The notes: generated from the sequence alone by a model not told the origin. Shown: positions 1 through 64,000, numbered from the stretch's first letter. The stretch: DNA of 64,000 nt from Alphaproteobacteria bacterium (GCA_965227515.1 CBDDFZ010000001.1:3872001-3936000), one strand, 5' to 3'. Translations and numbers: made by a program.

Positions 1-88
1 GGCGTAGCAATTTCTGGGGCAATTCTAGGGCTTCCTGCGAGGTGGGCGGTTGCCCGGCAATTGCCGGGCAACACACCTTTCGTTGGCC

Positions 89-553
89 TCAGGCCGCCAA
101 CGGCGGCAGTGGCGTGCGGCTGGGCATGAAGCAGCACAGCGGCGCCAGGCCCGGGTCGACAGCCGTTTCTTCGTCGGCTTCCAGCGAGATGCCGTGACGG
201 TCCAGGAAGTAGGCGCGGGTGAAGTCCCACGCTTCCTGCCATTCCTCGGTCAGATAGGCCTCGGGATCGTGGTGCAGATAGGCACCGAAGACATTGCGGC
301 AATCGTTGAAATACTGCTCCGTCATCAGGATGTGACGGTGCCAGCACTTGTCCACGTCCACCGCCGGCGCAACGCGACGATCCGGGTGCTCCACGCACAT
401 TTCCAAAAAGACACGATAAAGCTTGATCGCACGCTCGGCGCGCGCCGGATCCAACCCATCCTTCTTGATAATGTGCTTGTGAATAATCGAAAGGTCCATC
501 TCGCGGACGGCCTTGATCTGACGAGCTAATTCAAATTCATTGACCTGGGTCAT
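89..553 (-). CDS. Glycine-rich-domain (GRDP/DUF1399-like) protein
   Basis: Motif VDKCWHRHILMTEQYFNDC...GAYLHHDP matches the D-x2-WH-x-HIL-x-T-x2-Y-x3-C...LHH-x-P family signature; strong RBS AAGGAGGTGA precedes ATG at 553. Confidence 0.7.
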   Translation of the reverse strand: MTQVNEFELARQIKAVREMDLSIIHKHIIKKDGLDPARAERAIKLYRVFLEMCVEHPDRRVAPAVDVDKCWHRHILMTEQYFNDCRNVFGAYLHHDPEAYLTEEWQEAWDFTRAYFLDRHGISLEADEETAVDPGLAPLCCFMPSRTPLPPLAA

Positions 554-614
554 TTTGATCACCTCCTTGGTTGCGGCAATATTGCCTAATGAATCGCGAT
601 CATTTTCTTATTGT

Positions 615-1706
615 TTATTTCTCGAATACCTCCGCCAAATGGCCGATCACGCGCACCAGCTCCGACTGGCCCCGCACCCCGACTTTGGCGTAGACGCTGG
701 TCAACTGGTTGCGCACCGTCTTGAGGGCCGACCCACGCTGCTGCGCGACTTCGCGCAGGCTGTAGCCGGCGCCCATCAGGCAGGCGACCTCGGCCTCGGC
801 GTTGGACAGCTTGAACAGGTCGATCAGGTGCTGCTTGGGCGGCATCGGCCGCCGGCTCGGGTCGAACACCGACAACAGCGATCCGCTGGGCCCGTCCGAG
901 ACCACTGGCCCCAGATCGGCCAACGCGCGGACCGTGAACAGGTAGGGCGGCAAGCCGCTGCCCCGCCGCACCGAGAAAGTCGTCGCCCCCCAGTCGCCAT
1001 CCGCCGTGGCGCACTCGGCGATCGCGGTCTCGTAGCGGGTCTGGCAGCTTGAGTGCTCGAAATGGAACTTGCCGCGACGCAAGCTGATGCCATCGTCGGC
1101 AAACACCACGCCCAACATGGCCGGGTTCAGATACTGGATGCCGCCCTGGGCATCGGTTATCGCAACCGGGGTGCGCACGGCCGCGAAAGCACGCACCATC
1201 TTCGACATCAAGCTGTTGGCAAGGTTTAGCGAGTACATCGGCAGCGGCGACAGTGCCCGCCCGAGGTCGCGCAGTGTCGTCGCATCGAGTTGGGAGTGCG
1301 TCGCAATTTCGGCTGTTTCCGACGCGAGCCGGGTCCGAACCTGATACTGTCCGCCAGACGGCAGTGGTCGCTGCTGAACCAAGAACACGGACCCGTCGGA
1401 ATGCCGCCGCACGAAGTCTTCGGCGGAGAAGACCGACCGCCACTTCTTGGTTTCGGCGAGGACGTTGTCCAAGTCCTCGTAGATATCTGGGTTGTCAAAA
1501 ATCCTGTGGACCACGCATTGTCGATAAATGGTGTCGTAATCCAGCTCATCGTCATAGTTCAGAAACGAGAAATATTTACGGAATGCGCTGTTCGCTGCGG
1601 TCACCTTGCCCGCATCATCGAACGCCACAAACATTTCTTTTGATTTTTCATAGCGCTGCATAAGTACAGCTAGTTCCCGCGCTGCCATCGCCCCCATGCT
1701 CCCCAT
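615..1706 (-). CDS. PAS-domain LuxR-family HTH transcriptional regulator
   Basis: C-terminal LuxR HTH (LSNAEAEVACLMGAGYSLREVA...TVRNQLTSVYAKVGVRGQSELV); PAS-like N-terminal segments; start could be 1706, 1697 or 1688. Confidence 0.8.
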   Translation of the reverse strand: MGSMGAMAARELAVLMQRYEKSKEMFVAFDDAGKVTAANSAFRKYFSFLNYDDELDYDTIYRQCVVHRIFDNPDIYEDLDNVLAETKKWRSVFSAEDFVRRHSDGSVFLVQQRPLPSGGQYQVRTRLASETAEIATHSQLDATTLRDLGRALSPLPMYSLNLANSLMSKMVRAFAAVRTPVAITDAQGGIQYLNPAMLGVVFADDGISLRRGKFHFEHSSCQTRYETAIAECATADGDWGATTFSVRRGSGLPPYLFTVRALADLGPVVSDGPSGSLLSVFDPSRRPMPPKQHLIDLFKLSNAEAEVACLMGAGYSLREVAQQRGSALKTVRNQLTSVYAKVGVRGQSELVRVIGHLAEVFEK

Positions 1707-1870
1707 TTAGATTTAGCGTCGCTCCCCGAGAGAGAACCATGGGCGATTATTCCTAACGGCGGTGAACCTTTTGTGACAGTTAGGTAGCCTCCCCTGACCT
1801 ATATGAGCCCACCGACAGGGCCGCGCCGCGTTTGGGCGCGGAACCTTGGGACGAATGGCCCAAAACTACT

Positions 1871-1890
1871 TTGTGTACAACTGCATACAA
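1871..1890. promoter_or_regulatory. Putative GntR/FadR-type operator (tandem TGYRTACA-like boxes)
   Basis: TTGTGTACAA near-palindrome followed by CTGCATACAA just upstream of the GntR gene. Confidence 0.5.
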
Positions 1891-1908
1891 TCTAACTATG
1901 TTGTGCCC

Positions 1909-2661
1909 ATGTCAGCCGAAGTTGCGGGTCCGAACGCTGCGAATTCCGAGATCGATTGGGAAGCCATCCGGCTGAGCGGCAGATCGGAGGTCTCCGAGCG
2001 CGCCGGCCACGGCGAACGGCTGCACGACATTCTGCGTCACGCTGTCATGACCGGCCTGTTGGCACCGGGCGACCGCTTGCGCGAAACACAGATGGCGAAG
2101 GCCCTGCACGTCAGCCGCACGCCGCTGCGCGAGGCTCTGCAACGGCTGCGCAATGCCGGGCTAGTCACGCAGTCGCCGCACGGCGGGTGGCACGTCGTGA
2201 AGCTGAGCCATGCCGAGATCGTCGACCTGTACCAAATGCGCGCGGTGATCGAGGCGGCCGGAGCCGGCTTCGCGGCCAACCGCGCGTCCTATGCCGAGCG
2301 CGAGCGCCTGAAAGGCATGCTGGTCGAGGAAGCGACGCTGCAGGCTCGGGGCGACCCGGACGCGATGGCGCGCCACAACCGGGCGTTCCACGCCGCCATT
2401 CACCAGGCTGCGCACAATCCATTCCTGCTCAACGCCGTGGAAGGCATGCGCGCGGCCCTGGTGCTGGTGGGCCCCACCACGTTCATATTGCCGGAGCGCA
2501 TGCAGTCGGTGACCCAGGAGCATCGCGCGATTGCCGAAGCGATCATCCGCAACGATGCCGATAGCGCCGAGAAAGCTGCCCGCCAGCATATTCGCAATGC
2601 CGAGGCTGCACGGCTGGCTTGGCGCGCACAACAGGCAACGGACCAGCCGGAATGGGACTGA
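1909..2661 (+). CDS. GntR family regulator (FadR/FCD subfamily)
   Basis: HTH LAPGDRLRETQMAKALHVSRTPLREAL; FCD motifs NRAFHAAIHQAAHNPFL and EHRAIAEAI. Confidence 0.9.
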   Translation: MSAEVAGPNAANSEIDWEAIRLSGRSEVSERAGHGERLHDILRHAVMTGLLAPGDRLRETQMAKALHVSRTPLREALQRLRNAGLVTQSPHGGWHVVKLSHAEIVDLYQMRAVIEAAGAGFAANRASYAERERLKGMLVEEATLQARGDPDAMARHNRAFHAAIHQAAHNPFLLNAVEGMRAALVLVGPTTFILPERMQSVTQEHRAIAEAIIRNDADSAEKAARQHIRNAEAARLAWRAQQATDQPEWD

Positions 2662-3764
2662 ACCGGCGCACAGCCGACCTGGCCGGCTACGCCGGGCGCA
2701 TTGCGGTCACTCTGGCGGTCGCTTTGGTCGGCGGCTTCGTGTTCTGGCAGATCGGCATACCGGTACCGTTCATGCTCGGCGCGATGATGGCCTGCTGGCT
2801 GACAGGCGCGCTTGTGGTGCCGCTGCGCCCGACGCTGCGCATCCCGAACGAGCTTCGCATCCTGTTCGGCGCCATCCTCGGCGCGCTGCTCGGCACCGGC
2901 TTCTCGCCGGAAACCGTCGACCACGCCGCATCCTGGTGGCCCACCGTACTGGTCCTTGTCGTGGTCACCGCCGCAATCATGCTCGGCGCCACATGGTACC
3001 TGACCCGCGTACGCGCCTACGACCCGCTGACGGCGATCTTCTGCTCCGCACCCGGCGGCTTTTCCGAGGTGCTGTTGCTGGCGTCCATGAACAAGCGCAA
3101 CGAACAGGTTGTCGCCATCTTCCATCTCATGCGGGTTGCCACCGTCTTCCTGATCACGCCGTTCCTGTTATGGGTGACGGAGGACGCCGGGCACGCAGCC
3201 ATCGCCGCGCCCCGGATCTCGCTGCTGGATGCCGCGCCGGCCGACGTCGCGCTGTTCGCGGCCATCGCCGGCGGCGGATATCTGCTTGGCCGGCTGGCCA
3301 GGGTGCCGAGCGCCAGCTTGTTCGGGCCATTGTTCCTCAGCGTCATCCTGCACAGCGCCGGGTGGATCGCCCTGCCCCGCTATGACGAGCTGGTGATCCT
3401 GGCCCAGGTGGTCATCGGCTCGGCGATCGGGTGCCGCATGGCCGCCGCCCCGTTCTCGACCCTGCGCCGGCCTTTCGTCGATGCCACCGTGGTCGCATTG
3501 GTCATGGTGGCCATCGCCGCCGCCGTCTCCGTGGTGGTTGCCCTGACGATGGGCGATTCCATCGTCAAGATGTTCCTGTTGTTCGTGCCCGGCGGCATCC
3601 ACGAGGTCGCCGTCATGGCGCTTGCCTTCGGTTTCGAGGTCGCGATGGTGTCGGTACACCACACCTTGCGCATCCTGCTGATATTTGTGAGCCTGCCGTT
3701 CGTCCTGCGGTTCTTCAGCCGCCGCACGACACCGCAGCCCGCATCATCGAGAGGTTCCTCGTGA
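2652..3764 (+). CDS. AbrB family membrane protein (putative ammonia monooxygenase-like)
   Basis: Duplicated hydrophobic domains with PFMLGAM, APGGFSE and VPGGIHE motifs; start overlaps the GntR gene end. Confidence 0.85.
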   Translation: MGLNRRTADLAGYAGRIAVTLAVALVGGFVFWQIGIPVPFMLGAMMACWLTGALVVPLRPTLRIPNELRILFGAILGALLGTGFSPETVDHAASWWPTVLVLVVVTAAIMLGATWYLTRVRAYDPLTAIFCSAPGGFSEVLLLASMNKRNEQVVAIFHLMRVATVFLITPFLLWVTEDAGHAAIAAPRISLLDAAPADVALFAAIAGGGYLLGRLARVPSASLFGPLFLSVILHSAGWIALPRYDELVILAQVVIGSAIGCRMAAAPFSTLRRPFVDATVVALVMVAIAAAVSVVVALTMGDSIVKMFLLFVPGGIHEVAVMALAFGFEVAMVSVHHTLRILLIFVSLPFVLRFFSRRTTPQPASSRGSS

Positions 3765-4177
3765 CGAAACGGCGCCATCCGCCCACCGGGCTTGATCTGA
3801 GCGAGACCTATGTCGACCTGGCGGACGGCGGCGGCGCGGAAACCGTCACCAACGATGCGGCGTTCTGGCAGGACCTGATGTCCGGGCGGCGCGACATCGA
3901 CCGCCTGATGGGCGTGGCGCCCATCGACAAGGACTGGACGTTTTGGGAGCAGCACCCGAACGGCGAGGAAGTGCTGGTTCTGCTGGCGGGGGCCGCGACC
4001 CTGGTGCTGGACGACGGCACCGACGACCCGCGCGAGGTGTCATTGGAAGAGGGTCAGGCCGTGGTGGTCCCGCGCGGCACCTGGCACCGCATGATCGTCC
4101 ACCGCCCGGGACGCATGGTGTTCGTCACCGCTGGCCGCGGCACCACGCACCGCCCGCACGAGGCGACAGCCGAATAA
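3761..4177 (+). CDS. Cupin domain protein
   Basis: WEQHPNGEEVL and VVPRGTWH cupin motifs; GTG overlaps the AbrB stop (GTGA). Confidence 0.8.
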   Translation: MTKRRHPPTGLDLSETYVDLADGGGAETVTNDAAFWQDLMSGRRDIDRLMGVAPIDKDWTFWEQHPNGEEVLVLLAGAATLVLDDGTDDPREVSLEEGQAVVVPRGTWHRMIVHRPGRMVFVTAGRGTTHRPHEATAE

Positions 4178-4206
4178 CTCAATCGTTCCAGTATCAGCAG
4201 ACCGAG

Positions 4207-4467
4207 CTACTGTAGCAGGCTCGGCGCGCGATCCTGCCAGGTCGTGGCGAGGTCCATCGCGTCGTCCAGCAGATCGAGCACGCCCTCGGCCCTCTCGCTC
4301 GGCTCATCGGACAACTCGGTCGCCAACGCATCGCGGCACGCGGGCCAGTATTCGCGCTTGACGCCGCCATTGACCATCTCGGCCCAAAGGTAAGCCGCGA
4401 TCTCCCGAACCACCTCGTCGCGGGGGCGGTTCATATCAAGTCCGCCGGTTGACTTTCCTGCCATCAT
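4207..4467 (-). CDS. Small hypothetical protein
   Basis: Acidic helical-looking ORF with GGAGA RBS before ATG 4467; alternative start 4434. Confidence 0.5.
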   Translation of the reverse strand: MMAGKSTGGLDMNRPRDEVVREIAAYLWAEMVNGGVKREYWPACRDALATELSDEPSERAEGVLDLLDDAMDLATTWQDRAPSLLQ

Positions 4468-4802
4468 TCTCCGTTCCCCCAAACTATCCTACCTGCTGGT
4501 GCCCGCCGTCCCATCAGGCACCTGCCGCCGGTCAAGCGCCGATCGATCCCCACCCATCGCGCTCAATGCGCATCATCGGGGTTTCCGCCCCGTGCGTGCA
4601 AGGTTGAACTATGGTTAAGCGACGATTGTGAACGCGCCGGCGCGGTCACGCGGGCGGAATTCCGACACAATGACATGAGAGCTTGATCGGGCCAGAAGGT
4701 ATCGCCAGGAACCGATGGCACCCCGGAAACGCCAATTGGCCGCCGCCTCAATTTCGCCTTCGTACACGACAAGGCCCTGAAATCGTGCTAAATTCAGCTG
4801 CC

Positions 4803-4817
4803 TTAAAGATTCCTTAA
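4803..4817. promoter_or_regulatory. CtrA-type box TTAA-N7-TTAA containing a GANTC site
   Basis: TTAA-AGATTCC-TTAA at 4803-4817; near-consensus TTGA-ACTATGG-TTAA at 4604-4618. Confidence 0.55.
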
Positions 4818-4892
4818 ACCTTTTTGATCGGTGGCGCGACCACACTGGCATACGGACAAAATGTCCGGAAGCTCAAGACCAGGAGATAAAAA

Positions 4893-5366
4893 ATGAAGAC
4901 CAACACCCTTAAGGCGCTGACCACGGCGTTGTTTGCTACCGCGGCGATCGCAACCTCGACCACCGCGAGCCAGGCCGAAGTTCTGCCGGAGTTCGAGGGC
5001 TACCTCGAGGCTGGCCAGGATTGCCTGCCCTATCAGTATGACTCTTATGCGGCCGCCGTCGTCGACAACGACGCAGCCGGCCTGATGGACTTCATCAGCT
5101 CGCAGGGTCCGTCCTGCACCATGCTGCGGGCGACCGCCACCGTGCTGCTGTGCGACATCAGCCCGGCTGACTGCGAGCCGGCCGGCAGGCCGCCGATCGA
5201 CATCATCGAGCTCGATCGCCCGCCGTTCATGGGCGAGGAAAAGCCGGACAACGACGACCCGAACGGTCCCGATGACGGCCGCGATGGCCCGGGCCTGTCC
5301 AATGTCGACGTGCCGGATGCGCCGTCGGACGACAATGGCCGCACCGGTGCCACTGGCCCCACTTGA
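4893..5366 (+). CDS. Secreted hypothetical protein with four Cys and an Asp/Pro/Gly-rich tail
   Basis: AGGAG RBS; signal peptide ending ASQA; host-like codon usage; downstream hairpin. Confidence 0.75.
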   Translation: MKTNTLKALTTALFATAAIATSTTASQAEVLPEFEGYLEAGQDCLPYQYDSYAAAVVDNDAAGLMDFISSQGPSCTMLRATATVLLCDISPADCEPAGRPPIDIIELDRPPFMGEEKPDNDDPNGPDDGRDGPGLSNVDVPDAPSDDNGRTGATGPT

Positions 5367-5421
5367 TCGCGGCTAGGTTCGGCGCCCCAGGCACCGAACA
5401 CCCGGACTGACACACAGGCTG

Positions 5422-5453
5422 AGGCCGGCGCCCCGAAAGGGTGCCGGCCTTTC
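5422..5453 (+). terminator. Putative intrinsic terminator
   Basis: AGGCCGGCGCCC-CGAAA-GGGTGCCGGCCT hairpin followed by a short T run. Confidence 0.55.
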
Positions 5454-5563
5454 GCTGTCTGGCCGCCCGCAGTGCCGGCGTGCCCCGCTAGCCCCCCTCC
5501 CCGGCGTCTGCGTATACTCCGCCCCTCTCCCCGCCATACAACGCAGCCACCGGACACCGCCCC

Positions 5564-7477
5564 ATGAATGCCACCAAGAACCTGGACGTCATCTGCATCG
5601 GGCGTTCGTCTGTCGACCTTTATGGAGAGCAGGTCGGCGGGCGGCTGGAGGACATGGCCAGCTTCGCCAAATATGTCGGCGGGTCACCCACCAACACCGC
5701 CATCGGCGCTGCCCGCCTGGGCCTGAAACCCGGCCTGATCACCGCAGTGGGCGACGAGCACATGGGCCGCTTCATTGCGGAAACCGCAGCCGGCGAGGGC
5801 GTGGACATCGCAGGGGTGAAAATCGACCCGCACAGGCTGACCGCGTTGGTCATCCTGGGCATCCGGGACAAGGAGACCTTCCCGCTCATTTTCGTGCGCG
5901 AGAATTGCGCCGACGCGGCCCTTGAGGAGGACGACGTCGACGAGGCCTATATCGCCTCGGCGCGCGCGGTTCTGGTGTCGGGCACCCATTTCTCACGGCC
6001 CAACCTGGACGCCATGAGCCGCAAGGCGATGCGGATCGCCAAACAGAATGGCGGCAAGGTGATCTTCGACCTGGACTACCGCCCGGTGCTGTGGGGGCTG
6101 ACCGGGCACGGCCTGGGCGAGGAGCGCTTCATCGCCTCAGACAGTGTGTCGGCCCACCTGCAAACCATCCTGCCTGCCTGCGACGTCATCGTCGGCACCG
6201 AGGAGGAGATACACATCGCCGGCGGCACCACCGACACGCTGGCCGCCTGCCGGATCGTCCGGACCGCCGCGCCGGACGCGCTGATCGTGGTCAAGCGCGG
6301 CCCCATGGGCTGCACGGTGTTCGACGGCGAGATCCCCGACGACCTGGACAAGGGCATCAGCGGACCCGGGTTTCCGGTCGAGGTGTTCAACGTGCTCGGC
6401 GCCGGCGACGCCTTCATGAGCGGATTCCTGCTCGGCTACCTGAACGATGCGCCGATCGAGACCTGCTGCAAGTACGCCAATGCCTGCGGCGCGTTCGCGG
6501 TGTCGCGGCATGGTTGCGCGCCGGCGGTCCCCAGCCGCTACGAGTTGGACCATTTCCTGGCCAATGGCAGCCCCCACCATGCGTTGCGCCATGACGCAGC
6601 GCTGGAGCACCTGCATTGGGCCACCAACCGCCGGGCCGACTGGCCGCAGGTGCTGGCCCTGGCGTTCGACCACCGGGCACAGTTCGAAGCGATGGCGCAG
6701 GAGGCTGGCGCCGGCCCGGAGCGCATCCCGGCATTCAAACGCCTGTGCTTCGATGCGGCGCATCTGGTGGCCAGCGGGCGGCCCGACTTCGGCATCCTGC
6801 TCGACGGCCGCTATGGACAGGACACTTTGGATCTGGCGACCGGGACCGGCTGCTGGATCGGCCGCCCGATCGAGGTGCCCGGCACCTCGCCGGTCGCGTT
6901 CGAGGGTGGGGCGGATGTCGGCTGCACCCTGCGGGAATGGCCGGTGGGCCACACCGTGAAGTGCCTGGTTCACTACCACCCCAGCGATCCGGACGACCTG
7001 CGCGCGGCCCAGGAGGCGCAGGCGCTGCGCCTGTTCGATGCGGCCCGCCGTACAGGGCACGAACTGCTGCTGGAAATCATTCCGACCAAGGGCGCCGGCC
7101 CGGTGACCGACACCATGTTGGCCGAATGCCTGGCAAGGTTCTACGCGCTGGGGATCTGGCCGGACTGGTGGAAGCTGCCCGACCCGGGCAGCGACGCGGC
7201 GTGGGCCGCGATTGCCGACACCATCGCGAAACACGACCCGCTGTGCCGTGGGGTTCTTCTGTTGGGGCTGGATGCGCCACCGGATGAGCTGGAGGGCAGC
7301 ATCGCACGCGCCGCCGCTCATCCGATCTGCAAGGGATTCGCTATTGGCCGCACCATCTTCGGCCAGGCTGCCCGGCAGTGGCTGGCCGGGGAGATTGACG
7401 ACGCGGGCGCCCAGGCCCAGATCGGCGGCGCTTATCGGCGATTGATCGAGTGCTGGGACGCTGCCAGGGCGCCTTGA
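5564..7477 (+). CDS. iolC: 5-dehydro-2-deoxygluconokinase with C-terminal DUF2090 aldolase-like domain
   Basis: DVICIGRSSVDLYGEQVGGRLED N-terminus, PfkB motif GAGDAF, LAFDHR and WPDWWKL C-terminal domain. Confidence 0.93.
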   Translation: MNATKNLDVICIGRSSVDLYGEQVGGRLEDMASFAKYVGGSPTNTAIGAARLGLKPGLITAVGDEHMGRFIAETAAGEGVDIAGVKIDPHRLTALVILGIRDKETFPLIFVRENCADAALEEDDVDEAYIASARAVLVSGTHFSRPNLDAMSRKAMRIAKQNGGKVIFDLDYRPVLWGLTGHGLGEERFIASDSVSAHLQTILPACDVIVGTEEEIHIAGGTTDTLAACRIVRTAAPDALIVVKRGPMGCTVFDGEIPDDLDKGISGPGFPVEVFNVLGAGDAFMSGFLLGYLNDAPIETCCKYANACGAFAVSRHGCAPAVPSRYELDHFLANGSPHHALRHDAALEHLHWATNRRADWPQVLALAFDHRAQFEAMAQEAGAGPERIPAFKRLCFDAAHLVASGRPDFGILLDGRYGQDTLDLATGTGCWIGRPIEVPGTSPVAFEGGADVGCTLREWPVGHTVKCLVHYHPSDPDDLRAAQEAQALRLFDAARRTGHELLLEIIPTKGAGPVTDTMLAECLARFYALGIWPDWWKLPDPGSDAAWAAIADTIAKHDPLCRGVLLLGLDAPPDELEGSIARAAAHPICKGFAIGRTIFGQAARQWLAGEIDDAGAQAQIGGAYRRLIECWDAARAP

Positions 7478-7512
7478 CAGGCTGTTGAAACGGCCGCCCG
7501 TGCCGCCGGTCC

Positions 7513-7932
7513 TTACCCTTGGGCTTGGCCGTGCGCGTCGCGCAGGAGCTTGGCGATATTCTGCAGATCCTCGCCGGTCAGCGGCTTGTTCATGAATGCC
7601 TTGACGACCTGGAAACTCTTGGCGCGCTCCACGTCGCTCGGATCGAGCGAGGTCGTCAGCATGACGACGACGATATGCGCAAACATGTCGCCGAACTCGG
7701 TGCTGGCCGCTTCCAGAAAATCGAACCCCGACATCCTGGGCATGTTGATGTCCAGGAGAATGACATCGATGCCTTCACCGCGATTTTCGCGCATGAATTC
7801 CAGAGCCTCTTCCGCGTAGAAGAAGCTGTAAACGTTGTCCACCAGCTCCGACTGGTTGACCACTCGCCCGTACAGCAACTGATCGACGGAATCGTCGTCA
7901 ATCAGCAACATTGTTCGTATCGGTTTTCCCAC
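7513..7932 (-). CDS. Single-domain response regulator receiver
   Basis: LLIDDD, ILLDINMPRMSGFDFL, MLTTS and KPL receiver motifs. Confidence 0.88.
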   Translation of the reverse strand: MGKPIRTMLLIDDDSVDQLLYGRVVNQSELVDNVYSFFYAEEALEFMRENRGEGIDVILLDINMPRMSGFDFLEAASTEFGDMFAHIVVVMLTTSLDPSDVERAKSFQVVKAFMNKPLTGEDLQNIAKLLRDAHGQAQG

Positions 7933-8366
7933 CGTTTGCTCGCCCTAAAAAAGCAATCGGCACTCAGGCCCGTTGCGCATATTCCGGCCGCGCGACAACA
8001 GGGCCGCGAAGGCACGCAAATAGCAATAAGCCCGTCTGCATCGTCAAGCTACCTGGGTCATCCAAACCAAACATTAATATGATGAACCTAGCGCGCAGGC
8101 GAAGCGTCGCACCCGCACGGCCCAGATTTGGCAACTTTAATCGAAAACTACGACGTGACGGCCACGGACAAGGCCACACACGGCTACGGAACGATTTTGC
8201 CCACTTTCCCGCGAAACATCCAGCCAAGCCACCTGCGGCAAACGGCTGTCAGGCGAAATTCCGGCACCTGCATGAGTGCACGGCAGATACGCCCCATCGC
8301 CATCGCTGTGGCCATTTGTGCCGGGTCAGAAGACGAACGCCGGCTCGCCAACCGGACCGCCCGGGC

Positions 8367-9185
8367 TCATCTAAGGCGCTCAATGAATGCCGTGAGTTCG
8401 TCTTCCGGCAAGCCAGCGATTTCCGCCTCTCCCGGAAAGCCACCGGACCGGATGTCAGCGCGGAAGGCGGTCATCGCGGCAGTCCGCTCGGTTCGGATCT
8501 GCTCGTAGCGTCTGGCGAGATCGCCATACTTGCGTGCGTGACGAGGCACGGTCTGTGTCTCGCCACAGATATCGCTGGTGAACAGGAACATCACCTCGGC
8601 GGCCGGCCCTGACCCCAATGACACGGTCACCAGGCCGGTGCGTGGCATGATCTCAGCCATAATAGGCGCTGGCACCAACTCGGCCTCGACCGCAAAAGCA
8701 CCGGCTTCCTCCAGGCGTCGAAAGCGGTGATACAGTTCCATTGCCTCGTCTGCGGTCTTGCCGAAGGCGCGGACCTTGCCAACCCAGGTCGACTTGCGCG
8801 GCACGAAACCGAGATGGCCCATCACCGGGATATCCTCAGAGGCCAGTAACGACACCACTTCCAGCCGCCGCGCGGTGATGACCGCGTCCGCGCCGTCGGT
8901 CAGCGCCTTGAAGGCGGTGCGCAGGATCTCGTCGTTGGTCACCGCCTCCGCGAAGCCGAGCGCAGCCGTCACGAAGACGCGGGCGGAGCCGCGCCGCACC
9001 TCGCCGACATTGCGCGCGCGGCAGACCACCATCTCGATGCCGGCCGCCTCGGCTGCCGCCGCCTCGTCGGCGGTGTCGGCGGTCGCCTGCGCGAACGCGC
9101 CGGCCTGTCCCTTGGCCGCCCTCAGCGATCCGACCGTCGCCATGCGCTCGGCCGGTTGTGCGGCCCAACTGAAGATGCGAGGCAT
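8367..9185 (-). CDS. PanB-like (ketopantoate hydroxymethyltransferase family) protein, non-canonical
   Basis: IPVMGHLGFVPR, GKTADEA, LEEAGAFAVEAE, SLGSG, PRHARKY and GGFP motifs; canonical GDS and ADMPF motifs are missing. Confidence 0.8.
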   Translation of the reverse strand: MPRIFSWAAQPAERMATVGSLRAAKGQAGAFAQATADTADEAAAAEAAGIEMVVCRARNVGEVRRGSARVFVTAALGFAEAVTNDEILRTAFKALTDGADAVITARRLEVVSLLASEDIPVMGHLGFVPRKSTWVGKVRAFGKTADEAMELYHRFRRLEEAGAFAVEAELVPAPIMAEIMPRTGLVTVSLGSGPAAEVMFLFTSDICGETQTVPRHARKYGDLARRYEQIRTERTAAMTAFRADIRSGGFPGEAEIAGLPEDELTAFIERLR

Positions 9186-9198
9186 CGCCGCCTTCCTC

Positions 9199-9663
9199 TC
9201 AGCCCTTCTTCATCTTCGCCGCATAGTAGGGCGGCGGCACCGTGCCGGGCTTGTCGAACCAGTCCGGCACCTCAACGCCGGAATAGAGCAGGATGTTGCC
9301 CCACGGGTCGAACGCGCCGGTGCGCACGATCACCTTCGCCTTCGCCGCCATCTCGCCCAGGATGGTCTCGTGCGCGATCATGTCGTGCTCGGCATCGGTG
9401 AAGATGCGTTTCACCGTGTCCAGAAGGACCGGGTTGTGGTCCGGCAGGGTGTCGGCATAGGCGACCTTCTCGGCGATGAAGTGCTCGTCGATCAGGCCAA
9501 GGATGGTGGCGAGGTCCGGCAGGTCGGGCGCAATTGCCAGGTCGACCCGCCAGGCATCCTTCGGGATCGGGAAGCCCGCGTCGCACACGATCATCAGGTC
9601 GCCATGGCCCATCGCGGCGATGGCATGGCTCAGGTTGGCATTCAGCAGTCGGCCCCGTTTCAT
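9199..9663 (-). CDS. rbsD: D-ribose pyranase (RbsD/FucU family)
   Basis: LLNANLSHAIAAMGHGDLMIVCDAGFPIP and IVRTG...PWGNILLYSGV. Confidence 0.9.
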   Translation of the reverse strand: MKRGRLLNANLSHAIAAMGHGDLMIVCDAGFPIPKDAWRVDLAIAPDLPDLATILGLIDEHFIAEKVAYADTLPDHNPVLLDTVKRIFTDAEHDMIAHETILGEMAAKAKVIVRTGAFDPWGNILLYSGVEVPDWFDKPGTVPPPYYAAKMKKG

Positions 9664-9682
9664 CCCGGCCCTCCCCTCGTTT

Positions 9683-10603
9683 TCAGGTGTCTTTGCCCAG
9701 CAGCGCCGCCACGTCGTCGCGGCGCGCGAGCGACGGCACGACGCCGAGCGTGGTGCAGGCATGGCCGCCGCAGGCAACGGCGTACTCGACCGCGCTTTCC
9801 AGCGGCCGGCCCTTGCCCAGCGCCACCGCCAGCCCGGCATTGAACGCATCGCCGGCACCGGTGGTGTCAACCACATCGACGTCGTGTGCCGGCACCACCC
9901 GGTCGATGTTGTCGCCCAGGATCAGCGCGCCGTTCTCGCCCATGGTGACGATGACGGTACCGACACCGCGTCCGCGCAGCGATGCCGCGAGTTCGCGGGT
10001 CGGGCTCGGGTCGTCGGGCCTCAGGCCCATGAGCACGCGCAGCTCGCTCTCGTTCGGCGTCAGATAATCGATGTGCCGGAAGCACTCCGGCGGCACCTCG
10101 GTCGCCGGCGCCGGGTTCAAGATTGTGCGTGCGCCGGCGGCCTTACCCAGTTCCATCGCACGCACCGCGGCCACCACCGGGATCTCGAGCACGGCCATCA
10201 CGATGTCGCTGGCGGCGATGCGGTCGCGGGCGCGGTCCACGAAGGCGGCATCCATCAGCTCGTTGGCGCCCATGTCCAGGATGATGAAGTTCTCGCCCAC
10301 CGGATTGAGCACGATGAAGCCGACACCGGTGGGCCGCGTATCGGTACGCTCCAGATTGGTCGTGTCGACGCCCTCGGCCGCATAGAGATTGTGGGCGACC
10401 TCGGCCAACTCGTCCGTGCCAACGCACGAGACGAGCGCGGAATTGGCGCCCAGCCGCGCCACGCCGACCGCCTGGTTGGAGCCCTTGCCCCCCGGGCCGA
10501 AGTCGAAGTCCGAGCCGATCAGCGTTTCGCCGAACACCGGCATCTTACCGGTACGGATGGTCAGCCCGACGGCAAAGCTGCCCACCACCGTGATCGTCGT
10601 CAT
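9683..10603 (-). CDS. rbsK: Ribokinase (PfkB family)
   Basis: GGKGSNQA, LNPAPA, TPNESE and DTTGAGDAF motifs. Confidence 0.88.
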   Translation of the reverse strand: MTTITVVGSFAVGLTIRTGKMPVFGETLIGSDFDFGPGGKGSNQAVGVARLGANSALVSCVGTDELAEVAHNLYAAEGVDTTNLERTDTRPTGVGFIVLNPVGENFIILDMGANELMDAAFVDRARDRIAASDIVMAVLEIPVVAAVRAMELGKAAGARTILNPAPATEVPPECFRHIDYLTPNESELRVLMGLRPDDPSPTRELAASLRGRGVGTVIVTMGENGALILGDNIDRVVPAHDVDVVDTTGAGDAFNAGLAVALGKGRPLESAVEYAVACGGHACTTLGVVPSLARRDDVAALLGKDT

Positions 10604-10622
10604 CGCCCCTGCTCCCGTGCGT

Positions 10623-12152
10623 TCACGCCGCTTGGCGCGTTTGGGTGCGCGTGGCCAGCGCCATGATCGCCTCCTCGGTGATGTCGGCGCCCGAGAGCTG
10701 GCCCATCAATGCGCGGTCGGCCATCACCAGCACCCGGCTGGAATGCAGCGTGATCTCGGGCAGCTCCGACGAGATCATCAGGATCGCCATGCCCTCAGCC
10801 GCCAGCTCCTTCAGGATGGCGTAGATCTCCGCCTTGGCACCGACGTCGATGCCTCGGGTCGGCTCGTGCAGGATCAGCACTTTCGGCGCGGTCACCAGCC
10901 CGCGGGCCAGGATGATCTTCTGCTGGTTGCCGCCGCTCAGTGTGCCGATGGTTTGGCGCAGACTGGCGAAGCGCGCGTCGAGCTTGCTGGCGAAGGTTGA
11001 TGCGGTGCGACGGATCGGCCGGCGCTGTAGCACGCCGAAGGGGCTGAACCGTTTCAGCGCGGCGGAGATCGCGTTCTCCATCACCGACATGGTCAGCAGC
11101 GCGCCGGCGCCGCGCCTGTCGGCCGGGATGAATGAAACACCGGCAGCGATGGTGTGGGAGGGCCGGCGGGGCGCCAGCCGGATGCCGGCGACCAGAACCT
11201 CGCCCCCGCGCGCAGCCAGCCCGAAGATCGCGTCGGCCAGAATGTCCTTGCCGCTGTCGGGAAGGCCGGCAACGCCGACGATCTCGCCGGCCGACACATC
11301 GAAACTGACGTCGTCCACCATTCCGGGCACGTGCAGGTGGCGCACCTGCAGCACCTCGTCGCCGATGTTGGCGTGAGCCTCGGGCGTCAGCGCGTACTGG
11401 TGCGCAGTGTCCATCGCCCTGCCCACCATGTGGCGCACCAGGTCGTCGACCGCCACGGTGCCGTCGTTGTCCAGGGTGGTCACGAGCTGGCCGTCGCGCA
11501 TGACGCTGATGCGGTCGGCGAGGCCCAGCACCTCCTCCAGGTGATGGGAGACGTAGATCACCGTCACGCCGTCGTCGCGCAGCGCGCGGACCACGTCGAA
11601 CAGGCGTGCGCTCTCGCGAGGCGAGAGCGCCGAGTTGGGCTCGTCGAGCACCAGGATGCGTACGTTCTGGGAGATCGCGCGGGCAATCTCCACCATCTGT
11701 TGTTGCGCGACGCTGAGGTCGGCCACCGGGCGGGCGGGGTCGAGATCGCCCATGCCCAGCCGCGCCAGCGGCTCGCGGGCCGCGCCGACCGCCCGGCCCC
11801 GGTTCAACAACGACAGCGGCCGGCGACCGGCGAGCGCCGGCAGCAGCACGTTCTCGCCAACGCTGAGGTTGCGGCACAGCGACAGTTCCTGGAACACCAT
11901 GCCGATGCCCTGGGCCTGGCTGGCCAGCGGGCTCGGAAAAATCGTGACCTTGCCGTCGACCGCGATCTCACCCGTGACCGGCTGCAACTCGCCGGCCAGG
12001 ATGTTCATCATCGTGCTCTTGCCGGCGCCGTTCTCGCCGATGACGGCATGCACTTCGCCGGGCCGGAAGTCGATGGACACCCCGTCCATCGCCACCACGC
12101 CCGGGAAGGTGCGGGTGACGTTCGTCAGCTTCAGGATCGGCTCGGGCACCAT
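10623..12152 (-). CDS. Sugar ABC transporter ATP-binding protein (RbsA-type)
   Basis: GENGAGKST Walker A, LSGGNQQK, EPTRGIDVGAK. Confidence 0.93.
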   Translation of the reverse strand: MVPEPILKLTNVTRTFPGVVAMDGVSIDFRPGEVHAVIGENGAGKSTMMNILAGELQPVTGEIAVDGKVTIFPSPLASQAQGIGMVFQELSLCRNLSVGENVLLPALAGRRPLSLLNRGRAVGAAREPLARLGMGDLDPARPVADLSVAQQQMVEIARAISQNVRILVLDEPNSALSPRESARLFDVVRALRDDGVTVIYVSHHLEEVLGLADRISVMRDGQLVTTLDNDGTVAVDDLVRHMVGRAMDTAHQYALTPEAHANIGDEVLQVRHLHVPGMVDDVSFDVSAGEIVGVAGLPDSGKDILADAIFGLAARGGEVLVAGIRLAPRRPSHTIAAGVSFIPADRRGAGALLTMSVMENAISAALKRFSPFGVLQRRPIRRTASTFASKLDARFASLRQTIGTLSGGNQQKIILARGLVTAPKVLILHEPTRGIDVGAKAEIYAILKELAAEGMAILMISSELPEITLHSSRVLVMADRALMGQLSGADITEEAIMALATRTQTRQAA

Positions 12153-12225
12153 GGCGTCAGCGTGAGGCAACGGAAGGCGGCGGGCGCCCCGGAACACGAG
12201 GTCCCGAAGCGCCCGGTCTTGCCGC

Positions 12226-13197
12226 CTACTGGACTTCGGCGATGTTGTCGGCGGTGTAGATGCCGACGCCGGTGTCCATGTCGTCGATGGTCTCGCCGTT
12301 CAGGAACTGCACCAGCAGGTTGACGGCCTCGAAGCCCTGGCGCTCGGGCGCCTGGTCGATGGTCGCCTGCACCACGCCGTCGGCCACCAGCTCGACGGTC
12401 TGGTCCAGCAGGTCGAAGCCGACCACCTTGACCTCGCCGGTGCGGCCGTTGCGGTCCACCCACTCGCCGGCGGCCGGGGTGGAGCAGCACTCCAGCGACA
12501 GAATACCGGTGATGTCCGGATCGCCGAGCATGGCGTTCTCGATCGCCGCATAGATCTCCTGCGGATCGGTGCCGGTGTTCAGGGTGCGCGCCACTTCGAT
12601 GCCGTCATGCGCCTCCAGCGCCTCGCGGGCGCCGCCCTCGCGGTCCAGCGACCACTGTGCCGCGGCGTCCAGCGTGGTGATCAGCACCCGGCCCTCGCCG
12701 CCCAACACCTCGGCCATCAGCATGCCCGCCTCGCGGCCCGACTGCACCAGATCCTGGCCGGCGAACACCAGCCGGTCGCTGTCCGGATTGTCGGTGTTGT
12801 AGGTGATGACCGGAATACCCTCGGCCACCACGCGGTTGATCAAGGGCGCCAGCGCGTCGGTCGACACCGACGAGATCGCCAGCCCGTCGATCGTGCCCAT
12901 CAGCGTCTCGATCTCGGAGATCTGAGCGTCGGCATCTGCACCGACCGGCCCGATCATCCGCGCGCTAACCCCGTCCATCTCGTTGCCGCGTTCGACGCCG
13001 GCACGGATGAACGGCGCGAACTCGTTGGAAACGTCATGGTAGGAGACCAGGATGGTCAGTTCCTCGCCGGCGGCCACCTTCTCGGCGATGCGCGGTGCCA
13101 GTTCGAAATCGGACACGTTGACCGGGTCCGCCAGAGCGGCGGCCGGACCGGCGAACAGGGCCAGCGCGGCGGCGGCCCCCAGATACTGCTTCTTCAT
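12226..13197 (-). CDS. Sugar ABC transporter substrate-binding protein
   Basis: Signal peptide; GIPVITYNTD, VVGFD and ATIDQ motifs; GAGGAGG RBS. Confidence 0.92.
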   Translation of the reverse strand: MKKQYLGAAAALALFAGPAAALADPVNVSDFELAPRIAEKVAAGEELTILVSYHDVSNEFAPFIRAGVERGNEMDGVSARMIGPVGADADAQISEIETLMGTIDGLAISSVSTDALAPLINRVVAEGIPVITYNTDNPDSDRLVFAGQDLVQSGREAGMLMAEVLGGEGRVLITTLDAAAQWSLDREGGAREALEAHDGIEVARTLNTGTDPQEIYAAIENAMLGDPDITGILSLECCSTPAAGEWVDRNGRTGEVKVVGFDLLDQTVELVADGVVQATIDQAPERQGFEAVNLLVQFLNGETIDDMDTGVGIYTADNIAEVQ

Positions 13198-13262
13198 GCG
13201 CGTTCCTCCTCAGGTTTGGTTGTTGGTTGGAGTTGGGTTCGGGTCGTGGGTTTCGGCGGCGC

Positions 13263-14321
13263 TCAGGTCGCCCTGATGCGCGTGCTCCACTTGTCGATGG
13301 CGACTGCGATGATGATGACGAGGCCGATCATGACCTCCTGCATGAACGGCGAGACGCCCAGCAGCACCAATCCGTTCCTGAGCACGCCGATGATCAGCAC
13401 GCCCAGCACGGTGCCGAGAACGGTGCCGATGCCGCCGGCGAGCGACGCGCCGCCGACCACCACGGCGGCGATCACGTCGAGCTCCAGCCCCAGCCCGGTG
13501 CGGCCGGCCTGCCCGCTTGGCAGGAAGGCGAGCGAGAGGATGCCGGCCAGTGCCGCCAGGACCCCCATAACAATCAGCGACCAGATCTTGGTGGTCTCGA
13601 CATGGATGCCGGACACCCGCGCCGCCTTGGCGCTGCCGCCGACCGCGAAGATGCGGAAGCCGAACGAGGTGCGGGCGAGCACGAACCAGCCGATCAGCGC
13701 GACTGCGATGAAGAAGACGAGCTGCATCGGGATCGCACCGAACAAATAGCCCTGCCCCATGGCCTCGAAGCTGGCCAGCGTGTCCGGGTCGGCGCCATTG
13801 CGCTCGTTGACCGTCACCGGTTGACCATCGGTCATCAACAGCGCCGTGCCGCGGATGATCGACATCATGCCCAGGGTGGTGATCAGCGAGGGCAGACGGC
13901 CGTAGGTGGAGAGCGCCCCGTTTATCGCGCCAATGATCGCACCACAGACCAGGCCCACCGCAACCGCGGGCACCAGGCCCCAGCCGTCGACGATCAGCAT
14001 GCCGGTGGACAACCCGGCCAGCGCATAGGTGGAGCCGACCGAAAGGTCGATCTCGCCGGAAATCAGCACGAAGCTCATGCCGACCGCCATGATGCCGAGC
14101 AGTGATATCTGGCGGCCGACGTTCAGCAGGTTGCCGGTGGTGAGAAAGCTTTCGGTGGCGATCGCCAGGAAGATGCACATCACCACCAGCGCCAGGAACA
14201 CGCCGGTCTCCTTGGCCGAGAAGAAGCGCACCAGCAACGGAACACGCCGCTCCGGCGCTCGCGCCCCCGCACCTTTGGCGCCCAACCGCGCCATCCCGGC
14301 CTCTTCAGTCCCGCTGGTCAC
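13263..14321 (-). CDS. Sugar ABC transporter permease
   Basis: GEIDLSVGS, FAVGG, ELDVIAAVVVGGASLAGG motifs. Confidence 0.93.
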   Translation of the reverse strand: MTSGTEEAGMARLGAKGAGARAPERRVPLLVRFFSAKETGVFLALVVMCIFLAIATESFLTTGNLLNVGRQISLLGIMAVGMSFVLISGEIDLSVGSTYALAGLSTGMLIVDGWGLVPAVAVGLVCGAIIGAINGALSTYGRLPSLITTLGMMSIIRGTALLMTDGQPVTVNERNGADPDTLASFEAMGQGYLFGAIPMQLVFFIAVALIGWFVLARTSFGFRIFAVGGSAKAARVSGIHVETTKIWSLIVMGVLAALAGILSLAFLPSGQAGRTGLGLELDVIAAVVVGGASLAGGIGTVLGTVLGVLIIGVLRNGLVLLGVSPFMQEVMIGLVIIIAVAIDKWSTRIRAT

Positions 14322-15082
14322 TCGGCGGCCATGAAGCTTCCGGCCGCCACGGGCTTCATTTCATGGTAGGCGCCGTAATCTCGCACCTGCATGAACGGCG
14401 CGTTGGCAACCGCGTTGTAGGAGCAGATATAGCCCCACCGGTAGGTATCGCTGGGGTTGGCGTCGGAGCGGTGCAGCAGGTTGCAGTGGAACACCAGCGC
14501 ATCGCCGGCCTCCATCTCGACATAGACGCGCTCGTAACGCTCGATCGCCGCGTCCAGGTATGCCTGGACCACGTTGGTCTGGCCGTTCTCGCGCACATGG
14601 TCGAGGCGGCCGAGCTGGTGCGAACCCTTCAGAACCTGCAGGCAGCCATTGGCTTTGTTCGAGGGATCGAGTGCGATCCAGATCGACAGCATGTCGGGCG
14701 CCAGGCAGCCGTAGTTGTGCCAGTAGCCGAAGTCCTGGTGCCACTCCCAGGCGCCGCCATCGCGCGGCTGCTTCATCGTCATCTTGTGGCTGTAGAGATA
14801 GGCGTCGCTGCCGATCAGCGCCTCCGCCATGTAGACCAGGCGCTCGTCGCGGGCGAGCATGCCGAACTTGTCGTCGCCGGCGGTGTTCCACATCTTCAAC
14901 AGCGTCTTGTTGCCGGCCCCGTCACCCTTCTCCATCACCCCGCCGGCCGCGCGCGCGGCCTCGAGATAGCGCCGGGAGGCATCGCGGAAGTCGGTCACCT
15001 CGACCTGACTCAAGAAGCCCGGTCGGACGAAATACCCGTCGGCCGCGTAGGCGAGGGTCTCCGACTTGGTGGGAACGAGCAT
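14318..15082 (-). CDS. Phytanoyl-CoA dioxygenase family Fe(II)/2-oxoglutarate dioxygenase
   Basis: WHQD, WIALD, NGCL, GSH and LLHRSDAN...R motifs. Confidence 0.9.
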   Translation of the reverse strand: MLVPTKSETLAYAADGYFVRPGFLSQVEVTDFRDASRRYLEAARAAGGVMEKGDGAGNKTLLKMWNTAGDDKFGMLARDERLVYMAEALIGSDAYLYSHKMTMKQPRDGGAWEWHQDFGYWHNYGCLAPDMLSIWIALDPSNKANGCLQVLKGSHQLGRLDHVRENGQTNVVQAYLDAAIERYERVYVEMEAGDALVFHCNLLHRSDANPSDTYRWGYICSYNAVANAPFMQVRDYGAYHEMKPVAAGSFMAAE

Positions 15083-15281
15083 CGAAGTCTCCGTGTGAAA
15101 CCGGGTGGTGTTGCGGGCGCGGCGGCGGCCATCGGGCGGTTCGGCGGCCCTCGCCCAAGACCTGTCGCGGAACAGGATCATGTTCCGGGTGCGCATCCCC
15201 GCGCCCCGTGAGGCACGAGTTTATGCCAAGCGTGCGGCGAAATGAATGCAAGCGACAATCATTTGCATGTATAGAACGCGC

Positions 15282-16133
15282 ATGAAGCAAGCCCTCTCAG
15301 AACCGCGCATCCGCGCCTCCTATCACCGGCCGCCGAGCCCGGCGATGGCGGCGGCCGGGGCATGCATACTGCGCGCCGGTTGGCTGGACGCGGCGCCGGG
15401 CGGCGGCATCCGCCGCGAGACCTGCCCCGGCGACGACGTGCTCTACTGCGTGTCCGGCCACGGGCGGATCGACGTGTGCGGGCGGCGCTTCGCGGTGGCA
15501 CCCGGCGAGATGGCGTGGATCGCGGGCGACGGTCCGCATGGCCACGTGGCCGACAGCAAGTCGCCCTGGTCGGTGATGTGGTTTCGCATGCAGACCCCCG
15601 ACACACCGGCATTGCGACGTCGGTTGCTGATGTCGGACACCCCGGTGATCGCGGTCGGCGAAGCGGCGCAGTTGGTCGCGTGGTTCGAGAACCTGTTCGA
15701 CACCATGGCGGCGCCGGGCGACGACATCGACCTGCGCCTCAATGCCGCCGTCGGCGAGTTCCTGATGCTGGTCGGGCGTCAGCAGCGGCCGGGTGCGCTG
15801 GCGCAATCGCCGGCGGGCTTCGACCGCCTGCGCCGGGCCATCCGCGCCAATCCGCAGCAGCGCTGGAGCGCCGCCGACATGGAGGTGACCGCTGGCCTCA
15901 GCGCCTCGCAGTTGCGGCGCCTGTTCCGACGCCACATGGCCACGACGCCACGAGGTTACCTGCGCCGGGAGCGCATCTCCCGCGCGCAGTTCATGATGCT
16001 GGACACGACAACCCCGATCGGCGAGGTCGCGATCGCGTGCGGGTTCTCGGACCCTTATCACTTCAGCCGCGATTTCGCGCGCGTGGTGGGCACGAGCCCG
16101 TCGGCGTGGCGTCGGGCCGAGCGCCAGATCTAA
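15282..16133 (+). CDS. AraC family transcriptional regulator
   Basis: N-terminal cupin-like arm; C-terminal VAIACGFSDPYHFSRDFARVVGTSPSAWR; divergent from the sugar cluster; start uncertain. Confidence 0.88.
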   Translation: MKQALSEPRIRASYHRPPSPAMAAAGACILRAGWLDAAPGGGIRRETCPGDDVLYCVSGHGRIDVCGRRFAVAPGEMAWIAGDGPHGHVADSKSPWSVMWFRMQTPDTPALRRRLLMSDTPVIAVGEAAQLVAWFENLFDTMAAPGDDIDLRLNAAVGEFLMLVGRQQRPGALAQSPAGFDRLRRAIRANPQQRWSAADMEVTAGLSASQLRRLFRRHMATTPRGYLRRERISRAQFMMLDTTTPIGEVAIACGFSDPYHFSRDFARVVGTSPSAWRRAERQI

Positions 16134-16152
16134 CCGGCTGCTACCCTCGCAG

Positions 16153-16181
16153 TGGAGAGATCACCAACGGCGATCTCTCCA
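16153..16181. terminator. Hairpin between convergent genes
   Basis: TGGAGAGATC-N9-GATCTCTCCA inverted repeat. Confidence 0.4.
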
Positions 16182-16235
16182 AGGCCGCTCGCATTGCTTG
16201 GGGTCCGGTTCATTGGGCCAGGACCGAAACTGCAC

Positions 16236-17261
16236 TCATCCATCGGTCGCTTCGGTTGCGGCTTGTTTCCGGTTCTCGCCGTTCAGGTAGTCTTCGACAT
16301 AGACCATGCGCGTCAGCGTCATGCAGGCCGCGGCGATCGGTGTCGCCAGCATCAAGCCAAAAATCCCAAACAGGATGCCGAACAGGATTTGGACCGTGAT
16401 CGTCAGTGCCGGAGGCAGGGAGACCATCTCGCGTTGCACAATTGGCGTGACGACGTAGGTCTCGATCGCCTGCACCGCCAAATAGACGCCAATCACCCAG
16501 ATGACGGTCTCGGTCCCGAAGGCCAACGCCAGAAGGATGCCCGGCACCATGGACAGGATCGGGCCGATGTTGGGAATGAAGGCAAAGAATCCGGCAATCA
16601 GGCCCAGCATCGGCGCCAGCGGGATGCCGAGGATCCACATGCCGATCCAGGTCAGGACGCCGACCGTCGTCATCGCCAACAATTGGGCGGCAAGCCAGCG
16701 CCGCAGCGTCGACGCGGTCGCGTGCATGACCTCTTCCGCCCGGTCGCGAATGGACGGCGCGAAAAGAAGGCGGATACCGCGTACATACAGACCCGGGTTG
16801 ATGGCCATGTAGATACCGACGATCAGAATCACGACGACATGGCCAAACGCGCCGAATGTTGCCGCGGCAGCCGAAGCGACGCCGCTGCCGCCGCTTTGCA
16901 GCAACCCCTCGGGTCTAAGCTGGTCCAGCAGGTCCGGACCCCAACTGTACTTTCTGATCTCGTCGGCGATCGCATTGGCCGCCTGAGGGATGCGGATCAT
17001 GATCTCGTCGAACTGCTCCGATATGAACGGAACCGCGACGAAACCGATGACGACCCCTGTCGCTGCAATCGCAACGGCGAAGGCCGCCATGCCCCACATG
17101 GCGCCAATCTTGAGCTTGTTTGCAATCCAGTCGCCGCCACCACGCAGGAACAGGCCGAGCAGGATTCCGGCGAATACGACAAGTGGAACGTCCGGCGCGA
17201 TAATGAGGACTGCAACCAGCACACCACTGGCGACAGCGAGCGATACGGATCGACGGGTCAC
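16236..17261 (-). CDS. AI-2E family transporter
   Basis: FIPNIGP, QAIETYVVTP, LPPA and GLMLATP motifs; start uncertain (GTG 17261 or further upstream). Confidence 0.85.
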   Translation of the reverse strand: MTRRSVSLAVASGVLVAVLIIAPDVPLVVFAGILLGLFLRGGGDWIANKLKIGAMWGMAAFAVAIAATGVVIGFVAVPFISEQFDEIMIRIPQAANAIADEIRKYSWGPDLLDQLRPEGLLQSGGSGVASAAAATFGAFGHVVVILIVGIYMAINPGLYVRGIRLLFAPSIRDRAEEVMHATASTLRRWLAAQLLAMTTVGVLTWIGMWILGIPLAPMLGLIAGFFAFIPNIGPILSMVPGILLALAFGTETVIWVIGVYLAVQAIETYVVTPIVQREMVSLPPALTITVQILFGILFGIFGLMLATPIAAACMTLTRMVYVEDYLNGENRKQAATEATDG

Positions 17262-17546
17262 TGCGCTCAACTCGGTAACTGCATGCGTCGGTAGCCCCCT
17301 TTGGTCGACTGCTACCGACGATGTTCCCACCACGTGCACCGAATGGCAAGCGAGGGGCCGTACAGGGCGTACCGCGATGCATCTCGACTCCTGACAGCGC
17401 GGGACGCTATCGCGCGGCAATGGCATGCATCGTGATTATCGCCATTGGGCCGCGATACCAACTGCAGCTCCGCGACCTCGGCGCCTTCCACCGGCAGAGC
17501 GCTGTCTGCCTGTCATGCCGTGACGAGCACATCATCCGGCCGAACG

Positions 17547-17588
17547 CGCCGCCCGGTGCGCTACGCCAACCAGCTACCGGCTGCAGTC
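17547..17588 (+). pseudogene. IS481 transposase 5' fragment (relic)
   Basis: 39/42 nt identical to 19426-19467, encoding RRPVRYANQLPAAV; all three differences are synonymous. Confidence 0.75.
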
Positions 17589-17805
17589 ATCATGAACCCG
17601 CCATCAAGCTACAACGGCGGGCAGCAGCACCCGATTCAGGGCGGCGGCAGGCAACGCCGCTTGTCCGCGCAGGTAAGATTGATGACGGCGGAAGAGGAGT
17701 TGCAAGGCCTGGAACGGCACTTCGTCGGTGCGAGCTGGCCTTCTCACGCTGCGCCTCCTGGCAGCGGGAACACCGCACCGGAATCGTCCGGCCTGGCCCT
17801 TGCGA

Positions 17806-18831
17806 TCACAGTTTCTTCAGGAAGGGGAGAAGATCGGTGGAGTCCGGCCGGGAGGCGATCGAGATATCGCCGGAAGCGCGGTCCTGCGAGCGTGTCCCGA
17901 CGATGCTTCCCGGGCTGAAGCCGAATTTCCTCTGGAACTCGCGGCTGAAATGACTGACCGAGGAGAAGCCCCAGGCATCCGCGGCGCGGCTGACGGCCCC
18001 GCGGGGCGCCTCGGTGAAGGCGAGTGAGGTCAGCGCCGCGTTCAGGCGCCGCGCGGTGATGTAGCGATGGAGCCCGCCATCTGGCTCCAGCTCTCGATAG
18101 AGGGACGACCGCGACAGCCCGAACTCGGCGCAGATGGCATCCGCGGTCAGCTGGTCAGACTGCAGATTCTGCGCAATGTGGTCGCGTATCGCCTGTCGCC
18201 GCGCAGCGACGAACGCCGGGGCGGTGGGGTCGCTGGCCGCGGCGAAGAACGCCCCGCGCAGCAGCCCGACCAGTCCGCCGGCGATGGCCGACTGCTCCGC
18301 CTTGGTGATGGTCTCGACTTGCCGGAAGATGCCGATGAGCGTGTTGCGCAGGACGCGGCCCATGACCCCGTCTTGCGAGATGCTCATATATGCAGGATGC
18401 CGGCTTCGGTCGTAGCCGACGAGATCGTGGGCAACGAGCACGCTGACGACTTGAATGTTTGTCCCACGGGCCTGGGACGGGCGCGAGAAGTCCCGGATGC
18501 ACATATCGCCGGGTCTCGCGATGAACGACTGCCCATCCATCTCCAGGTGATGCTCGCCGGCCCGAAACAGCTGGACCAGCAGGCAATCGGACACGTGGTT
18601 GTCGATGTGTTTCTTGTCGCGGACAAACAGCACGCTTTCGTACGCAACCCTGGTGAGGACCAGATTGTCCAGCAGCCAGGCGTCCGCCATGTCCACCACC
18701 GCCTTGCCATTGGCGAGCGGCGAAACATTGTACATCGGGCGCACGAGATCGGCCCACATGTCGAGCCGCTGCTCGTTCGAGACCCCGTCCAGAACAAGCC
18801 CTACCCGGTCGAGCTTTGGCGTTTCCGTCAT
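17806..18831 (-). CDS. AraC family regulator (FeaR-like ligand domain plus HTH)
   Basis: ICAEFGLSRSSLYR and WGFSSVSHFSREFQRKFGFSPG. Confidence 0.85.
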   Translation of the reverse strand: MTETPKLDRVGLVLDGVSNEQRLDMWADLVRPMYNVSPLANGKAVVDMADAWLLDNLVLTRVAYESVLFVRDKKHIDNHVSDCLLVQLFRAGEHHLEMDGQSFIARPGDMCIRDFSRPSQARGTNIQVVSVLVAHDLVGYDRSRHPAYMSISQDGVMGRVLRNTLIGIFRQVETITKAEQSAIAGGLVGLLRGAFFAAASDPTAPAFVAARRQAIRDHIAQNLQSDQLTADAICAEFGLSRSSLYRELEPDGGLHRYITARRLNAALTSLAFTEAPRGAVSRAADAWGFSSVSHFSREFQRKFGFSPGSIVGTRSQDRASGDISIASRPDSTDLLPFLKKL

Positions 18832-19122
18832 CTGCGATCCGTCGTCACCTATCGACGACAGGCCGAAGCGGCGCGCCACTTTCGGGGCCGCAGATCATGC
18901 GCGAGGTGTTGTGGAAGGCTTGCATGGGCAAACGCTCCCGCTTCGAAATGGCGCCTTTGTTGGATGCGGACAAGCCGCAGCAAATTCGATTGCCCAAATA
19001 GCTGTCGGCCCTGCGAATACAACCCAGGGGCAGTAAATGTACCAATCGCCAAACCGATAAGTCTAGTCCGGGCAACATGGTCGGCGCGCCCGGCGGCGCT
19101 ACAAGGCCCCGGGCATGGGGAT

Positions 19123-19172
19123 ATCACCGATGTCTTGGGTACAAATCGCCGCCCATGCGTGCGGGCCGGACA
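19123..19172 (+). mobile_element. Degenerate IS481 right end (relic)
   Basis: 37/50 nt match to the intact IS right end at 20421-20470, ending CGGACA. Confidence 0.7.
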
Positions 19173-19174
19173 AT

Positions 19175-20470
19175 TGAGCGGTCGGAGAGATAGGTGACGG
19201 ATCGTACCGGAGACATGGGTAACACTTTTGGCCTTTTGGCCGGGGGTGTTGATGCCGTGGAGACGGAGTACGGTTATGGAGGAACGCCTGCGGTTTGTGG
19301 CCCGTTTGCTGGAAGGCGAGAGCATGAGCGCGGTTTGTCGGTCTTTCGGGATATCCCGGAAGACCGGCTACAAGATTTTCAAGCGGTATCAGGCGGAGGG
19401 TGTGCATGCGCTGAGCGACCGGTCTCGCCGCCCGGTGCGCTACGCCAACCAGCTGCCGGCCGCGGTCGAGCGGCTGATCGTCGCGACGAAGAAAGAGAAG
19501 CCGCACTGGGGCGCACGCAAGATCCGGGAGGTGTTGGTGCGCCGTCTTGCCGGCGACGTGCGCATTCCCGCCAGGAGCACGGTGCATGCGGTGCTCGACC
19601 GCCACGGCCTGGTCCAGCGCGCCCGGCGCCGGCGCCACAAGGCGGCGGGCACGCCGCTGTCGACGGCCCATGTCCCCAATGCGCTGTGGTGCACCGACTT
19701 CAAGGGCGAGTTCAAGCTCGGCACCGGCCGCTATTGTTACCCCCTGACGGTGACCGACCAGGCCTCGCGCTTCATCCTGGGCTGCGAAGCCCTTGAGACG
19801 ACCAAGGAGGCGCATGCCTTCCCGGTCTTCGAGCGCCTGTTCCAGGAGTTCGGCCTGCCCGATGCGATGCGCTCCGACAACGGCCTGCCATTCGCCAGTC
19901 CGAACGGGCTCTACAACCTCTCCAGGCTCGCGGTCTGGTGGCTGAGGCTGGGGATCGCGATCGAGCGCATCAAACCCGGCCATCCGCAGCAGAACGGCCG
20001 CCATGAACGCATGCACCTGACCCTGAAGAAGGAGACCACCAAGCCGGCCGGCGCCAACATCCTACAGCAGCAGGCCCGCTTCGACGCCTTCGTCGCCGAG
20101 TTCAATACCGAGCGCCCGCATGAGGCGCTCGCCATGAAGTGCCCGGCAGAGGTCTACACCCCCTCAGCCAAGCCCTATCGCGGCTTGACCGAGCTCGACT
20201 ATCCGTTCCACGACCGGGATGTCGTCGTCACCTCATGCGGGCGGCTGTGCCTGCACCGAAAGAAGATCAACATCTCAACCGTCATGGCCGGACAGCGCCT
20301 GGGAATCAAAGAGGTCGACGAGGGCATATGGCTCGTCAGCTTCATGCACTACGATCTCGGATACATCGACCTGGAGCAGAAAACACTGCAGACACTCGAC
20401 AGCCCGTTCGGCACGAGGTTGTCACCCATGTCTTAGGTACAAACTGTTACCTATGTCTCCGGGTCGGACA
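19175..20470 (+). mobile_element. IS481 family insertion sequence
   Basis: About 50-bp imperfect terminal inverted repeats with internal GAGACATRGGTRAC-like boxes flanking a DDE transposase. Confidence 0.88.
19252..20436 (+). CDS. IS481 family transposase
   Basis: MPW...MEERLRFV HTH, WCTDFKG, RSDNG and PQQNGRHER (DDE). Confidence 0.93.
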   Translation: MPWRRSTVMEERLRFVARLLEGESMSAVCRSFGISRKTGYKIFKRYQAEGVHALSDRSRRPVRYANQLPAAVERLIVATKKEKPHWGARKIREVLVRRLAGDVRIPARSTVHAVLDRHGLVQRARRRRHKAAGTPLSTAHVPNALWCTDFKGEFKLGTGRYCYPLTVTDQASRFILGCEALETTKEAHAFPVFERLFQEFGLPDAMRSDNGLPFASPNGLYNLSRLAVWWLRLGIAIERIKPGHPQQNGRHERMHLTLKKETTKPAGANILQQQARFDAFVAEFNTERPHEALAMKCPAEVYTPSAKPYRGLTELDYPFHDRDVVVTSCGRLCLHRKKINISTVMAGQRLGIKEVDEGIWLVSFMHYDLGYIDLEQKTLQTLDSPFGTRLSPMS

Positions 20471-20480
20471 AATCAGGATC

Positions 20481-20573
20481 TGGCGGAGGGGATGGGATTC
20501 GAACCCACGATACGGCTAATCACCGTATAACGGTTTAGCAAACCGCCGCCTTCAGCCACTCGGCCACCCCTCC
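20481..20573 (-). tRNA. tRNA-Ser(GCT)
   Basis: GGAGGGGTGGCCGAGTGG...GGTTTGCTAAACC...long variable arm...GGTTCGAATCCC...CCGCCA; CCA encoded. Confidence 0.97.
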
Positions 20574-20609
20574 GCGCCAAGCGCAGATCACACGGCGTAT
20601 GCGTCCGCT

Positions 20610-20639
20610 GCTATACCCGCGCCGGTTCGCCAGTGTCAA
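20610..20639 (-). promoter_or_regulatory. Sigma70-like promoter for tRNA-Ser
   Basis: TTGACA-N18-TATAGC on the minus strand. Confidence 0.55.
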
Positions 20640-20898
20640 ACGGCATCGGTGCCGCGCGGGTCGCGTTGTTGCATTCACATGGTGCTGCCCCCCGACAGCC
20701 GCAACCGTCCGCCGCGCCCCAAGGCGTCAGTGCGTATCGGCAACAGGTCCTGTGGAACCTGCGTTTCCCCGGATCGTTTCATGAAAACGCGCTTGTGCGG
20801 CATGCCCCCAATGTGCATAACCGCCGATCTTCCCAACATGGCGACGACGCTGGCTCCGACAGCGATGTCGCGCGACCTGCGCAGAGGAGCCTCGGCCC

Positions 20899-21383
20899 AT
20901 GGAAGGCCTTGCCCCCCGTGAGTTTCGTACGTCCGGCGACGACGTGGACAGCACCGCCCATGCGCGCGCGAACCCGCCCCGCGCGGTTTCGCCCGTCACG
21001 GACGATCAGTTCGCCGACGATCATTTCGCGGAGCGCGATGGCGTGCGCTATGCCGGCACCCACCTGATCGTCGACCTATGGGGTGCGCAGGGCCTGAACG
21101 ACGTGGCGTTCGTCGAGGCGACGCTGCGCGAGGCTGCGGCCGCCGCCGACGCCACCGTGCTGGACGCCAACATTCATCACTTCCAGCCCGGCGACGGCGT
21201 CACCGGCGTGCTGGTATTGGCGGAGAGCCACATCTCCATCCACACGTGGCCGGAGCACGACTATGCCGCCATCGACGTCTTCATGTGCGGCAAGGCCGAC
21301 CCCGCGCTGACGGTGCCGGTGCTGCGCGCGGCCCTGCGCCCGAAACGTGTGGAGGTGTCGGAAATCCGCCGTGGCGTGATGCG

Positions 21384-21387
<4 letters not shown>
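20899..21387 (+). CDS. speD: S-adenosylmethionine decarboxylase proenzyme
   Basis: GTHLIVDLWG and LAESHISIHTWPE...DVFMCG. Confidence 0.93.
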
Positions 21388-22231
<844 letters not shown>

Positions 22232-22235
<4 letters not shown>

Positions 22236-23416
22236 GCGCTTTCGGTTGCGGTCGCTTCGCGCTGCGGCGCCAACAGCCGCAGCAACGCATAGCCGATGAC
22301 GGCCGCGATCACCGAGCCGCCGAGCACGCCCAGGCGCACGCCCGCCGCCGCCTCCGGCGTCGAGAACGACAGCCCGCCGATGAACAGACTCATCGTGAAG
22401 CCGATGCCGGCCAGGAAGCCGACGCCGGCGATGTGCGCCCACTGCACGCCCTCCGGCAGGCGCGCGACGCCCAGCGCCGTCGCCAGCAGGCACGCGCCGA
22501 CGATGCCGATGGGTTTGCCCAGCACCAGACCGGCGGCGATGCCCAGCGGCAATGGGTCGATCAGGGTGTCGAACGTCAGGCCGGTCAGCGGCACGCCCGC
22601 GTTGGCGAACGCGAAGATCGGCATCACGCCGAACGCCACATATGGCAGCAACGCATGCTCCAGGATCTTCAGCGGCGAGCCGCCCTTGGGATCGCGCATC
22701 GGCACCGCCAGCGCCACCACCACGCCGGCCAGGGTGGCGTGCACGCCCGATTTCAGCACGAACACCCACAGCACGATGCCGACCAGCACGTAGGGCGCGA
22801 TGCGCGTGACCTTCAGGCGGTTCAGCGCGATCAGCACGGCGACGGCAATGGCCGCCATGCCGAGCGATTCCAGTGACAGATTGGCGGTGTAGAACAGGGC
22901 GATGATGACGATGGCGCCAAGGTCGTCGATGATCGCCAGCGCCAGCAGAAAGACCTTCAGCGCCAACGGCACCCGCCTGCCGAGCAGCGCCAGCACGCCG
23001 AGCGCGAAGGCGATGTCGGTGGCGGCCGGGATCGCCCAACCCTGCAGATTGTCCGGCGAGTCCAGGTTGATCAGCACGAAGAACGCCGCCGGCAACGCCA
23101 TGCCGCCCACGGCCGCGACGCCAGGCAGCACGATCTGCGAGGGCGTCGACAGTTCGCCCTCCAGCACCTCGCGCTTGATCTCCATCCCGACCAGGAAGAA
23201 GAACACCGCCATCAGCCCGTCGTTGATCCACAGCAGGATGGGCTTGTCGATGGCGAAAGCACCAATGCTGACCACGGCGTGGGTGTCCAGCCCGTCGAAG
23301 TACATCGGCGCCAGGGCCGAGTTGCTGATGATCAGCGCCGCCACCGACGTGACCAGCAGGAAGATGCCACCCGTCGCCTCGTGTTGAATGAACGCTCGAA
23401 TTGCCCGAACTGGCAC
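22232..23416 (-). CDS. nhaA: Na+/H+ antiporter NhaA
   Basis: WINDGLMAVFF, ATDIAF, AIIDD, KSGVHAT and GIGFTMSLFI. Confidence 0.95.
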
Positions 23417-23516
23417 CGCCTGCTCCCTGATCCAGTTTCTCCGCCAGCCCTCTAGGTAGGGCGTGGGCATCGGCTTCGCCACCCGCTGGCCGGTCAACGG
23501 GCCTTCGGGTGGATAT

Positions 23517-24128
23517 TCAGCGGCAGCGGTCGCTTGTCGGGTCCGCCGCGCAGCACTGGTCGAGGGTCCAGTCCTCGAACGGCATGTGCCCCTGCAAGTC
23601 GTCCAGCGCCGCGGCAAACCCGTCGAGCCCGTACGTGGCGATCCAGTTGTCGCCACCGACGGCGACCCAGAGGGTCAGGTCTTCGCTCTCACGCAATCCG
23701 GGAAGGAACCCGGTTAGGATGTTGTTCTTGATCCAGATGTCTCCATCCACCCCCTCCACACCCCAAGCGCGTCGCTCGATGACGAGCGCTTCCGTATCGT
23801 CAAGCGCGACCCGCAACGTTGCGTCGGTGAAATTACCCGGGCTGACCGGGCCAGTCGCGCTGTCGAGCAGGCCTCCGGACAGGGTGATGTGCGATTCGCC
23901 GAAAACCGAGACGCCAAGGGCGTCGGAACGCAACTGGCATGCCGCTTGCCGCTCCAGATGCCGGCAGTGATTGCAGGTGACGGTCCAGGCCTGGTAGGTG
24001 CGCGCGTATTCGATATCGCCGTCGATCTTACCCGGCGGAGGAACATCGTGCTCCCCTTCCGCCCAGGCCGGTGTCGCCAGGCAGACAACCGCAGCAATGT
24101 AGCCAGCGAGAGCGATCACACGTTGCAT
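23517..24128 (-). CDS. Secreted hypothetical protein (loosely IalB-like)
   Basis: Signal peptide ending AWA; YQAWTVTC...C and terminal LDGFAAALD pattern. Confidence 0.55.
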   Translation of the reverse strand: MQRVIALAGYIAAVVCLATPAWAEGEHDVPPPGKIDGDIEYARTYQAWTVTCNHCRHLERQAACQLRSDALGVSVFGESHITLSGGLLDSATGPVSPGNFTDATLRVALDDTEALVIERRAWGVEGVDGDIWIKNNILTGFLPGLRESEDLTLWVAVGGDNWIATYGLDGFAAALDDLQGHMPFEDWTLDQCCAADPTSDRCR

Positions 24129-24218
24129 GGCACAGTTCCCATCGACGACCTTAGCGCCATGCGAGGAGTTTGTCGCCGTTCGGCGCACCGAACCGCTGTC
24201 GGCTAGAACTCTCAGACC

Positions 24219-24262
24219 TTGCATTATCGCCATGTGACGACTATTTCATTGTCATATGGCGA
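24219..24262 (+). promoter_or_regulatory. TA operon promoter overlapped by an inverted-repeat operator
   Basis: TTGCAT-N17-TATTTC; TCGCCATGTGAC (24227-24238) and GTCATATGGCGA (24251-24262) are 11/12 inverted. Confidence 0.55.
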
Positions 24263-24279
24263 AATCCAGGGCGATCCAG

Positions 24280-24690
24280 ATGGCAAGAACGATAGCGGGT
24301 ACCGAGCCGGCCTCGATACGGCACGATGACAACCGGACAGACACGGTTGCCGCCAAGGCGTTCAAGCGCATCGCCGGCTTCTGGCGGTTGAGCAACGACG
24401 AGGCGGCCGCGCTGATGGGCGTTTCGCCCAGGACATGGAGCCGGGTCAGATCGGGCACCTGGCAGGGCCGGCTGTCGCAAGACCAGTTACTGCGCCTCAG
24501 CGCGCTGACCGGCCTCTACAAGGCGCTCCACCTCTATTTCAGCGACCAGTTGGCGGACGCGTGGCCGCGATTGCCCAATGCCGGGGAGGCGTTTCGCGGC
24601 CGCACCCCTGTCGAGACGATGATAGATGGCGGATTGCCGGCGATAATGGGCACCCGCGACCTGGTCGATGCGCTGCGGGGCGGCGCGTGA
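24280..24690 (+). CDS. Xre/MbcA/ParS-type antitoxin
   Basis: HTH then LSQDQLLRLS...LYKALH and W...PN...FRGRTPVETM; alternative start 24256. Confidence 0.85.
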   Translation: MARTIAGTEPASIRHDDNRTDTVAAKAFKRIAGFWRLSNDEAAALMGVSPRTWSRVRSGTWQGRLSQDQLLRLSALTGLYKALHLYFSDQLADAWPRLPNAGEAFRGRTPVETMIDGGLPAIMGTRDLVDALRGGA

Positions 24691-25367
24691 GACTGCCCAC
24701 CACCGCGATTGCCGAGCCCGCGACCGTCCGCCTGATCCCGACCGCCTACTACAAGCCCCCGGTGCTGCGTGCCCTGGTGGACGACGACACCGAACTGGAA
24801 ATCCTGGAACAGCTTGAGGGCCTGACCAACGCCCGCCTGCGCGCCCAGGACACCGGCCTGCCCGACCTCGACGCGCGCGAGTTGGCATTCAAGGCCTGGG
24901 GCCACACCCACATCAACGCCGCGTTCGCCTACACCCGCCCGGATGGCAACCGGTTCAACGACGGGGATCGTGGCGCCTGGTATTGCGCCTTCGACGAACT
25001 GACGGCCATCGCCGAGGTCGGCTTTCACCGCACCAGGGAACTGCACAATATCAACGTCTTCGAGGACGAGGCGGTCTATCAGGCACTGATGGCCGGCTTC
25101 ATGGGCGACTTCGACGACCTGCGCAAGGCGTCGGGGACGCACCCATGCCTGTCGCCGGATACGGCCGTGGGCTACCCCGCCGGCCAGCGATTGGCGCGAG
25201 ACCTGCGCCAGGGCGGTGCCCGTGCGCTGATCTATCCCTCTGTGCGGCGCGACAAGGGCGTCTGCTTGGTCGCTTTCGAGCCGCATTTGGTGCAGAACGT
25301 ACGGCCCGGTGCGCGATGGAAACTGGCCTGGACGGGCACACCGGACTATATGGTCACCACGGCCTAG
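24687..25367 (+). CDS. RES domain toxin (NAD+-consuming family)
   Basis: RFNDGDRGAWYCA, TAIAEV and YPSVR RES motifs; GTGA overlap with the antitoxin. Confidence 0.88.
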   Translation: MRLPTTAIAEPATVRLIPTAYYKPPVLRALVDDDTELEILEQLEGLTNARLRAQDTGLPDLDARELAFKAWGHTHINAAFAYTRPDGNRFNDGDRGAWYCAFDELTAIAEVGFHRTRELHNINVFEDEAVYQALMAGFMGDFDDLRKASGTHPCLSPDTAVGYPAGQRLARDLRQGGARALIYPSVRRDKGVCLVAFEPHLVQNVRPGARWKLAWTGTPDYMVTTA

Positions 25368-25417
25368 GACAGGCGCACGGCATATGCCGGCATCCGGGCC
25401 GATCCAGAGAAGGCTAC

Positions 25418-25744
25418 ATGACAGCAAGGAACGCCAAGTACGTTATCGGCGACATCGTCAAGCACCGGTTCTTCCCGTTCCGGGGCGTGATCTTCGATGT
25501 CGACCCGGTTTTCGACAACACCGAGGAATGGTGGCTGTCGATCCCGGAGAACGTACGTCCGCGCAAGGACCAGCCGTTCTATCACCTGCTCGCGGTGGGT
25601 GAGGAAGGACCGTACGTCGCCTATGTCTCGGAACAGAACCTGCTGCCCGATGCCGAGAACGGCCCGGTCAAGCACCCGGCGGTGACCGAGGTGTTCAGCG
25701 AACTCTCCGACGGGCGCTACGTTTCGCGGATGACGCTTAATTAA
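25418..25744 (+). CDS. hspQ: Heat shock protein HspQ (YccV domain)
   Basis: GDIVKHRFFPFRGVIFDVDP, QPFYHLLA and YVSEQNL. Confidence 0.92.
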   Translation: MTARNAKYVIGDIVKHRFFPFRGVIFDVDPVFDNTEEWWLSIPENVRPRKDQPFYHLLAVGEEGPYVAYVSEQNLLPDAENGPVKHPAVTEVFSELSDGRYVSRMTLN

Positions 25745-25802
25745 CGCCGGTCTTTTTTGGCCACTCGCCGTGATCATCGCGCCTCAAGGAAAATGCCAAA
25801 CC

Positions 25803-25892
25803 CGTCATGCCCGCACTTGTTGCGGGCATCCACGAATTGGCGGCTTAGCCGCCAGGAAGACGTGGATGGTCGGGACAAGCCCGACCATGACG
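25803..25892. repeat. CGTC-tagged REP doublet A
   Basis: CGTC-ATGCCCGCA-CTTGT-TGCGGGCAT-CCACG, spacer hairpin, then inverted CGTC-ATGGTCGGG-CTTGT-CCCGACCAT-CCACG. Confidence 0.9.
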
Positions 25893-25927
25893 AATTGATG
25901 ACGGGACGTTTCCTGCCCTTGGCGTGA

Positions 25928-26908
25928 CTACCCGCCGCCCGCCTGCGCGCGTTCGGCGTGGTGGCAGGCGACCATGTGCGCGCTGCCATTGGCGCCCTTC
26001 AGCCCGCGCAGCTCAGGCACCTCGGCGGCGCAGCGGTCGTCGGCCAGCGGGCAGCGCGGGTGGAAATGGCAGCCGGGCGGCGGCGCCTCCGGGCTCGGCA
26101 TCTCGCCCTTCAGGTTGATGCGCGCGCCACGCGACTTGGGGTCGGGCACCGGGATCGCGGAGATCAGCGCCTGGGTGTAGGGATGCGCCGGCGCGGCGTA
26201 GAGCGCCTTGGCGTCCGCCATCTCGACGATGCGCCCAAGATACATCACCGCCACCCGGTTGGAGATGTACTCCACCACCGACAGGTCGTGCGAGATGAAG
26301 ATATAGGCGAGCCCCATCTCGCGGCGCAGCTCGACCAGCAGGTTCAGGATCTGCGACTGGATCGAGACGTCGAGCGCGGAGACCGGCTCGTCGGCGATCA
26401 CCAGCTTGGGCTTCAACGCGATGGCGCGCGCGATGCCAATGCGCTGGCGCTGGCCGCCGGAAAATTCGTGCGGATAGCGGCTGGCGGCGTCCGCGCCCAG
26501 GCCGACGCGTTCAAGCAGGTCCGCCACCATCTGGCGCCGCTCCGCCCGGTTGCCGACGCCGTGCACCGCGAGCGGCTCGCCAATGATGGACCCGACCTTG
26601 AGCCGCGGGTCCAGCGACGCGAACGGATCCTGGAAGATGAGCTGCATGTGGCGGCGCAACCGGCGCAAGCCGGGCGACGACAGCGCGCGCACGTCGGCCC
26701 CATCGAACATGATGCTGCCGTCGCTGGGCTCGACCAGGCGCAGGATCAGCCGGGCAAGCGTGGACTTGCCGCAGCCGGACTCACCGACGACGCCCAGCGT
26801 CTCGCCAGCCGCCACGGTCAGGCTGGCGCCGTCAACCGCGCGCAACTGGCCGCCGTCGCCGGTGGCGAAGTCCCGGACCAGGCCCTGCACTTCCAGCAAC
26901 GGCGTCAT
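25928..26908 (-). CDS. Oligopeptide/dipeptide ABC ATP-binding protein (DppF/OppF-like)
   Basis: [21 protein letters not shown] and GCHFHPRC. Confidence 0.93.
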
Positions 26909-27945
26909 GTAGCCGGGTTCCAGCATGCAACGGGGTGCGCGGTGCCCTCATCCAAACGCGCCAGTGGCGGGCGTTCGGTGCGGCAGCGGTCCTGCCGGCG
27001 GCTGCAGCGCTCGTAGAAGTGGCACCCCGCCCCTCGGTCGCCGGGGCTCGGCACCATGCCGGGAATACTCGGCAAAACGTCGCCCGATGCATCCGGCCGC
27101 GGGATCGAGGCCAGCAGGCCACGGGTATAGGGATGGCGGGGAGCGGCGAACAGCGTCTCCACCGCGCACTGTTCCACCACCCGGCCGGCGTACATCACCA
27201 CCACCTCGTCGCAGAACCGCGCCACTAGCCCCAGGTCGTGGGTGATCAGCAGCATCGACATCGATTGCTCGGTACTGAGGTCGGCCAGCAGTTCCATGAT
27301 CTGGGCCTGGATGGTGACGTCCAGCGCCGTGGTCGGTTCGTCGGCGATCAGCAGATCGGGGCCGCAGGCGATGGCGATGGCGATCATCACGCGCTGGCGC
27401 AGTCCCCCGCTCAGCTCGTGCGGATATTGCCTCAGCCGGCGCTGGGCGGCGCCGATGCCGACCTGGTGCAGCAGCGCCTCGGCCTGTTGCAGCGCCTCGC
27501 CGCGCGAGATGTCGCGATGCAGCCTCAGCGCCTCGGAAATCTGCGCGCCGACCGTGTAGACCGGGTTCAGGCTGGTCATCGGCTCCTGGAAGATCATGCC
27601 GATGCGGTTGCCGCGCATGCGGCGCATCTGGCTGGCGCTCAGACGCAACAGATCGGTGCCGTCGAACATGACGCGGCTGCCGCGCTCGATCCGCGCCGGC
27701 GGCATCTCCAGCAGCCGCAGGATCGACATGGCGGTCACGCTCTTGCCGCAGCCGCTCTCCCCCACCAGCCCGATGGTGTGCCCGCGCGGCACCGCGAACG
27801 AGACGTCGTCCACCACGCGCACGTGGCCGCCTTCGGTGTTGAAGCCGATCGAGAGGTTCTCGATGGAAAGGAGGGGTGCGGTTGCGGTGGCATCGGTGCC
27901 GGTTGGCACTTCCGCTCGATCGCTATCCTCCAGACCTATACTCAT
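26905..27945 (-). CDS. Oligopeptide/dipeptide ABC ATP-binding protein (DppD/OppD-like)
   Basis: [16 protein letters not shown] and [14 protein letters not shown]; start uncertain. Confidence 0.92.
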
Positions 27946-28122
27946 TGTCGTCCTCGCCCTTGTGGCGAGGACCCATCGCGGTGCGCGGCGGCGGAGCGTC
28001 CCAAGTACATGCCCATTGCATTTGCATGCACTATGAGGCGATCCCATAAACAGCGATAGACATGGGTCTAGGCAGAGTCCTTGGCCACAAATGGACCCTC
28101 GCCACAAGGGCGAGGGCGACAA
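27945..28122. repeat. CGTC/TGTC-tagged REP doublet B (long spacer)
   Basis: TGTC-GTCCTCGCC-CTTGT-GGCGAGGAC-CCAT and inverted TGTC-GCCCTCGCC-CTTGT-GGCGAGGGT-CCAT. Confidence 0.85.
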
Positions 28123-28135
28123 TTGAGTTTGAAAA

Positions 28136-29077
28136 CTACTCCAGCACCTGGCGCGGGAAGTAGGCCGAGACCACCCAGTTCGGTACGTCGACGATGCAGC
28201 TGATCTTCAGGTCGACGCAGGTGCTGGTCAGCATGTAGGCCTCCACCGGCGCCATGCCGGTCTGCTTGGCCAGCAGGTCGACCATGCCCGAGAGCGCATC
28301 GCGCGCGCCGGTCATCAGGTCGGGGCCGATGCCGGTGGTCACCTCATAGCCCGCGCTGTCGATGTGGTTGGACACCGATCCTGGTACCGTGAAACGCGGA
28401 AACTTCAGGTTGGCGTCCTTCACCAGGTCCAGGCGCACCGCGATGTCCATCGGGCTCTCGATTGCCGTACCGCAGACCTCGCCATCGCCCTGCGCCGCAT
28501 GGGTATCGCCGATGGAAAACAGCCCGCCGGGCACCTCCACCGGCAGATAGAGCGTGGTACCGGCGGTCATGTCGCGAATGTCGATATTGCCGCCGACGCG
28601 GCGCGGCGGCACCACGCTGTGGTGGCCGGGCTCGGCAAGTGCGAGCCCGATGGTGCCGGCGAACGGCCGCAGCGGGATTTTTGCACCCGGGCCATAGAGC
28701 GCCGGGGTCTTGCCGCTGGGGTCGTACTTCCAGATATGCAGCGCCGGGTCCTTGAACTGGTCGGCCAGCAGCCCGAAGCCGGGGATGTTGGCGGTCCAGC
28801 CCCAACCCGAGGGGCCATAGTCGAGCAAGGTGACGGCAATCGCGTCACCCGGCTCCGCCCCGTCGACATAGACCGGGCCGGTGACCGGATTGACCAGCCC
28901 GAAGTCGATGCCCGGCACATCGGCCACCGTCGACGCCGGGGAGAGTTGTCCCCCCGACGCATCGACGGTTTCGAACGCGATCTCGGTGCCCGGCGCCACC
29001 GTCAGCTTGGGCGGGAACGTGTTGTCCCAGCCGTGATGGTGATCATGGGCGTGGATCGTGTGCGCAGCGCTCAGCAT
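28136..29077 (-). CDS. Acetamidase/formamidase family protein
   Basis: [21 protein letters not shown] and [18 protein letters not shown]. Confidence 0.92.
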
Positions 29078-29079
29078 CG

Positions 29080-30723
29080 CTATTCAGCTTCGCACAGGTG
29101 CACGTAGTCGTAGTGGACCGGGATGTGCACCGGGTCGACGAAGATCTCGTCCGGGCCGCAGATCCGCTCCGACTTGAAGGTGAAGCGCTGCTCGTTGAAC
29201 ACCGGCACCCACGGTGCGTCGTCCAGGACGGACATGAAAATGTCCTCCCATTCCTGCAGCCTGAGCTCGGCCTCGTCCGGGTTGGTCATGGCATCCGCCG
29301 CGGCGGCACGCGCGTCCAGTTCCTCGTTGCAGTACCAGGCCCAGTTCCAACCGCCCTGCACCGCGCCACCGCAGCCCAGGATCGGGCCGTAGAAGTTCGA
29401 CGGATCGGGGAAGTCGGCGATCCAGGCCATGCCGCCGGACCAGATCATCGGCGCCTGGTCGGGCTCGCCGCCGGCCGCGATCACCGTCGATTGCGCCAGC
29501 GAGTTGATCTCTGCGTTGATGCCGATCTCAGCCAGATCCTGCTGGATCGCCTGGGCAATGCGCGGGTTGGGATCGGTGTTCATGACATAGAGCTCGGTGT
29601 CGAACCCGTCGGGATACCCCGCTTCGGCCAGTGCCTCGCGGGCCGCGTCAGGCGCATACGGATAGCCGATGTCACCCGGCGCATAGGCCGGCATGGCCGG
29701 CGGCAGCGGCTGGTTGGCCGGCACGGCGCGCCCGTTGATGATGCGCACGATGCGGTCCTTGTTGATCGCCATGTTCACGGCCTGGCGAACCAGCACGTTG
29801 TCGAACGGCGGGATGTTGACGTTCATGGTGACGTAGCCGGTGTGAAGCTGGCCGCCCTCGATCAACTGGTCCTGATAATCCGGGTTGTCGCGGACATCGA
29901 CGAAGCGGGCCGGCGGCACGCCGTCGCCCAGGATGTCGACCTCGCCGTTCTCCAGCCGTAACAGGGCCACCGAGGGATCCTGGCCGACTTCGAACACGAT
30001 CTCGTCCAGCTTCGGCAGATCGGCACGGAAATAGTCGTCGTTGCGCGCGAACACCAGGCGCTGGCCCAGGGTCCATTCGGCCAGACTGTACGCACCGGTG
30101 CCGACCGGGTTCTTGCCGAAGTCGGCGCCGAACTCCTCCACCGCCTCCTGCGGCACGGCAAAGGCGAAGTTGATCGCCAGCACGTGCAGGAACGTTGCGT
30201 CGGGACGCGACAGATGGAACACGACCGTGCGGTCGTCCGGCGTCTCGATGCCGCTCAGTCCGTCGGCTTCGCCGGCGGCGGCGGCATCGAAGCCGTCGAT
30301 CATGCCGAAGAAGCCCTGGCCGGGGCTCAAGGTCTCCGGGTTCACCGTGCGCTCGATCGAATACTTGATGTCGGCGGAGGTCAGCGCGCGGCCATTGTGG
30401 AAGGTCACACCCTCCCGCAGGACGAACGTGTAGGTCAGTCCGTCGCTGGAAATCTCATAGCTCTCGGCCAGGTCGGGGATCAGCTCGGTGCTGCCGGGCT
30501 TGTAGTCCATCAGCCCGTCGAACAGGCTCTTGATCATCGACCAGTTCTGCCAGTCGTAACCAATGGCCGGGTCCAGCGTCGACACGTCGTCGTTGTAGGT
30601 GACGATCATGCTGCCGCCCATCGGCACGTCGGCAAAGGCGGCATCGCCGTCCTGCGCGCTCGCCTGTCCGGCGACGAGCGTCAGCGCCGCAATCGCGGTA
30701 GTGGCGGCAAGGAGTTTGCGCAT
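29080..30723 (-). CDS. ABC transporter substrate-binding protein, family 5 (peptide/nickel)
   Basis: Signal peptide, TLDPA, PDLAES, FHNG, PVGTG and VRQAVNMAIN. Confidence 0.93.
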   Translation of the reverse strand: MRKLLAATTAIAALTLVAGQASAQDGDAAFADVPMGGSMIVTYNDDVSTLDPAIGYDWQNWSMIKSLFDGLMDYKPGSTELIPDLAESYEISSDGLTYTFVLREGVTFHNGRALTSADIKYSIERTVNPETLSPGQGFFGMIDGFDAAAAGEADGLSGIETPDDRTVVFHLSRPDATFLHVLAINFAFAVPQEAVEEFGADFGKNPVGTGAYSLAEWTLGQRLVFARNDDYFRADLPKLDEIVFEVGQDPSVALLRLENGEVDILGDGVPPARFVDVRDNPDYQDQLIEGGQLHTGYVTMNVNIPPFDNVLVRQAVNMAINKDRIVRIINGRAVPANQPLPPAMPAYAPGDIGYPYAPDAAREALAEAGYPDGFDTELYVMNTDPNPRIAQAIQQDLAEIGINAEINSLAQSTVIAAGGEPDQAPMIWSGGMAWIADFPDPSNFYGPILGCGGAVQGGWNWAWYCNEELDARAAAADAMTNPDEAELRLQEWEDIFMSVLDDAPWVPVFNEQRFTFKSERICGPDEIFVDPVHIPVHYDYVHLCEAE

Positions 30724-30963
30724 GGTTTCGGTCCCCCGATGATGTTGTTGTGGTCCGTCATCGGGCTAGCAATCGTTGTGCCGGCCCAGGCGGAACCTTG
30801 TCGCGTGCACGGATAGTTGACCACAGCGGGCCGGGTCGCCGCAATGGCGGATAAGCTGCCCGTCCCGCTCCCTTCACGGTGCTGTCAACTCCGGCCAGCC
30901 GGTATGCGCTTGTCTCGCGGCCACGTGGCGCTATCCTCCGTTGCCAGACGATCGGAGCAGTAC

Positions 30964-31401
30964 ATGGACCTTTTGCGTGTCCGCCACTGGCAGGCCCTTG
31001 TTGTCGCCGCGCTTCTTGCGATGGTGCCGATGGCGGCCAACGCGGGCGTGGCGGTGTATGCCGGCACCTATGCCGGCACCTATCGCGCCCAGGTGGATAC
31101 GGTTGAGCGCGGCTCCTGGTGCGCGGTCGTCGATACCGACGGCAGCATTACCGGCATGGTCCATTCCGATGTGACCGGCCGGCAATATCCGTTCAACGGC
31201 ACGGTCACGCGCGACGGCGGCATGGCGATGTCGACCGGGCAGACCGGCGCCGGCAGCATCTTCGCCGGCATGATCGAGGACGACATGAGCGTCTCCGGCA
31301 CCTGGCGCAACGTCTCGGCGCCCGAGCGATTCAACGGCACCTTCGAGGGCGCGCAGGAGCCGCCGGGCACCAACCCGCTCTGCGGCGAACCGGGGGCTTA
31401 G
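30964..31401 (+). CDS. Secreted hypothetical beta-rich protein
   Basis: GGAG RBS, signal peptide ending ANA, host-like codon usage, two Cys. Confidence 0.65.
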   Translation: MDLLRVRHWQALVVAALLAMVPMAANAGVAVYAGTYAGTYRAQVDTVERGSWCAVVDTDGSITGMVHSDVTGRQYPFNGTVTRDGGMAMSTGQTGAGSIFAGMIEDDMSVSGTWRNVSAPERFNGTFEGAQEPPGTNPLCGEPGA

Positions 31402-31417
31402 GCGCGCCAATAACTGC

Positions 31418-31794
31418 CGTCGCCCTCGCACTTGTTGCGAGGGCCCATCGACATGCCAGACTGACTGTCGATGAGCTGTTACGTCTACATCCTTGCGAGC
31501 CGACCGTACGGCACGCTCTATGTTGGCATGACCAACGATCTCATACGTCGTGTCTGGGAGCATCGTGGAGGTCTTGTCGCCGGCTTCACTCGCCAAAACA
31601 ACATCAAACATCTTGTCTATTTCGAGGTTCTCGATACGGCCCCCGATGCAATTCGGCGCGAGAAGAGACTGAAGCAATATCGGAGGGACTGGAAGATCAA
31701 CTTGATCGAGCGCGACAACCCTCACTGGGAGGACCTTTGGCCGACTATCGCGCGTTAGGCGAAATGGGCCCTCGCAACAAGTGCGAGGGCGACG
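31418..31794. mobile_element. Candidate element: GIY-YIG gene bracketed by perfect 31-bp CGTC-REP inverted repeats (locus C)
   Basis: 31418-31448 is the exact reverse complement of 31764-31794; mobility is inferred, not shown. Confidence 0.6.
31471..31758 (+). CDS. Stand-alone GIY-YIG nuclease family protein
   Basis: YVYILAS...TLYVGMTNDLIRRVWEH...AIRREKRLK...WKINLIE...NP.W.DL. Confidence 0.92.
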   Translation: MSCYVYILASRPYGTLYVGMTNDLIRRVWEHRGGLVAGFTRQNNIKHLVYFEVLDTAPDAIRREKRLKQYRRDWKINLIERDNPHWEDLWPTIAR

Positions 31795-31815
31795 AAAATA
31801 TAGGTGCGGGTCTCC

Positions 31816-32748
31816 CTACCCCCGTCGCCGCACCAGCGAGATACGCGGGTCGATGAACGGGGCCAGGAAATCGGCCAGCAGATTGCCGACCAGGATGGCG
31901 AGCGCCGCCACCAGCGTCACGCCCATGATGATCGGGATATCGATGCGCTGGATCGCCTGCCAGGCAAGCTGGCCGATGCCGGGCCAGCCGAACACGGTCT
32001 CCACCACCACCACGCCGCTCATGAAGATGCCGATGTCGAGCCCGATCATCGCGACGATGGGCAGGATCGCGTTCCTGAGCGCGTGCACGATCAGCACCCG
32101 GCGCGGGCTCGCCCCCTTGGCGACCGCGGTGCGGATGTAGTCGCGGCGCAGCACGTCGACCATCGACGAGCGCATCATCCGCGCGTACCAGCCGCCGCCC
32201 AGGATGCCGAGCGTCAGCGACGGCAGGATCATGCTCTCGAACGTGCCGTCGGCGCGCAGCGGCAACCAGCCAAGCGTCGCCGCGAAGACGAACAGCAGCA
32301 GGATGCCGACCACGAACTGCGGCGCCGACACACCGACGAAGGCGCCGACCATGACGACGCGGTCCAGCGCACGCCCACGATGGGCGGCGGCCAGAACGCC
32401 GGCCGGGATGCCAATCAGCAGTTCGCAGAAGATGCCGCCGGCCATCAGCAGCAGGGTCGCCGGCAGCCGGCTCATGATCAGCTCGGTGACCTCGGTGCGC
32501 TGCAGGTACGACCGGCCGAGGTCGCCCTGCACCAGATTGCCGAGATAGATCAGGTACTGCTCGACCAGGCCGCGGTCGAGGCCGAGCTGGCGGCGGATAG
32601 ACTCCACCGTGTCGGGCGGCGCGTTGCGGCCGGCGATCATCCGCGCCGGGTCGGCCGGGATCAGGTAGACCAGCAGGAATGTGATGATCGAGATGCCGAT
32701 CAGGATCAGCACCGCCTGCCCCAATCGCCGCGCCAGGAAGCCACCCAT
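31816..32748 (-). CDS. Peptide ABC permease (DppB/OppB-like)
   Basis: GDLGRS, DYIRTAVAKG and VVETVFGWPGIG. Confidence 0.92.
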   Translation of the reverse strand: MGGFLARRLGQAVLILIGISIITFLLVYLIPADPARMIAGRNAPPDTVESIRRQLGLDRGLVEQYLIYLGNLVQGDLGRSYLQRTEVTELIMSRLPATLLLMAGGIFCELLIGIPAGVLAAAHRGRALDRVVMVGAFVGVSAPQFVVGILLLFVFAATLGWLPLRADGTFESMILPSLTLGILGGGWYARMMRSSMVDVLRRDYIRTAVAKGASPRRVLIVHALRNAILPIVAMIGLDIGIFMSGVVVVETVFGWPGIGQLAWQAIQRIDIPIIMGVTLVAALAILVGNLLADFLAPFIDPRISLVRRRG

Positions 32749-33587
32749 CAGCGCCGCCCCCGCTGGGTCGGGTCCAGTGCGTCGCGCAGCGCGTCGCCGA
32801 CCAGGTTGAACGAGAGCGCCAGCAGCAGGATCGCCGCCCCCGGAATGAACACCAGCCACGGCGCGGAACTGAAGTAGGTCTGGTTCTCCTGGATGATGTT
32901 GCCCCACGAGGGCAAGGGCGGCTGCACCCCGATGCCCAGAAACGACAGGGTCGCCTCCAGCAGCACCGTGGTGGCGATGCCCAGCGTCGCCCACACCAGC
33001 ATGGTCGGGATCAGGTGCGGGATGATGTGGATGGCGAGGATGCGCAGATTGCCCGCGCCGACCGCGCGCGCCGCCTCCACGTACTCGCGCTCGGCCAGGC
33101 TGGTGGTCTCGGTATAGACCACGCGCGCCACTTGCACCCAGTTTACCAGCGCGATCACCAGGGCGACGATCCACAGGCTGGGGCCGATGATCGCGGCCAG
33201 CGCGATCGCCAGCAGCAGGGCCGGGAACGCCATCATCAGGTCGGTGAACCGCATGATGGTGGCACCGGTGACGCCGCGCACGTAGCCGGCGAACGCGCCC
33301 AGAAGGGTGCCGATCAGCACCGCAGCGCCATTCGACACCACGCCGATGAGCAGGGAATAGCGCGCGCCGTACATCATCCGGCTGAGGAGGTCGCGGCCCA
33401 GGGTGTCGGTGCCGAACCAGAACGGCTCGCCCGGCGGCAGCGGCGCGCCCTCCAGGGTCAGGCCCTCGAACCGCTGGTCGTCGTACTCGAACGGCGAGAT
33501 CACGGGCGCCAGCAGGGCCACCGCGACGGTGATTACGATCACCGCGATGCCGAAGATGGCGGTTGGCGTCAGCAGGTGGCGGCGCAT
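32748..33587 (-). CDS. Peptide ABC permease (DppC/OppC-like)
   Basis: GTDTLGRD, EYVEAARAVG, EATLSFLG and GDALRDALDP. Confidence 0.92.
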   Translation of the reverse strand: MRRHLLTPTAIFGIAVIVITVAVALLAPVISPFEYDDQRFEGLTLEGAPLPPGEPFWFGTDTLGRDLLSRMMYGARYSLLIGVVSNGAAVLIGTLLGAFAGYVRGVTGATIMRFTDLMMAFPALLLAIALAAIIGPSLWIVALVIALVNWVQVARVVYTETTSLAEREYVEAARAVGAGNLRILAIHIIPHLIPTMLVWATLGIATTVLLEATLSFLGIGVQPPLPSWGNIIQENQTYFSSAPWLVFIPGAAILLLALSFNLVGDALRDALDPTQRGRR

Positions 33588-33628
33588 GCTGACCGCCTGT
33601 TTATTCCGTCAGGCAAAATAAGCACTGC

Positions 33629-33719
33629 CGTCATGCCCGCACTTGTTGCGGGCATCCACGCCTTATTGGCCGCTAAGGCGGCCACCTCGTGGATCCTCGG
33701 GACAAGCCCGAGGATGACG
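33629..33719. repeat. CGTC-tagged REP doublet D
   Basis: ATGCCCGCA arm, TGGCCGC hairpin spacer, inverted ATCCTCGGG arm. Confidence 0.9.
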
Positions 33720-33749
33720 ATTGTGTGCTTGATCAAAGACCGCGTTCGG

Positions 33750-34751
33750 TCATGCGAACTTCGGGATGATGTGCTCCCCGTATTCGGCGACCTGGCGCTC
33801 CTCCTCGCCGCACATCAGGTAGATGTTGAACTGGGTCACGCCGGCGGCCTCCAGGGCGCGCAGCTTCTCGATGTGGGCCTCCACCGGCCCCAGGATCGAG
33901 AATGACTCCACGATGTCGGGCGTGATGAAGTCCAGGTGGTCGGCGTCCTTGTCGGCGTGGTGGCGATAGTCGTAGCCCTTGCGCCGCTCGATATAGGCGG
34001 TGAAGTTGCCCGGCACCAGGTCGGTGTCCGACCCGTACTTCTCCACGATGTCGGCGACGTGGTTGCCCACCATGGCCGGGAACCAGCGGGTCTGCTCCAT
34101 GCCCTTCTCGACGTCGCCGACCCAGACCGGGGCGGCAGACATCACCTGATAGTTGGACATATCGCGTCCGGCCTCCTTGCCGGCGGCGACCGCCTGCTCG
34201 GTGAACCACTGGCAGAGCGAGGGGTCGCCGATCTGCAGGATCAGGCCGTCGCCCGCCGTGCCCGCCGCCGCCAGCGCCTTCGGGCCGTAGGCCGCGATCC
34301 ACACCGGCAGGTCGTAGCCGTTGGACCAGGTGAAATCGACCGGGTTCGGGCTCTCGCCATAGGTCACGCTCTCGCCGCGCACCATAGCCTTCAGCTTCTC
34401 GGTGAACTCCACCATCCGCGCCACGGTGGCCGGCTTGTGGCCCATCACCCGGCGCGAGCTGTCGCCACGGCCGAGCCCGACATCGACGCGGTTGCCGGAC
34501 TGGAGCGCCAGGGTCAGGAAGATCGACGCCGCCTCGGACCAGTCGCGCACGGCCGGGTTGGTGACGCACGGGCCGAAGCGCATGTGCTGCGTGTGCTCCA
34601 TGCACATCGCCATGGTCACGAAGCACTGCCGCCACAGGATGTGGGAATCGTAGAACCAGGCGTATTTGAAGCCGGCGATCTCCGCCTGCCGGCACAGCGC
34701 CACCGTGCGCTGCGGAGAAATATCGCCCTTGAAACAGATGCCGAAATCCAT
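33750..34751 (-). CDS. LLM-class F420-dependent oxidoreductase (TIGR03842-like)
   Basis: AWFYDSHILW, GPCVTNP, GRGDSSRR, IAAYGPK and YDYRHH motifs; lies next to F420 genes. Confidence 0.85.
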   Translation of the reverse strand: MDFGICFKGDISPQRTVALCRQAEIAGFKYAWFYDSHILWRQCFVTMAMCMEHTQHMRFGPCVTNPAVRDWSEAASIFLTLALQSGNRVDVGLGRGDSSRRVMGHKPATVARMVEFTEKLKAMVRGESVTYGESPNPVDFTWSNGYDLPVWIAAYGPKALAAAGTAGDGLILQIGDPSLCQWFTEQAVAAGKEAGRDMSNYQVMSAAPVWVGDVEKGMEQTRWFPAMVGNHVADIVEKYGSDTDLVPGNFTAYIERRKGYDYRHHADKDADHLDFITPDIVESFSILGPVEAHIEKLRALEAAGVTQFNIYLMCGEEERQVAEYGEHIIPKFA

Positions 34752-34796
34752 GTCGGTTACTCCCACATTCTTCGTGTCATTTGCGGACCGCGGCGG

Positions 34797-35456
34797 CTAT
34801 TCCGCGATCCGGACGCCGGCATGCTTGAACGGCGTCGTCTTTGAGATGTTGAGGCGGATCAGGATGGGTGTCAGCGCCTCGATGCAGCGGGCGTTCACCG
34901 CCGGCCCGCAATTGTAGACCGGCGTCTGGAGCGCGCCCAACAGGTCGATGACCTCGCGCTTGGCGTCCATGCTGTCGCCGGCGATCAGGATGTCGCAATT
35001 GACCGGGTGGTCCAGGTCGTTCAGCACGTGCGCCGAGACGTTGTGCAGCGCGCCGACCACGGGCACATCCGCGCCCACCAGCGCCTGCGCCCGCTCGGTC
35101 GCGGAGCCTTCCGCCGGCATGTCGACCGCCTTCGGGTCGCCCTGTTTCAGCGGCACCACGATGTCGATCAGGATCTTGCCGGCAAGAACCGCGCGCACCT
35201 CCTCGATGGCGGCGTCGTGGCCGGCATAGGGGACCGCCAGGATGACGAAACGCTCGGCAACCATGGCGGCGTCCAGATTGCTGGCGCCGTCGATGGCAGC
35301 AGCCCCCGCGCCCGCTGTCGCGGACAGTTCCGCCGCCACCTCCGCCGCCCGTGCGGCATCGCGCGAGCCGATGATGACCGGCACCCCACCGCGCGCCAGA
35401 CGCAGCGCGGTGCCCCGCCCCTGCGGCCCGGTGCCGCCGATGATCGCAACGCTCAC
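34797..35456 (-). CDS. npdG: NADPH-dependent F420 reductase
   Basis: GGTGPQG, GSRD, VVPL, EGSATE, ALHNVSA and LIRLN. Confidence 0.9.
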
Positions 35457-35466
35457 AGAAAAACAC

Positions 35467-36252
35467 TCATAAGAACAAATCCTCCGCCGCCGGCCGCAGC
35501 AGGGCTGCCGCCGTGTCCGTGCTTTCGATCCAGTCGAGCCCGCGCACGATGGTCACGGGCGTCATGTCCGTCTTGCCGCTTGCCAGGCCGCTCGCCGCCG
35601 CCACCTCGTCGGCGAAGGCCGGCATGCTGGCGTGCATGGGCCGGCCATAGGCGTCGTTCTGGCCGCGCAGGTCGATGCGGGCCGGCACACCGGCGATGCC
35701 GATGGCGACATTCACCAGCCCGACCCTCCAGGCCCGCCCGAACGTGTCGGTGATGACCACGCCGACGCGGGCGTCGAAATGCGCTTCCAGATGGGCGCGC
35801 AACCCACGCGCGCTGGCGTCGGGGTCCTCGGGAAGCAGCACGATACTGTCGCCAGCATCAGTCCCTGGGCCGACATTGGACTCATCGACGCCGGCATTCG
35901 CGCTAACGAAGCCAAGCCTGTGGCGGGTGATCAGCACACCGGTGCCAGCACCCGGGTGATACGCGGTGCGCAGCACGTCCGCGCTCTCGCGCAGGATGAT
36001 CTCGACCTTGCGCGGGTCCTTGCCGACCTCGCCGGCCAGGCGGTCGGCGCGGGCGCCCGGCGCCACATCGGCCAGCGCGACGATGCGTCCCTCGGCCTTG
36101 GAGACCACCTTGTGGGCGACCACGACGATATCGCCGTCGACGAGCACGATCCCGGCCCGGTCCAGCGCACCGGCAATCAGTGCCGCCAGATCGTCGCCGG
36201 GGCGAATGTCCGGCAGGCCGGGCACGGCCTCGATGGACACAGGCCCGGTCAT
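35467..36252 (-). CDS. cofE: Coenzyme F420-0:L-glutamate ligase
   Basis: [30 protein letters not shown] and DTFGRAWR. Confidence 0.92.
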
Positions 36253-36923
36253 GCCGACTGCCAAGCCGAATGTTCCGCGTCCGACAGCCAGTCGCGCACC
36301 CGAACCGCCAATGGCGATGTTGGGTTCGCGGCCAGGAAAGCATCCAGGTCCTCGGGCGTGTCGATATCGAGCCGGAAGCTCGCCAGCCGCAGCACGGTCA
36401 CCGGCACGCCCAGGGTCGCCGCGCGCGCGCGGTAGCCGGCGAACGACTTGTCGCCGAAGCGGAACGGCACGGCACCCGGCGGGGTCGAGAGCACCGCGTT
36501 GGTGCCGTCGTCGCCGGTGGCCGGACACAGGATCAGAGACGGCGACGGCCGCGGCTGCGCCAGCAGGGTCGCGAACTCGTGCCCGTCGATGGCGGCCATG
36601 TCGGCGGGGATGACGAGTTGCGAGGTGTAGCCATGGGCAACGCTCCAACTGGTGGCGCGCTCCACCGCCAGGGTCTCGCCGCCGCCCTCGCCCTCGTGCA
36701 GCACGGTGCAGCCGAAGCCGGACGCGAGTGCGTCGAAACGGGTGCAATCGGTCACCAGCAGCACATGGGTGCCGGCGGCATGGTCGCGCACGAAGGCGAG
36801 CGTCTGTTCCAGCAGCGCACAGGCAAGCTCGGTCCGCCGCGCTTGCGGCAGTGCCGCGCCCAGCCGCTGCTTGGCACCGGCGGGGTCCTTGATCGGGATC
36901 ACGATGTTGAGGCCGGTAGTCAT
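36249..36923 (-). CDS. cofC: F420 pathway guanylyltransferase (CofC/FbiD)
   Basis: IPIK...AKQRL, PAD, GTNA, FG..SF and LDIDTPEDL. Confidence 0.9.
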   Translation of the reverse strand: MTTGLNIVIPIKDPAGAKQRLGAALPQARRTELACALLEQTLAFVRDHAAGTHVLLVTDCTRFDALASGFGCTVLHEGEGGGETLAVERATSWSVAHGYTSQLVIPADMAAIDGHEFATLLAQPRPSPSLILCPATGDDGTNAVLSTPPGAVPFRFGDKSFAGYRARAATLGVPVTVLRLASFRLDIDTPEDLDAFLAANPTSPLAVRVRDWLSDAEHSAWQSA

Positions 36924-38035
36924 GAAACAACGTCGCCCTCGCCCTTGTGGCTAGGGCCCATGGTCGTGACAGGCTCGGTCCGTCGACAAGTGGCCTCAAT
37001 GGCAGCTATGCGCTCAAGCCCTGCCCCGGAAGCTGATGATTCCACGTGCTGTACCGAACCACGGCCCACAAATGGGTCCTCGCCACAAGGGCGAGGACGA
37101 CAAATCTTCTTGTTCACCCAGCCCCAAATTTCATTGGCCAGCCGCGCCCGTGCGGCACGGTCCGGCATCAGGGTGTCCATCACCACCACATCGAGCCCGA
37201 GCGCCGCGATCTCGCTGGCGCGCTGGCGGTCCTGGCCGTCAATGACCATGGCGTCGATTAGCCCGTCGTAGAACCGCGCGACGCCAACCGCATCGCTGCC
37301 ATGGCCGGCGGCCCGCATCATCCGGTCGGACGGCCCCTTCAGCGATTGCCCGCCAACCAGCGGCGACACGGCGAAGCGAATCGCCTTCGACGCCTGTAGC
37401 GCCTCGCGGATGCCGGGCACGTCGATGATAGGTGCGATGCTGGCGATGGGGTTGGACGGCGCGATGCAGATGACGTCCGCCGCCGCGATGGCGTCCAGCG
37501 CCTCCGGCGTCGGCCGCGCCGCTTGCTGCCCCTCGACCCAGACGCGGCGGATCGCCGGCCCGCACTTCTCGCGCACGAAGAACTGCTGGAAGTCGAGCAC
37601 GCCGTCCGGCGTCTCGATCATCGTTGCCAGTGTATCGTCGGTGGGGAGCAGGATGCGCGCCTCTGCACCCAGCCGCGCCGCGATCTCCGCCGCGATCTCG
37701 GTCGGCCGCGCGCCCTGGTGGCGCCGCATGGTGCGGTGAATGTGGGTGGCGAAGTCGCGGTCGCCCAAATTCATCCAGGTCGGGCCGCCGAGAACGCCCA
37801 GCCGCTCCATCGTATCGAAGGTGTCGTCGCGATAGCCCCAGCCGCGCTCGTGATCCACCACGTCGGCAAGCGTGTAGGTGATGGTGTCGATATCGGGCGA
37901 GATCCACAGGCCATGCAGTTCGGTGTCGTCGGCCACGTTGCCGATCACCGTCAGCGCCGGCTGGCCCAGCACCTGGGCGAAGCCGTCGACCATCTTGGCG
38001 CCGCCGACCCCGCCGGCAAGGATCACGATGCTCAT
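36920..38035 (-). CDS. cofD: 2-phospho-L-lactate transferase (CofD/FbiA) with REP-derived C-terminal extension
   Basis: LAGGVGGAK, SPDIDT, LGDRD, FQQFFV, PSNP and KGP motifs. Confidence 0.92.
   Translation of the reverse strand: MSIVILAGGVGGAKMVDGFAQVLGQPALTVIGNVADDTELHGLWISPDIDTITYTLADVVDHERGWGYRDDTFDTMERLGVLGGPTWMNLGDRDFATHIHRTMRRHQGARPTEIAAEIAARLGAEARILLPTDDTLATMIETPDGVLDFQQFFVREKCGPAIRRVWVEGQQAARPTPEALDAIAAADVICIAPSNPIASIAPIIDVPGIREALQASKAIRFAVSPLVGGQSLKGPSDRMMRAAGHGSDAVGVARFYDGLIDAMVIDGQDRQRASEIAALGLDVVVMDTLMPDRAARARLANEIWGWVNKKICRPRPCGEDPFVGRGSVQHVESSASGAGLERIAAIEATCRRTEPVTTMGPSHKGEGDVVS
36931..37103. repeat. CGTC-tagged REP doublet E inside the cofD 3' end
   Basis: CGTC-GCCCTCGCC-CTTGT-GGCTAGGGC-CCAT and inverted TGTC-GTCCTCGCC-CTTGT-GGCGAGGAC-CCAT. 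Confidence 0.85.
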
Positions 38036-39270
38036 GCGACTGCCACTTCTTCCGCGCGCGGCACCAGCGGCGCCATCGGCAGCGGCATATGGTCGTCATA
38101 GACCTCAAGCGTGCGGTAGAGCGTGGAGCGGCGCACCGCGCGGCGGCCGGCGCCACGGATCAGCGCCACCATCTCCGCCGGCGTCACCTCCTGGCCGTGG
38201 ACCGCGCCCGCGGCCCGCGAGATGCTCTCGTTCATCAAGGTTCCGCCCAGGTCGTTGGCGCCGCAGGTCAGCATGGTCTGTGCAAGCGCCGGGCCGAGCT
38301 TCACCCACGAGCACTGGATGTTGTCGATGCTGCCGGCGAGCATCAGGCGCGCCACGGCGTGCAGCCGCAGGTGCTCGTCCACCGTCGGGCCGGGACGCAC
38401 GTCGGAGCGTTCGTTGAACAGCGGGGAGTCGGTGTGGATGAAGCCCAGCGGCACGAACTCGGTGAAGCCCCCGGTTTCGCGCTGGATGTCGCGGATCAGC
38501 GCGATGTGCGCCGCCCAGTGCCGGGGCCCGTCGATGTGGCCATACATGATAGTGGCGGTGCTGGGCAGGCCAACCTCATGCGCCGCCCGGATGATGCGCA
38601 CCCAATCCTCGGTGGAGAGCTTGTTGCGGGTGAGCTGCTGGCGCACCTCTGTGTCCAGGATTTCCGCCGCCGTGCCGGGCACCGAGCCCAGGCCGGCATC
38701 GCGCAGGTCGGCCAGGAAGTCGGACACGTCGAGGCCGGTTTTCTTGGAGCCGTACCAGATCTCGAACGGCGAGAACGCGTGCACGTGCATTTCGGGCACC
38801 GCCGCGCGCACGGCCCCCACGATATCGCGATAGGTGCTGCCGGGCAGCTTGGGGTGAAGTCCGCCCTGGATACAGACCTCGCTCGCGCCCCGGCCATGGG
38901 CCTCGCGCGCCCGGCGGGCGATTTCGTCCAGGCCCAGCCATTCGGCATCCGCCGCGTCGTGGCGCTTGGCGAAATTGCAGAAGCGGCAGCCCATGTGGCA
39001 GACGTTGGTGAAGTTGATGTTGCGGTTGACCACGAACGCGACGTCGTCGCCGACGCGTTGCCGGCGCACGGCATCCGCCACCGCCAGCAGGGCCGGCAGG
39101 TCTTCCGGCGGCGCGGAGAACAGCGCTACCGCCTCCGTTTCGCTGACCGGCGTGCCCGCCAGCGCGTTGCCCAGAATGCGCGCGGTTCCAGGTGTGGCGC
39201 GCGCGACCAAAATCTCCGCATCGCGCCAGCGGTCCGGCACCGGTTCGTGAACCATCGCCTTGGGCATCAT
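38032..39270 (-). CDS. cofH: FO synthase subunit CofH (radical SAM)
   Basis: NRNINFTNVCHMGCRFC, PGTAAEILD, FTEFVPL and GANDLGGTLMNESISRAAG. Confidence 0.93.
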   Translation of the reverse strand: MMPKAMVHEPVPDRWRDAEILVARATPGTARILGNALAGTPVSETEAVALFSAPPEDLPALLAVADAVRRQRVGDDVAFVVNRNINFTNVCHMGCRFCNFAKRHDAADAEWLGLDEIARRAREAHGRGASEVCIQGGLHPKLPGSTYRDIVGAVRAAVPEMHVHAFSPFEIWYGSKKTGLDVSDFLADLRDAGLGSVPGTAAEILDTEVRQQLTRNKLSTEDWVRIIRAAHEVGLPSTATIMYGHIDGPRHWAAHIALIRDIQRETGGFTEFVPLGFIHTDSPLFNERSDVRPGPTVDEHLRLHAVARLMLAGSIDNIQCSWVKLGPALAQTMLTCGANDLGGTLMNESISRAAGAVHGQEVTPAEMVALIRGAGRRAVRRSTLYRTLEVYDDHMPLPMAPLVPRAEEVAVA

Positions 39271-40379
39271 GCCGCTTCCAATGCCGCCGTCCCGGCCAGT
39301 CGCGCCAGAGCGGACCGCATGGCCGGGTCCAGATAGCGCTCGGCATCCGCCAGATAGCGCGGATACACGGTCAGCCGCTCGGCCAGGTCGTACCCGCGCC
39401 CTTCGGTTACCGCGCGCAGGCGGTCGATGGCCGGCCATGCGCGCTCGGGGTTGATGTGGTCCGGCGTCACCGGCGATACGCCGCCCCAATCGTTGATGCC
39501 GGCATCGATCAGGCCGCCGAACTCCTCCGACAGGTTGGGCGGGGCCTGGATGGAAATCTCCGGGTCGAGCACCAGCCGCGCCGCCGCGACCGTGCGCAGC
39601 ATGTCGCCCATGCTCGGCTCGGGGTGGTCGGCCATCGCCGTGCCCGGTTTGGCGCGGAAGTTCTGGACGATCACCTCCTGGATGTGGCCATGGCGCGCAT
39701 GCGCCTCGCCAATGGCGCGCAGGGTCGCCATCCGCTCCGCCCAGGTCTCGCCGATGCCGATCAGGATGCCGGTGGTGAAGGGAACGTGCGCCTGCCCTGC
39801 CCGCTCCAGCGTGCGCAGCCGCTGCACCGGCACCTTGTCCGGGCAGGCATGGTGCGCCATGCCCGGCTCGAGCAGCCGGCGGGAGGTGCTTTCCAGCATC
39901 ATCCCCATGCTGCCGCTGACGGCGCGCAAGGCGGCGATCTCGTCGTCGTCCAGGGTGCCGGCGTTGACGTGCGGGATCAGCCCGGTTTCACGCAGCACCA
40001 GCTTGCACATCTCGACCAGATATCCGGTCATCGAGGCGTGGCCGAGCAGGTCGAGGGCGGCGCGCGCCTGGGGGTATTTGCGCTCCGGCTTCTCGCCCAG
40101 GCTGAACAGCGCCTCCTTGCAGCCGGCCCGGCGCCCCTCCTCCGCCACCGCAAGCACCTGCTCCGGCATCATGATGTTGGCGCCCGGCGTGCCTGGCTGC
40201 TTGACGAACGCGCAATAACCGCAGGTGTCGCGGCACATGGTGGTCAGCGGAATGAAAACCTTGCGCGAGTAGGTGATCGTGCAGCCCCAGGCATCGTCGC
40301 GCACCGCCGCCGCCTCGGCACACAATGCCGTCAGGTCGGCTCGTTCGAGCATGTCATCGGAATACGCTTCACCCCTCAT
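39267..40379 (-). CDS. cofG: FO synthase subunit CofG (radical SAM)
   Basis: ITYSRKVFIPLTTMCRDTCGYC, GMMLE, IQAPPNL and DWGGVSP. Confidence 0.93.
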   Translation of the reverse strand: MRGEAYSDDMLERADLTALCAEAAAVRDDAWGCTITYSRKVFIPLTTMCRDTCGYCAFVKQPGTPGANIMMPEQVLAVAEEGRRAGCKEALFSLGEKPERKYPQARAALDLLGHASMTGYLVEMCKLVLRETGLIPHVNAGTLDDDEIAALRAVSGSMGMMLESTSRRLLEPGMAHHACPDKVPVQRLRTLERAGQAHVPFTTGILIGIGETWAERMATLRAIGEAHARHGHIQEVIVQNFRAKPGTAMADHPEPSMGDMLRTVAAARLVLDPEISIQAPPNLSEEFGGLIDAGINDWGGVSPVTPDHINPERAWPAIDRLRAVTEGRGYDLAERLTVYPRYLADAERYLDPAMRSALARLAGTAALEAA

Positions 40380-40436
40380 CGCCCGAGCATACGACCAGCC
40401 GAATCTCAACCACAACAGGGAATTGGCGTGTTTAGC

Positions 40437-41576
40437 TCATTCCGCCAACAGCTTGCGCGCGACAATCACGCGCATGATCTCGTTGGTGCCCTCCAGGATC
40501 TGGTGCACCCTAAGGTCGCGCACATAGCGCTCGATCGGGAACTCCTTCAGGTAGCCATAGCCGCCGTGGAGCTGAAGCGCTTGGTTGCAGATGTCGAACC
40601 CTGCATCGGTGGCGTGGCGCTTGGCCATCGCGCACAGCATGGTCTTGTCGGGATGGTCTGTGTCCAGGGCCACGGCGGCGCGGTAGACCATCAGCCGCGC
40701 GGCGGCCAGCTCGGTCGCCATGTCGGCGAGCCGGAACTGCAGCGCCTGGAAGTCGGCAAGCGGGCGGCCGAACTGCTTGCGGGTGCCCAAATAGTCGCGG
40801 GCCATGTCGAGGCAGGCCTGGGCGCCGCCCAGCGAGCACGCGCCGATGTTGACCCGGCCGCCGTCGAGCCCGGCCATGGCGTATTTGAAGCCCTCGCCCT
40901 CCGGCCCGATGCGGTTCGCGACCGGAACCTGGCAATCCTCGAACACGACCGCCGCCGTCGGCTGGCTATTCCAGCCGAGCTTCTTCTCTTGCTTGCCGAA
41001 CGATAGCCCCGGCGTGCCGCCCTCCACCACCAGCGCGCTGATCCCGCCGGGCCCATCGTCGCCGGTGCGCACCATCACCATGTAGAGGCCCGACGCCCCG
41101 CCGCCCGAAATGAACGCCTTGCTGCCGTTGACGACGTAGTGGTCGCCGTCGCGCACGGCCCGTGTCGTGAGTGCCGCGGCATCGGACCCCGACCCGGGCT
41201 CGGTCAGGCAATAGCTGGCGAAGCGCTCCATGGTCATCAGGCCGGGCAGCAGCCGGGCGCGCTGGTCGTCGTCGCCGAAGCTGTCGATCATCCAGCCGAC
41301 CATGTTGTGAATGGAGATGAAGGCAGCGGTCGACGGGCAGGCCGCCGCGAGCTGCTCGAAGATCAGCGCCGCCTCGATCCGCCCCAGGCCGCTACCGCCA
41401 TGCTGTTCGACGACGTAGATACCGGCCATGCCCAGGCCGGCGGCCTGTCGCAGCGTGTCCTCAGGGAAGATGCACTCGGCGTCCCACCGGGCCGCGTGCG
41501 GCGCCATCTCGGCAGCGGCGAAATCGCGCGCCATGTCGGCAATGGCGTGCTGGTCCGGGCTGAGGTCGAAGTCCAT
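40437..41576 (-). CDS. Acyl-CoA dehydrogenase (isobutyryl-CoA dehydrogenase-like)
   Basis: [28 protein letters not shown] and [11 protein letters not shown]. Confidence 0.92.
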
Positions 41577-41646
41577 GGCGGGGATTATGGCATTGCCGCG
41601 CGGCCAAGTCAGTGGTCGGCAGGGCGTCGGTCTGCCAACCTCTCCA

Positions 41647-41751
41647 GTCAGGCCCGGGCCGGCCCACTACCAGGGGCCGAGTCCCGGGTATCCACGTCTT
41701 GGCAACGGCTGACGCAAGTCGTGGATGCGCGGATCAAGTCCGCGCATGACG
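41647..41751. repeat. CGTC-tagged REP doublet F (left arm degenerate, enlarged loop)
   Basis: Right arm CGTGG-ATGCGCGGA-TCAAG-TCCGCGCAT-GACG (41720-41751) is identical to the right arm of doublet G. Confidence 0.8.
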
Positions 41752-41770
41752 GTCTGAATAGATCAGCCCG

Positions 41771-42982
41771 TCAGTTCGGCAGTCGGAACAGCGGCCTGAT
41801 GCGGGTGCCGAGCAGGTTGCCGAGGAACGCGGAGGCAAGCCACAGCCAGCCGTGCACGCTGCCCGACGACACCCCGCTGAAGAACGCGCCGATGTTGCAG
41901 CCGAAGGCAAGCCGGGCGCCATAGCCCAGCATCAGCCCGCCGATCACCGCCGCCACGATGGAACGCAGCGGGATGCGCCATGTCGGCGCGTACTTGCCGG
42001 CCAGCCCCGCCGCCAGCAGTGCGCCCAGCATGATGCCGAAATTCATCACCGAGGTGGTGTCGTTGAAGACGCTCGCCTCCAGCCGGCCGGTCTGGTTCTG
42101 CCAGTACGACCACGCGGCGACGTCGATACCGGCGGCGTCGAACCACTTGCCGCCCCACAGCGCGAACGCCGAGGTGACACCCCAGGGGCGGCCGGCCAGC
42201 AACAGGGTCGCGAAGTTCAGCACCGCCAGCGCCAGTGCGCCGGCCAGCAGCGGCCATGGCCCGCGCAGCATGCGCCGCCACAACGGGCCTTCGCCGAAGG
42301 TCGAGGTGATGGAGGCAAGCTTGCCGTGGCGACGCCGCTCGATCCAGACCGCCAGCGCCGCGATGGCAGCGAACAACGCCAGGTTTAGCACCAGGGCGGG
42401 CAGCCAGCCGAACTCGCGCACCATCGAGATCCGCCCCAGCGACGGCAGGTCGTACCACCAGTTTAGGTGATGGGTCGCCAGAACCGAGCCGATGACGAAG
42501 AACACCAGCGTGATCACCATGCGGCTGTTGCCGCCGCCAACGGTGAACAGCGTGCCCGAGGCGCAGGCCCCGCCGAGTTGCATGCCGATGCCGAAGATGA
42601 AGGCGCCGACCAGCACCGCGGTGCCCACCGGATTGACGAAACCGAACACGCGCTGGCCGAATATCTCGCCGGCCGACAGCACCGGGAAGAACAGCAGCAC
42701 CGCCAGCGCCAGCATGGCCATTTGCGCGCGCAGGCCGGCGCCCTTGCCGTTCAGGATCAGGTTGCGCCACGATCCCGTAAACCCGAAGCTGGCGTGATAG
42801 AGGGTCAGCCCGAGCAGCGCGCCAACGATGTAGAGCGCGCCGCGCCGCCAACCGTATTCGCTGCCCAGGTAGAATGCGCCGACGGCCAGCAGCGTCGCCG
42901 CCAGCCCGATGGCGAACGGGTTGCGGTTCTGCTGCCAGAAGCTTGGCAGGGCCTGCGGGGCATCGGCGGTGCTGATCGACAT
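41771..42982 (-). CDS. YeeE/YedE family sulfur-compound transporter
   Basis: FGIGMQLGGACASG and GYGARLAFGCNIG. Confidence 0.9.
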   Translation of the reverse strand: MSISTADAPQALPSFWQQNRNPFAIGLAATLLAVGAFYLGSEYGWRRGALYIVGALLGLTLYHASFGFTGSWRNLILNGKGAGLRAQMAMLALAVLLFFPVLSAGEIFGQRVFGFVNPVGTAVLVGAFIFGIGMQLGGACASGTLFTVGGGNSRMVITLVFFVIGSVLATHHLNWWYDLPSLGRISMVREFGWLPALVLNLALFAAIAALAVWIERRRHGKLASITSTFGEGPLWRRMLRGPWPLLAGALALAVLNFATLLLAGRPWGVTSAFALWGGKWFDAAGIDVAAWSYWQNQTGRLEASVFNDTTSVMNFGIMLGALLAAGLAGKYAPTWRIPLRSIVAAVIGGLMLGYGARLAFGCNIGAFFSGVSSGSVHGWLWLASAFLGNLLGTRIRPLFRLPN

Positions 42983-43312
42983 CGGAACCTTGGGCGTCGG
43001 TGTGGCGTTGCTTATTGCGCCAGATGCAGCGGCATCGGCACTGACAACGTCTCAATAGTGCGTGACGGGCGCGCCGGCCAGTGCTCGCCCAGCAAATCCT
43101 TCACGCAGGATTGAGCATTGCTGTTTCGCACCCGCCGAACCGCGGGTCTATTCGTTTGCCGCTTACGCTGAGTCGGCGCCAGCCCGCACCCCCACCCAAC
43201 CGCCCCATTGTCACAATCACCGGGCGGATGGGTGGGGGCGTGGGCTGGCGCAGATCAAACCAAGAGCGGCCTAGCGTGGCGGCCACAAACAAACTGCCGG
43301 AGAGGGATCGTG

Positions 43313-43801
43313 ATGTTGAAGAGAATTGCGCTGGCGGCATGCCTGCTCGCCGCCCCCCAGTTCGCCGCCCTGCCGTCCGCGGTCGCGATGGAGCCGCACA
43401 ACTTCCCCTATGATGGCGTCGTCATCCTGCAGTCGGGCCACAACTTCGGCACTATGTACGACCGCATGGTGCAGTCGATCCAGGACCACGAGATGCTGGT
43501 GCTGGCCAGGCCCAGCGCCAGCCGGGGCGCCGCCGGTCGCGGCATCGAAATCCCCGGCAATGCGGTGTTCGAGACCTATCGCAACGACTTCGCGGTGCGC
43601 ATGCTGGAGGCGAGCATCCCGGCGGGCATCGAGGCGCCGCTGCGCTATTACCTGACCGAGAACGAGGACGGCACCACGACGCTGATCTACCGCGCGCCGT
43701 CGGCCGTGTTTGCGCCGTATGACAGCGACGCGCTGGACGAGATGGCCGCCGAACTGGACGACATCCTGGGATCCATCGCCGCCCAGGCGGTCGGGGAGTA
43801 G
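43313..43801 (+). CDS. DUF302-like secreted protein
   Basis: Signal peptide; AGIEAPLRYYLTEN.DG...YRAPS...ELD pattern. Confidence 0.75.
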   Translation: MLKRIALAACLLAAPQFAALPSAVAMEPHNFPYDGVVILQSGHNFGTMYDRMVQSIQDHEMLVLARPSASRGAAGRGIEIPGNAVFETYRNDFAVRMLEASIPAGIEAPLRYYLTENEDGTTTLIYRAPSAVFAPYDSDALDEMAAELDDILGSIAAQAVGE

Positions 43802-43809
43802 GTACTAAG

Positions 43810-44039
43810 CCCCTCTCCCCGCCGCGCAGCGGTGCGGGAGAGGAAGGGGCCCAGCCGGAGGCTGGGAAGGTGAGGGGCGCGGCGCGATCGGTCGCGATCT
43901 CACTTTCATGGCGGCAAGAGGGTGTTTTCTTGCCTGCAGTGCGGTGAAGTTTCATCCACCGGCGACTTGGCCCTCACCCTCCCAGCCGGCTATGCCGGCC
44001 GGGCCCCTCCCTCTCCCGCGCGTTCCGCTGGGAGAGGGG
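43810..44039. repeat. Second palindromic element family (CCCCTCTCCC...GGGAGAGG / CCCTCACCC) doublet
   Basis: 43810-43878 and 43970-44039 are imperfect inverted copies, each with internal hairpins. Confidence 0.75.
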
Positions 44040-45366
44040 AATTAGCAACCGCATCGAACGTGGGCAGGGTGCCCGGAGGCGGCGGCGATTTCGGCGGCTT
44101 GGCACCCTGCTTCTTCCAGGGCGACGCCTTGATGAACGCCAGCAGGTAGGCGATGGCGATCAGCATGGCGATCCAGAACGCGTTGACCAGCAGCACGATC
44201 CAGTTGGCGATCTCGTCATGGTCCTCGCCGAACTGGTCGAGCATCACCCCGGCCAGCCGCGAGAACGTCATCGAGCACAGGAAGATCGGCAGCGATTGTT
44301 GGCCGCACTGGGCGATGGGCCGCGCCCAGGCCATCTTCAGCCAGTGGTGCCGCCCGCGCAGCAACAGCACCACGATGTAGGCCAGCGCCAGGAAGTGCAG
44401 GTAGCGCAGGATCCACAGATTGGTCTTCGGGAAGCCAGGCTGCCCGTCCACCGCGCGCGGGTAGAGGTGGTACCAGAACCCCTGGTAGTCGGGGCCCAGC
44501 GGCGCGCCGGTCCACCACACCACCAGCGGCTGCCAGATATCCTCCTCAATGAACGGCCGGATCTGGAGCTTGCGCCACAACAGCGCGCTGACGATCAGGT
44601 ACGCCACGCACAGCACGATCAGCCACACGCGCGGCTTCGGCGCCTTCAGCCAGCCGACCGACAGCGCCAGCCCGGTGAAGAAGATCAACTGCCAGCCGAA
44701 CGGGTTGAAGAACCACGCCCGGTCGACGTCCGGCCGCACCTCGGCGGGGAACTGCAGTTCGGCCGACCAGTCGTTGACGCCGGCCCACCAGTTGTAGGCG
44801 TAGAGCAGCACGCAGGCGCCCAGCGCCAGCCACGGGTGCACCCGCCCCAGCGCCATGAACACCGGGATCATGGTCAGGATCACGATGTACATCGGCAGGA
44901 TGTCGAAATAGTTCGGCACGTAGTTCAGCGTGAACAGGCCGACCAGGGCATCCGCCGTGTGCTCGAAGAAGTAGTAGAGGTTGAGCTGGCCGACATAGTC
45001 GCCTGTCGTGAACCAGCGGGTCGCCACCACCATGAAAAGCGTGATGAAAAAGAACATCAGCAGGTGGGCGACATAGACCTGCCAGGCCCGGAACCCGATG
45101 CGGATCGTGCCCACCACCCAGCCGGCGCGCAGGTAGATGGTGCCGAATGCGATGCCGGCCGCGAAGCCGGACATGAACACGAACATCTCGGTCGCGTCGC
45201 TGAAGCCGAACACTGCCGGAATCCAGCGCTTCGGCCAGTTGTCCGGCACATGCGCGATGAAGATGATGATGAACGCCAACCCACGGAAGAAGTCGATCCG
45301 GGGATCGCGTTCCTTCTTGGCAGGCGCCACCGGGGCAGCGGGGGCGGCGGGCGATGCGGTGCTCAT
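43990..45366 (-). CDS. OpgC domain membrane protein (glucan succinyltransferase-like)
   Basis: RDPRIDFFRG, GFSDATEMFVFMSG, YFDILPMY and FNPFGWQ. Confidence 0.88.
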   Translation of the reverse strand: MSTASPAAPAAPVAPAKKERDPRIDFFRGLAFIIIFIAHVPDNWPKRWIPAVFGFSDATEMFVFMSGFAAGIAFGTIYLRAGWVVGTIRIGFRAWQVYVAHLLMFFFITLFMVVATRWFTTGDYVGQLNLYYFFEHTADALVGLFTLNYVPNYFDILPMYIVILTMIPVFMALGRVHPWLALGACVLLYAYNWWAGVNDWSAELQFPAEVRPDVDRAWFFNPFGWQLIFFTGLALSVGWLKAPKPRVWLIVLCVAYLIVSALLWRKLQIRPFIEEDIWQPLVVWWTGAPLGPDYQGFWYHLYPRAVDGQPGFPKTNLWILRYLHFLALAYIVVLLLRGRHHWLKMAWARPIAQCGQQSLPIFLCSMTFSRLAGVMLDQFGEDHDEIANWIVLLVNAFWIAMLIAIAYLLAFIKASPWKKQGAKPPKSPPPPGTLPTFDAVANSPLPAERAGEGGARPA

Positions 45367-45423
45367 TCAGCGTGATGTATCGCTATGGCGCTACGCGCCA
45401 ACACCATTTCCGCGCGCACCACA

Positions 45424-47061
45424 TCAAAACGCACCGTCATAGGCGCGGCGGCCGATCCGGCAGGCAATCACCGTGAAGCTATCGCGTTGCATTGCGGTCC
45501 TTATCTCGTCGGCCAGCGCACCGGCGTCGTTGACCGTCGCGCCCACGCCACCCATGGCGTTGGCCACCGCCTCGAAATCGGTGGCGTTGAAGTCGACGGC
45601 CACGTTCGGCAACTGGGCGCGGCGCTGCTTCAGTTCTATGAGGCCGAGTTGATCGTCGACCAACACAATGACGATCACAGGCGCGTCAAGCTCGCGCGCG
45701 GTCGCCAGCTCGCCCAGTACCATCTCCAGGCCGGCGTCGCCGACGAAGGCGGCCACCGGCCGTCCGGGCGCCGCCAGCCTCGCGCCGATGGCCAGCGGCA
45801 CCGCGCAGCCCATGGTGCAGAGGCCCGTCGACTGCAACAGGCCGCGCGGCGCGTGGCAGGTCCACATCTGGCTGAGCAGGATGCGATGCGCGCCGCTGTC
45901 GGCGGTGACCACGGCATCGGCCGGCAGCACCTCGCGCGCGGTGCGGAACACCGCATGCGCGCCCCATTCCGTCGGCGGCGCGAATGCCTCGGCCAGCGCC
46001 TGACGGACCTTGGCCGGCGCACCGTCCGCCCAGACCGGGCGCGGCGTGACGCCGTCGGTCAATGCCTTCAGTCCCGCGCCGGTGTGGCAGACGAAGCTCA
46101 TCGTCGGCTGGTGCATGTAGTGCGTATTCGCCTCGGCCACCAGGTCGATCATTGGCACGCTCTCGGGCCAGGGCCGCCGCCAGCCGGCGCGCATCTCGAT
46201 CGGGTCGTAGCCGACCGCCAGCACCAGATCCGCCTCGGCGAACAGCGGCAGCAACAGGGCATCTGCCTTGGGGGAAAGCCCGGCGCCGCCGAGCACGTTG
46301 TCCCGCGCCTCGTCGACGATGCCCTTGGCCTTGTAGGTGGTGACCACCGGCCAGCCGAACCGGTCGTTGAATGCCGCGACCTCCGCCTCCGCGCCATCGT
46401 TCAGCGCGTCAACGCCGACCAGCAGGATCGGGCGCTCGGCGCCGGCCACCAGCTCGCGCGCGGCTTCCAGGTCCGGCCCGGCGGGCGCGGTGCGCGGCCG
46501 GGCGCGCTTGCCCGCCACCGGTCCATTGGCCACCGCCTTCGCATCGGCGACGCCAATCGGCAGGTCGACATGGACCGGGCCCGGCCGTCCGCTGGTCGCG
46601 ATGGACAGCGCCTTGTCGATGATGACGTCGGCCGCACCGTCGGCCACGGTCAGCGACGCCTTGGTCACCGCGCCCAGCAGGCGGGTGTGGTCGAAGACCT
46701 GGTGGGTGTAGGTTGCGGCCTCGGCCGGGTCGACGCAGCCGGTCAGGAAAATCATCGGCACCCGGTCCTGCCAGGCATTGGCCACGACATTGACCGCGTT
46801 GGCCACGCCGGGCCCGATGGTCGCCACCAGAACCGCCGGCGCGCCGGTCATGTGGTGCGTGCCCTCGGCCATGAAGCCGCCGGCGTTCTCGTGCTTGCAC
46901 AGCAGCACCTTGATGCCGGCCGCCCGCAGCGCCTCGCACAGGGTCAGCACCTCACCGCCGGGAATACCGAACGCGAAGCGGCAGCCCTGTTCGGCCAGCC
47001 GTCGGGCAATGATGTCGGCATTGTTGGCCGTGGTGGCGGCCCGGTCGTTCTGCTCGGTCAA
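45424..47061 (-). CDS. Thiamine diphosphate-dependent enzyme (acetolactate synthase-like)
   Basis: FGIPGG, KHENAGGFMAEG, GPG, RPGPV and GDAG; TTG start with GGAG RBS. Confidence 0.88.
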   Translation of the reverse strand: MTEQNDRAATTANNADIIARRLAEQGCRFAFGIPGGEVLTLCEALRAAGIKVLLCKHENAGGFMAEGTHHMTGAPAVLVATIGPGVANAVNVVANAWQDRVPMIFLTGCVDPAEAATYTHQVFDHTRLLGAVTKASLTVADGAADVIIDKALSIATSGRPGPVHVDLPIGVADAKAVANGPVAGKRARPRTAPAGPDLEAARELVAGAERPILLVGVDALNDGAEAEVAAFNDRFGWPVVTTYKAKGIVDEARDNVLGGAGLSPKADALLLPLFAEADLVLAVGYDPIEMRAGWRRPWPESVPMIDLVAEANTHYMHQPTMSFVCHTGAGLKALTDGVTPRPVWADGAPAKVRQALAEAFAPPTEWGAHAVFRTAREVLPADAVVTADSGAHRILLSQMWTCHAPRGLLQSTGLCTMGCAVPLAIGARLAAPGRPVAAFVGDAGLEMVLGELATARELDAPVIVIVLVDDQLGLIELKQRRAQLPNVAVDFNATDFEAVANAMGGVGATVNDAGALADEIRTAMQRDSFTVIACRIGRRAYDGAF

Positions 47062-47183
47062 GGCGATCTCCGTGTCGATCCGCCGACCACTATGAGCAGG
47101 CCCAGGCCTTGTCAATCCGCCGCGCTGTCGCGCGTGACCAATCATGTTGACGATTACACCGCAGGGCCACTATCGATTTCCCG

Positions 47184-48515
47184 ATGACGGTGGCAGACGA
47201 CAAGACGGTCGCGATCCGCGGGCAGGTGCTGTGGTTCCGCGACGACCCGGCGGTGGCGGGCCGCGACGCCGCGGTGTTCCACGAGGACGGCATCGTCGCG
47301 ATGCGGGACGGGACGATCACTGCATCCGGCGACGCCGGCGAGGTTCGGGCCACATTGGGACCCGACGTCCCGGTGGTGCACTACCCGGACGCGCTGATCG
47401 TGCCCGGTTTCATCGACACCCACATCCACTATCCGCAGGGCGCCATTATCGCCTCCTACGGCGCGCAGCTCCTGGATTGGCTGAACACCTACACCTTCCC
47501 CGAGGAGGCACGGTTCGGCGATGAAGCCTACGCCGCCGCCGCCGCGCGCTTCTTCTGCGACGAGCTGGCGCGCAGCGGCACCACCACGGCCGCGACCTAC
47601 TGCACCGTGCACCCGTCTTCCGTCGATGCCCTGTTCGCCGAGGCGGAAATGCGCGGCATGCGGATGATCGCCGGCAAGGTGATGATGGACCGCAACGCGC
47701 CGCCCGAACTCTGCGACACGGCCGAGGCCAGCTATACCGACAGCAAGGCGCTGATCGCGCGCTGGCATGGGCGCGGGCGGCTGGCCTATGCGGTGACGCC
47801 GCGTTTTGCGATTACCTCCACCCCGGCCCAACTCGACGCCGCCGGCACCCTGATGCGTGAACATGATGGCGTCTATCTGCAGACCCATCTGTCGGAGAAC
47901 GCGGACGAGATCGCCACGGTGCGACAGCTGTTTCCCGACGCGGCCTCCTACGCCGATGTCTATCGCCGCCACGGGCTGATCGGCCCGCGATCGCTGTTCG
48001 GACACTGCGTCCATGTGGACGACGGGGAATGCGCCATGCTGTCGGACGCGGGCGGCGTGGCCGCGCTGTGCCCGACCTCCAACCTGTTCATCGGCTCGGG
48101 CCTGTTCGACATGGCGCATCTGCGCGACCCCGCGCGGCCGGTGCGCACGGCGCTCGCCACCGATGTCGGCGGCGGCACCAGCTTCTCGATGCTGACCACG
48201 CTGTCGGAGGCGTACAAGGTGATGCAGCTTCGCGGCCAGTCGCTGCCGGCGCTGGAGGGCTTCCACATGATCACGCGAGGCAATGCGGCGGCGCTGTCTC
48301 TGGAAGGCACAATCGGCACCCTGGCCGAGGGCGCGGAAGCCGATGCGGTGGTGCTGGACCTGGCCGCGACCCCGTTGCTGCGCCATCGCATCGACGCCGC
48401 CGACGGCGACCTCGACGACATCCTGTTCGCGCTGATGATGCTGGGCGACGACCGCACGGTCCGCGCCACCTATATCGCCGGCCGACTGGCGCACGATCGG
48501 GATGTCACGGGCTAA
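47184..48515 (+). CDS. guaD: Guanine deaminase
   Basis: PGFIDTHIHYPQ, TPRFA, THLSEN, CPTSN and DVGGG. Confidence 0.95.
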   Translation: MTVADDKTVAIRGQVLWFRDDPAVAGRDAAVFHEDGIVAMRDGTITASGDAGEVRATLGPDVPVVHYPDALIVPGFIDTHIHYPQGAIIASYGAQLLDWLNTYTFPEEARFGDEAYAAAAARFFCDELARSGTTTAATYCTVHPSSVDALFAEAEMRGMRMIAGKVMMDRNAPPELCDTAEASYTDSKALIARWHGRGRLAYAVTPRFAITSTPAQLDAAGTLMREHDGVYLQTHLSENADEIATVRQLFPDAASYADVYRRHGLIGPRSLFGHCVHVDDGECAMLSDAGGVAALCPTSNLFIGSGLFDMAHLRDPARPVRTALATDVGGGTSFSMLTTLSEAYKVMQLRGQSLPALEGFHMITRGNAAALSLEGTIGTLAEGAEADAVVLDLAATPLLRHRIDAADGDLDDILFALMMLGDDRTVRATYIAGRLAHDRDVTG

Positions 48516-48522
48516 TTGATGT

Positions 48523-48608
48523 CGTCATGCCCGCACTTGTTGCGGGCATCCACGTCTTTCAGCAGCGGTGGCAAGTCGTGGATGCGCGGATCAAGTCCGC
48601 GCATGACG
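48523..48608. repeat. CGTC-tagged REP doublet G
   Basis: ATGCCCGCA arm and inverted ATGCGCGGA arm between convergent guaD and puuD. Confidence 0.9.
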
Positions 48609-48622
48609 CACTTGTTGGATAC

Positions 48623-49795
48623 CTACTCCACCCCGGCGGCCCATTGCACCAGCATGGCGCGTTCTTCCGGCGTCAGCTCGGTCAGATTGCCCGGCGGCAT
48701 GACGTTGGAGATGACCTGGGCGTGGATGCGTTCGGCGTTGGCGACAATGTCCTCGGGCGTGTCGAACACGACCCCGGCCGGCGGGGCGGCGAACGCGGGG
48801 TTGGCCGGCTGCGCGGCATGACACTCGGCGCAGCGCAGCGACACGATGGAGCGCACGTCCTCCATGGTTACCTCGCCGACCTCGATATCGCTGCCGCGCG
48901 GAATGGCGGAGATCAGGAAGATGATCACCACGCCCGCGGCCGCCGCCACCCACGTCCACATCAGCGACTTGCCGGTGCCGTGCTTGACGTTGAAATAGTG
49001 GCGGATCAGCCCGCCGACGACCCCGATGCCGATCAGGATCAGCCAGTTCAGGTGATGGCCGTAGATCACCGAGTAATGGTTTGACACCATTATGAAAACG
49101 ACCGGCAGCGTGAGGTAGTTGTTGTGCAGCGAGCGCTGCTTGGCGACCTTGCCCAGGTTCGGGTCCGGGTTCTCGCCCGCCACCAGCGCCTTCACCACCT
49201 TGCGCTGGTTCGGGATGATGATCATGAACACGTTGGCGGCCATGATGGTGCCGATCAGCGCGCCGACGTGGATGAACGCGCCCCGCCCGCCGAACACCTG
49301 GGTGTAGCCGAAGGCCACCAGCGCCAGCAGCACGAAGCCGATGGCGGACAGCGCGTCGAGCTGGTCCGGCATGCCGCGGCATATCAGGTCGTAGATGATC
49401 CAGCCGAACACCAGCGAGCCGACGCCGATGACGATGGCCGTCATCTGGCTGAGGTCGGCAACCGACGGGTCGATCAGATAGACGTCGGCGCTCATGTAGT
49501 AGAGCAGCACCAGGAGGGCGAAGCCCGACAGCCAGGTGGTGTAAGCCTCCCACTTGAACCAGTGCAGCACCTTCGGCATCCGCTCCGGCGCCACCATGTA
49601 CTTCTCGACCAGGTAGAAGCCGCCGCCGTGCACCAGCCAGCTCTCGCCCATGATGCCGTCCTTGGTCCACGCCTCCTTGCGCAGGCTGGCATCCAGGAAC
49701 ACGAAGAAGAATGACGAGCCGATCCAGGCGATGCCAGCGATGACGTGCAGCCAGCGCACCAGCGCCTGCACCCAGTCGAAGATCAGGGATTCCAA
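48623..49795 (-). CDS. puuD: Membrane urate hydroxylase with C-terminal cytochrome c domain
   Basis: RWLHVIAGIAWIG, HGGGFY, WFKWE, RSLHNNY, CAECH and MPPGN; TTG start. Confidence 0.92.
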   Translation of the reverse strand: MESLIFDWVQALVRWLHVIAGIAWIGSSFFFVFLDASLRKEAWTKDGIMGESWLVHGGGFYLVEKYMVAPERMPKVLHWFKWEAYTTWLSGFALLVLLYYMSADVYLIDPSVADLSQMTAIVIGVGSLVFGWIIYDLICRGMPDQLDALSAIGFVLLALVAFGYTQVFGGRGAFIHVGALIGTIMAANVFMIIIPNQRKVVKALVAGENPDPNLGKVAKQRSLHNNYLTLPVVFIMVSNHYSVIYGHHLNWLILIGIGVVGGLIRHYFNVKHGTGKSLMWTWVAAAAGVVIIFLISAIPRGSDIEVGEVTMEDVRSIVSLRCAECHAAQPANPAFAAPPAGVVFDTPEDIVANAERIHAQVISNVMPPGNLTELTPEERAMLVQWAAGVE

Positions 49796-49823
49796 GGGGT
49801 GCCCCTGGCAAACCGTTGGCGGG

Positions 49824-51008
49824 TCACGCCGAGGCGGACAGGGCGGCGGCGCCCTTTGGATCGAGGCCGCGCCGCTGCGTCGTCCAGGCCTCGACCAGCA
49901 GAGCGCCGGCCCGGTCGATTTCAGCTTCGGTGGTGTAGCGCCCCAGGCTGAGGCGCAGCGCCCCGGCAATTTCGTCGTCGCCGCGGCCCATGGCGGTCAG
50001 CACGTGGGAGGCGCCACGGTGCTCGGTCGCGCAGGCCGACACGGTGGAGGCGGCGATCTCGTCGATGCCGAGCAACAGGTCGACCGCATCGGTTTCCGGC
50101 AGGCTGACGTTCAGGCAGCCGGCGACGCAACTGTCCGGCGGCGTGTTACGCGCGGCCCCCGGAATGCCGGCCTGGAGGTGGCCCCACAGGCGCTCGCGCA
50201 AGGCGGTCATGCGGGCCGCGTCGTCGTCGCGGCGTTCCAGCGCCACCGCGCAGGCCGTCCCCAGCCCCACCGTCAGCCCCACAGGCACGGTCCCAGAGCG
50301 GCGGCCGGCTTGCTGCCCCCCGCCGTGGATGGTCGGGTGCAGCGTGGTGCCGTTGCGAACGTAGAGCGCGCCGATGCCCTGCGGCCCGTAGATCTTGTGG
50401 CCGGAGATGCTCAATAGGTCGATGGGTGCCGCCGATACGTCGATGCGGCGGGTACCCACCGCCTGGGTCGCATCGGTGTGGAACAGCACCCCGCGCGCCC
50501 GGCAAATCTCCGCGATCTCCTCGATCGGCTGGACGATGCCGGTCTCGTTATTGACCGCCATCACCGTCACCAGGGCGGTGTCATCGGCGATGGCATCCGC
50601 CACCGCCGCCGGGTCGACCCTGCCGTCGCGGTCGACCGGCAGCACCGTGGTGCGTGCACCCATTTCGGCCAGCCATTCGACGCAGCTCAGCACCGCCGGG
50701 TGTTCGGTGGCGACCGTGATGACGTGGTCGCCTGCCCGGACCGTGCCGCAGATCGCCAGATTGTTGGCCTCGGTGGCGCCGGCGGTGAACACGATCTCGT
50801 CGGGCAGCCCGCCAATCAACGCCGCCACCTGGCCCTGGGCACGCGCGACCTCCTGCGCCGCGTCCCAGCCCAGATTGTGCATCTGGGCATGCGGGTTGCC
50901 GAAGCGGGTCGCGCCGACGCCCAGCCAAGGCGCCATCGCCTGCGCCACCGCCGGGTCCAGCGGGCACGAAGCCATGTGGTCGAGGTAGATGATGGCGTGG
51001 TCTGTCAT
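49824..51008 (-). CDS. Cysteine desulfurase (NifS/IscS group I)
   Basis: GNP, TAGATEANN, NNETG, SGHKIYGPQG, RSGT and STVSAC. Confidence 0.9.
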   Translation of the reverse strand: MTDHAIIYLDHMASCPLDPAVAQAMAPWLGVGATRFGNPHAQMHNLGWDAAQEVARAQGQVAALIGGLPDEIVFTAGATEANNLAICGTVRAGDHVITVATEHPAVLSCVEWLAEMGARTTVLPVDRDGRVDPAAVADAIADDTALVTVMAVNNETGIVQPIEEIAEICRARGVLFHTDATQAVGTRRIDVSAAPIDLLSISGHKIYGPQGIGALYVRNGTTLHPTIHGGGQQAGRRSGTVPVGLTVGLGTACAVALERRDDDAARMTALRERLWGHLQAGIPGAARNTPPDSCVAGCLNVSLPETDAVDLLLGIDEIAASTVSACATEHRGASHVLTAMGRGDDEIAGALRLSLGRYTTEAEIDRAGALLVEAWTTQRRGLDPKGAAALSASA

Positions 51009-51022
51009 GCTCGAAACCTAAC

Positions 51023-51053
51023 CGTCATGCCCGCAACAAGTGCGGGCATGACG
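51023..51053. repeat. Collapsed single-hairpin CGTC REP (H)
   Basis: CGTC-ATGCCCGCA-ACAAG-TGCGGGCAT-GACG. Confidence 0.85.
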
Positions 51054-51064
51054 CAACCGAATCG

Positions 51065-52144
51065 TCAACCCGGCAGCTGGTCGTCGATGCCCTCGACATA
51101 CCAGTCCATGCCGAGCAGCTCCTCGTCGGACATGACCTCGCCCTCCGGGACCACCAGCTCGCCGTCCTGGTTGTTGATCGGCCCGGCGAACGGGTGCAGC
51201 TCGCCGGCGATGATGGCGTTCTTCACCGCCTCGGCGGCGTCGATCACCTCCTGCGGCAGACCTTCCATATAAGGCGAGATCTCGACCATGCCGGTGTCCA
51301 GCCCGCCCCAGGTGTCCATCGACTCCCAGGTGCCATCGATCACCGCCTGTACGCGGCTGACGTAGTAGCTGTCCCAGTTGTCGACGATGGAGGTGAGCTG
51401 CGCCTCGGGCGCGAACGCCGACATGTCGGAGGCTTGGCCGAACGCGTAGACGCCGCGCTCCTGCGCCACCTGCAGGGCGGCCGGGGAGTCGGTGTGCTGC
51501 ACGATGATGTCGGCACCCTGGTCGATCAGCGCACCGGCGGCATCCGCCTCCTTGCCCGGGTCGTACCAGGTGTTGGCCCAGATCACCCGCACCTCGATGT
51601 CGGGATTGACCTTGGCGGCGGCGAGGTAGAATGCGTTGATGCCGCGCACCACTTCCGGGATCGGGAACGAGGCGATGTAGCCGACGATGTTGGACTCGGT
51701 CATGTGCCCGGCGATGGTGCCGATGACCGCGCGGCCCTCGTAGAAGCGCGCCATGTAGGTCGACAGGTTGTCGGCGCGCTTGTAGCCGGTGGCGTGCTCG
51801 AACACCACGTCCGGGAACTGCTCGGCGATATTCGCCGTCGGGTTCATGTAGCCGAACGAGGTGGTGAAGATGATATCATGGCCGGTGGTGGCGAGCTGGC
51901 GGATAACCCGCTGGGCATCCTGGCCTTCGCTGACGCTCTCGACGAAAGTGGTCTCCACCGCGTCGCCAAACGCCGCTTCCACCGCCTGGCGGCCGATGTC
52001 ATGCCGGTAGGTCCAGCCATGGTCGCTGACCGGGCCGACATAAACGAAACCGGCTTTCACCGTGTCTTGCGCCGATGCGGTCCCCATCGCCGCCGCCAAT
52101 GCCATACCGGCAGCCAACACTCCCCAACGAGCCTTCATGCTCAC
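51065..52144 (-). CDS. BMP family ABC substrate-binding protein (purine/nucleoside)
   Basis: YVGPVSDHGW, TSFGY, FEHATG, WYDP and QHTDS. Confidence 0.92.
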   Translation of the reverse strand: MSMKARWGVLAAGMALAAAMGTASAQDTVKAGFVYVGPVSDHGWTYRHDIGRQAVEAAFGDAVETTFVESVSEGQDAQRVIRQLATTGHDIIFTTSFGYMNPTANIAEQFPDVVFEHATGYKRADNLSTYMARFYEGRAVIGTIAGHMTESNIVGYIASFPIPEVVRGINAFYLAAAKVNPDIEVRVIWANTWYDPGKEADAAGALIDQGADIIVQHTDSPAALQVAQERGVYAFGQASDMSAFAPEAQLTSIVDNWDSYYVSRVQAVIDGTWESMDTWGGLDTGMVEISPYMEGLPQEVIDAAEAVKNAIIAGELHPFAGPINNQDGELVVPEGEVMSDEELLGMDWYVEGIDDQLPG

Positions 52145-52254
52145 ACTCCCTGCTTCAGTTCGAATTAGGTCGATACGTATGCGCGAACCTTACACCCACC
52201 GATGCAAGTTTTACACCGGTCCGTCTGGTGCGCCCTCAGCCTGAGCCAACTCAT

Positions 52255-53175
52255 CTAGACAGTAGGATGGAACGGCTGGCCCAGGCAGGCCGGGGCGTTC
52301 AACCGCACCTTCAGCGCGTCGCGCGAGATGACGACCAGCACGATGATGGTCGCCAGATAGGGCAGCATCGAGAAGATCTGCGACGGCATATCCCAGTCGA
52401 GCAGGCTTTGCCCGTGCAGCTCCAGCATGCGCATGATGCCGAACAAGTAGGCACCCAGCAGCACGCGCCACGGGCGCCAGGTCGCGAACACCACCAGCGC
52501 CAGCGCGATCCAGCCGCGGCCCGCCGAAAGCTCTTCCTTCCAGCCGTACTCGATGGCGAGCGTGGCGCCCGCCAGCCCCGCCATCGCGCCGCCGAACAGC
52601 ACCGCGCCATACCTGATGCCGATGACCGGGTAGCCGATGGCGTGCGCGGCGTCGTGGCTCTCGCCCACCGCGCGCAACGCGAGGCCGGCCTTGGTGCGGG
52701 TGAGGAACCACCACACCGCCGGCACCATGGCGATGCCGAGGTAGATCAGGAAATGGTGCGAGAACAGGATCGGCCCGATGACCGGAATGTCCGACAGGCC
52801 CGAAATGTCGAGCTGCAGCTTGTCGACCTTGGGATCGCCGACATAGGCGGTGCCGGCAAGCGCGCTGACCCCGATGCCGAAGATGGTCAGCGCCAAGCCG
52901 GTGGCGACCTGATTGGCCAGCAGGGTCAGCGTCATGATGCCGAAGACCAGCGCCATCGCCATGCCGGCCACCAGCCCGAACACGATGCCGAGATAGACGC
53001 TGCCGGTCTCCTGCACGCCGACGAAGGCGACCACCGCGCCCACCAGCATCATGCCCTCGACACCCAGGTTCAGCACCCCGGCGCGCTCGACGACCAGCTC
53101 GCCAATGGCGGCCAGCACCAGCGGCGTGGAGGCGACGATGACCGCGACGATGATCGAGACCGCGATTTCCATCAT
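52255..53175 (-). CDS. Nucleoside-type ABC permease
   Basis: ERAGVLNLGVEGMM, GRGWIALA and LPY. Confidence 0.9.
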   Translation of the reverse strand: MMEIAVSIIVAVIVASTPLVLAAIGELVVERAGVLNLGVEGMMLVGAVVAFVGVQETGSVYLGIVFGLVAGMAMALVFGIMTLTLLANQVATGLALTIFGIGVSALAGTAYVGDPKVDKLQLDISGLSDIPVIGPILFSHHFLIYLGIAMVPAVWWFLTRTKAGLALRAVGESHDAAHAIGYPVIGIRYGAVLFGGAMAGLAGATLAIEYGWKEELSAGRGWIALALVVFATWRPWRVLLGAYLFGIMRMLELHGQSLLDWDMPSQIFSMLPYLATIIVLVVISRDALKVRLNAPACLGQPFHPTV

Positions 53176-54305
53176 CCGTCACCCGCGATGGCTGCGGTGG
53201 GCGCCGCCGAGGGATTGTCGGGTGGTGCTGCCACGTGGTGCTTCGTGTGCCGCGCCCAGGTGACGCGGTAGCGGATCAGCACGTCGGTGCCGAGCAGGAA
53301 GAACAGCAGCAGGCCCTGGAACACGCCGGTTACCGCCAGCGGCACGCCGACAGCAAGCTGCGCGAACTCACCGCCGATATAGGACAGCGCCACCAGCAGG
53401 CCGCCGAGCACGATGCCGACCGGATGCAGCCGGCCGAGGAACGCGACGATGATGGCGGTGAAGCCGTAGTTGGTCGAGATGCTGTCGGTGAGCTGGCCGA
53501 TGGGGCCCGACACCTCGATGCAGCCGGCCACGCCCGCCAGCCCGCCGCCGATCAGCAACGAGGCCCAGATCATCTTCTTCTGGCTGAAGTCGGCGAAACG
53601 CGCGGCGGCGGGGGCGGCACCGATCACCCGGACCTGGAAGCCGAACAGCGAGCGGCTGAGCGCCAGCCAGCCGAGCCCGGCCACCACCAGGGCGATGATC
53701 GCACCGATGTGCAGCCGCGTGCCCTCCAGGATGATCGGCAGGCGCGCGTCGCCGTGGAACTGGCGCGACTGCGGGAAACCGAAGCCGTCCGGGTCCTTCA
53801 GCGGCCCGTGCACCATGATGGCGAGGAACTGCACCGCCACATAGGTCAGCATCAGGCTGGACAGGATCTCGTTGACGTTGAACTGGGTCTTCAGGAGCGC
53901 CGGGATCGCCGCGTAGACCATGCCGCCGAGCGCACCGGCGATGAACATCGCCGGCAGGATGAGGCCGCTCTCCACGTCATAGAACGCCAGGGCCACGGCG
54001 CCGGCCGCCACACCGCCGAAGATGAGTTGGCCCTCGGCGCCGATGTTCCAAACGTTGGCGCGGAAACCGATGGCAAGCCCGATGCCGATCAGGATCAACG
54101 GCGTCGCCTTAACCCCAATTTCCGCAATGTTATAAGTGCTTTGGAACGGGGTGATGAAGAAGTGATAGAGCGCCTCACCCGCGTCGTAGCCGAGCGCCCA
54201 GAACAGGATGGCGCCGACCGCGACCGTCAGCACGACCGCGATCACCGGCGTGATGTAAGACATGACGCGCGACGGCGCGGGCCGCTTCTCCAGCCTAATC
54301 AGCAT
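53172..54305 (-). CDS. Nucleoside-type ABC permease
   Basis: WNIGAEGQ, NEILSSLML and YGFTAIIVAFLG. Confidence 0.9.
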   Translation of the reverse strand: MLIRLEKRPAPSRVMSYITPVIAVVLTVAVGAILFWALGYDAGEALYHFFITPFQSTYNIAEIGVKATPLILIGIGLAIGFRANVWNIGAEGQLIFGGVAAGAVALAFYDVESGLILPAMFIAGALGGMVYAAIPALLKTQFNVNEILSSLMLTYVAVQFLAIMVHGPLKDPDGFGFPQSRQFHGDARLPIILEGTRLHIGAIIALVVAGLGWLALSRSLFGFQVRVIGAAPAAARFADFSQKKMIWASLLIGGGLAGVAGCIEVSGPIGQLTDSISTNYGFTAIIVAFLGRLHPVGIVLGGLLVALSYIGGEFAQLAVGVPLAVTGVFQGLLLFFLLGTDVLIRYRVTWARHTKHHVAAPPDNPSAAPTAAIAGDG

Positions 54306-55881
54306 GGGCCGTCTCCCCCGAAACGCTGGCCGTGGCCGCCACGCCGCCGCTCTCGTCGCCACCGTCGTCGCCATGGACGCCGCCCATCAGCAGGCCCAGT
54401 TCCTCGACCGTAACGTCGCCCACCGGTCGTGGCTCGGATAGGCGACCGAGATTGAGCACCGCGATCCGGTGGCTGATCTCCATCAGTTCGTCGAGGTCCT
54501 GGGAGATGACGACGATGGCTGCCCCGGCGGCCGCGAGGTCGCGCAGGGCCTGCCGGATCGCGGCCGCCGCGCCGGCATCGACACCCCATGTCGGCTGCGA
54601 GGCGATCAGCACCGTCGGCTTCTGCTCGACCTCCCGGCCGACCACGAACTTCTGCAGGTTGCCGCCCGACAGGCTGCTTGCCGCCGCATGGGTGCCGGGC
54701 GTGCGAACATCAAAACTTTCAACAACTTGTCCGGCGAACTTGCGCGTATCCTGGAACTTGATGAAGCCGCCTGAGAGCAGGTGCTGGCTCTGGTAGGCGC
54801 TGAGCAGCGCGTTCTCCACCAGCGACATCGCTGGCACCGCCGCGTGGCCCAATCTCTCCTCCGGCACGAACGCCATGCCGTTGGTGCGGCGGCGGCGCGG
54901 GCCATAGGTGCCCAGCGGCGCGCCGTCGACCTCGACCGAGCCGGGATCGTGCGTCGGCGTCTCGCCACTCAAGGCGGCCAGCAGCTCGACCTGGCCGTTA
55001 CCGGCAACGCCGGCGATGCCCATGATCTCGCCGCTCTGCACCGCGAACGAGATGTCCTTCAGGTTGACGCCGAAGCGCTCGCGCGACACCAGGTTCAGAT
55101 TGTTGACCTTCAGCAGCGCCCCACCGGCAGCAGGCGGCGCGGTCTGCACCGGTGCGGCCAGTTCCTCGCCGATCATCATCTGCGCCATCGAGCGCGGCGA
55201 TTCCTGGCGCGGGTCGCAGCGCGCCACCACCCGGCCCTGGCGCAAGATGGTGGCGGTCTCGCACAGCTCCACGATCTCCTGCAGCTTGTGACTGATGTAG
55301 AGGATGGAGCACCCCTCCGCCGCGAGCTGGCGCAGGGTGGTGAACAGCCGGTCCACTTCCTGCGGCGTCAGCACCGAGGTCGGCTCGTCCATGATCAGCA
55401 GCTTCGGCGACTGCAACAGGCAACGCACGATCTCGATGCGCTGGCGCTCGCCGACGGACAAGGTGTGGACGTGGCGGCGCGGGTCGAGCGGCAGGCCATA
55501 GGCGTGGCTGACCCGCTCGATCTCGGCCATCAACGCACGGCCGTCGCGCGCGCCGGGCACGCCGAGCGCGATGTTCTCGCTGACCGTCAGCCCCTCGAAC
55601 AGAGAGAAGTGCTGGAACACCATGCCGATGCCGAGCCGGCGCGCGGCGTTCGGGTTCGGGATCTCGACCGGCTTGCCCTGCCAGAACTTGTCGCCCTCAT
55701 CGGGCTGAACCACGCCGTAGATGATCTTGACCAGGGTCGACTTGCCGGCGCCGTTCTCACCCAGCAGCGCGTGGGTCTCGCCCGGCTTGACGGTCAGGTC
55801 GATGCGGTCGTTGGCCAGAGTGCCCGGGTACTGCTTGGTAATGCCGCGCAGTTCGAGTTGGGCGTGCGTGTCAGAGGTCAA
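54295..55881 (-). CDS. Nucleoside-type ABC ATP-binding protein
   Basis: GENGAGKS, LSVGERQR, GVAGNGQ and LSGGNLQK. Confidence 0.92.
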   Translation of the reverse strand: MTSDTHAQLELRGITKQYPGTLANDRIDLTVKPGETHALLGENGAGKSTLVKIIYGVVQPDEGDKFWQGKPVEIPNPNAARRLGIGMVFQHFSLFEGLTVSENIALGVPGARDGRALMAEIERVSHAYGLPLDPRRHVHTLSVGERQRIEIVRCLLQSPKLLIMDEPTSVLTPQEVDRLFTTLRQLAAEGCSILYISHKLQEIVELCETATILRQGRVVARCDPRQESPRSMAQMMIGEELAAPVQTAPPAAGGALLKVNNLNLVSRERFGVNLKDISFAVQSGEIMGIAGVAGNGQVELLAALSGETPTHDPGSVEVDGAPLGTYGPRRRRTNGMAFVPEERLGHAAVPAMSLVENALLSAYQSQHLLSGGFIKFQDTRKFAGQVVESFDVRTPGTHAAASSLSGGNLQKFVVGREVEQKPTVLIASQPTWGVDAGAAAAIRQALRDLAAAGAAIVVISQDLDELMEISHRIAVLNLGRLSEPRPVGDVTVEELGLLMGGVHGDDGGDESGGVAATASVSGETAHAD

Positions 55882-55912
55882 GGCAGGCTATTTCCTCAAT
55901 GAAAACAACAAC

Positions 55913-56003
55913 CGTCATCCTCGGGCTTGTCCCGAGGATCCACGAGGTGGCCGCTCATGCGGCCAAGGAGACGTGGATGCCCGCAACAAGTGCGGGCATG
56001 ACG
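55913..56003. repeat. CGTC-tagged REP doublet I (inverted near-copy of D)
   Basis: Reverse complement has the same two arms and TGGCCGC/GCGGCCA spacer stem as 33629-33719. Confidence 0.9.
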
Positions 56004-56029
56004 ACAAGCGATTCTTGGCACCGTATCCA

Positions 56030-57067
56030 TCACGCGGCCGCCTGGGCGGCGTGGTAGGACCGCGCGCGCATGTCGGCGATGCGCAGCAGCAGGTCGGCGG
56101 CGACCGAGGCAGCGATGACGGCGGGCGCCTTGCCGCCGGTCATCTTGGAATCGAGGCCCGGCAGGCCGATGGGGCAATGGATGCGGTCGATGGCCTCTTG
56201 GGCGAAGCCGCGCGCGGCGAGACGCTTGAAGAAGCTGGCGCGCTTGCTCGCCGAACCGATCAGGCCGAGATAGACAAAATCGTTCCGCATCAGCCAGTTG
56301 GTGCAGATTGCTTCGTCCAGCGCATGAGAGTGCGTCATCACCAGGGCCGCCATGCCCGGCGGCAGGCCCTCGACCGCCGCAGCCGGGTCGGCGCGGAGTT
56401 CAGTCCTCACGCCGCCACCCTCCGGCGGCACCAGCCACTCGGCCCGGCTGTCGATCCAGGTGATGCGGAATGGCAGCGGCGTCAGCGCGCGCACCAGCGC
56501 GGTGCCGACATGGCCGGCGCCGAACAGCGCCAGCGGCTGCCGTGGCGGCCAATAAGGGCGAATCAGCGCCGCCCGGCCGTCAGCCAATCGCGCGATGCGC
56601 GGCACTCCGTCTTCCAGGCAACCGGCGGCCTCGGCGGCCCAGTCGCCGGCCTCGCCGGCCGCGACCACGCGCAACGGCCTTGGCGGGTCGATCTCGGACA
56701 GCACCACGGCGCGCTCGGCGGCCTTGTCGTCCATGTCTGGCAAGGCCATCTGGGCGGGCACGACCCGCTCGTAGAGCACTTCGGCCTGGCCGCCGCAGCA
56801 CTGGCCGAGCCGGGGGCCGAGCGCCATCGCCCGCACGTCGGCGGCATCGCCCGACACAAGCAGCCGCCGCGCCTCCTGGGTCGCCACGTATTCCAGCTTG
56901 CCGCCGCCGATGCTGCCGGAGAGCCCGTCGGGCGTGACCAGCATGGCCGCCCCCACCTCGCGCGGGGTCGAACCCTTGGTCGCGGCGACCGAGACCAGCA
57001 TGCCGGCCCCCGCCGCACCGGCTATCGCATCGAACGTTGGCCAGTCGATATCGACGGAAACGCTCAT
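56030..57067 (-). CDS. xdhC: Xanthine dehydrogenase accessory protein XdhC
   Basis: GSTPRE, LGQCCGG, GAGHVG, MTHSHALD, GLIGSASK and CPIG. Confidence 0.92.
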   Translation of the reverse strand: MSVSVDIDWPTFDAIAGAAGAGMLVSVAATKGSTPREVGAAMLVTPDGLSGSIGGGKLEYVATQEARRLLVSGDAADVRAMALGPRLGQCCGGQAEVLYERVVPAQMALPDMDDKAAERAVVLSEIDPPRPLRVVAAGEAGDWAAEAAGCLEDGVPRIARLADGRAALIRPYWPPRQPLALFGAGHVGTALVRALTPLPFRITWIDSRAEWLVPPEGGGVRTELRADPAAAVEGLPPGMAALVMTHSHALDEAICTNWLMRNDFVYLGLIGSASKRASFFKRLAARGFAQEAIDRIHCPIGLPGLDSKMTGGKAPAVIAASVAADLLLRIADMRARSYHAAQAAA

Positions 57068-59440
57068 TCGGCTGCTTCCCGGCCGGGTGTATCGGCGGCA
57101 CGACGGCGCAGATTGTCGATGGTCGCCAGCACCACTTCCGGCGTCGCCGGCGCATCGAGCCGCGGGCACACCGCATGATCGGCGACGCTGGCGATGGCAT
57201 CCGACAGTGCATGCAGCACCGAGACCGCCAGCAGCACCGGCGGCTCGCCCACCGCCTTGGAGCGGTGGATCGTCGGCTCCTCGGCGCGCACGCCTTCCAT
57301 CAGCTTCAGGTTGAACACGGCAGGGCGGTCGCCGCAGGCCGGGATCTTGTAGGTGGAGGGCGCATGGGTGCGCAGCCGCCCATCATCGTCGAACCACAGC
57401 TCCTCGGTGGTCAGCCAGCCCATGCCCTGTATGAAGCCGCCCTCGACCTGGCCCATGTCGACCGCCGGGTTCAGCGACTTGCCGACATCGTGCAGGATGT
57501 CGACGCGGGTCACCTTGTACTCGCCGGTCAGGGTGTCGACCGCGACCTCGCTGACTGCGGCGCCATAGGCGAAATAGTAGAAGGGCCGGCCCGATGCCGT
57601 CTCGCGGTCGTAGTAGACGTGGGGCGTGGCATAGAAGCCGGATGCGGACAGCGGCACCCGCGCCATGTAGGCGGCATGGGCGAGCTCGGCGAAGGTCCAC
57701 GACTTGTCGCCGGCGGTGATCCGGTCCGGCACCCAGCGCACCGCCTGGGGTGCGACCTCGCCCGCCTCGGCGGCAAACGCCGTCATCCGGTCGCGGATCT
57801 GCTGGGCCGCGTCCAGGGCCGCCATGCCGTTCATGTCGCTGCCGGACGAGGCCGCGGTCGGCGACGTGTTCGGCACCTTGCCGGTGGTGGTGGCGGTGAT
57901 CTGCACCAGGTCGATGGCGACCTGGAACACGTCGGCCACCACCTGGGCGACCTTGATGTAGAGGCCCTGCCCCATCTCGGTGCCGCCGTGGTTCACCTGC
58001 ACGCTGCCGTCGGTATAGACCAGCACCAGGGCGCCGGCCTGGTTCAGGTGGGTGACGGTGAACGAGATGCCGAATTTCACCGGCACCAGGGCGAGGCCGT
58101 GCTTGATGATGGGGCTCGCCGCATTGGCCTCGCGGATCGCCGCCCTGCGGGCCTGGTAGTCCGATGTTTCCACCAACTCATCGACGACCCGGTCGACGAT
58201 ATTGTCGGTGATGGGCATGTGGTACTGGGTCACGTTGCGGTCGGTGGTGCCGTAGAAATTGGCCCGCCGCACTTCCAGCGGGTCCTTGCCGAGCGCGAAC
58301 GCGATCTCCTCGATCACCCGCTCGCCGATCACCATGCCCTGCGGCCCGCCGAAGCCCCGGAACGCAGTGTTGGACTGGGTGTGGGTCTTGCAGCGGTGCG
58401 ACACCACCCGCACGTCCGGCAGGTAGTAGCAATTGTCGATGTGGAACATCGCGCGGTCGTTGATGCCGAGCGACAGGTCGACCGAGCGGCCGCAGGCGCG
58501 ACGCCAGCATGTAGTCGGCGGCGGTGATGCGCCCGTCGTCGTCGTAGCCGACATCGTAGTCGCCGATGAAGTCGTGGCGCTTGCCGGTGATCATCATGTC
58601 GTCGTCGCGGTCCACCCGCATCTTCGCCGGCCGGCCGGTCACGTGGGCGGCCAGCGCCGCCGCCGCCGCGAACATGGTCGCCTGGGCCTCCTTGCCGCCG
58701 AAGCCACCGCCCATCCGCCGCACCTCGACGGTGATCGCCGCACTCGCCACGCCAAGCAGGTCGGCGGTCTTGTGCTGCACCTCGGTGGGGTGCTGGGTGG
58801 AGCTGTAGACGGTCATCTCCGGCCCCTCGCCGGGGATCGCCAGCGCCGCCTGGCCCTCAAGGTAGAAATGCTCCTGCCCGCCGACCGCCATCCGCCCCTT
58901 GATGCGATGCGGCGCGCGTTCCAGGGCGGCGGCCACATCGCCGCGCTTCATGGTGTGGGTCGGCAGCACGAACAGCTCGCGTTCCAGGGCGGCTTCCGCC
59001 GTCAGCACCGCCTCGCGCGGCGCATACGCGATCTTGCCGAGCCGGGCGGCGCGGCGCGCCTGCTGATAGGTCTCCGCCACCACGCCGAAGATCGGCTGGC
59101 CGACATATTCGACCACCTGGTCGGCGAACAGCGGGTCGTCGCCGAACACCGGGCTGACGTCGTTCTTGCCGGGAATGTCGCTCGGGGTCAGCACGGCGAT
59201 GACGCCGGGGGCCGCGCGCACCGCATCCAGGTCGATGGACGTGATCTCGGCGTGAGCGTGCTCGGAGGTGCCGAACTGCACGTGGACCAGACCCGGCGGC
59301 TCCAGCATGTCGTCGATATAAGCCGCGGTGCCGGTGACGTGCCGAGCAGCACTGTCGTGCGGAATCGGGTGGCGCACCACATGCAGGTCGCCGTCGGCCG
59401 CCGTTTCGGGCGTCACGTCTTGCCGCACGTCGTCAGCCAT
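57064..59440 (-). pseudogene. xdhB: Xanthine dehydrogenase molybdopterin subunit with a single-base frameshift
   Basis: Two overlapping ORFs (QEHFYLE, RMGGGFGGKE / AFRGFGGPQG, GQVEGG, SKAVGEPP); removing one G at 58495-58496 restores ...MLASRCGRSVDLS...; real mutation or sequencing error. Confidence 0.85.
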
Positions 59441-60929
59441 AGGCGACCTCTACCGCGTCGACCACTCGACCCGCGCCATCTGCGCCGGCGCTTTCGATGA
59501 ACGCCCGCAGCAACAGGTTCTGCGCCACCCGCGCCCGATAGGCCGCCGACGCACGCATGTCGCTGATCGGCGCGAAGTCGTCGGCCAGCGCCGCCATGCC
59601 GGCGTCCGCCGTTTCGCGGGTCCAGGGCTGGCCGGTGATCGCCGCCTCGCAGGCCGCCGCGCGCTTCGGCGTCGCCGCCATACCGCCGAACGCGATCCGC
59701 GCCGCGTCCACCACACCGTCGCGCACCGTCAGTCGGAACGCGCCGCACACGGCGGAGATGTCCTGGTCGAAGCGCTTGGAGATCTTGTACATGTGGAGCG
59801 CGGTGTCGGCAGGCAATTTTGGAATGACGATTTTCTCAACAAATTCAGATGCCTGTCGGTCCTGTTTACCATAGTCGATGAAGAAATCTTCCAGCTTCAG
59901 CTTGCGCCTGTCCTGGCCGCGCCGCAGCACCACGCTGGCATCGAGCGCGATCAGGCCGGGCGGGCCGTCGCCGATGGGCGACCCGTTGGCGACGTTGCCG
60001 CAGAGCGTGCCGGCATTGCGCACCTGCACCGACCCGTAGCGCCGCATGACCTCGCCGAAGTCCGGGAAGTTGGCGGCGATAACAGGCATCGCCCGGCTGA
60101 GCGACGCGGCGGCGCCGATCTCGATGGCGTCCCCGGTGTCGGTGACGAAATCCAGGTCGCTGACCCGGCCCAGGTAGATGACGGTGTCGAGCACCCGCAT
60201 CTGCTTGGTCACCCACAGCCCGACATCGGTGCCGCCGGCCAGGATGCGCGCGTCCGGGTGGTCGAGCAGCAAAGCGGCCAGGTCGTCAGCCGTTGCCGGC
60301 GCCAGGAACCGGCGGCCCTCGCCCTCGCACGCGACCGTCGCCGCGTCATCCTCGCCAAGTTGGTCGACGGCCGTGGCCTCCATCATCGCCAGATGCACGT
60401 CGTTGCCCGGACCGTCATTCATGACCTGGGCGGCGGCGATGATCGGCCCGTAGCCGGTGCACCGGCACAGGTTTCCGGCGAGCAGGTCCTTGGCCGCGCC
60501 GTCGTCCAGCGCCATGCCGGCGCGGTAGGCCGCATAGAGCGACATGACGAAGCCGGGCGTGCAGAAGCCGCACTGCGAGCCGTGGCAGTCGACCATCGCC
60601 TGCTGCACCGGATGCAACCGACCGGCAGGCGACGCCAGGTCCTCCACCGTCAGCAAATGGCAGCCATCCAGCGTCGGCACGAACTGGATGCAGGCATTGA
60701 CCGCCTTGTAGGCCATCTCGCCATCGGCCTGCGGGCGGCCGACGACCACCGTGCAGGCGCCGCAATCGCCCTCGGCACATCCTTCCTTGGTGCCGCAACG
60801 CCCGGCCGGGCCGCGCAGATATTCCAGCACCGTCATCGTCGGGTCGATGCCGTCCAGCTCCACCAGCCGGTCGCCCAAGACGAACCGTGCCGGGCGGGTG
60901 TCGATCGATGCTGCGGAAGGTCCGGGCAC
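59433..60929 (-). CDS. xdhA: Xanthine dehydrogenase small (2Fe-2S/FAD) subunit
   Basis: GTKEGCAEGDCGAC, QCGFCTPG, NLCRCTGY and YKISKRFDQDIS. Confidence 0.95.
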   Translation of the reverse strand: MPGPSAASIDTRPARFVLGDRLVELDGIDPTMTVLEYLRGPAGRCGTKEGCAEGDCGACTVVVGRPQADGEMAYKAVNACIQFVPTLDGCHLLTVEDLASPAGRLHPVQQAMVDCHGSQCGFCTPGFVMSLYAAYRAGMALDDGAAKDLLAGNLCRCTGYGPIIAAAQVMNDGPGNDVHLAMMEATAVDQLGEDDAATVACEGEGRRFLAPATADDLAALLLDHPDARILAGGTDVGLWVTKQMRVLDTVIYLGRVSDLDFVTDTGDAIEIGAAASLSRAMPVIAANFPDFGEVMRRYGSVQVRNAGTLCGNVANGSPIGDGPPGLIALDASVVLRRGQDRRKLKLEDFFIDYGKQDRQASEFVEKIVIPKLPADTALHMYKISKRFDQDISAVCGAFRLTVRDGVVDAARIAFGGMAATPKRAAACEAAITGQPWTRETADAGMAALADDFAPISDMRASAAYRARVAQNLLLRAFIESAGADGAGRVVDAVEVAYG

Positions 60930-60937
60930 GACGTGTC

Positions 60938-61291
60938 CTAGCTGCCGCGATAGGTGGTGTAGCCGTAAGGCGAGAGCAGCAGCGGCACGTGATAGTGCGC
61001 GCCCGCATCGGCGATGTGGAACCGCACCGGCACGTCGGACAGGAACTGCCCGGCGGCCGTGTCGACGCCCTGGGCGGCCAGGTAGGCGCCGGCCGCGAAC
61101 ACCAGCTCGTACTGCCCGATCTGCATCGCCTCTCCCTCCAGCAGCGGCTGGTCGGCGCGACCGTCGCTGTTGGTCACCACCTCGGCCACGGCCGTGCGCG
61201 TGTCGCCGTCCAGGCGATAGAGGCGGATATGCAAGCCCGATGCCGGATGCCCAGCCGCCGTATCCAGAACATGAGTGGTCAACCGGCCCAT
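60938..61291 (-). CDS. uraH: 5-hydroxyisourate hydrolase
   Basis: LTTHVLD, HYHVPLL and terminal YRGS. Confidence 0.95.
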
Positions 61292-61476
61292 CGGCGGCTC
61301 CAGAAGGTTAATTGAGGAAGTTGATCACCGCCTTAGCCCCAAAGTCAATTGTTGCACCCGATTGCGCGCCTTTGCGGCCGTACGATTTCTGTTCCATTGC
61401 GCCCCGTGCATCGCGCTTCCATAATCCTGCCAGGGACCGGCCCGCGACGGCGGCATGCGAGGAATTGGACCAGAAC

Positions 61477-62412
61477 ATGAACGACGGCTATCCGCGCGAC
61501 CTGATTGGCTACGCCGACAACCCGCCGCAGGCCGACTGGCCGGGCGCTGCGCGCGTGGCGGTGCAATTCGTCCTCAATTACGAGGAGGGCGGCGAGAACA
61601 GCGTGCTGCACGGCGACCCCGCCGCCGAGGCGTTTCTGTCGGAGATTGTCGGCGCGGCACCGATCCACGGTATGCGCCACATCAACATGGAAACCATCTA
61701 CGAGTACGGCAGCCGCGTCGGCGTGTGGCGCATTCTGAAGCTGTTCCAGCGCAAGCAGGTGCCAATCACCGTCTTCGCCGTCGGCATGGCGGCGGAGCGC
61801 CACCCCGACGTGATCAAGGCGATGGTGGCCGACGGGCACGAAATCTGCAGCCATGGCTATCGCTGGATCGACTACCAGTACGTGCCGGAGCAGGTGGAGC
61901 GCGAGCACATCATGCGCGCCATCACCGCCATCCACAACGCCGCCGGCACGCCGCCGCTGGGCTGGTATACCGGCCGCACCAGCCCGAACACCCGCCGGCT
62001 GGTGGTGGAGCACGGCGGCTTCCTCTACGACGCCGACGCCTACAACGACGACCTGCCCTATTGGGTCACGGTTGGCGACACGCCGCACTTGGTGGTGCCC
62101 TATACTCTGGACGCCAACGACATGCGCTTCGCGACCCCGCAGGGGTTCAATTCCGGCGACCAGTTCTTTGCCTACCTGCGCGACAGTTTCGACGTGCTCT
62201 ATGCCGAGGGCGCTGAGACGCCTCGGATGATGTCGATCGGGCTGCATTGCCGCCTGGTCGGCCGGCCGGGCCGCATCGCGGCTCTGGAGCGCTTCATCGA
62301 CCACGTCCAGGGCCACGGCGATGTGTGGTTCTGCCGGCGGATCGACATTGCTAGGCATTGGCGCGAACGCCACCCCTACCCGCCACACGCCGCCGCATCG
62401 CCGGACGCATGA
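61477..62412 (+). CDS. puuE: Allantoinase PuuE (polysaccharide deacetylase fold)
   Basis: YPRDLIGY, NYEEGGE, YEYGSR, GWYTGR and GLHCR. Confidence 0.93.
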   Translation: MNDGYPRDLIGYADNPPQADWPGAARVAVQFVLNYEEGGENSVLHGDPAAEAFLSEIVGAAPIHGMRHINMETIYEYGSRVGVWRILKLFQRKQVPITVFAVGMAAERHPDVIKAMVADGHEICSHGYRWIDYQYVPEQVEREHIMRAITAIHNAAGTPPLGWYTGRTSPNTRRLVVEHGGFLYDADAYNDDLPYWVTVGDTPHLVVPYTLDANDMRFATPQGFNSGDQFFAYLRDSFDVLYAEGAETPRMMSIGLHCRLVGRPGRIAALERFIDHVQGHGDVWFCRRIDIARHWRERHPYPPHAAASPDA

Positions 62413-62912
62413 GCGCGGCGCCGACAGATCGCGCCGGCTTCGTTGCCCGCTTCGGCGGTGTGTTCGAGCATTCGCCGTGGATCGCCGAGACCGCGTTCGA
62501 CCGCTACGGCTTCGACCCCGACGAGACCGCCGCCGATGTGCATCGCCACATGGTGGCCGTGCTGGACGACGCCAAGGAGACCGCGCACCTGGCGCTGATC
62601 CGCGCCCATCCCGACCTTGCCGGCAAGCTGGCCCGCGCCGGCGAGCTGACCGAGGCGTCGCGCCGCGAACAGGCCGGCGCCGGCCTGGATGCCTGCTCCG
62701 ACGAGGAGTTCACCCGGCTTACCGCGCTGAACGACGCCTACAAGGAGCGTTTCGGCTTCCCCTTCATCCTGGCGGTGAAGGGGCGCACCCGTCACGACAT
62801 CATCGCGGCCTTCGAGCGGCGGCTGCACAACGACCGCGCCGCCGAGATCGCCACCGCCATCGCCGAGATCAAGAAGATCGCCCTTTTCCGCTTACAGGAC
62901 ATGCTGCCATGA
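62409..62912 (+). CDS. uraD: OHCU decarboxylase
   Basis: FEHSPW, AHPDL, EQAGAGL and FGFPFILAV. Confidence 0.93.
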   Translation: MSAAPTDRAGFVARFGGVFEHSPWIAETAFDRYGFDPDETAADVHRHMVAVLDDAKETAHLALIRAHPDLAGKLARAGELTEASRREQAGAGLDACSDEEFTRLTALNDAYKERFGFPFILAVKGRTRHDIIAAFERRLHNDRAAEIATAIAEIKKIALFRLQDMLP

Positions 62913-63928
62913 CCGCCCCAGACCAGGACAACGCCCCCGCCTTCACACGCCAATGGGCCAATGTCGCCGACGCCACCCTGGGGGCCTATGCCGTGGAAGC
63001 CACCGACGAGTTCTTCGGCGGCAAGGCCCGGCTGCTGAAACCGGAGGCGCCGATCTCCAAGATCGGCACGTTTGACGCCCATGGCCAGTGGATGGACGGC
63101 TGGGAGTCCCGCCGTCGCCGCGTGCCCGGCCACGACCACGTGGTGGTGCGCCTGGCCGCGCGCTGCCGCATCCACGGCTTCGACATCGACACTGCGTTCT
63201 TCACCGGCAATTACGCGCCGGCCGCATCCATCGAAGCCTGCCTCAGCGACAGCGAGCGGATCGAAGAAGGCGACTGGCGGCAGGTGATGCCGCACACGCC
63301 GCTTGGGCCGAACGCGCACCACTACATCGCCGTCGACGATCCGGAACTGGTCAGCCACATCCGCCTGCACATCTACCCCGATGGCGGCGTCGCGCGCTTG
63401 CGGGTCTATGGCGAGGTCGCGATCGACTGGTCGCGCCACGACCCCGACGAGATGATCGACCTCGCCGCGCTGATGAACGGCGGGCGCGCGGTCGCCTGGA
63501 ACGATTCCCACTACGGTACGCCGTCGAACATCCTCAAACCCGGCCGCGGGACCAACATGGCCGACGGGTGGGAGACCAGGCGCAGGCGCGAGCCGGGGTA
63601 CGACTGGACGATCATCGCGCTGGGCTCGCCCGGCGCGCCGCGGCGGCTGGAGATCGACACCACCCACTTCAAGGGCAACAACCCGGCGCGGTGTTCGGTG
63701 CAGGGCGCGATCAGCGACACCGACATCGAACAGGCGCTGGTGGCCGAAAGCCTGCACTGGCCCGACCTGCTGCCGGAACAGCCGATCCAGCCCAACGCCG
63801 CGCAGGTGTTCGAGGACGAGCTGCGCGATCTGGGGCCGATCAGCCATGTGCGGCTGAACATGATCCCGGACGGCGGCATCAGCCGGTTCAGGGTCCACGG
63901 CCACCGTGGCGAAGCATCGGAAGGTTGA
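62909..63928 (+). CDS. alc: Allantoicase
   Basis: Duplicated domains with DGWESRRRR / DGWETRRRR and PDGG motifs. Confidence 0.93.
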   Translation: MTAPDQDNAPAFTRQWANVADATLGAYAVEATDEFFGGKARLLKPEAPISKIGTFDAHGQWMDGWESRRRRVPGHDHVVVRLAARCRIHGFDIDTAFFTGNYAPAASIEACLSDSERIEEGDWRQVMPHTPLGPNAHHYIAVDDPELVSHIRLHIYPDGGVARLRVYGEVAIDWSRHDPDEMIDLAALMNGGRAVAWNDSHYGTPSNILKPGRGTNMADGWETRRRREPGYDWTIIALGSPGAPRRLEIDTTHFKGNNPARCSVQGAISDTDIEQALVAESLHWPDLLPEQPIQPNAAQVFEDELRDLGPISHVRLNMIPDGGISRFRVHGHRGEASEG

Positions 63929-63935
63929 GGGTGAA

Positions 63936-64000
63936 ATGAGCGCCAACCCTGCACAATCCGCCTTGTTGCGGATACAACCGTTGAGCCGCGATGCCTTCAG
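63936..64000 (+). CDS. Probable ureidoglycolate lyase, truncated by the window edge
   Basis: MSANPAQSALLRIQPLSRDAF resembles the AllA N-terminus and follows alc; only 21 codons are visible. Confidence 0.5.
   Translation, partial: MSANPAQSALLRIQPLSRDAF

Follow-up and report, generated by a model that had tools for sequence, protein, structure and literature searches.

According to our analysis, positions 31418 to 31794 of the window, by which we mean the whole 64-kb stretch of DNA that was analysed, probably hold an Ssn-type cassette, that is, a small single-domain GIY-YIG nuclease gene placed between two copies of its cognate CGTC-headed hairpin in a hairpin-rich region. The locus adds one more case to the known pairing of Ssn nucleases with hairpins, and its arms are a variant with a G-C closing pair. 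The pairing itself is real, family-wide and already published, and the idea that the nuclease drives the repeat family, which a sequence-only reading of the locus had put forward, is also raised in the available part of the Ssn paper (PMC11893778).

Ssn proteins were described by Chenal et al. (Nat Commun 2025; PMC11893778) as single-domain GIY-YIG nucleases of about 94 aa, whose genes are typically arranged as hairpin-gene-hairpin. In the part of that paper available to us, N. meningitidis SsnA is a 94-aa single-domain protein assigned to CDD cd10448 (GIY-YIG_unchar_3), which binds the CGTC-headed NTS hairpin as single-stranded DNA (ssDNA) only, in one strand orientation only and not as RNA, and cuts a few nucleotides upstream of the hairpin, again in one strand orientation only. 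Cutting is abolished by the Y6A, Y17A, and E64A mutations; binding depends most on the C directly following the palindrome, and cutting on the three bases that precede it. The same source shows a role of the Neisseria Ssn in natural transformation, reports that 42% of Ssn homologues are flanked on both sides by the degenerate SRM pattern, and in its Supplementary Data 4 flags an SsnA/cd10448 homologue in Kordiimonas lipolytica and Pelagibius litoralis. The former is the species of one of our homologous loci (L061) and the latter that of P0020, which is 65% identical to the window protein.

The CGTC-tagged REP superfamily was defined earlier by Di Nocera et al. (BMC Genomics 2013; PMC3733652), who state, in the portion of the article available, that these repeats predominate in Alphaproteobacteria, are intergenic, form frequent inverted dimers and "apparently lack[s] a dedicated transposase." The view of the sequence-only reading that CGTC REPs have no assigned enzyme agrees with that article and has been superseded by the Ssn paper. 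NTS/SRM and CGTC-tagged REPs are plainly the same kind of repeat, although the connection is seemingly not spelled out in PMC11893778, where neither "Nocera" nor "CGTC-tagged" occurs in the available text and reference list. Here the link is made explicit: the CGTC REPs left without a dedicated enzyme in 2013 are the repeats recognised by Ssn nucleases. In the open-access literature searched, we found no paper besides PMC11893778 joining GIY-YIG nucleases to REP-type hairpins and no later paper on Ssn mobility.

The gene encodes a stand-alone GIY-YIG protein with intact motifs, as had been claimed from the sequence alone. The 95-aa product matches the Pfam family GIY-YIG (PF01541) over residues 3 to 77 with an E value of 2.3e-11 and no other Pfam family, and in NCBIfam it has no family match. 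Residues Y6, Y17, R27, H31, E64, and N83 are all invariant in an alignment of 21 sequences, and in an 81-sequence alignment drawn from the best 80 of at least 598 matches Y17, R27, H31, E64, and N83 are each present in 81/81 sequences and Y6 in 80/81. The AlphaFold2 model is a compact single domain with a pLDDT of 94.5. Its best matches among solved structures are the UPF0213 proteins 1zg2 and 1ywl, followed by Slx1, HIGLE, and UvrC, all of them GIY-YIG proteins; identity to the UPF0213 and Slx1 matches is 18 to 32%. With 95 aa and no extra DNA-binding domain, the protein falls within the size range of the Ssn family (<150 aa). It carries neither the HUH motif nor the catalytic Tyr of a RAYT transposase, matching GIY-YIG alone, and the repeat heads are CGTC.

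The two arms of the cassette are hairpins of 31 nt each, 100% complementary to one another and separated by 315 nt, so that the exactly inverted arms and their tight spacing, proposed in the sequence-only reading, are confirmed. Each arm consists of the head CGTC, a 9-bp stem, the 5-nt loop CTTGT and the tail CCAT, with the heads pointing outward and the tails toward the gene; a gap of 22 nt separates the left arm from the ATG, and the right arm begins 5 nt past the stop codon. As ssDNA, each arm folds with −11.6 kcal/mol, and 0/200 shuffles fold as well. The whole unit spans 377 nt, compared with 355 to 524 nt for the 28 two-armed units found among homologues at the best 80 of at least 598 matched loci. 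With up to three mismatches, the 23-nt core of the arm occurs four times in the window and not once in each of 100 shuffles. The arms miss the published degenerate SRM pattern at one position, where they have G and the pattern requires W. Since their closing pair is G-C while the pattern asks for A/T and then a pyrimidine, a strict SRM scan would overlook them. The same G-type variant flanks homologues at nine other loci among the best 80 of at least 598.

Table 1. Coordinates of the nuclease gene, its hairpin arms, and the other CGTC-headed repeats in the window
Feature	Position	Strand	Basis
Left arm, CGTC-headed hairpin, type B, G-C closing pair, head away from gene	31418..31448	+	Inverted-repeat search, fold z −3.6
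22-nt leader, left arm to ATG	31449..31470	+	Sequence reading
ssn-like gene, predicted 95-aa single-domain GIY-YIG nuclease, with stop codon	31471..31758	+	ORF call, Pfam, alignment
Right arm, 31/31 identical to left arm when read on − strand, head away from gene	31764..31794	−	Fold z −4.7
Type-A doublet, CGTCAT...ATCCAC, 28-nt spacer	25803..25892	.	Motif scans
Type-B empty doublet, heads TGTC, 114-nt spacer	27946..28121 (27946-27976 +; 28091-28121 −)	.	Motif scans
Type-A doublet, both units match published SRM pattern	33629..33719	.	Motif scan
Type-B empty doublet, 110-nt spacer	36931..37102 (36931-36961 +; 37072-37102 −)	.	Motif scans
Type-A single unit	41721..41751	−	Motif scans
Type-A doublet, 24-nt spacer	48523..48608	.	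Motif scans
Type-A-like full 31-nt palindrome, CGTC head at both ends, no CCAC tail	51023..51053	.	Motif scans
Type-A doublet, both units match published SRM pattern	55913..56003	.	Motif scan

Motif scans of the 64 kb detected 16 CGTC-REP units with the loop CTTGT, 14 of which form seven inverted pairs (Table 1). Their heads are CGTC or TGTC and their tails CCAT or CCAC; together with the stem, the short loop, the many copies and the inverted dimers, these are the features by which CGTC-tagged REPs are recognised. Two types can be told apart. Type A (CGTCAT...ATCCAC) comprises 10 units, arranged as four inverted doublets with spacers of 24 to 29 nt, one single unit and one full palindrome, whereas the six units of type B ([C/T]GTCG[C/T]...CCCAT) pair up into three inverted doublets. 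Their spacers measure 114, 315, and 110 nt, and the gene lies in the second of these. All doublets share the heads-out, tails-in layout seen around the gene, which accordingly occupies the position of a doublet spacer, in line with the sequence-only reading. Stem differences between copies are paired, compensating changes, for instance between the unit at 27946 and the arms of the gene. An exact match to the published SRM pattern is found in six units, all of type A, a density that would correspond to about 94 per Mb were the window typical. Because type-A units outnumber type-B units (10 versus 6), the nuclease may not serve most of the repeats in the window. The spacer of the type-A doublet at 25803 (25834-25861) forms a short G+C-rich hairpin of its own, and as ssDNA this doublet adopts a three-way structure of −35 kcal/mol (z −7.0).

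To compare the arrangement across the family, a 21-sequence alignment was searched against genome contigs and the best 80 of at least 598 matches, with 52 to 63% identity, were retained; they are a sample, not a census, and are called the best-80 sample below. The loci closest to the window protein in this sample are mostly alphaproteobacterial. Hairpins were called within 150 nt by a strict rule (head [A/C/T]GTC, stem of at least 8 bp with at most one mismatch, loop of 3 to 8 nt, then C), and crude ORFs of the same loci, with immediate neighbours excluded, served as controls (n = 371). Since MAFFT put two hairpin loop classes in different registers, the rule-based scan was combined with a motif-free score in place of a covariance model.

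Under the strict rule, a head-out hairpin was found upstream of 42/79 homologues, downstream of 38/79 and on both sides of 27/79 in the best-80 sample, versus 10/371, 8/371, and 2/371 control ORFs, respectively (Fisher p about 2e-20 for both sides), and none of 63 small control ORFs was enclosed on both sides. A looser rule gave 44 loci with an upstream hairpin, 41 with a downstream one and 28 with both among the 80 loci, and when one locus per syntenic group was kept, both arms were present in 20/66 (best 80 of at least 598 in both cases). The motif-free inverted-repeat score between the two 150-nt flanks reached at least 18 in 35/79 homologues of this sample and in 1/371 controls, and the window unit scores 31. 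A histogram for the best-80 sample shows the hairpins concentrated at distances of up to 30 nt from the start and stop codons. The enrichment of flanking CGTC hairpins at homologues, anticipated by the sequence-only reading, is therefore borne out by these counts.

Such enclosure could in principle be fortuitous, as REPs accumulate in gaps, especially between convergent genes, and might happen to bracket a short gene. The window offers something to this explanation, as the unit is framed by two convergent genes, a + strand ORF with its stop at 31401 and an ABC permease gene on the − strand with its stop at 31816, and 12/16 REP units overlap no ORF by a crude ORF call; at least one of the ORFs overlapped by the other four (30931-31725, on the strand opposite ssn) looks spurious. 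It is, however, contradicted by the enclosure of 27/79 homologues (best 80 of at least 598) against 2/371 controls and 0/63 small ORFs, and by the 31/31 identity of the two arms, from which the remaining type-B units of the window differ at three or more positions, so that we regard a chance neighbourhood as exceedingly improbable.

The association is not uniform across the family. In the best-80 sample, 27/80 loci are without a hairpin within 150 nt under the strict rule, and inspection by eye shows longer or degenerate hairpins at many of them (e.g., Bradyrhizobium L017, L039, L050, and L071). The nearest downstream hairpin has a direct instead of an inverted orientation at some syntenic Bradyrhizobium loci. 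Among 25 pairs of equal-length arms in the same sample, 3 are identical, including those of the window unit, and 11 are at most one base apart. Homologues that are 54 to 60% identical (L078, L079, L041, and L059; best 80 of at least 598) are flanked by hairpins fitting the published Neisseria NTS consensus. Two further observations concern individual loci. A single contig of a Parcubacteria-group MAG (L051:2449-7354) holds three ssn paralogues within 5 kb, 52 to 59% identical to the window protein. In L012, L021, L023, L030, and L068 of the Bradyrhizobium group, conservation of the upstream arm continues for about 15 nt past the CCAG tail, with a CCAGTATCCCAGAGGCG-like sequence; this extension suggests that the element recognised or co-inherited there may be longer than the hairpin alone.

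A different explanation is that the hairpins act chiefly on the RNA or on transcription, as a leader hairpin, a 3′ stabiliser or a terminator of the gene, and are not nuclease substrates. The close fit of the arms around the gene, which is similarly tight in homologues of the best-80 sample, would suit such a role, and many REPs have been argued to act as RNA elements (PMC3733652, available part). Pairing of the start codon could also be envisaged, as an 11-nt inverted repeat with 91% complementarity (31443-31453/31466-31476) extends over both the left arm's tail and the ATG and could hide the start codon in the mRNA. On the other hand, no terminator-like T-run follows the right arm, 14 further hairpins of the window lie away from the gene, and SsnA binds the ssDNA form and not RNA according to the available part of PMC11893778. 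We consider it improbable that RNA-level control is the chief function of the hairpins, and such control would be compatible with an Ssn-type cassette. A scan of 31250-31950 found no promoter-like or terminator-like sites, and by eye no obvious Shine-Dalgarno-like sequence is seen upstream of the ssn ATG.

The genes around the cassette, all on the − strand, encode two ABC permeases, a family-5 solute-binding protein, an amidase, and a luciferase-like protein. The + strand ORF 30817-31401 encodes 145 aa from an internal ATG (30964), with a hydrophobic N-terminus and no Pfam family; it shares with the nuclease cassette a place inside this − strand ABC transporter cluster, with the permease genes on one side and the solute-binding-protein gene on the other. 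A free-standing GIY-YIG homing endonuclease, spreading by a double-strand break and its repair, would share the fold and the patchy distribution of the protein studied here. GIY-YIG homing enzymes carry a separate DNA-binding domain, which the 95-aa protein lacks, and no intron, intein or phage context was found in the neighbouring genes, which are ABC transporter and amidase genes. Given also the syntenic inheritance described below, we judge this origin very improbable.

The sequence-only reading had taken the 377-nt unit for an autonomous mobile element, with the GIY-YIG nuclease as its transposase and the empty doublets as its nonautonomous derivatives. Several observations are in keeping with this. 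The insertion sequence (IS)-like layout recurs family-wide, by the strict rule and by the motif-free score alike (27/79 and 35/79; best 80 of at least 598); the same sample covers many phyla, its nuclease tree departs from taxonomy, and the flanks are unrelated in 11 Ssn pairs of at least 75% identity. In the available part of PMC11893778, a homologue is reported in 137/169 genomes with more than 200 SRMs, and the Discussion describes the NTS-ssnA-NTS layout as IS-like and possibly a domesticated element. However, most of the tests run on the locus and its homologues speak against autonomy. No target-site duplication was detected at the window unit, and 23/28 units at the best 80 of at least 598 loci have no matching flank bases, the longest match in the rest being 4 nt. 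Nor are there several near-identical copies: blastn-short and tblastn found no second ssn copy in the 64-kb window, and the closest paralogue, apparently on the window's own contig, is 79% identical. The other two type-B doublets, compared by blastn-short and tblastn with the ssn unit and with each other, have nothing in common apart from the arms and about 6 nt. An origin of their 110- to 114-nt spacers by deletion within the gene was rejected, as the searches matched the arms alone, and this also counts against the proposed descent of the empty doublets from the gene unit.

The phylogenetic prediction of the sequence-only reading, that the nuclease tree tracks the arm sequence, did not hold up either. 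On the tree of the best-80 sample, the nine loci with G-type arms call for 7 changes, and shuffles give a value as low in 19/500 cases. The tree is weakly resolved, with 7/78 inner branches starred, and it reveals no clear co-phylogeny of nuclease and arm type. In the same sample, 22/80 loci fall into eight syntenic groups with matching flanking genes on both sides, inside which Ssn identity ranges from 54 to 96%; the cassette is therefore often inherited in place.

Vertical persistence is accompanied by occasional inversion or relocation. In a seven-member Bradyrhizobium-type syntenic group, the cassette of L023 (4941-5440) is inverted in place relative to both flanks when compared with L012:4935-5333, with the breakpoints of the alignment located within the hairpin arms. 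The available text of the Ssn paper (PMC11893778) makes no mention of cassette inversion and does not contain the string "synten." In a second Bradyrhizobium neighbourhood, the cassette of L039, L050 (4946-5342), and L071 lies between two segments, A and C, whereas in L017 it is found (4943-5340) between a segment D and a 1.9-kb stretch that separates it from C, in the opposite orientation. Such use of different intergenic sites and opposite orientations would be expected of a mobile element. At the A-C junction of L017 (8021-8182), a GTAG-headed inverted REP pair stands in the cassette's stead, so both REP superfamilies use the same gap. In this neighbourhood the cassette DNA is 72 to 73% identical and the flanks are 77 to 96% identical. 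An in-frame stop occurs in 2/80 genes of the best-80 sample, both syntenic and from Bradyrhizobium, L050 (codon 3; 5001-5009) and L071, which may be decaying copies or sequencing errors.

The chemistry points in the same direction as the comparisons. GIY-YIG enzymes hydrolyse DNA, and to our knowledge none is known to join strands. Moreover, as published cutting takes place in one strand orientation (PMC11893778, available part) and the heads of the cassette point outward, there would be one cut per strand, both outside the unit, with no excised strand and no fragment released. Taken as a whole, we find it unlikely that the unit is an autonomous element; instead of an active transposon, the comparisons favour a RAYT-like gene that stays in place for the most part and is now and then inverted or relocated.

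For the Ssn-type cassette, a mechanism can be proposed by analogy with SsnA. The hairpins would extrude once the DNA becomes single-stranded, e.g., during replication, repair or DNA uptake, and the nuclease would bind a hairpin in one strand orientation, reading the stem, the GTC just 5′ of it and the C just 3′. The strand would then be hydrolysed a few nucleotides 5′ of the head, which predicts a + strand cut immediately to the left of 31418 and a − strand cut immediately to the right of 31794. The same activity of the window protein on type-B hairpins, the position of its cut and its role in the cell are inferred from the studied homologues. That role is likely the control of ssDNA recombination and/or the upkeep of the repeat family, as would be the case for a domesticated RAYT. 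A bolder proposal makes the cassette the REPtron counterpart for the whole CGTC superfamily. Nicking of extruded ssDNA hairpins by the GIY-YIG enzyme would seed the copying of doublets, which host repair or template switching would finish; the cassette itself would now and then flip or relocate through the same events, as in the Bradyrhizobium loci, and each paralogue would keep its own subfamily, type B for the window gene and the more numerous type A for the 79% identical paralogue. We put this forward tentatively and hold it to be rather doubtful in this general form.

That so small a nuclease is paired with a hairpin repeat found genome-wide is of biological interest, and there is ongoing work to turn Ssn enzymes into tools that cut ssDNA specifically. 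The present locus adds a member with G-C closing-pair arms, overlooked by the published pattern, and the two hairpin subtypes that lie side by side in the window offer a natural test bed for specificity. Related loci add comparative evidence that inheritance in place is the rule for such cassettes, which are nevertheless able to invert at their arms and to settle at other intergenic sites.

Compared with the Ssn systems of Chenal et al. (2025), the locus has the same single-domain GIY-YIG protein of 94 to 95 aa, with Tyr6, Tyr17, and Glu64 at the mutated positions, and the same layout, in a hairpin-rich region, of a gene with inverted CGTC-headed hairpins on both sides; in these hairpins a C follows the palindrome and the tail is of the CCA type. 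It differs in that the window arms carry G-C where the published pattern requires A/T-Y, and the loop is CTTGT in the window but GNRA-like in the Neisseria NTS. Binding and cutting have been shown for homologues, whereas the window protein is known from its sequence, and its probable link to cd10448 comes indirectly, from the flagged species that hold its 54 to 65% identical relatives and from the canonical NTS hairpins beside relatives. The CGTC-tagged REPs of Di Nocera et al. (2013) share with the repeats of the window the CGTC head, the short palindromic stem, the loop of about 5 nt, the CCA tail, the inverted dimers and the intergenic location; the 2013 paper found no dedicated enzyme, whereas here, and in PMC11893778, a nuclease gene lies inside the doublet.

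Among the other GIY-YIG proteins, UPF0213 (1zg2 and 1ywl) and Slx1 are alike in fold and sequence, giving the best matches of the solved structures. Slx1 is a structure-specific nuclease of branched DNA that requires its partner Slx4, and we know of no association of UPF0213 proteins or Slx1 with hairpin repeats. In REPtrons, the gene flanked by GTAG REPs encodes a RAYT, an IS200/IS605-like HUH Y1 transposase. The cassette resembles these systems in having a single-copy-like gene between inverted REPs of a genome-filling family, in its vertical persistence and in the recognition of ssDNA hairpins, but it differs by the hydrolytic GIY-YIG chemistry as opposed to the covalent HUH/Tyr chemistry and by the CGTC instead of the GTAG head, and no strand-transfer activity is known for it. 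The IS200/IS605 elements likewise have subterminal hairpins that are recognised in ssDNA; in these elements, however, both ends are cut on the same strand and rejoined there, while the cleavable orientations in the window lie on opposite strands and the cassette does not occur in multiple identical copies.
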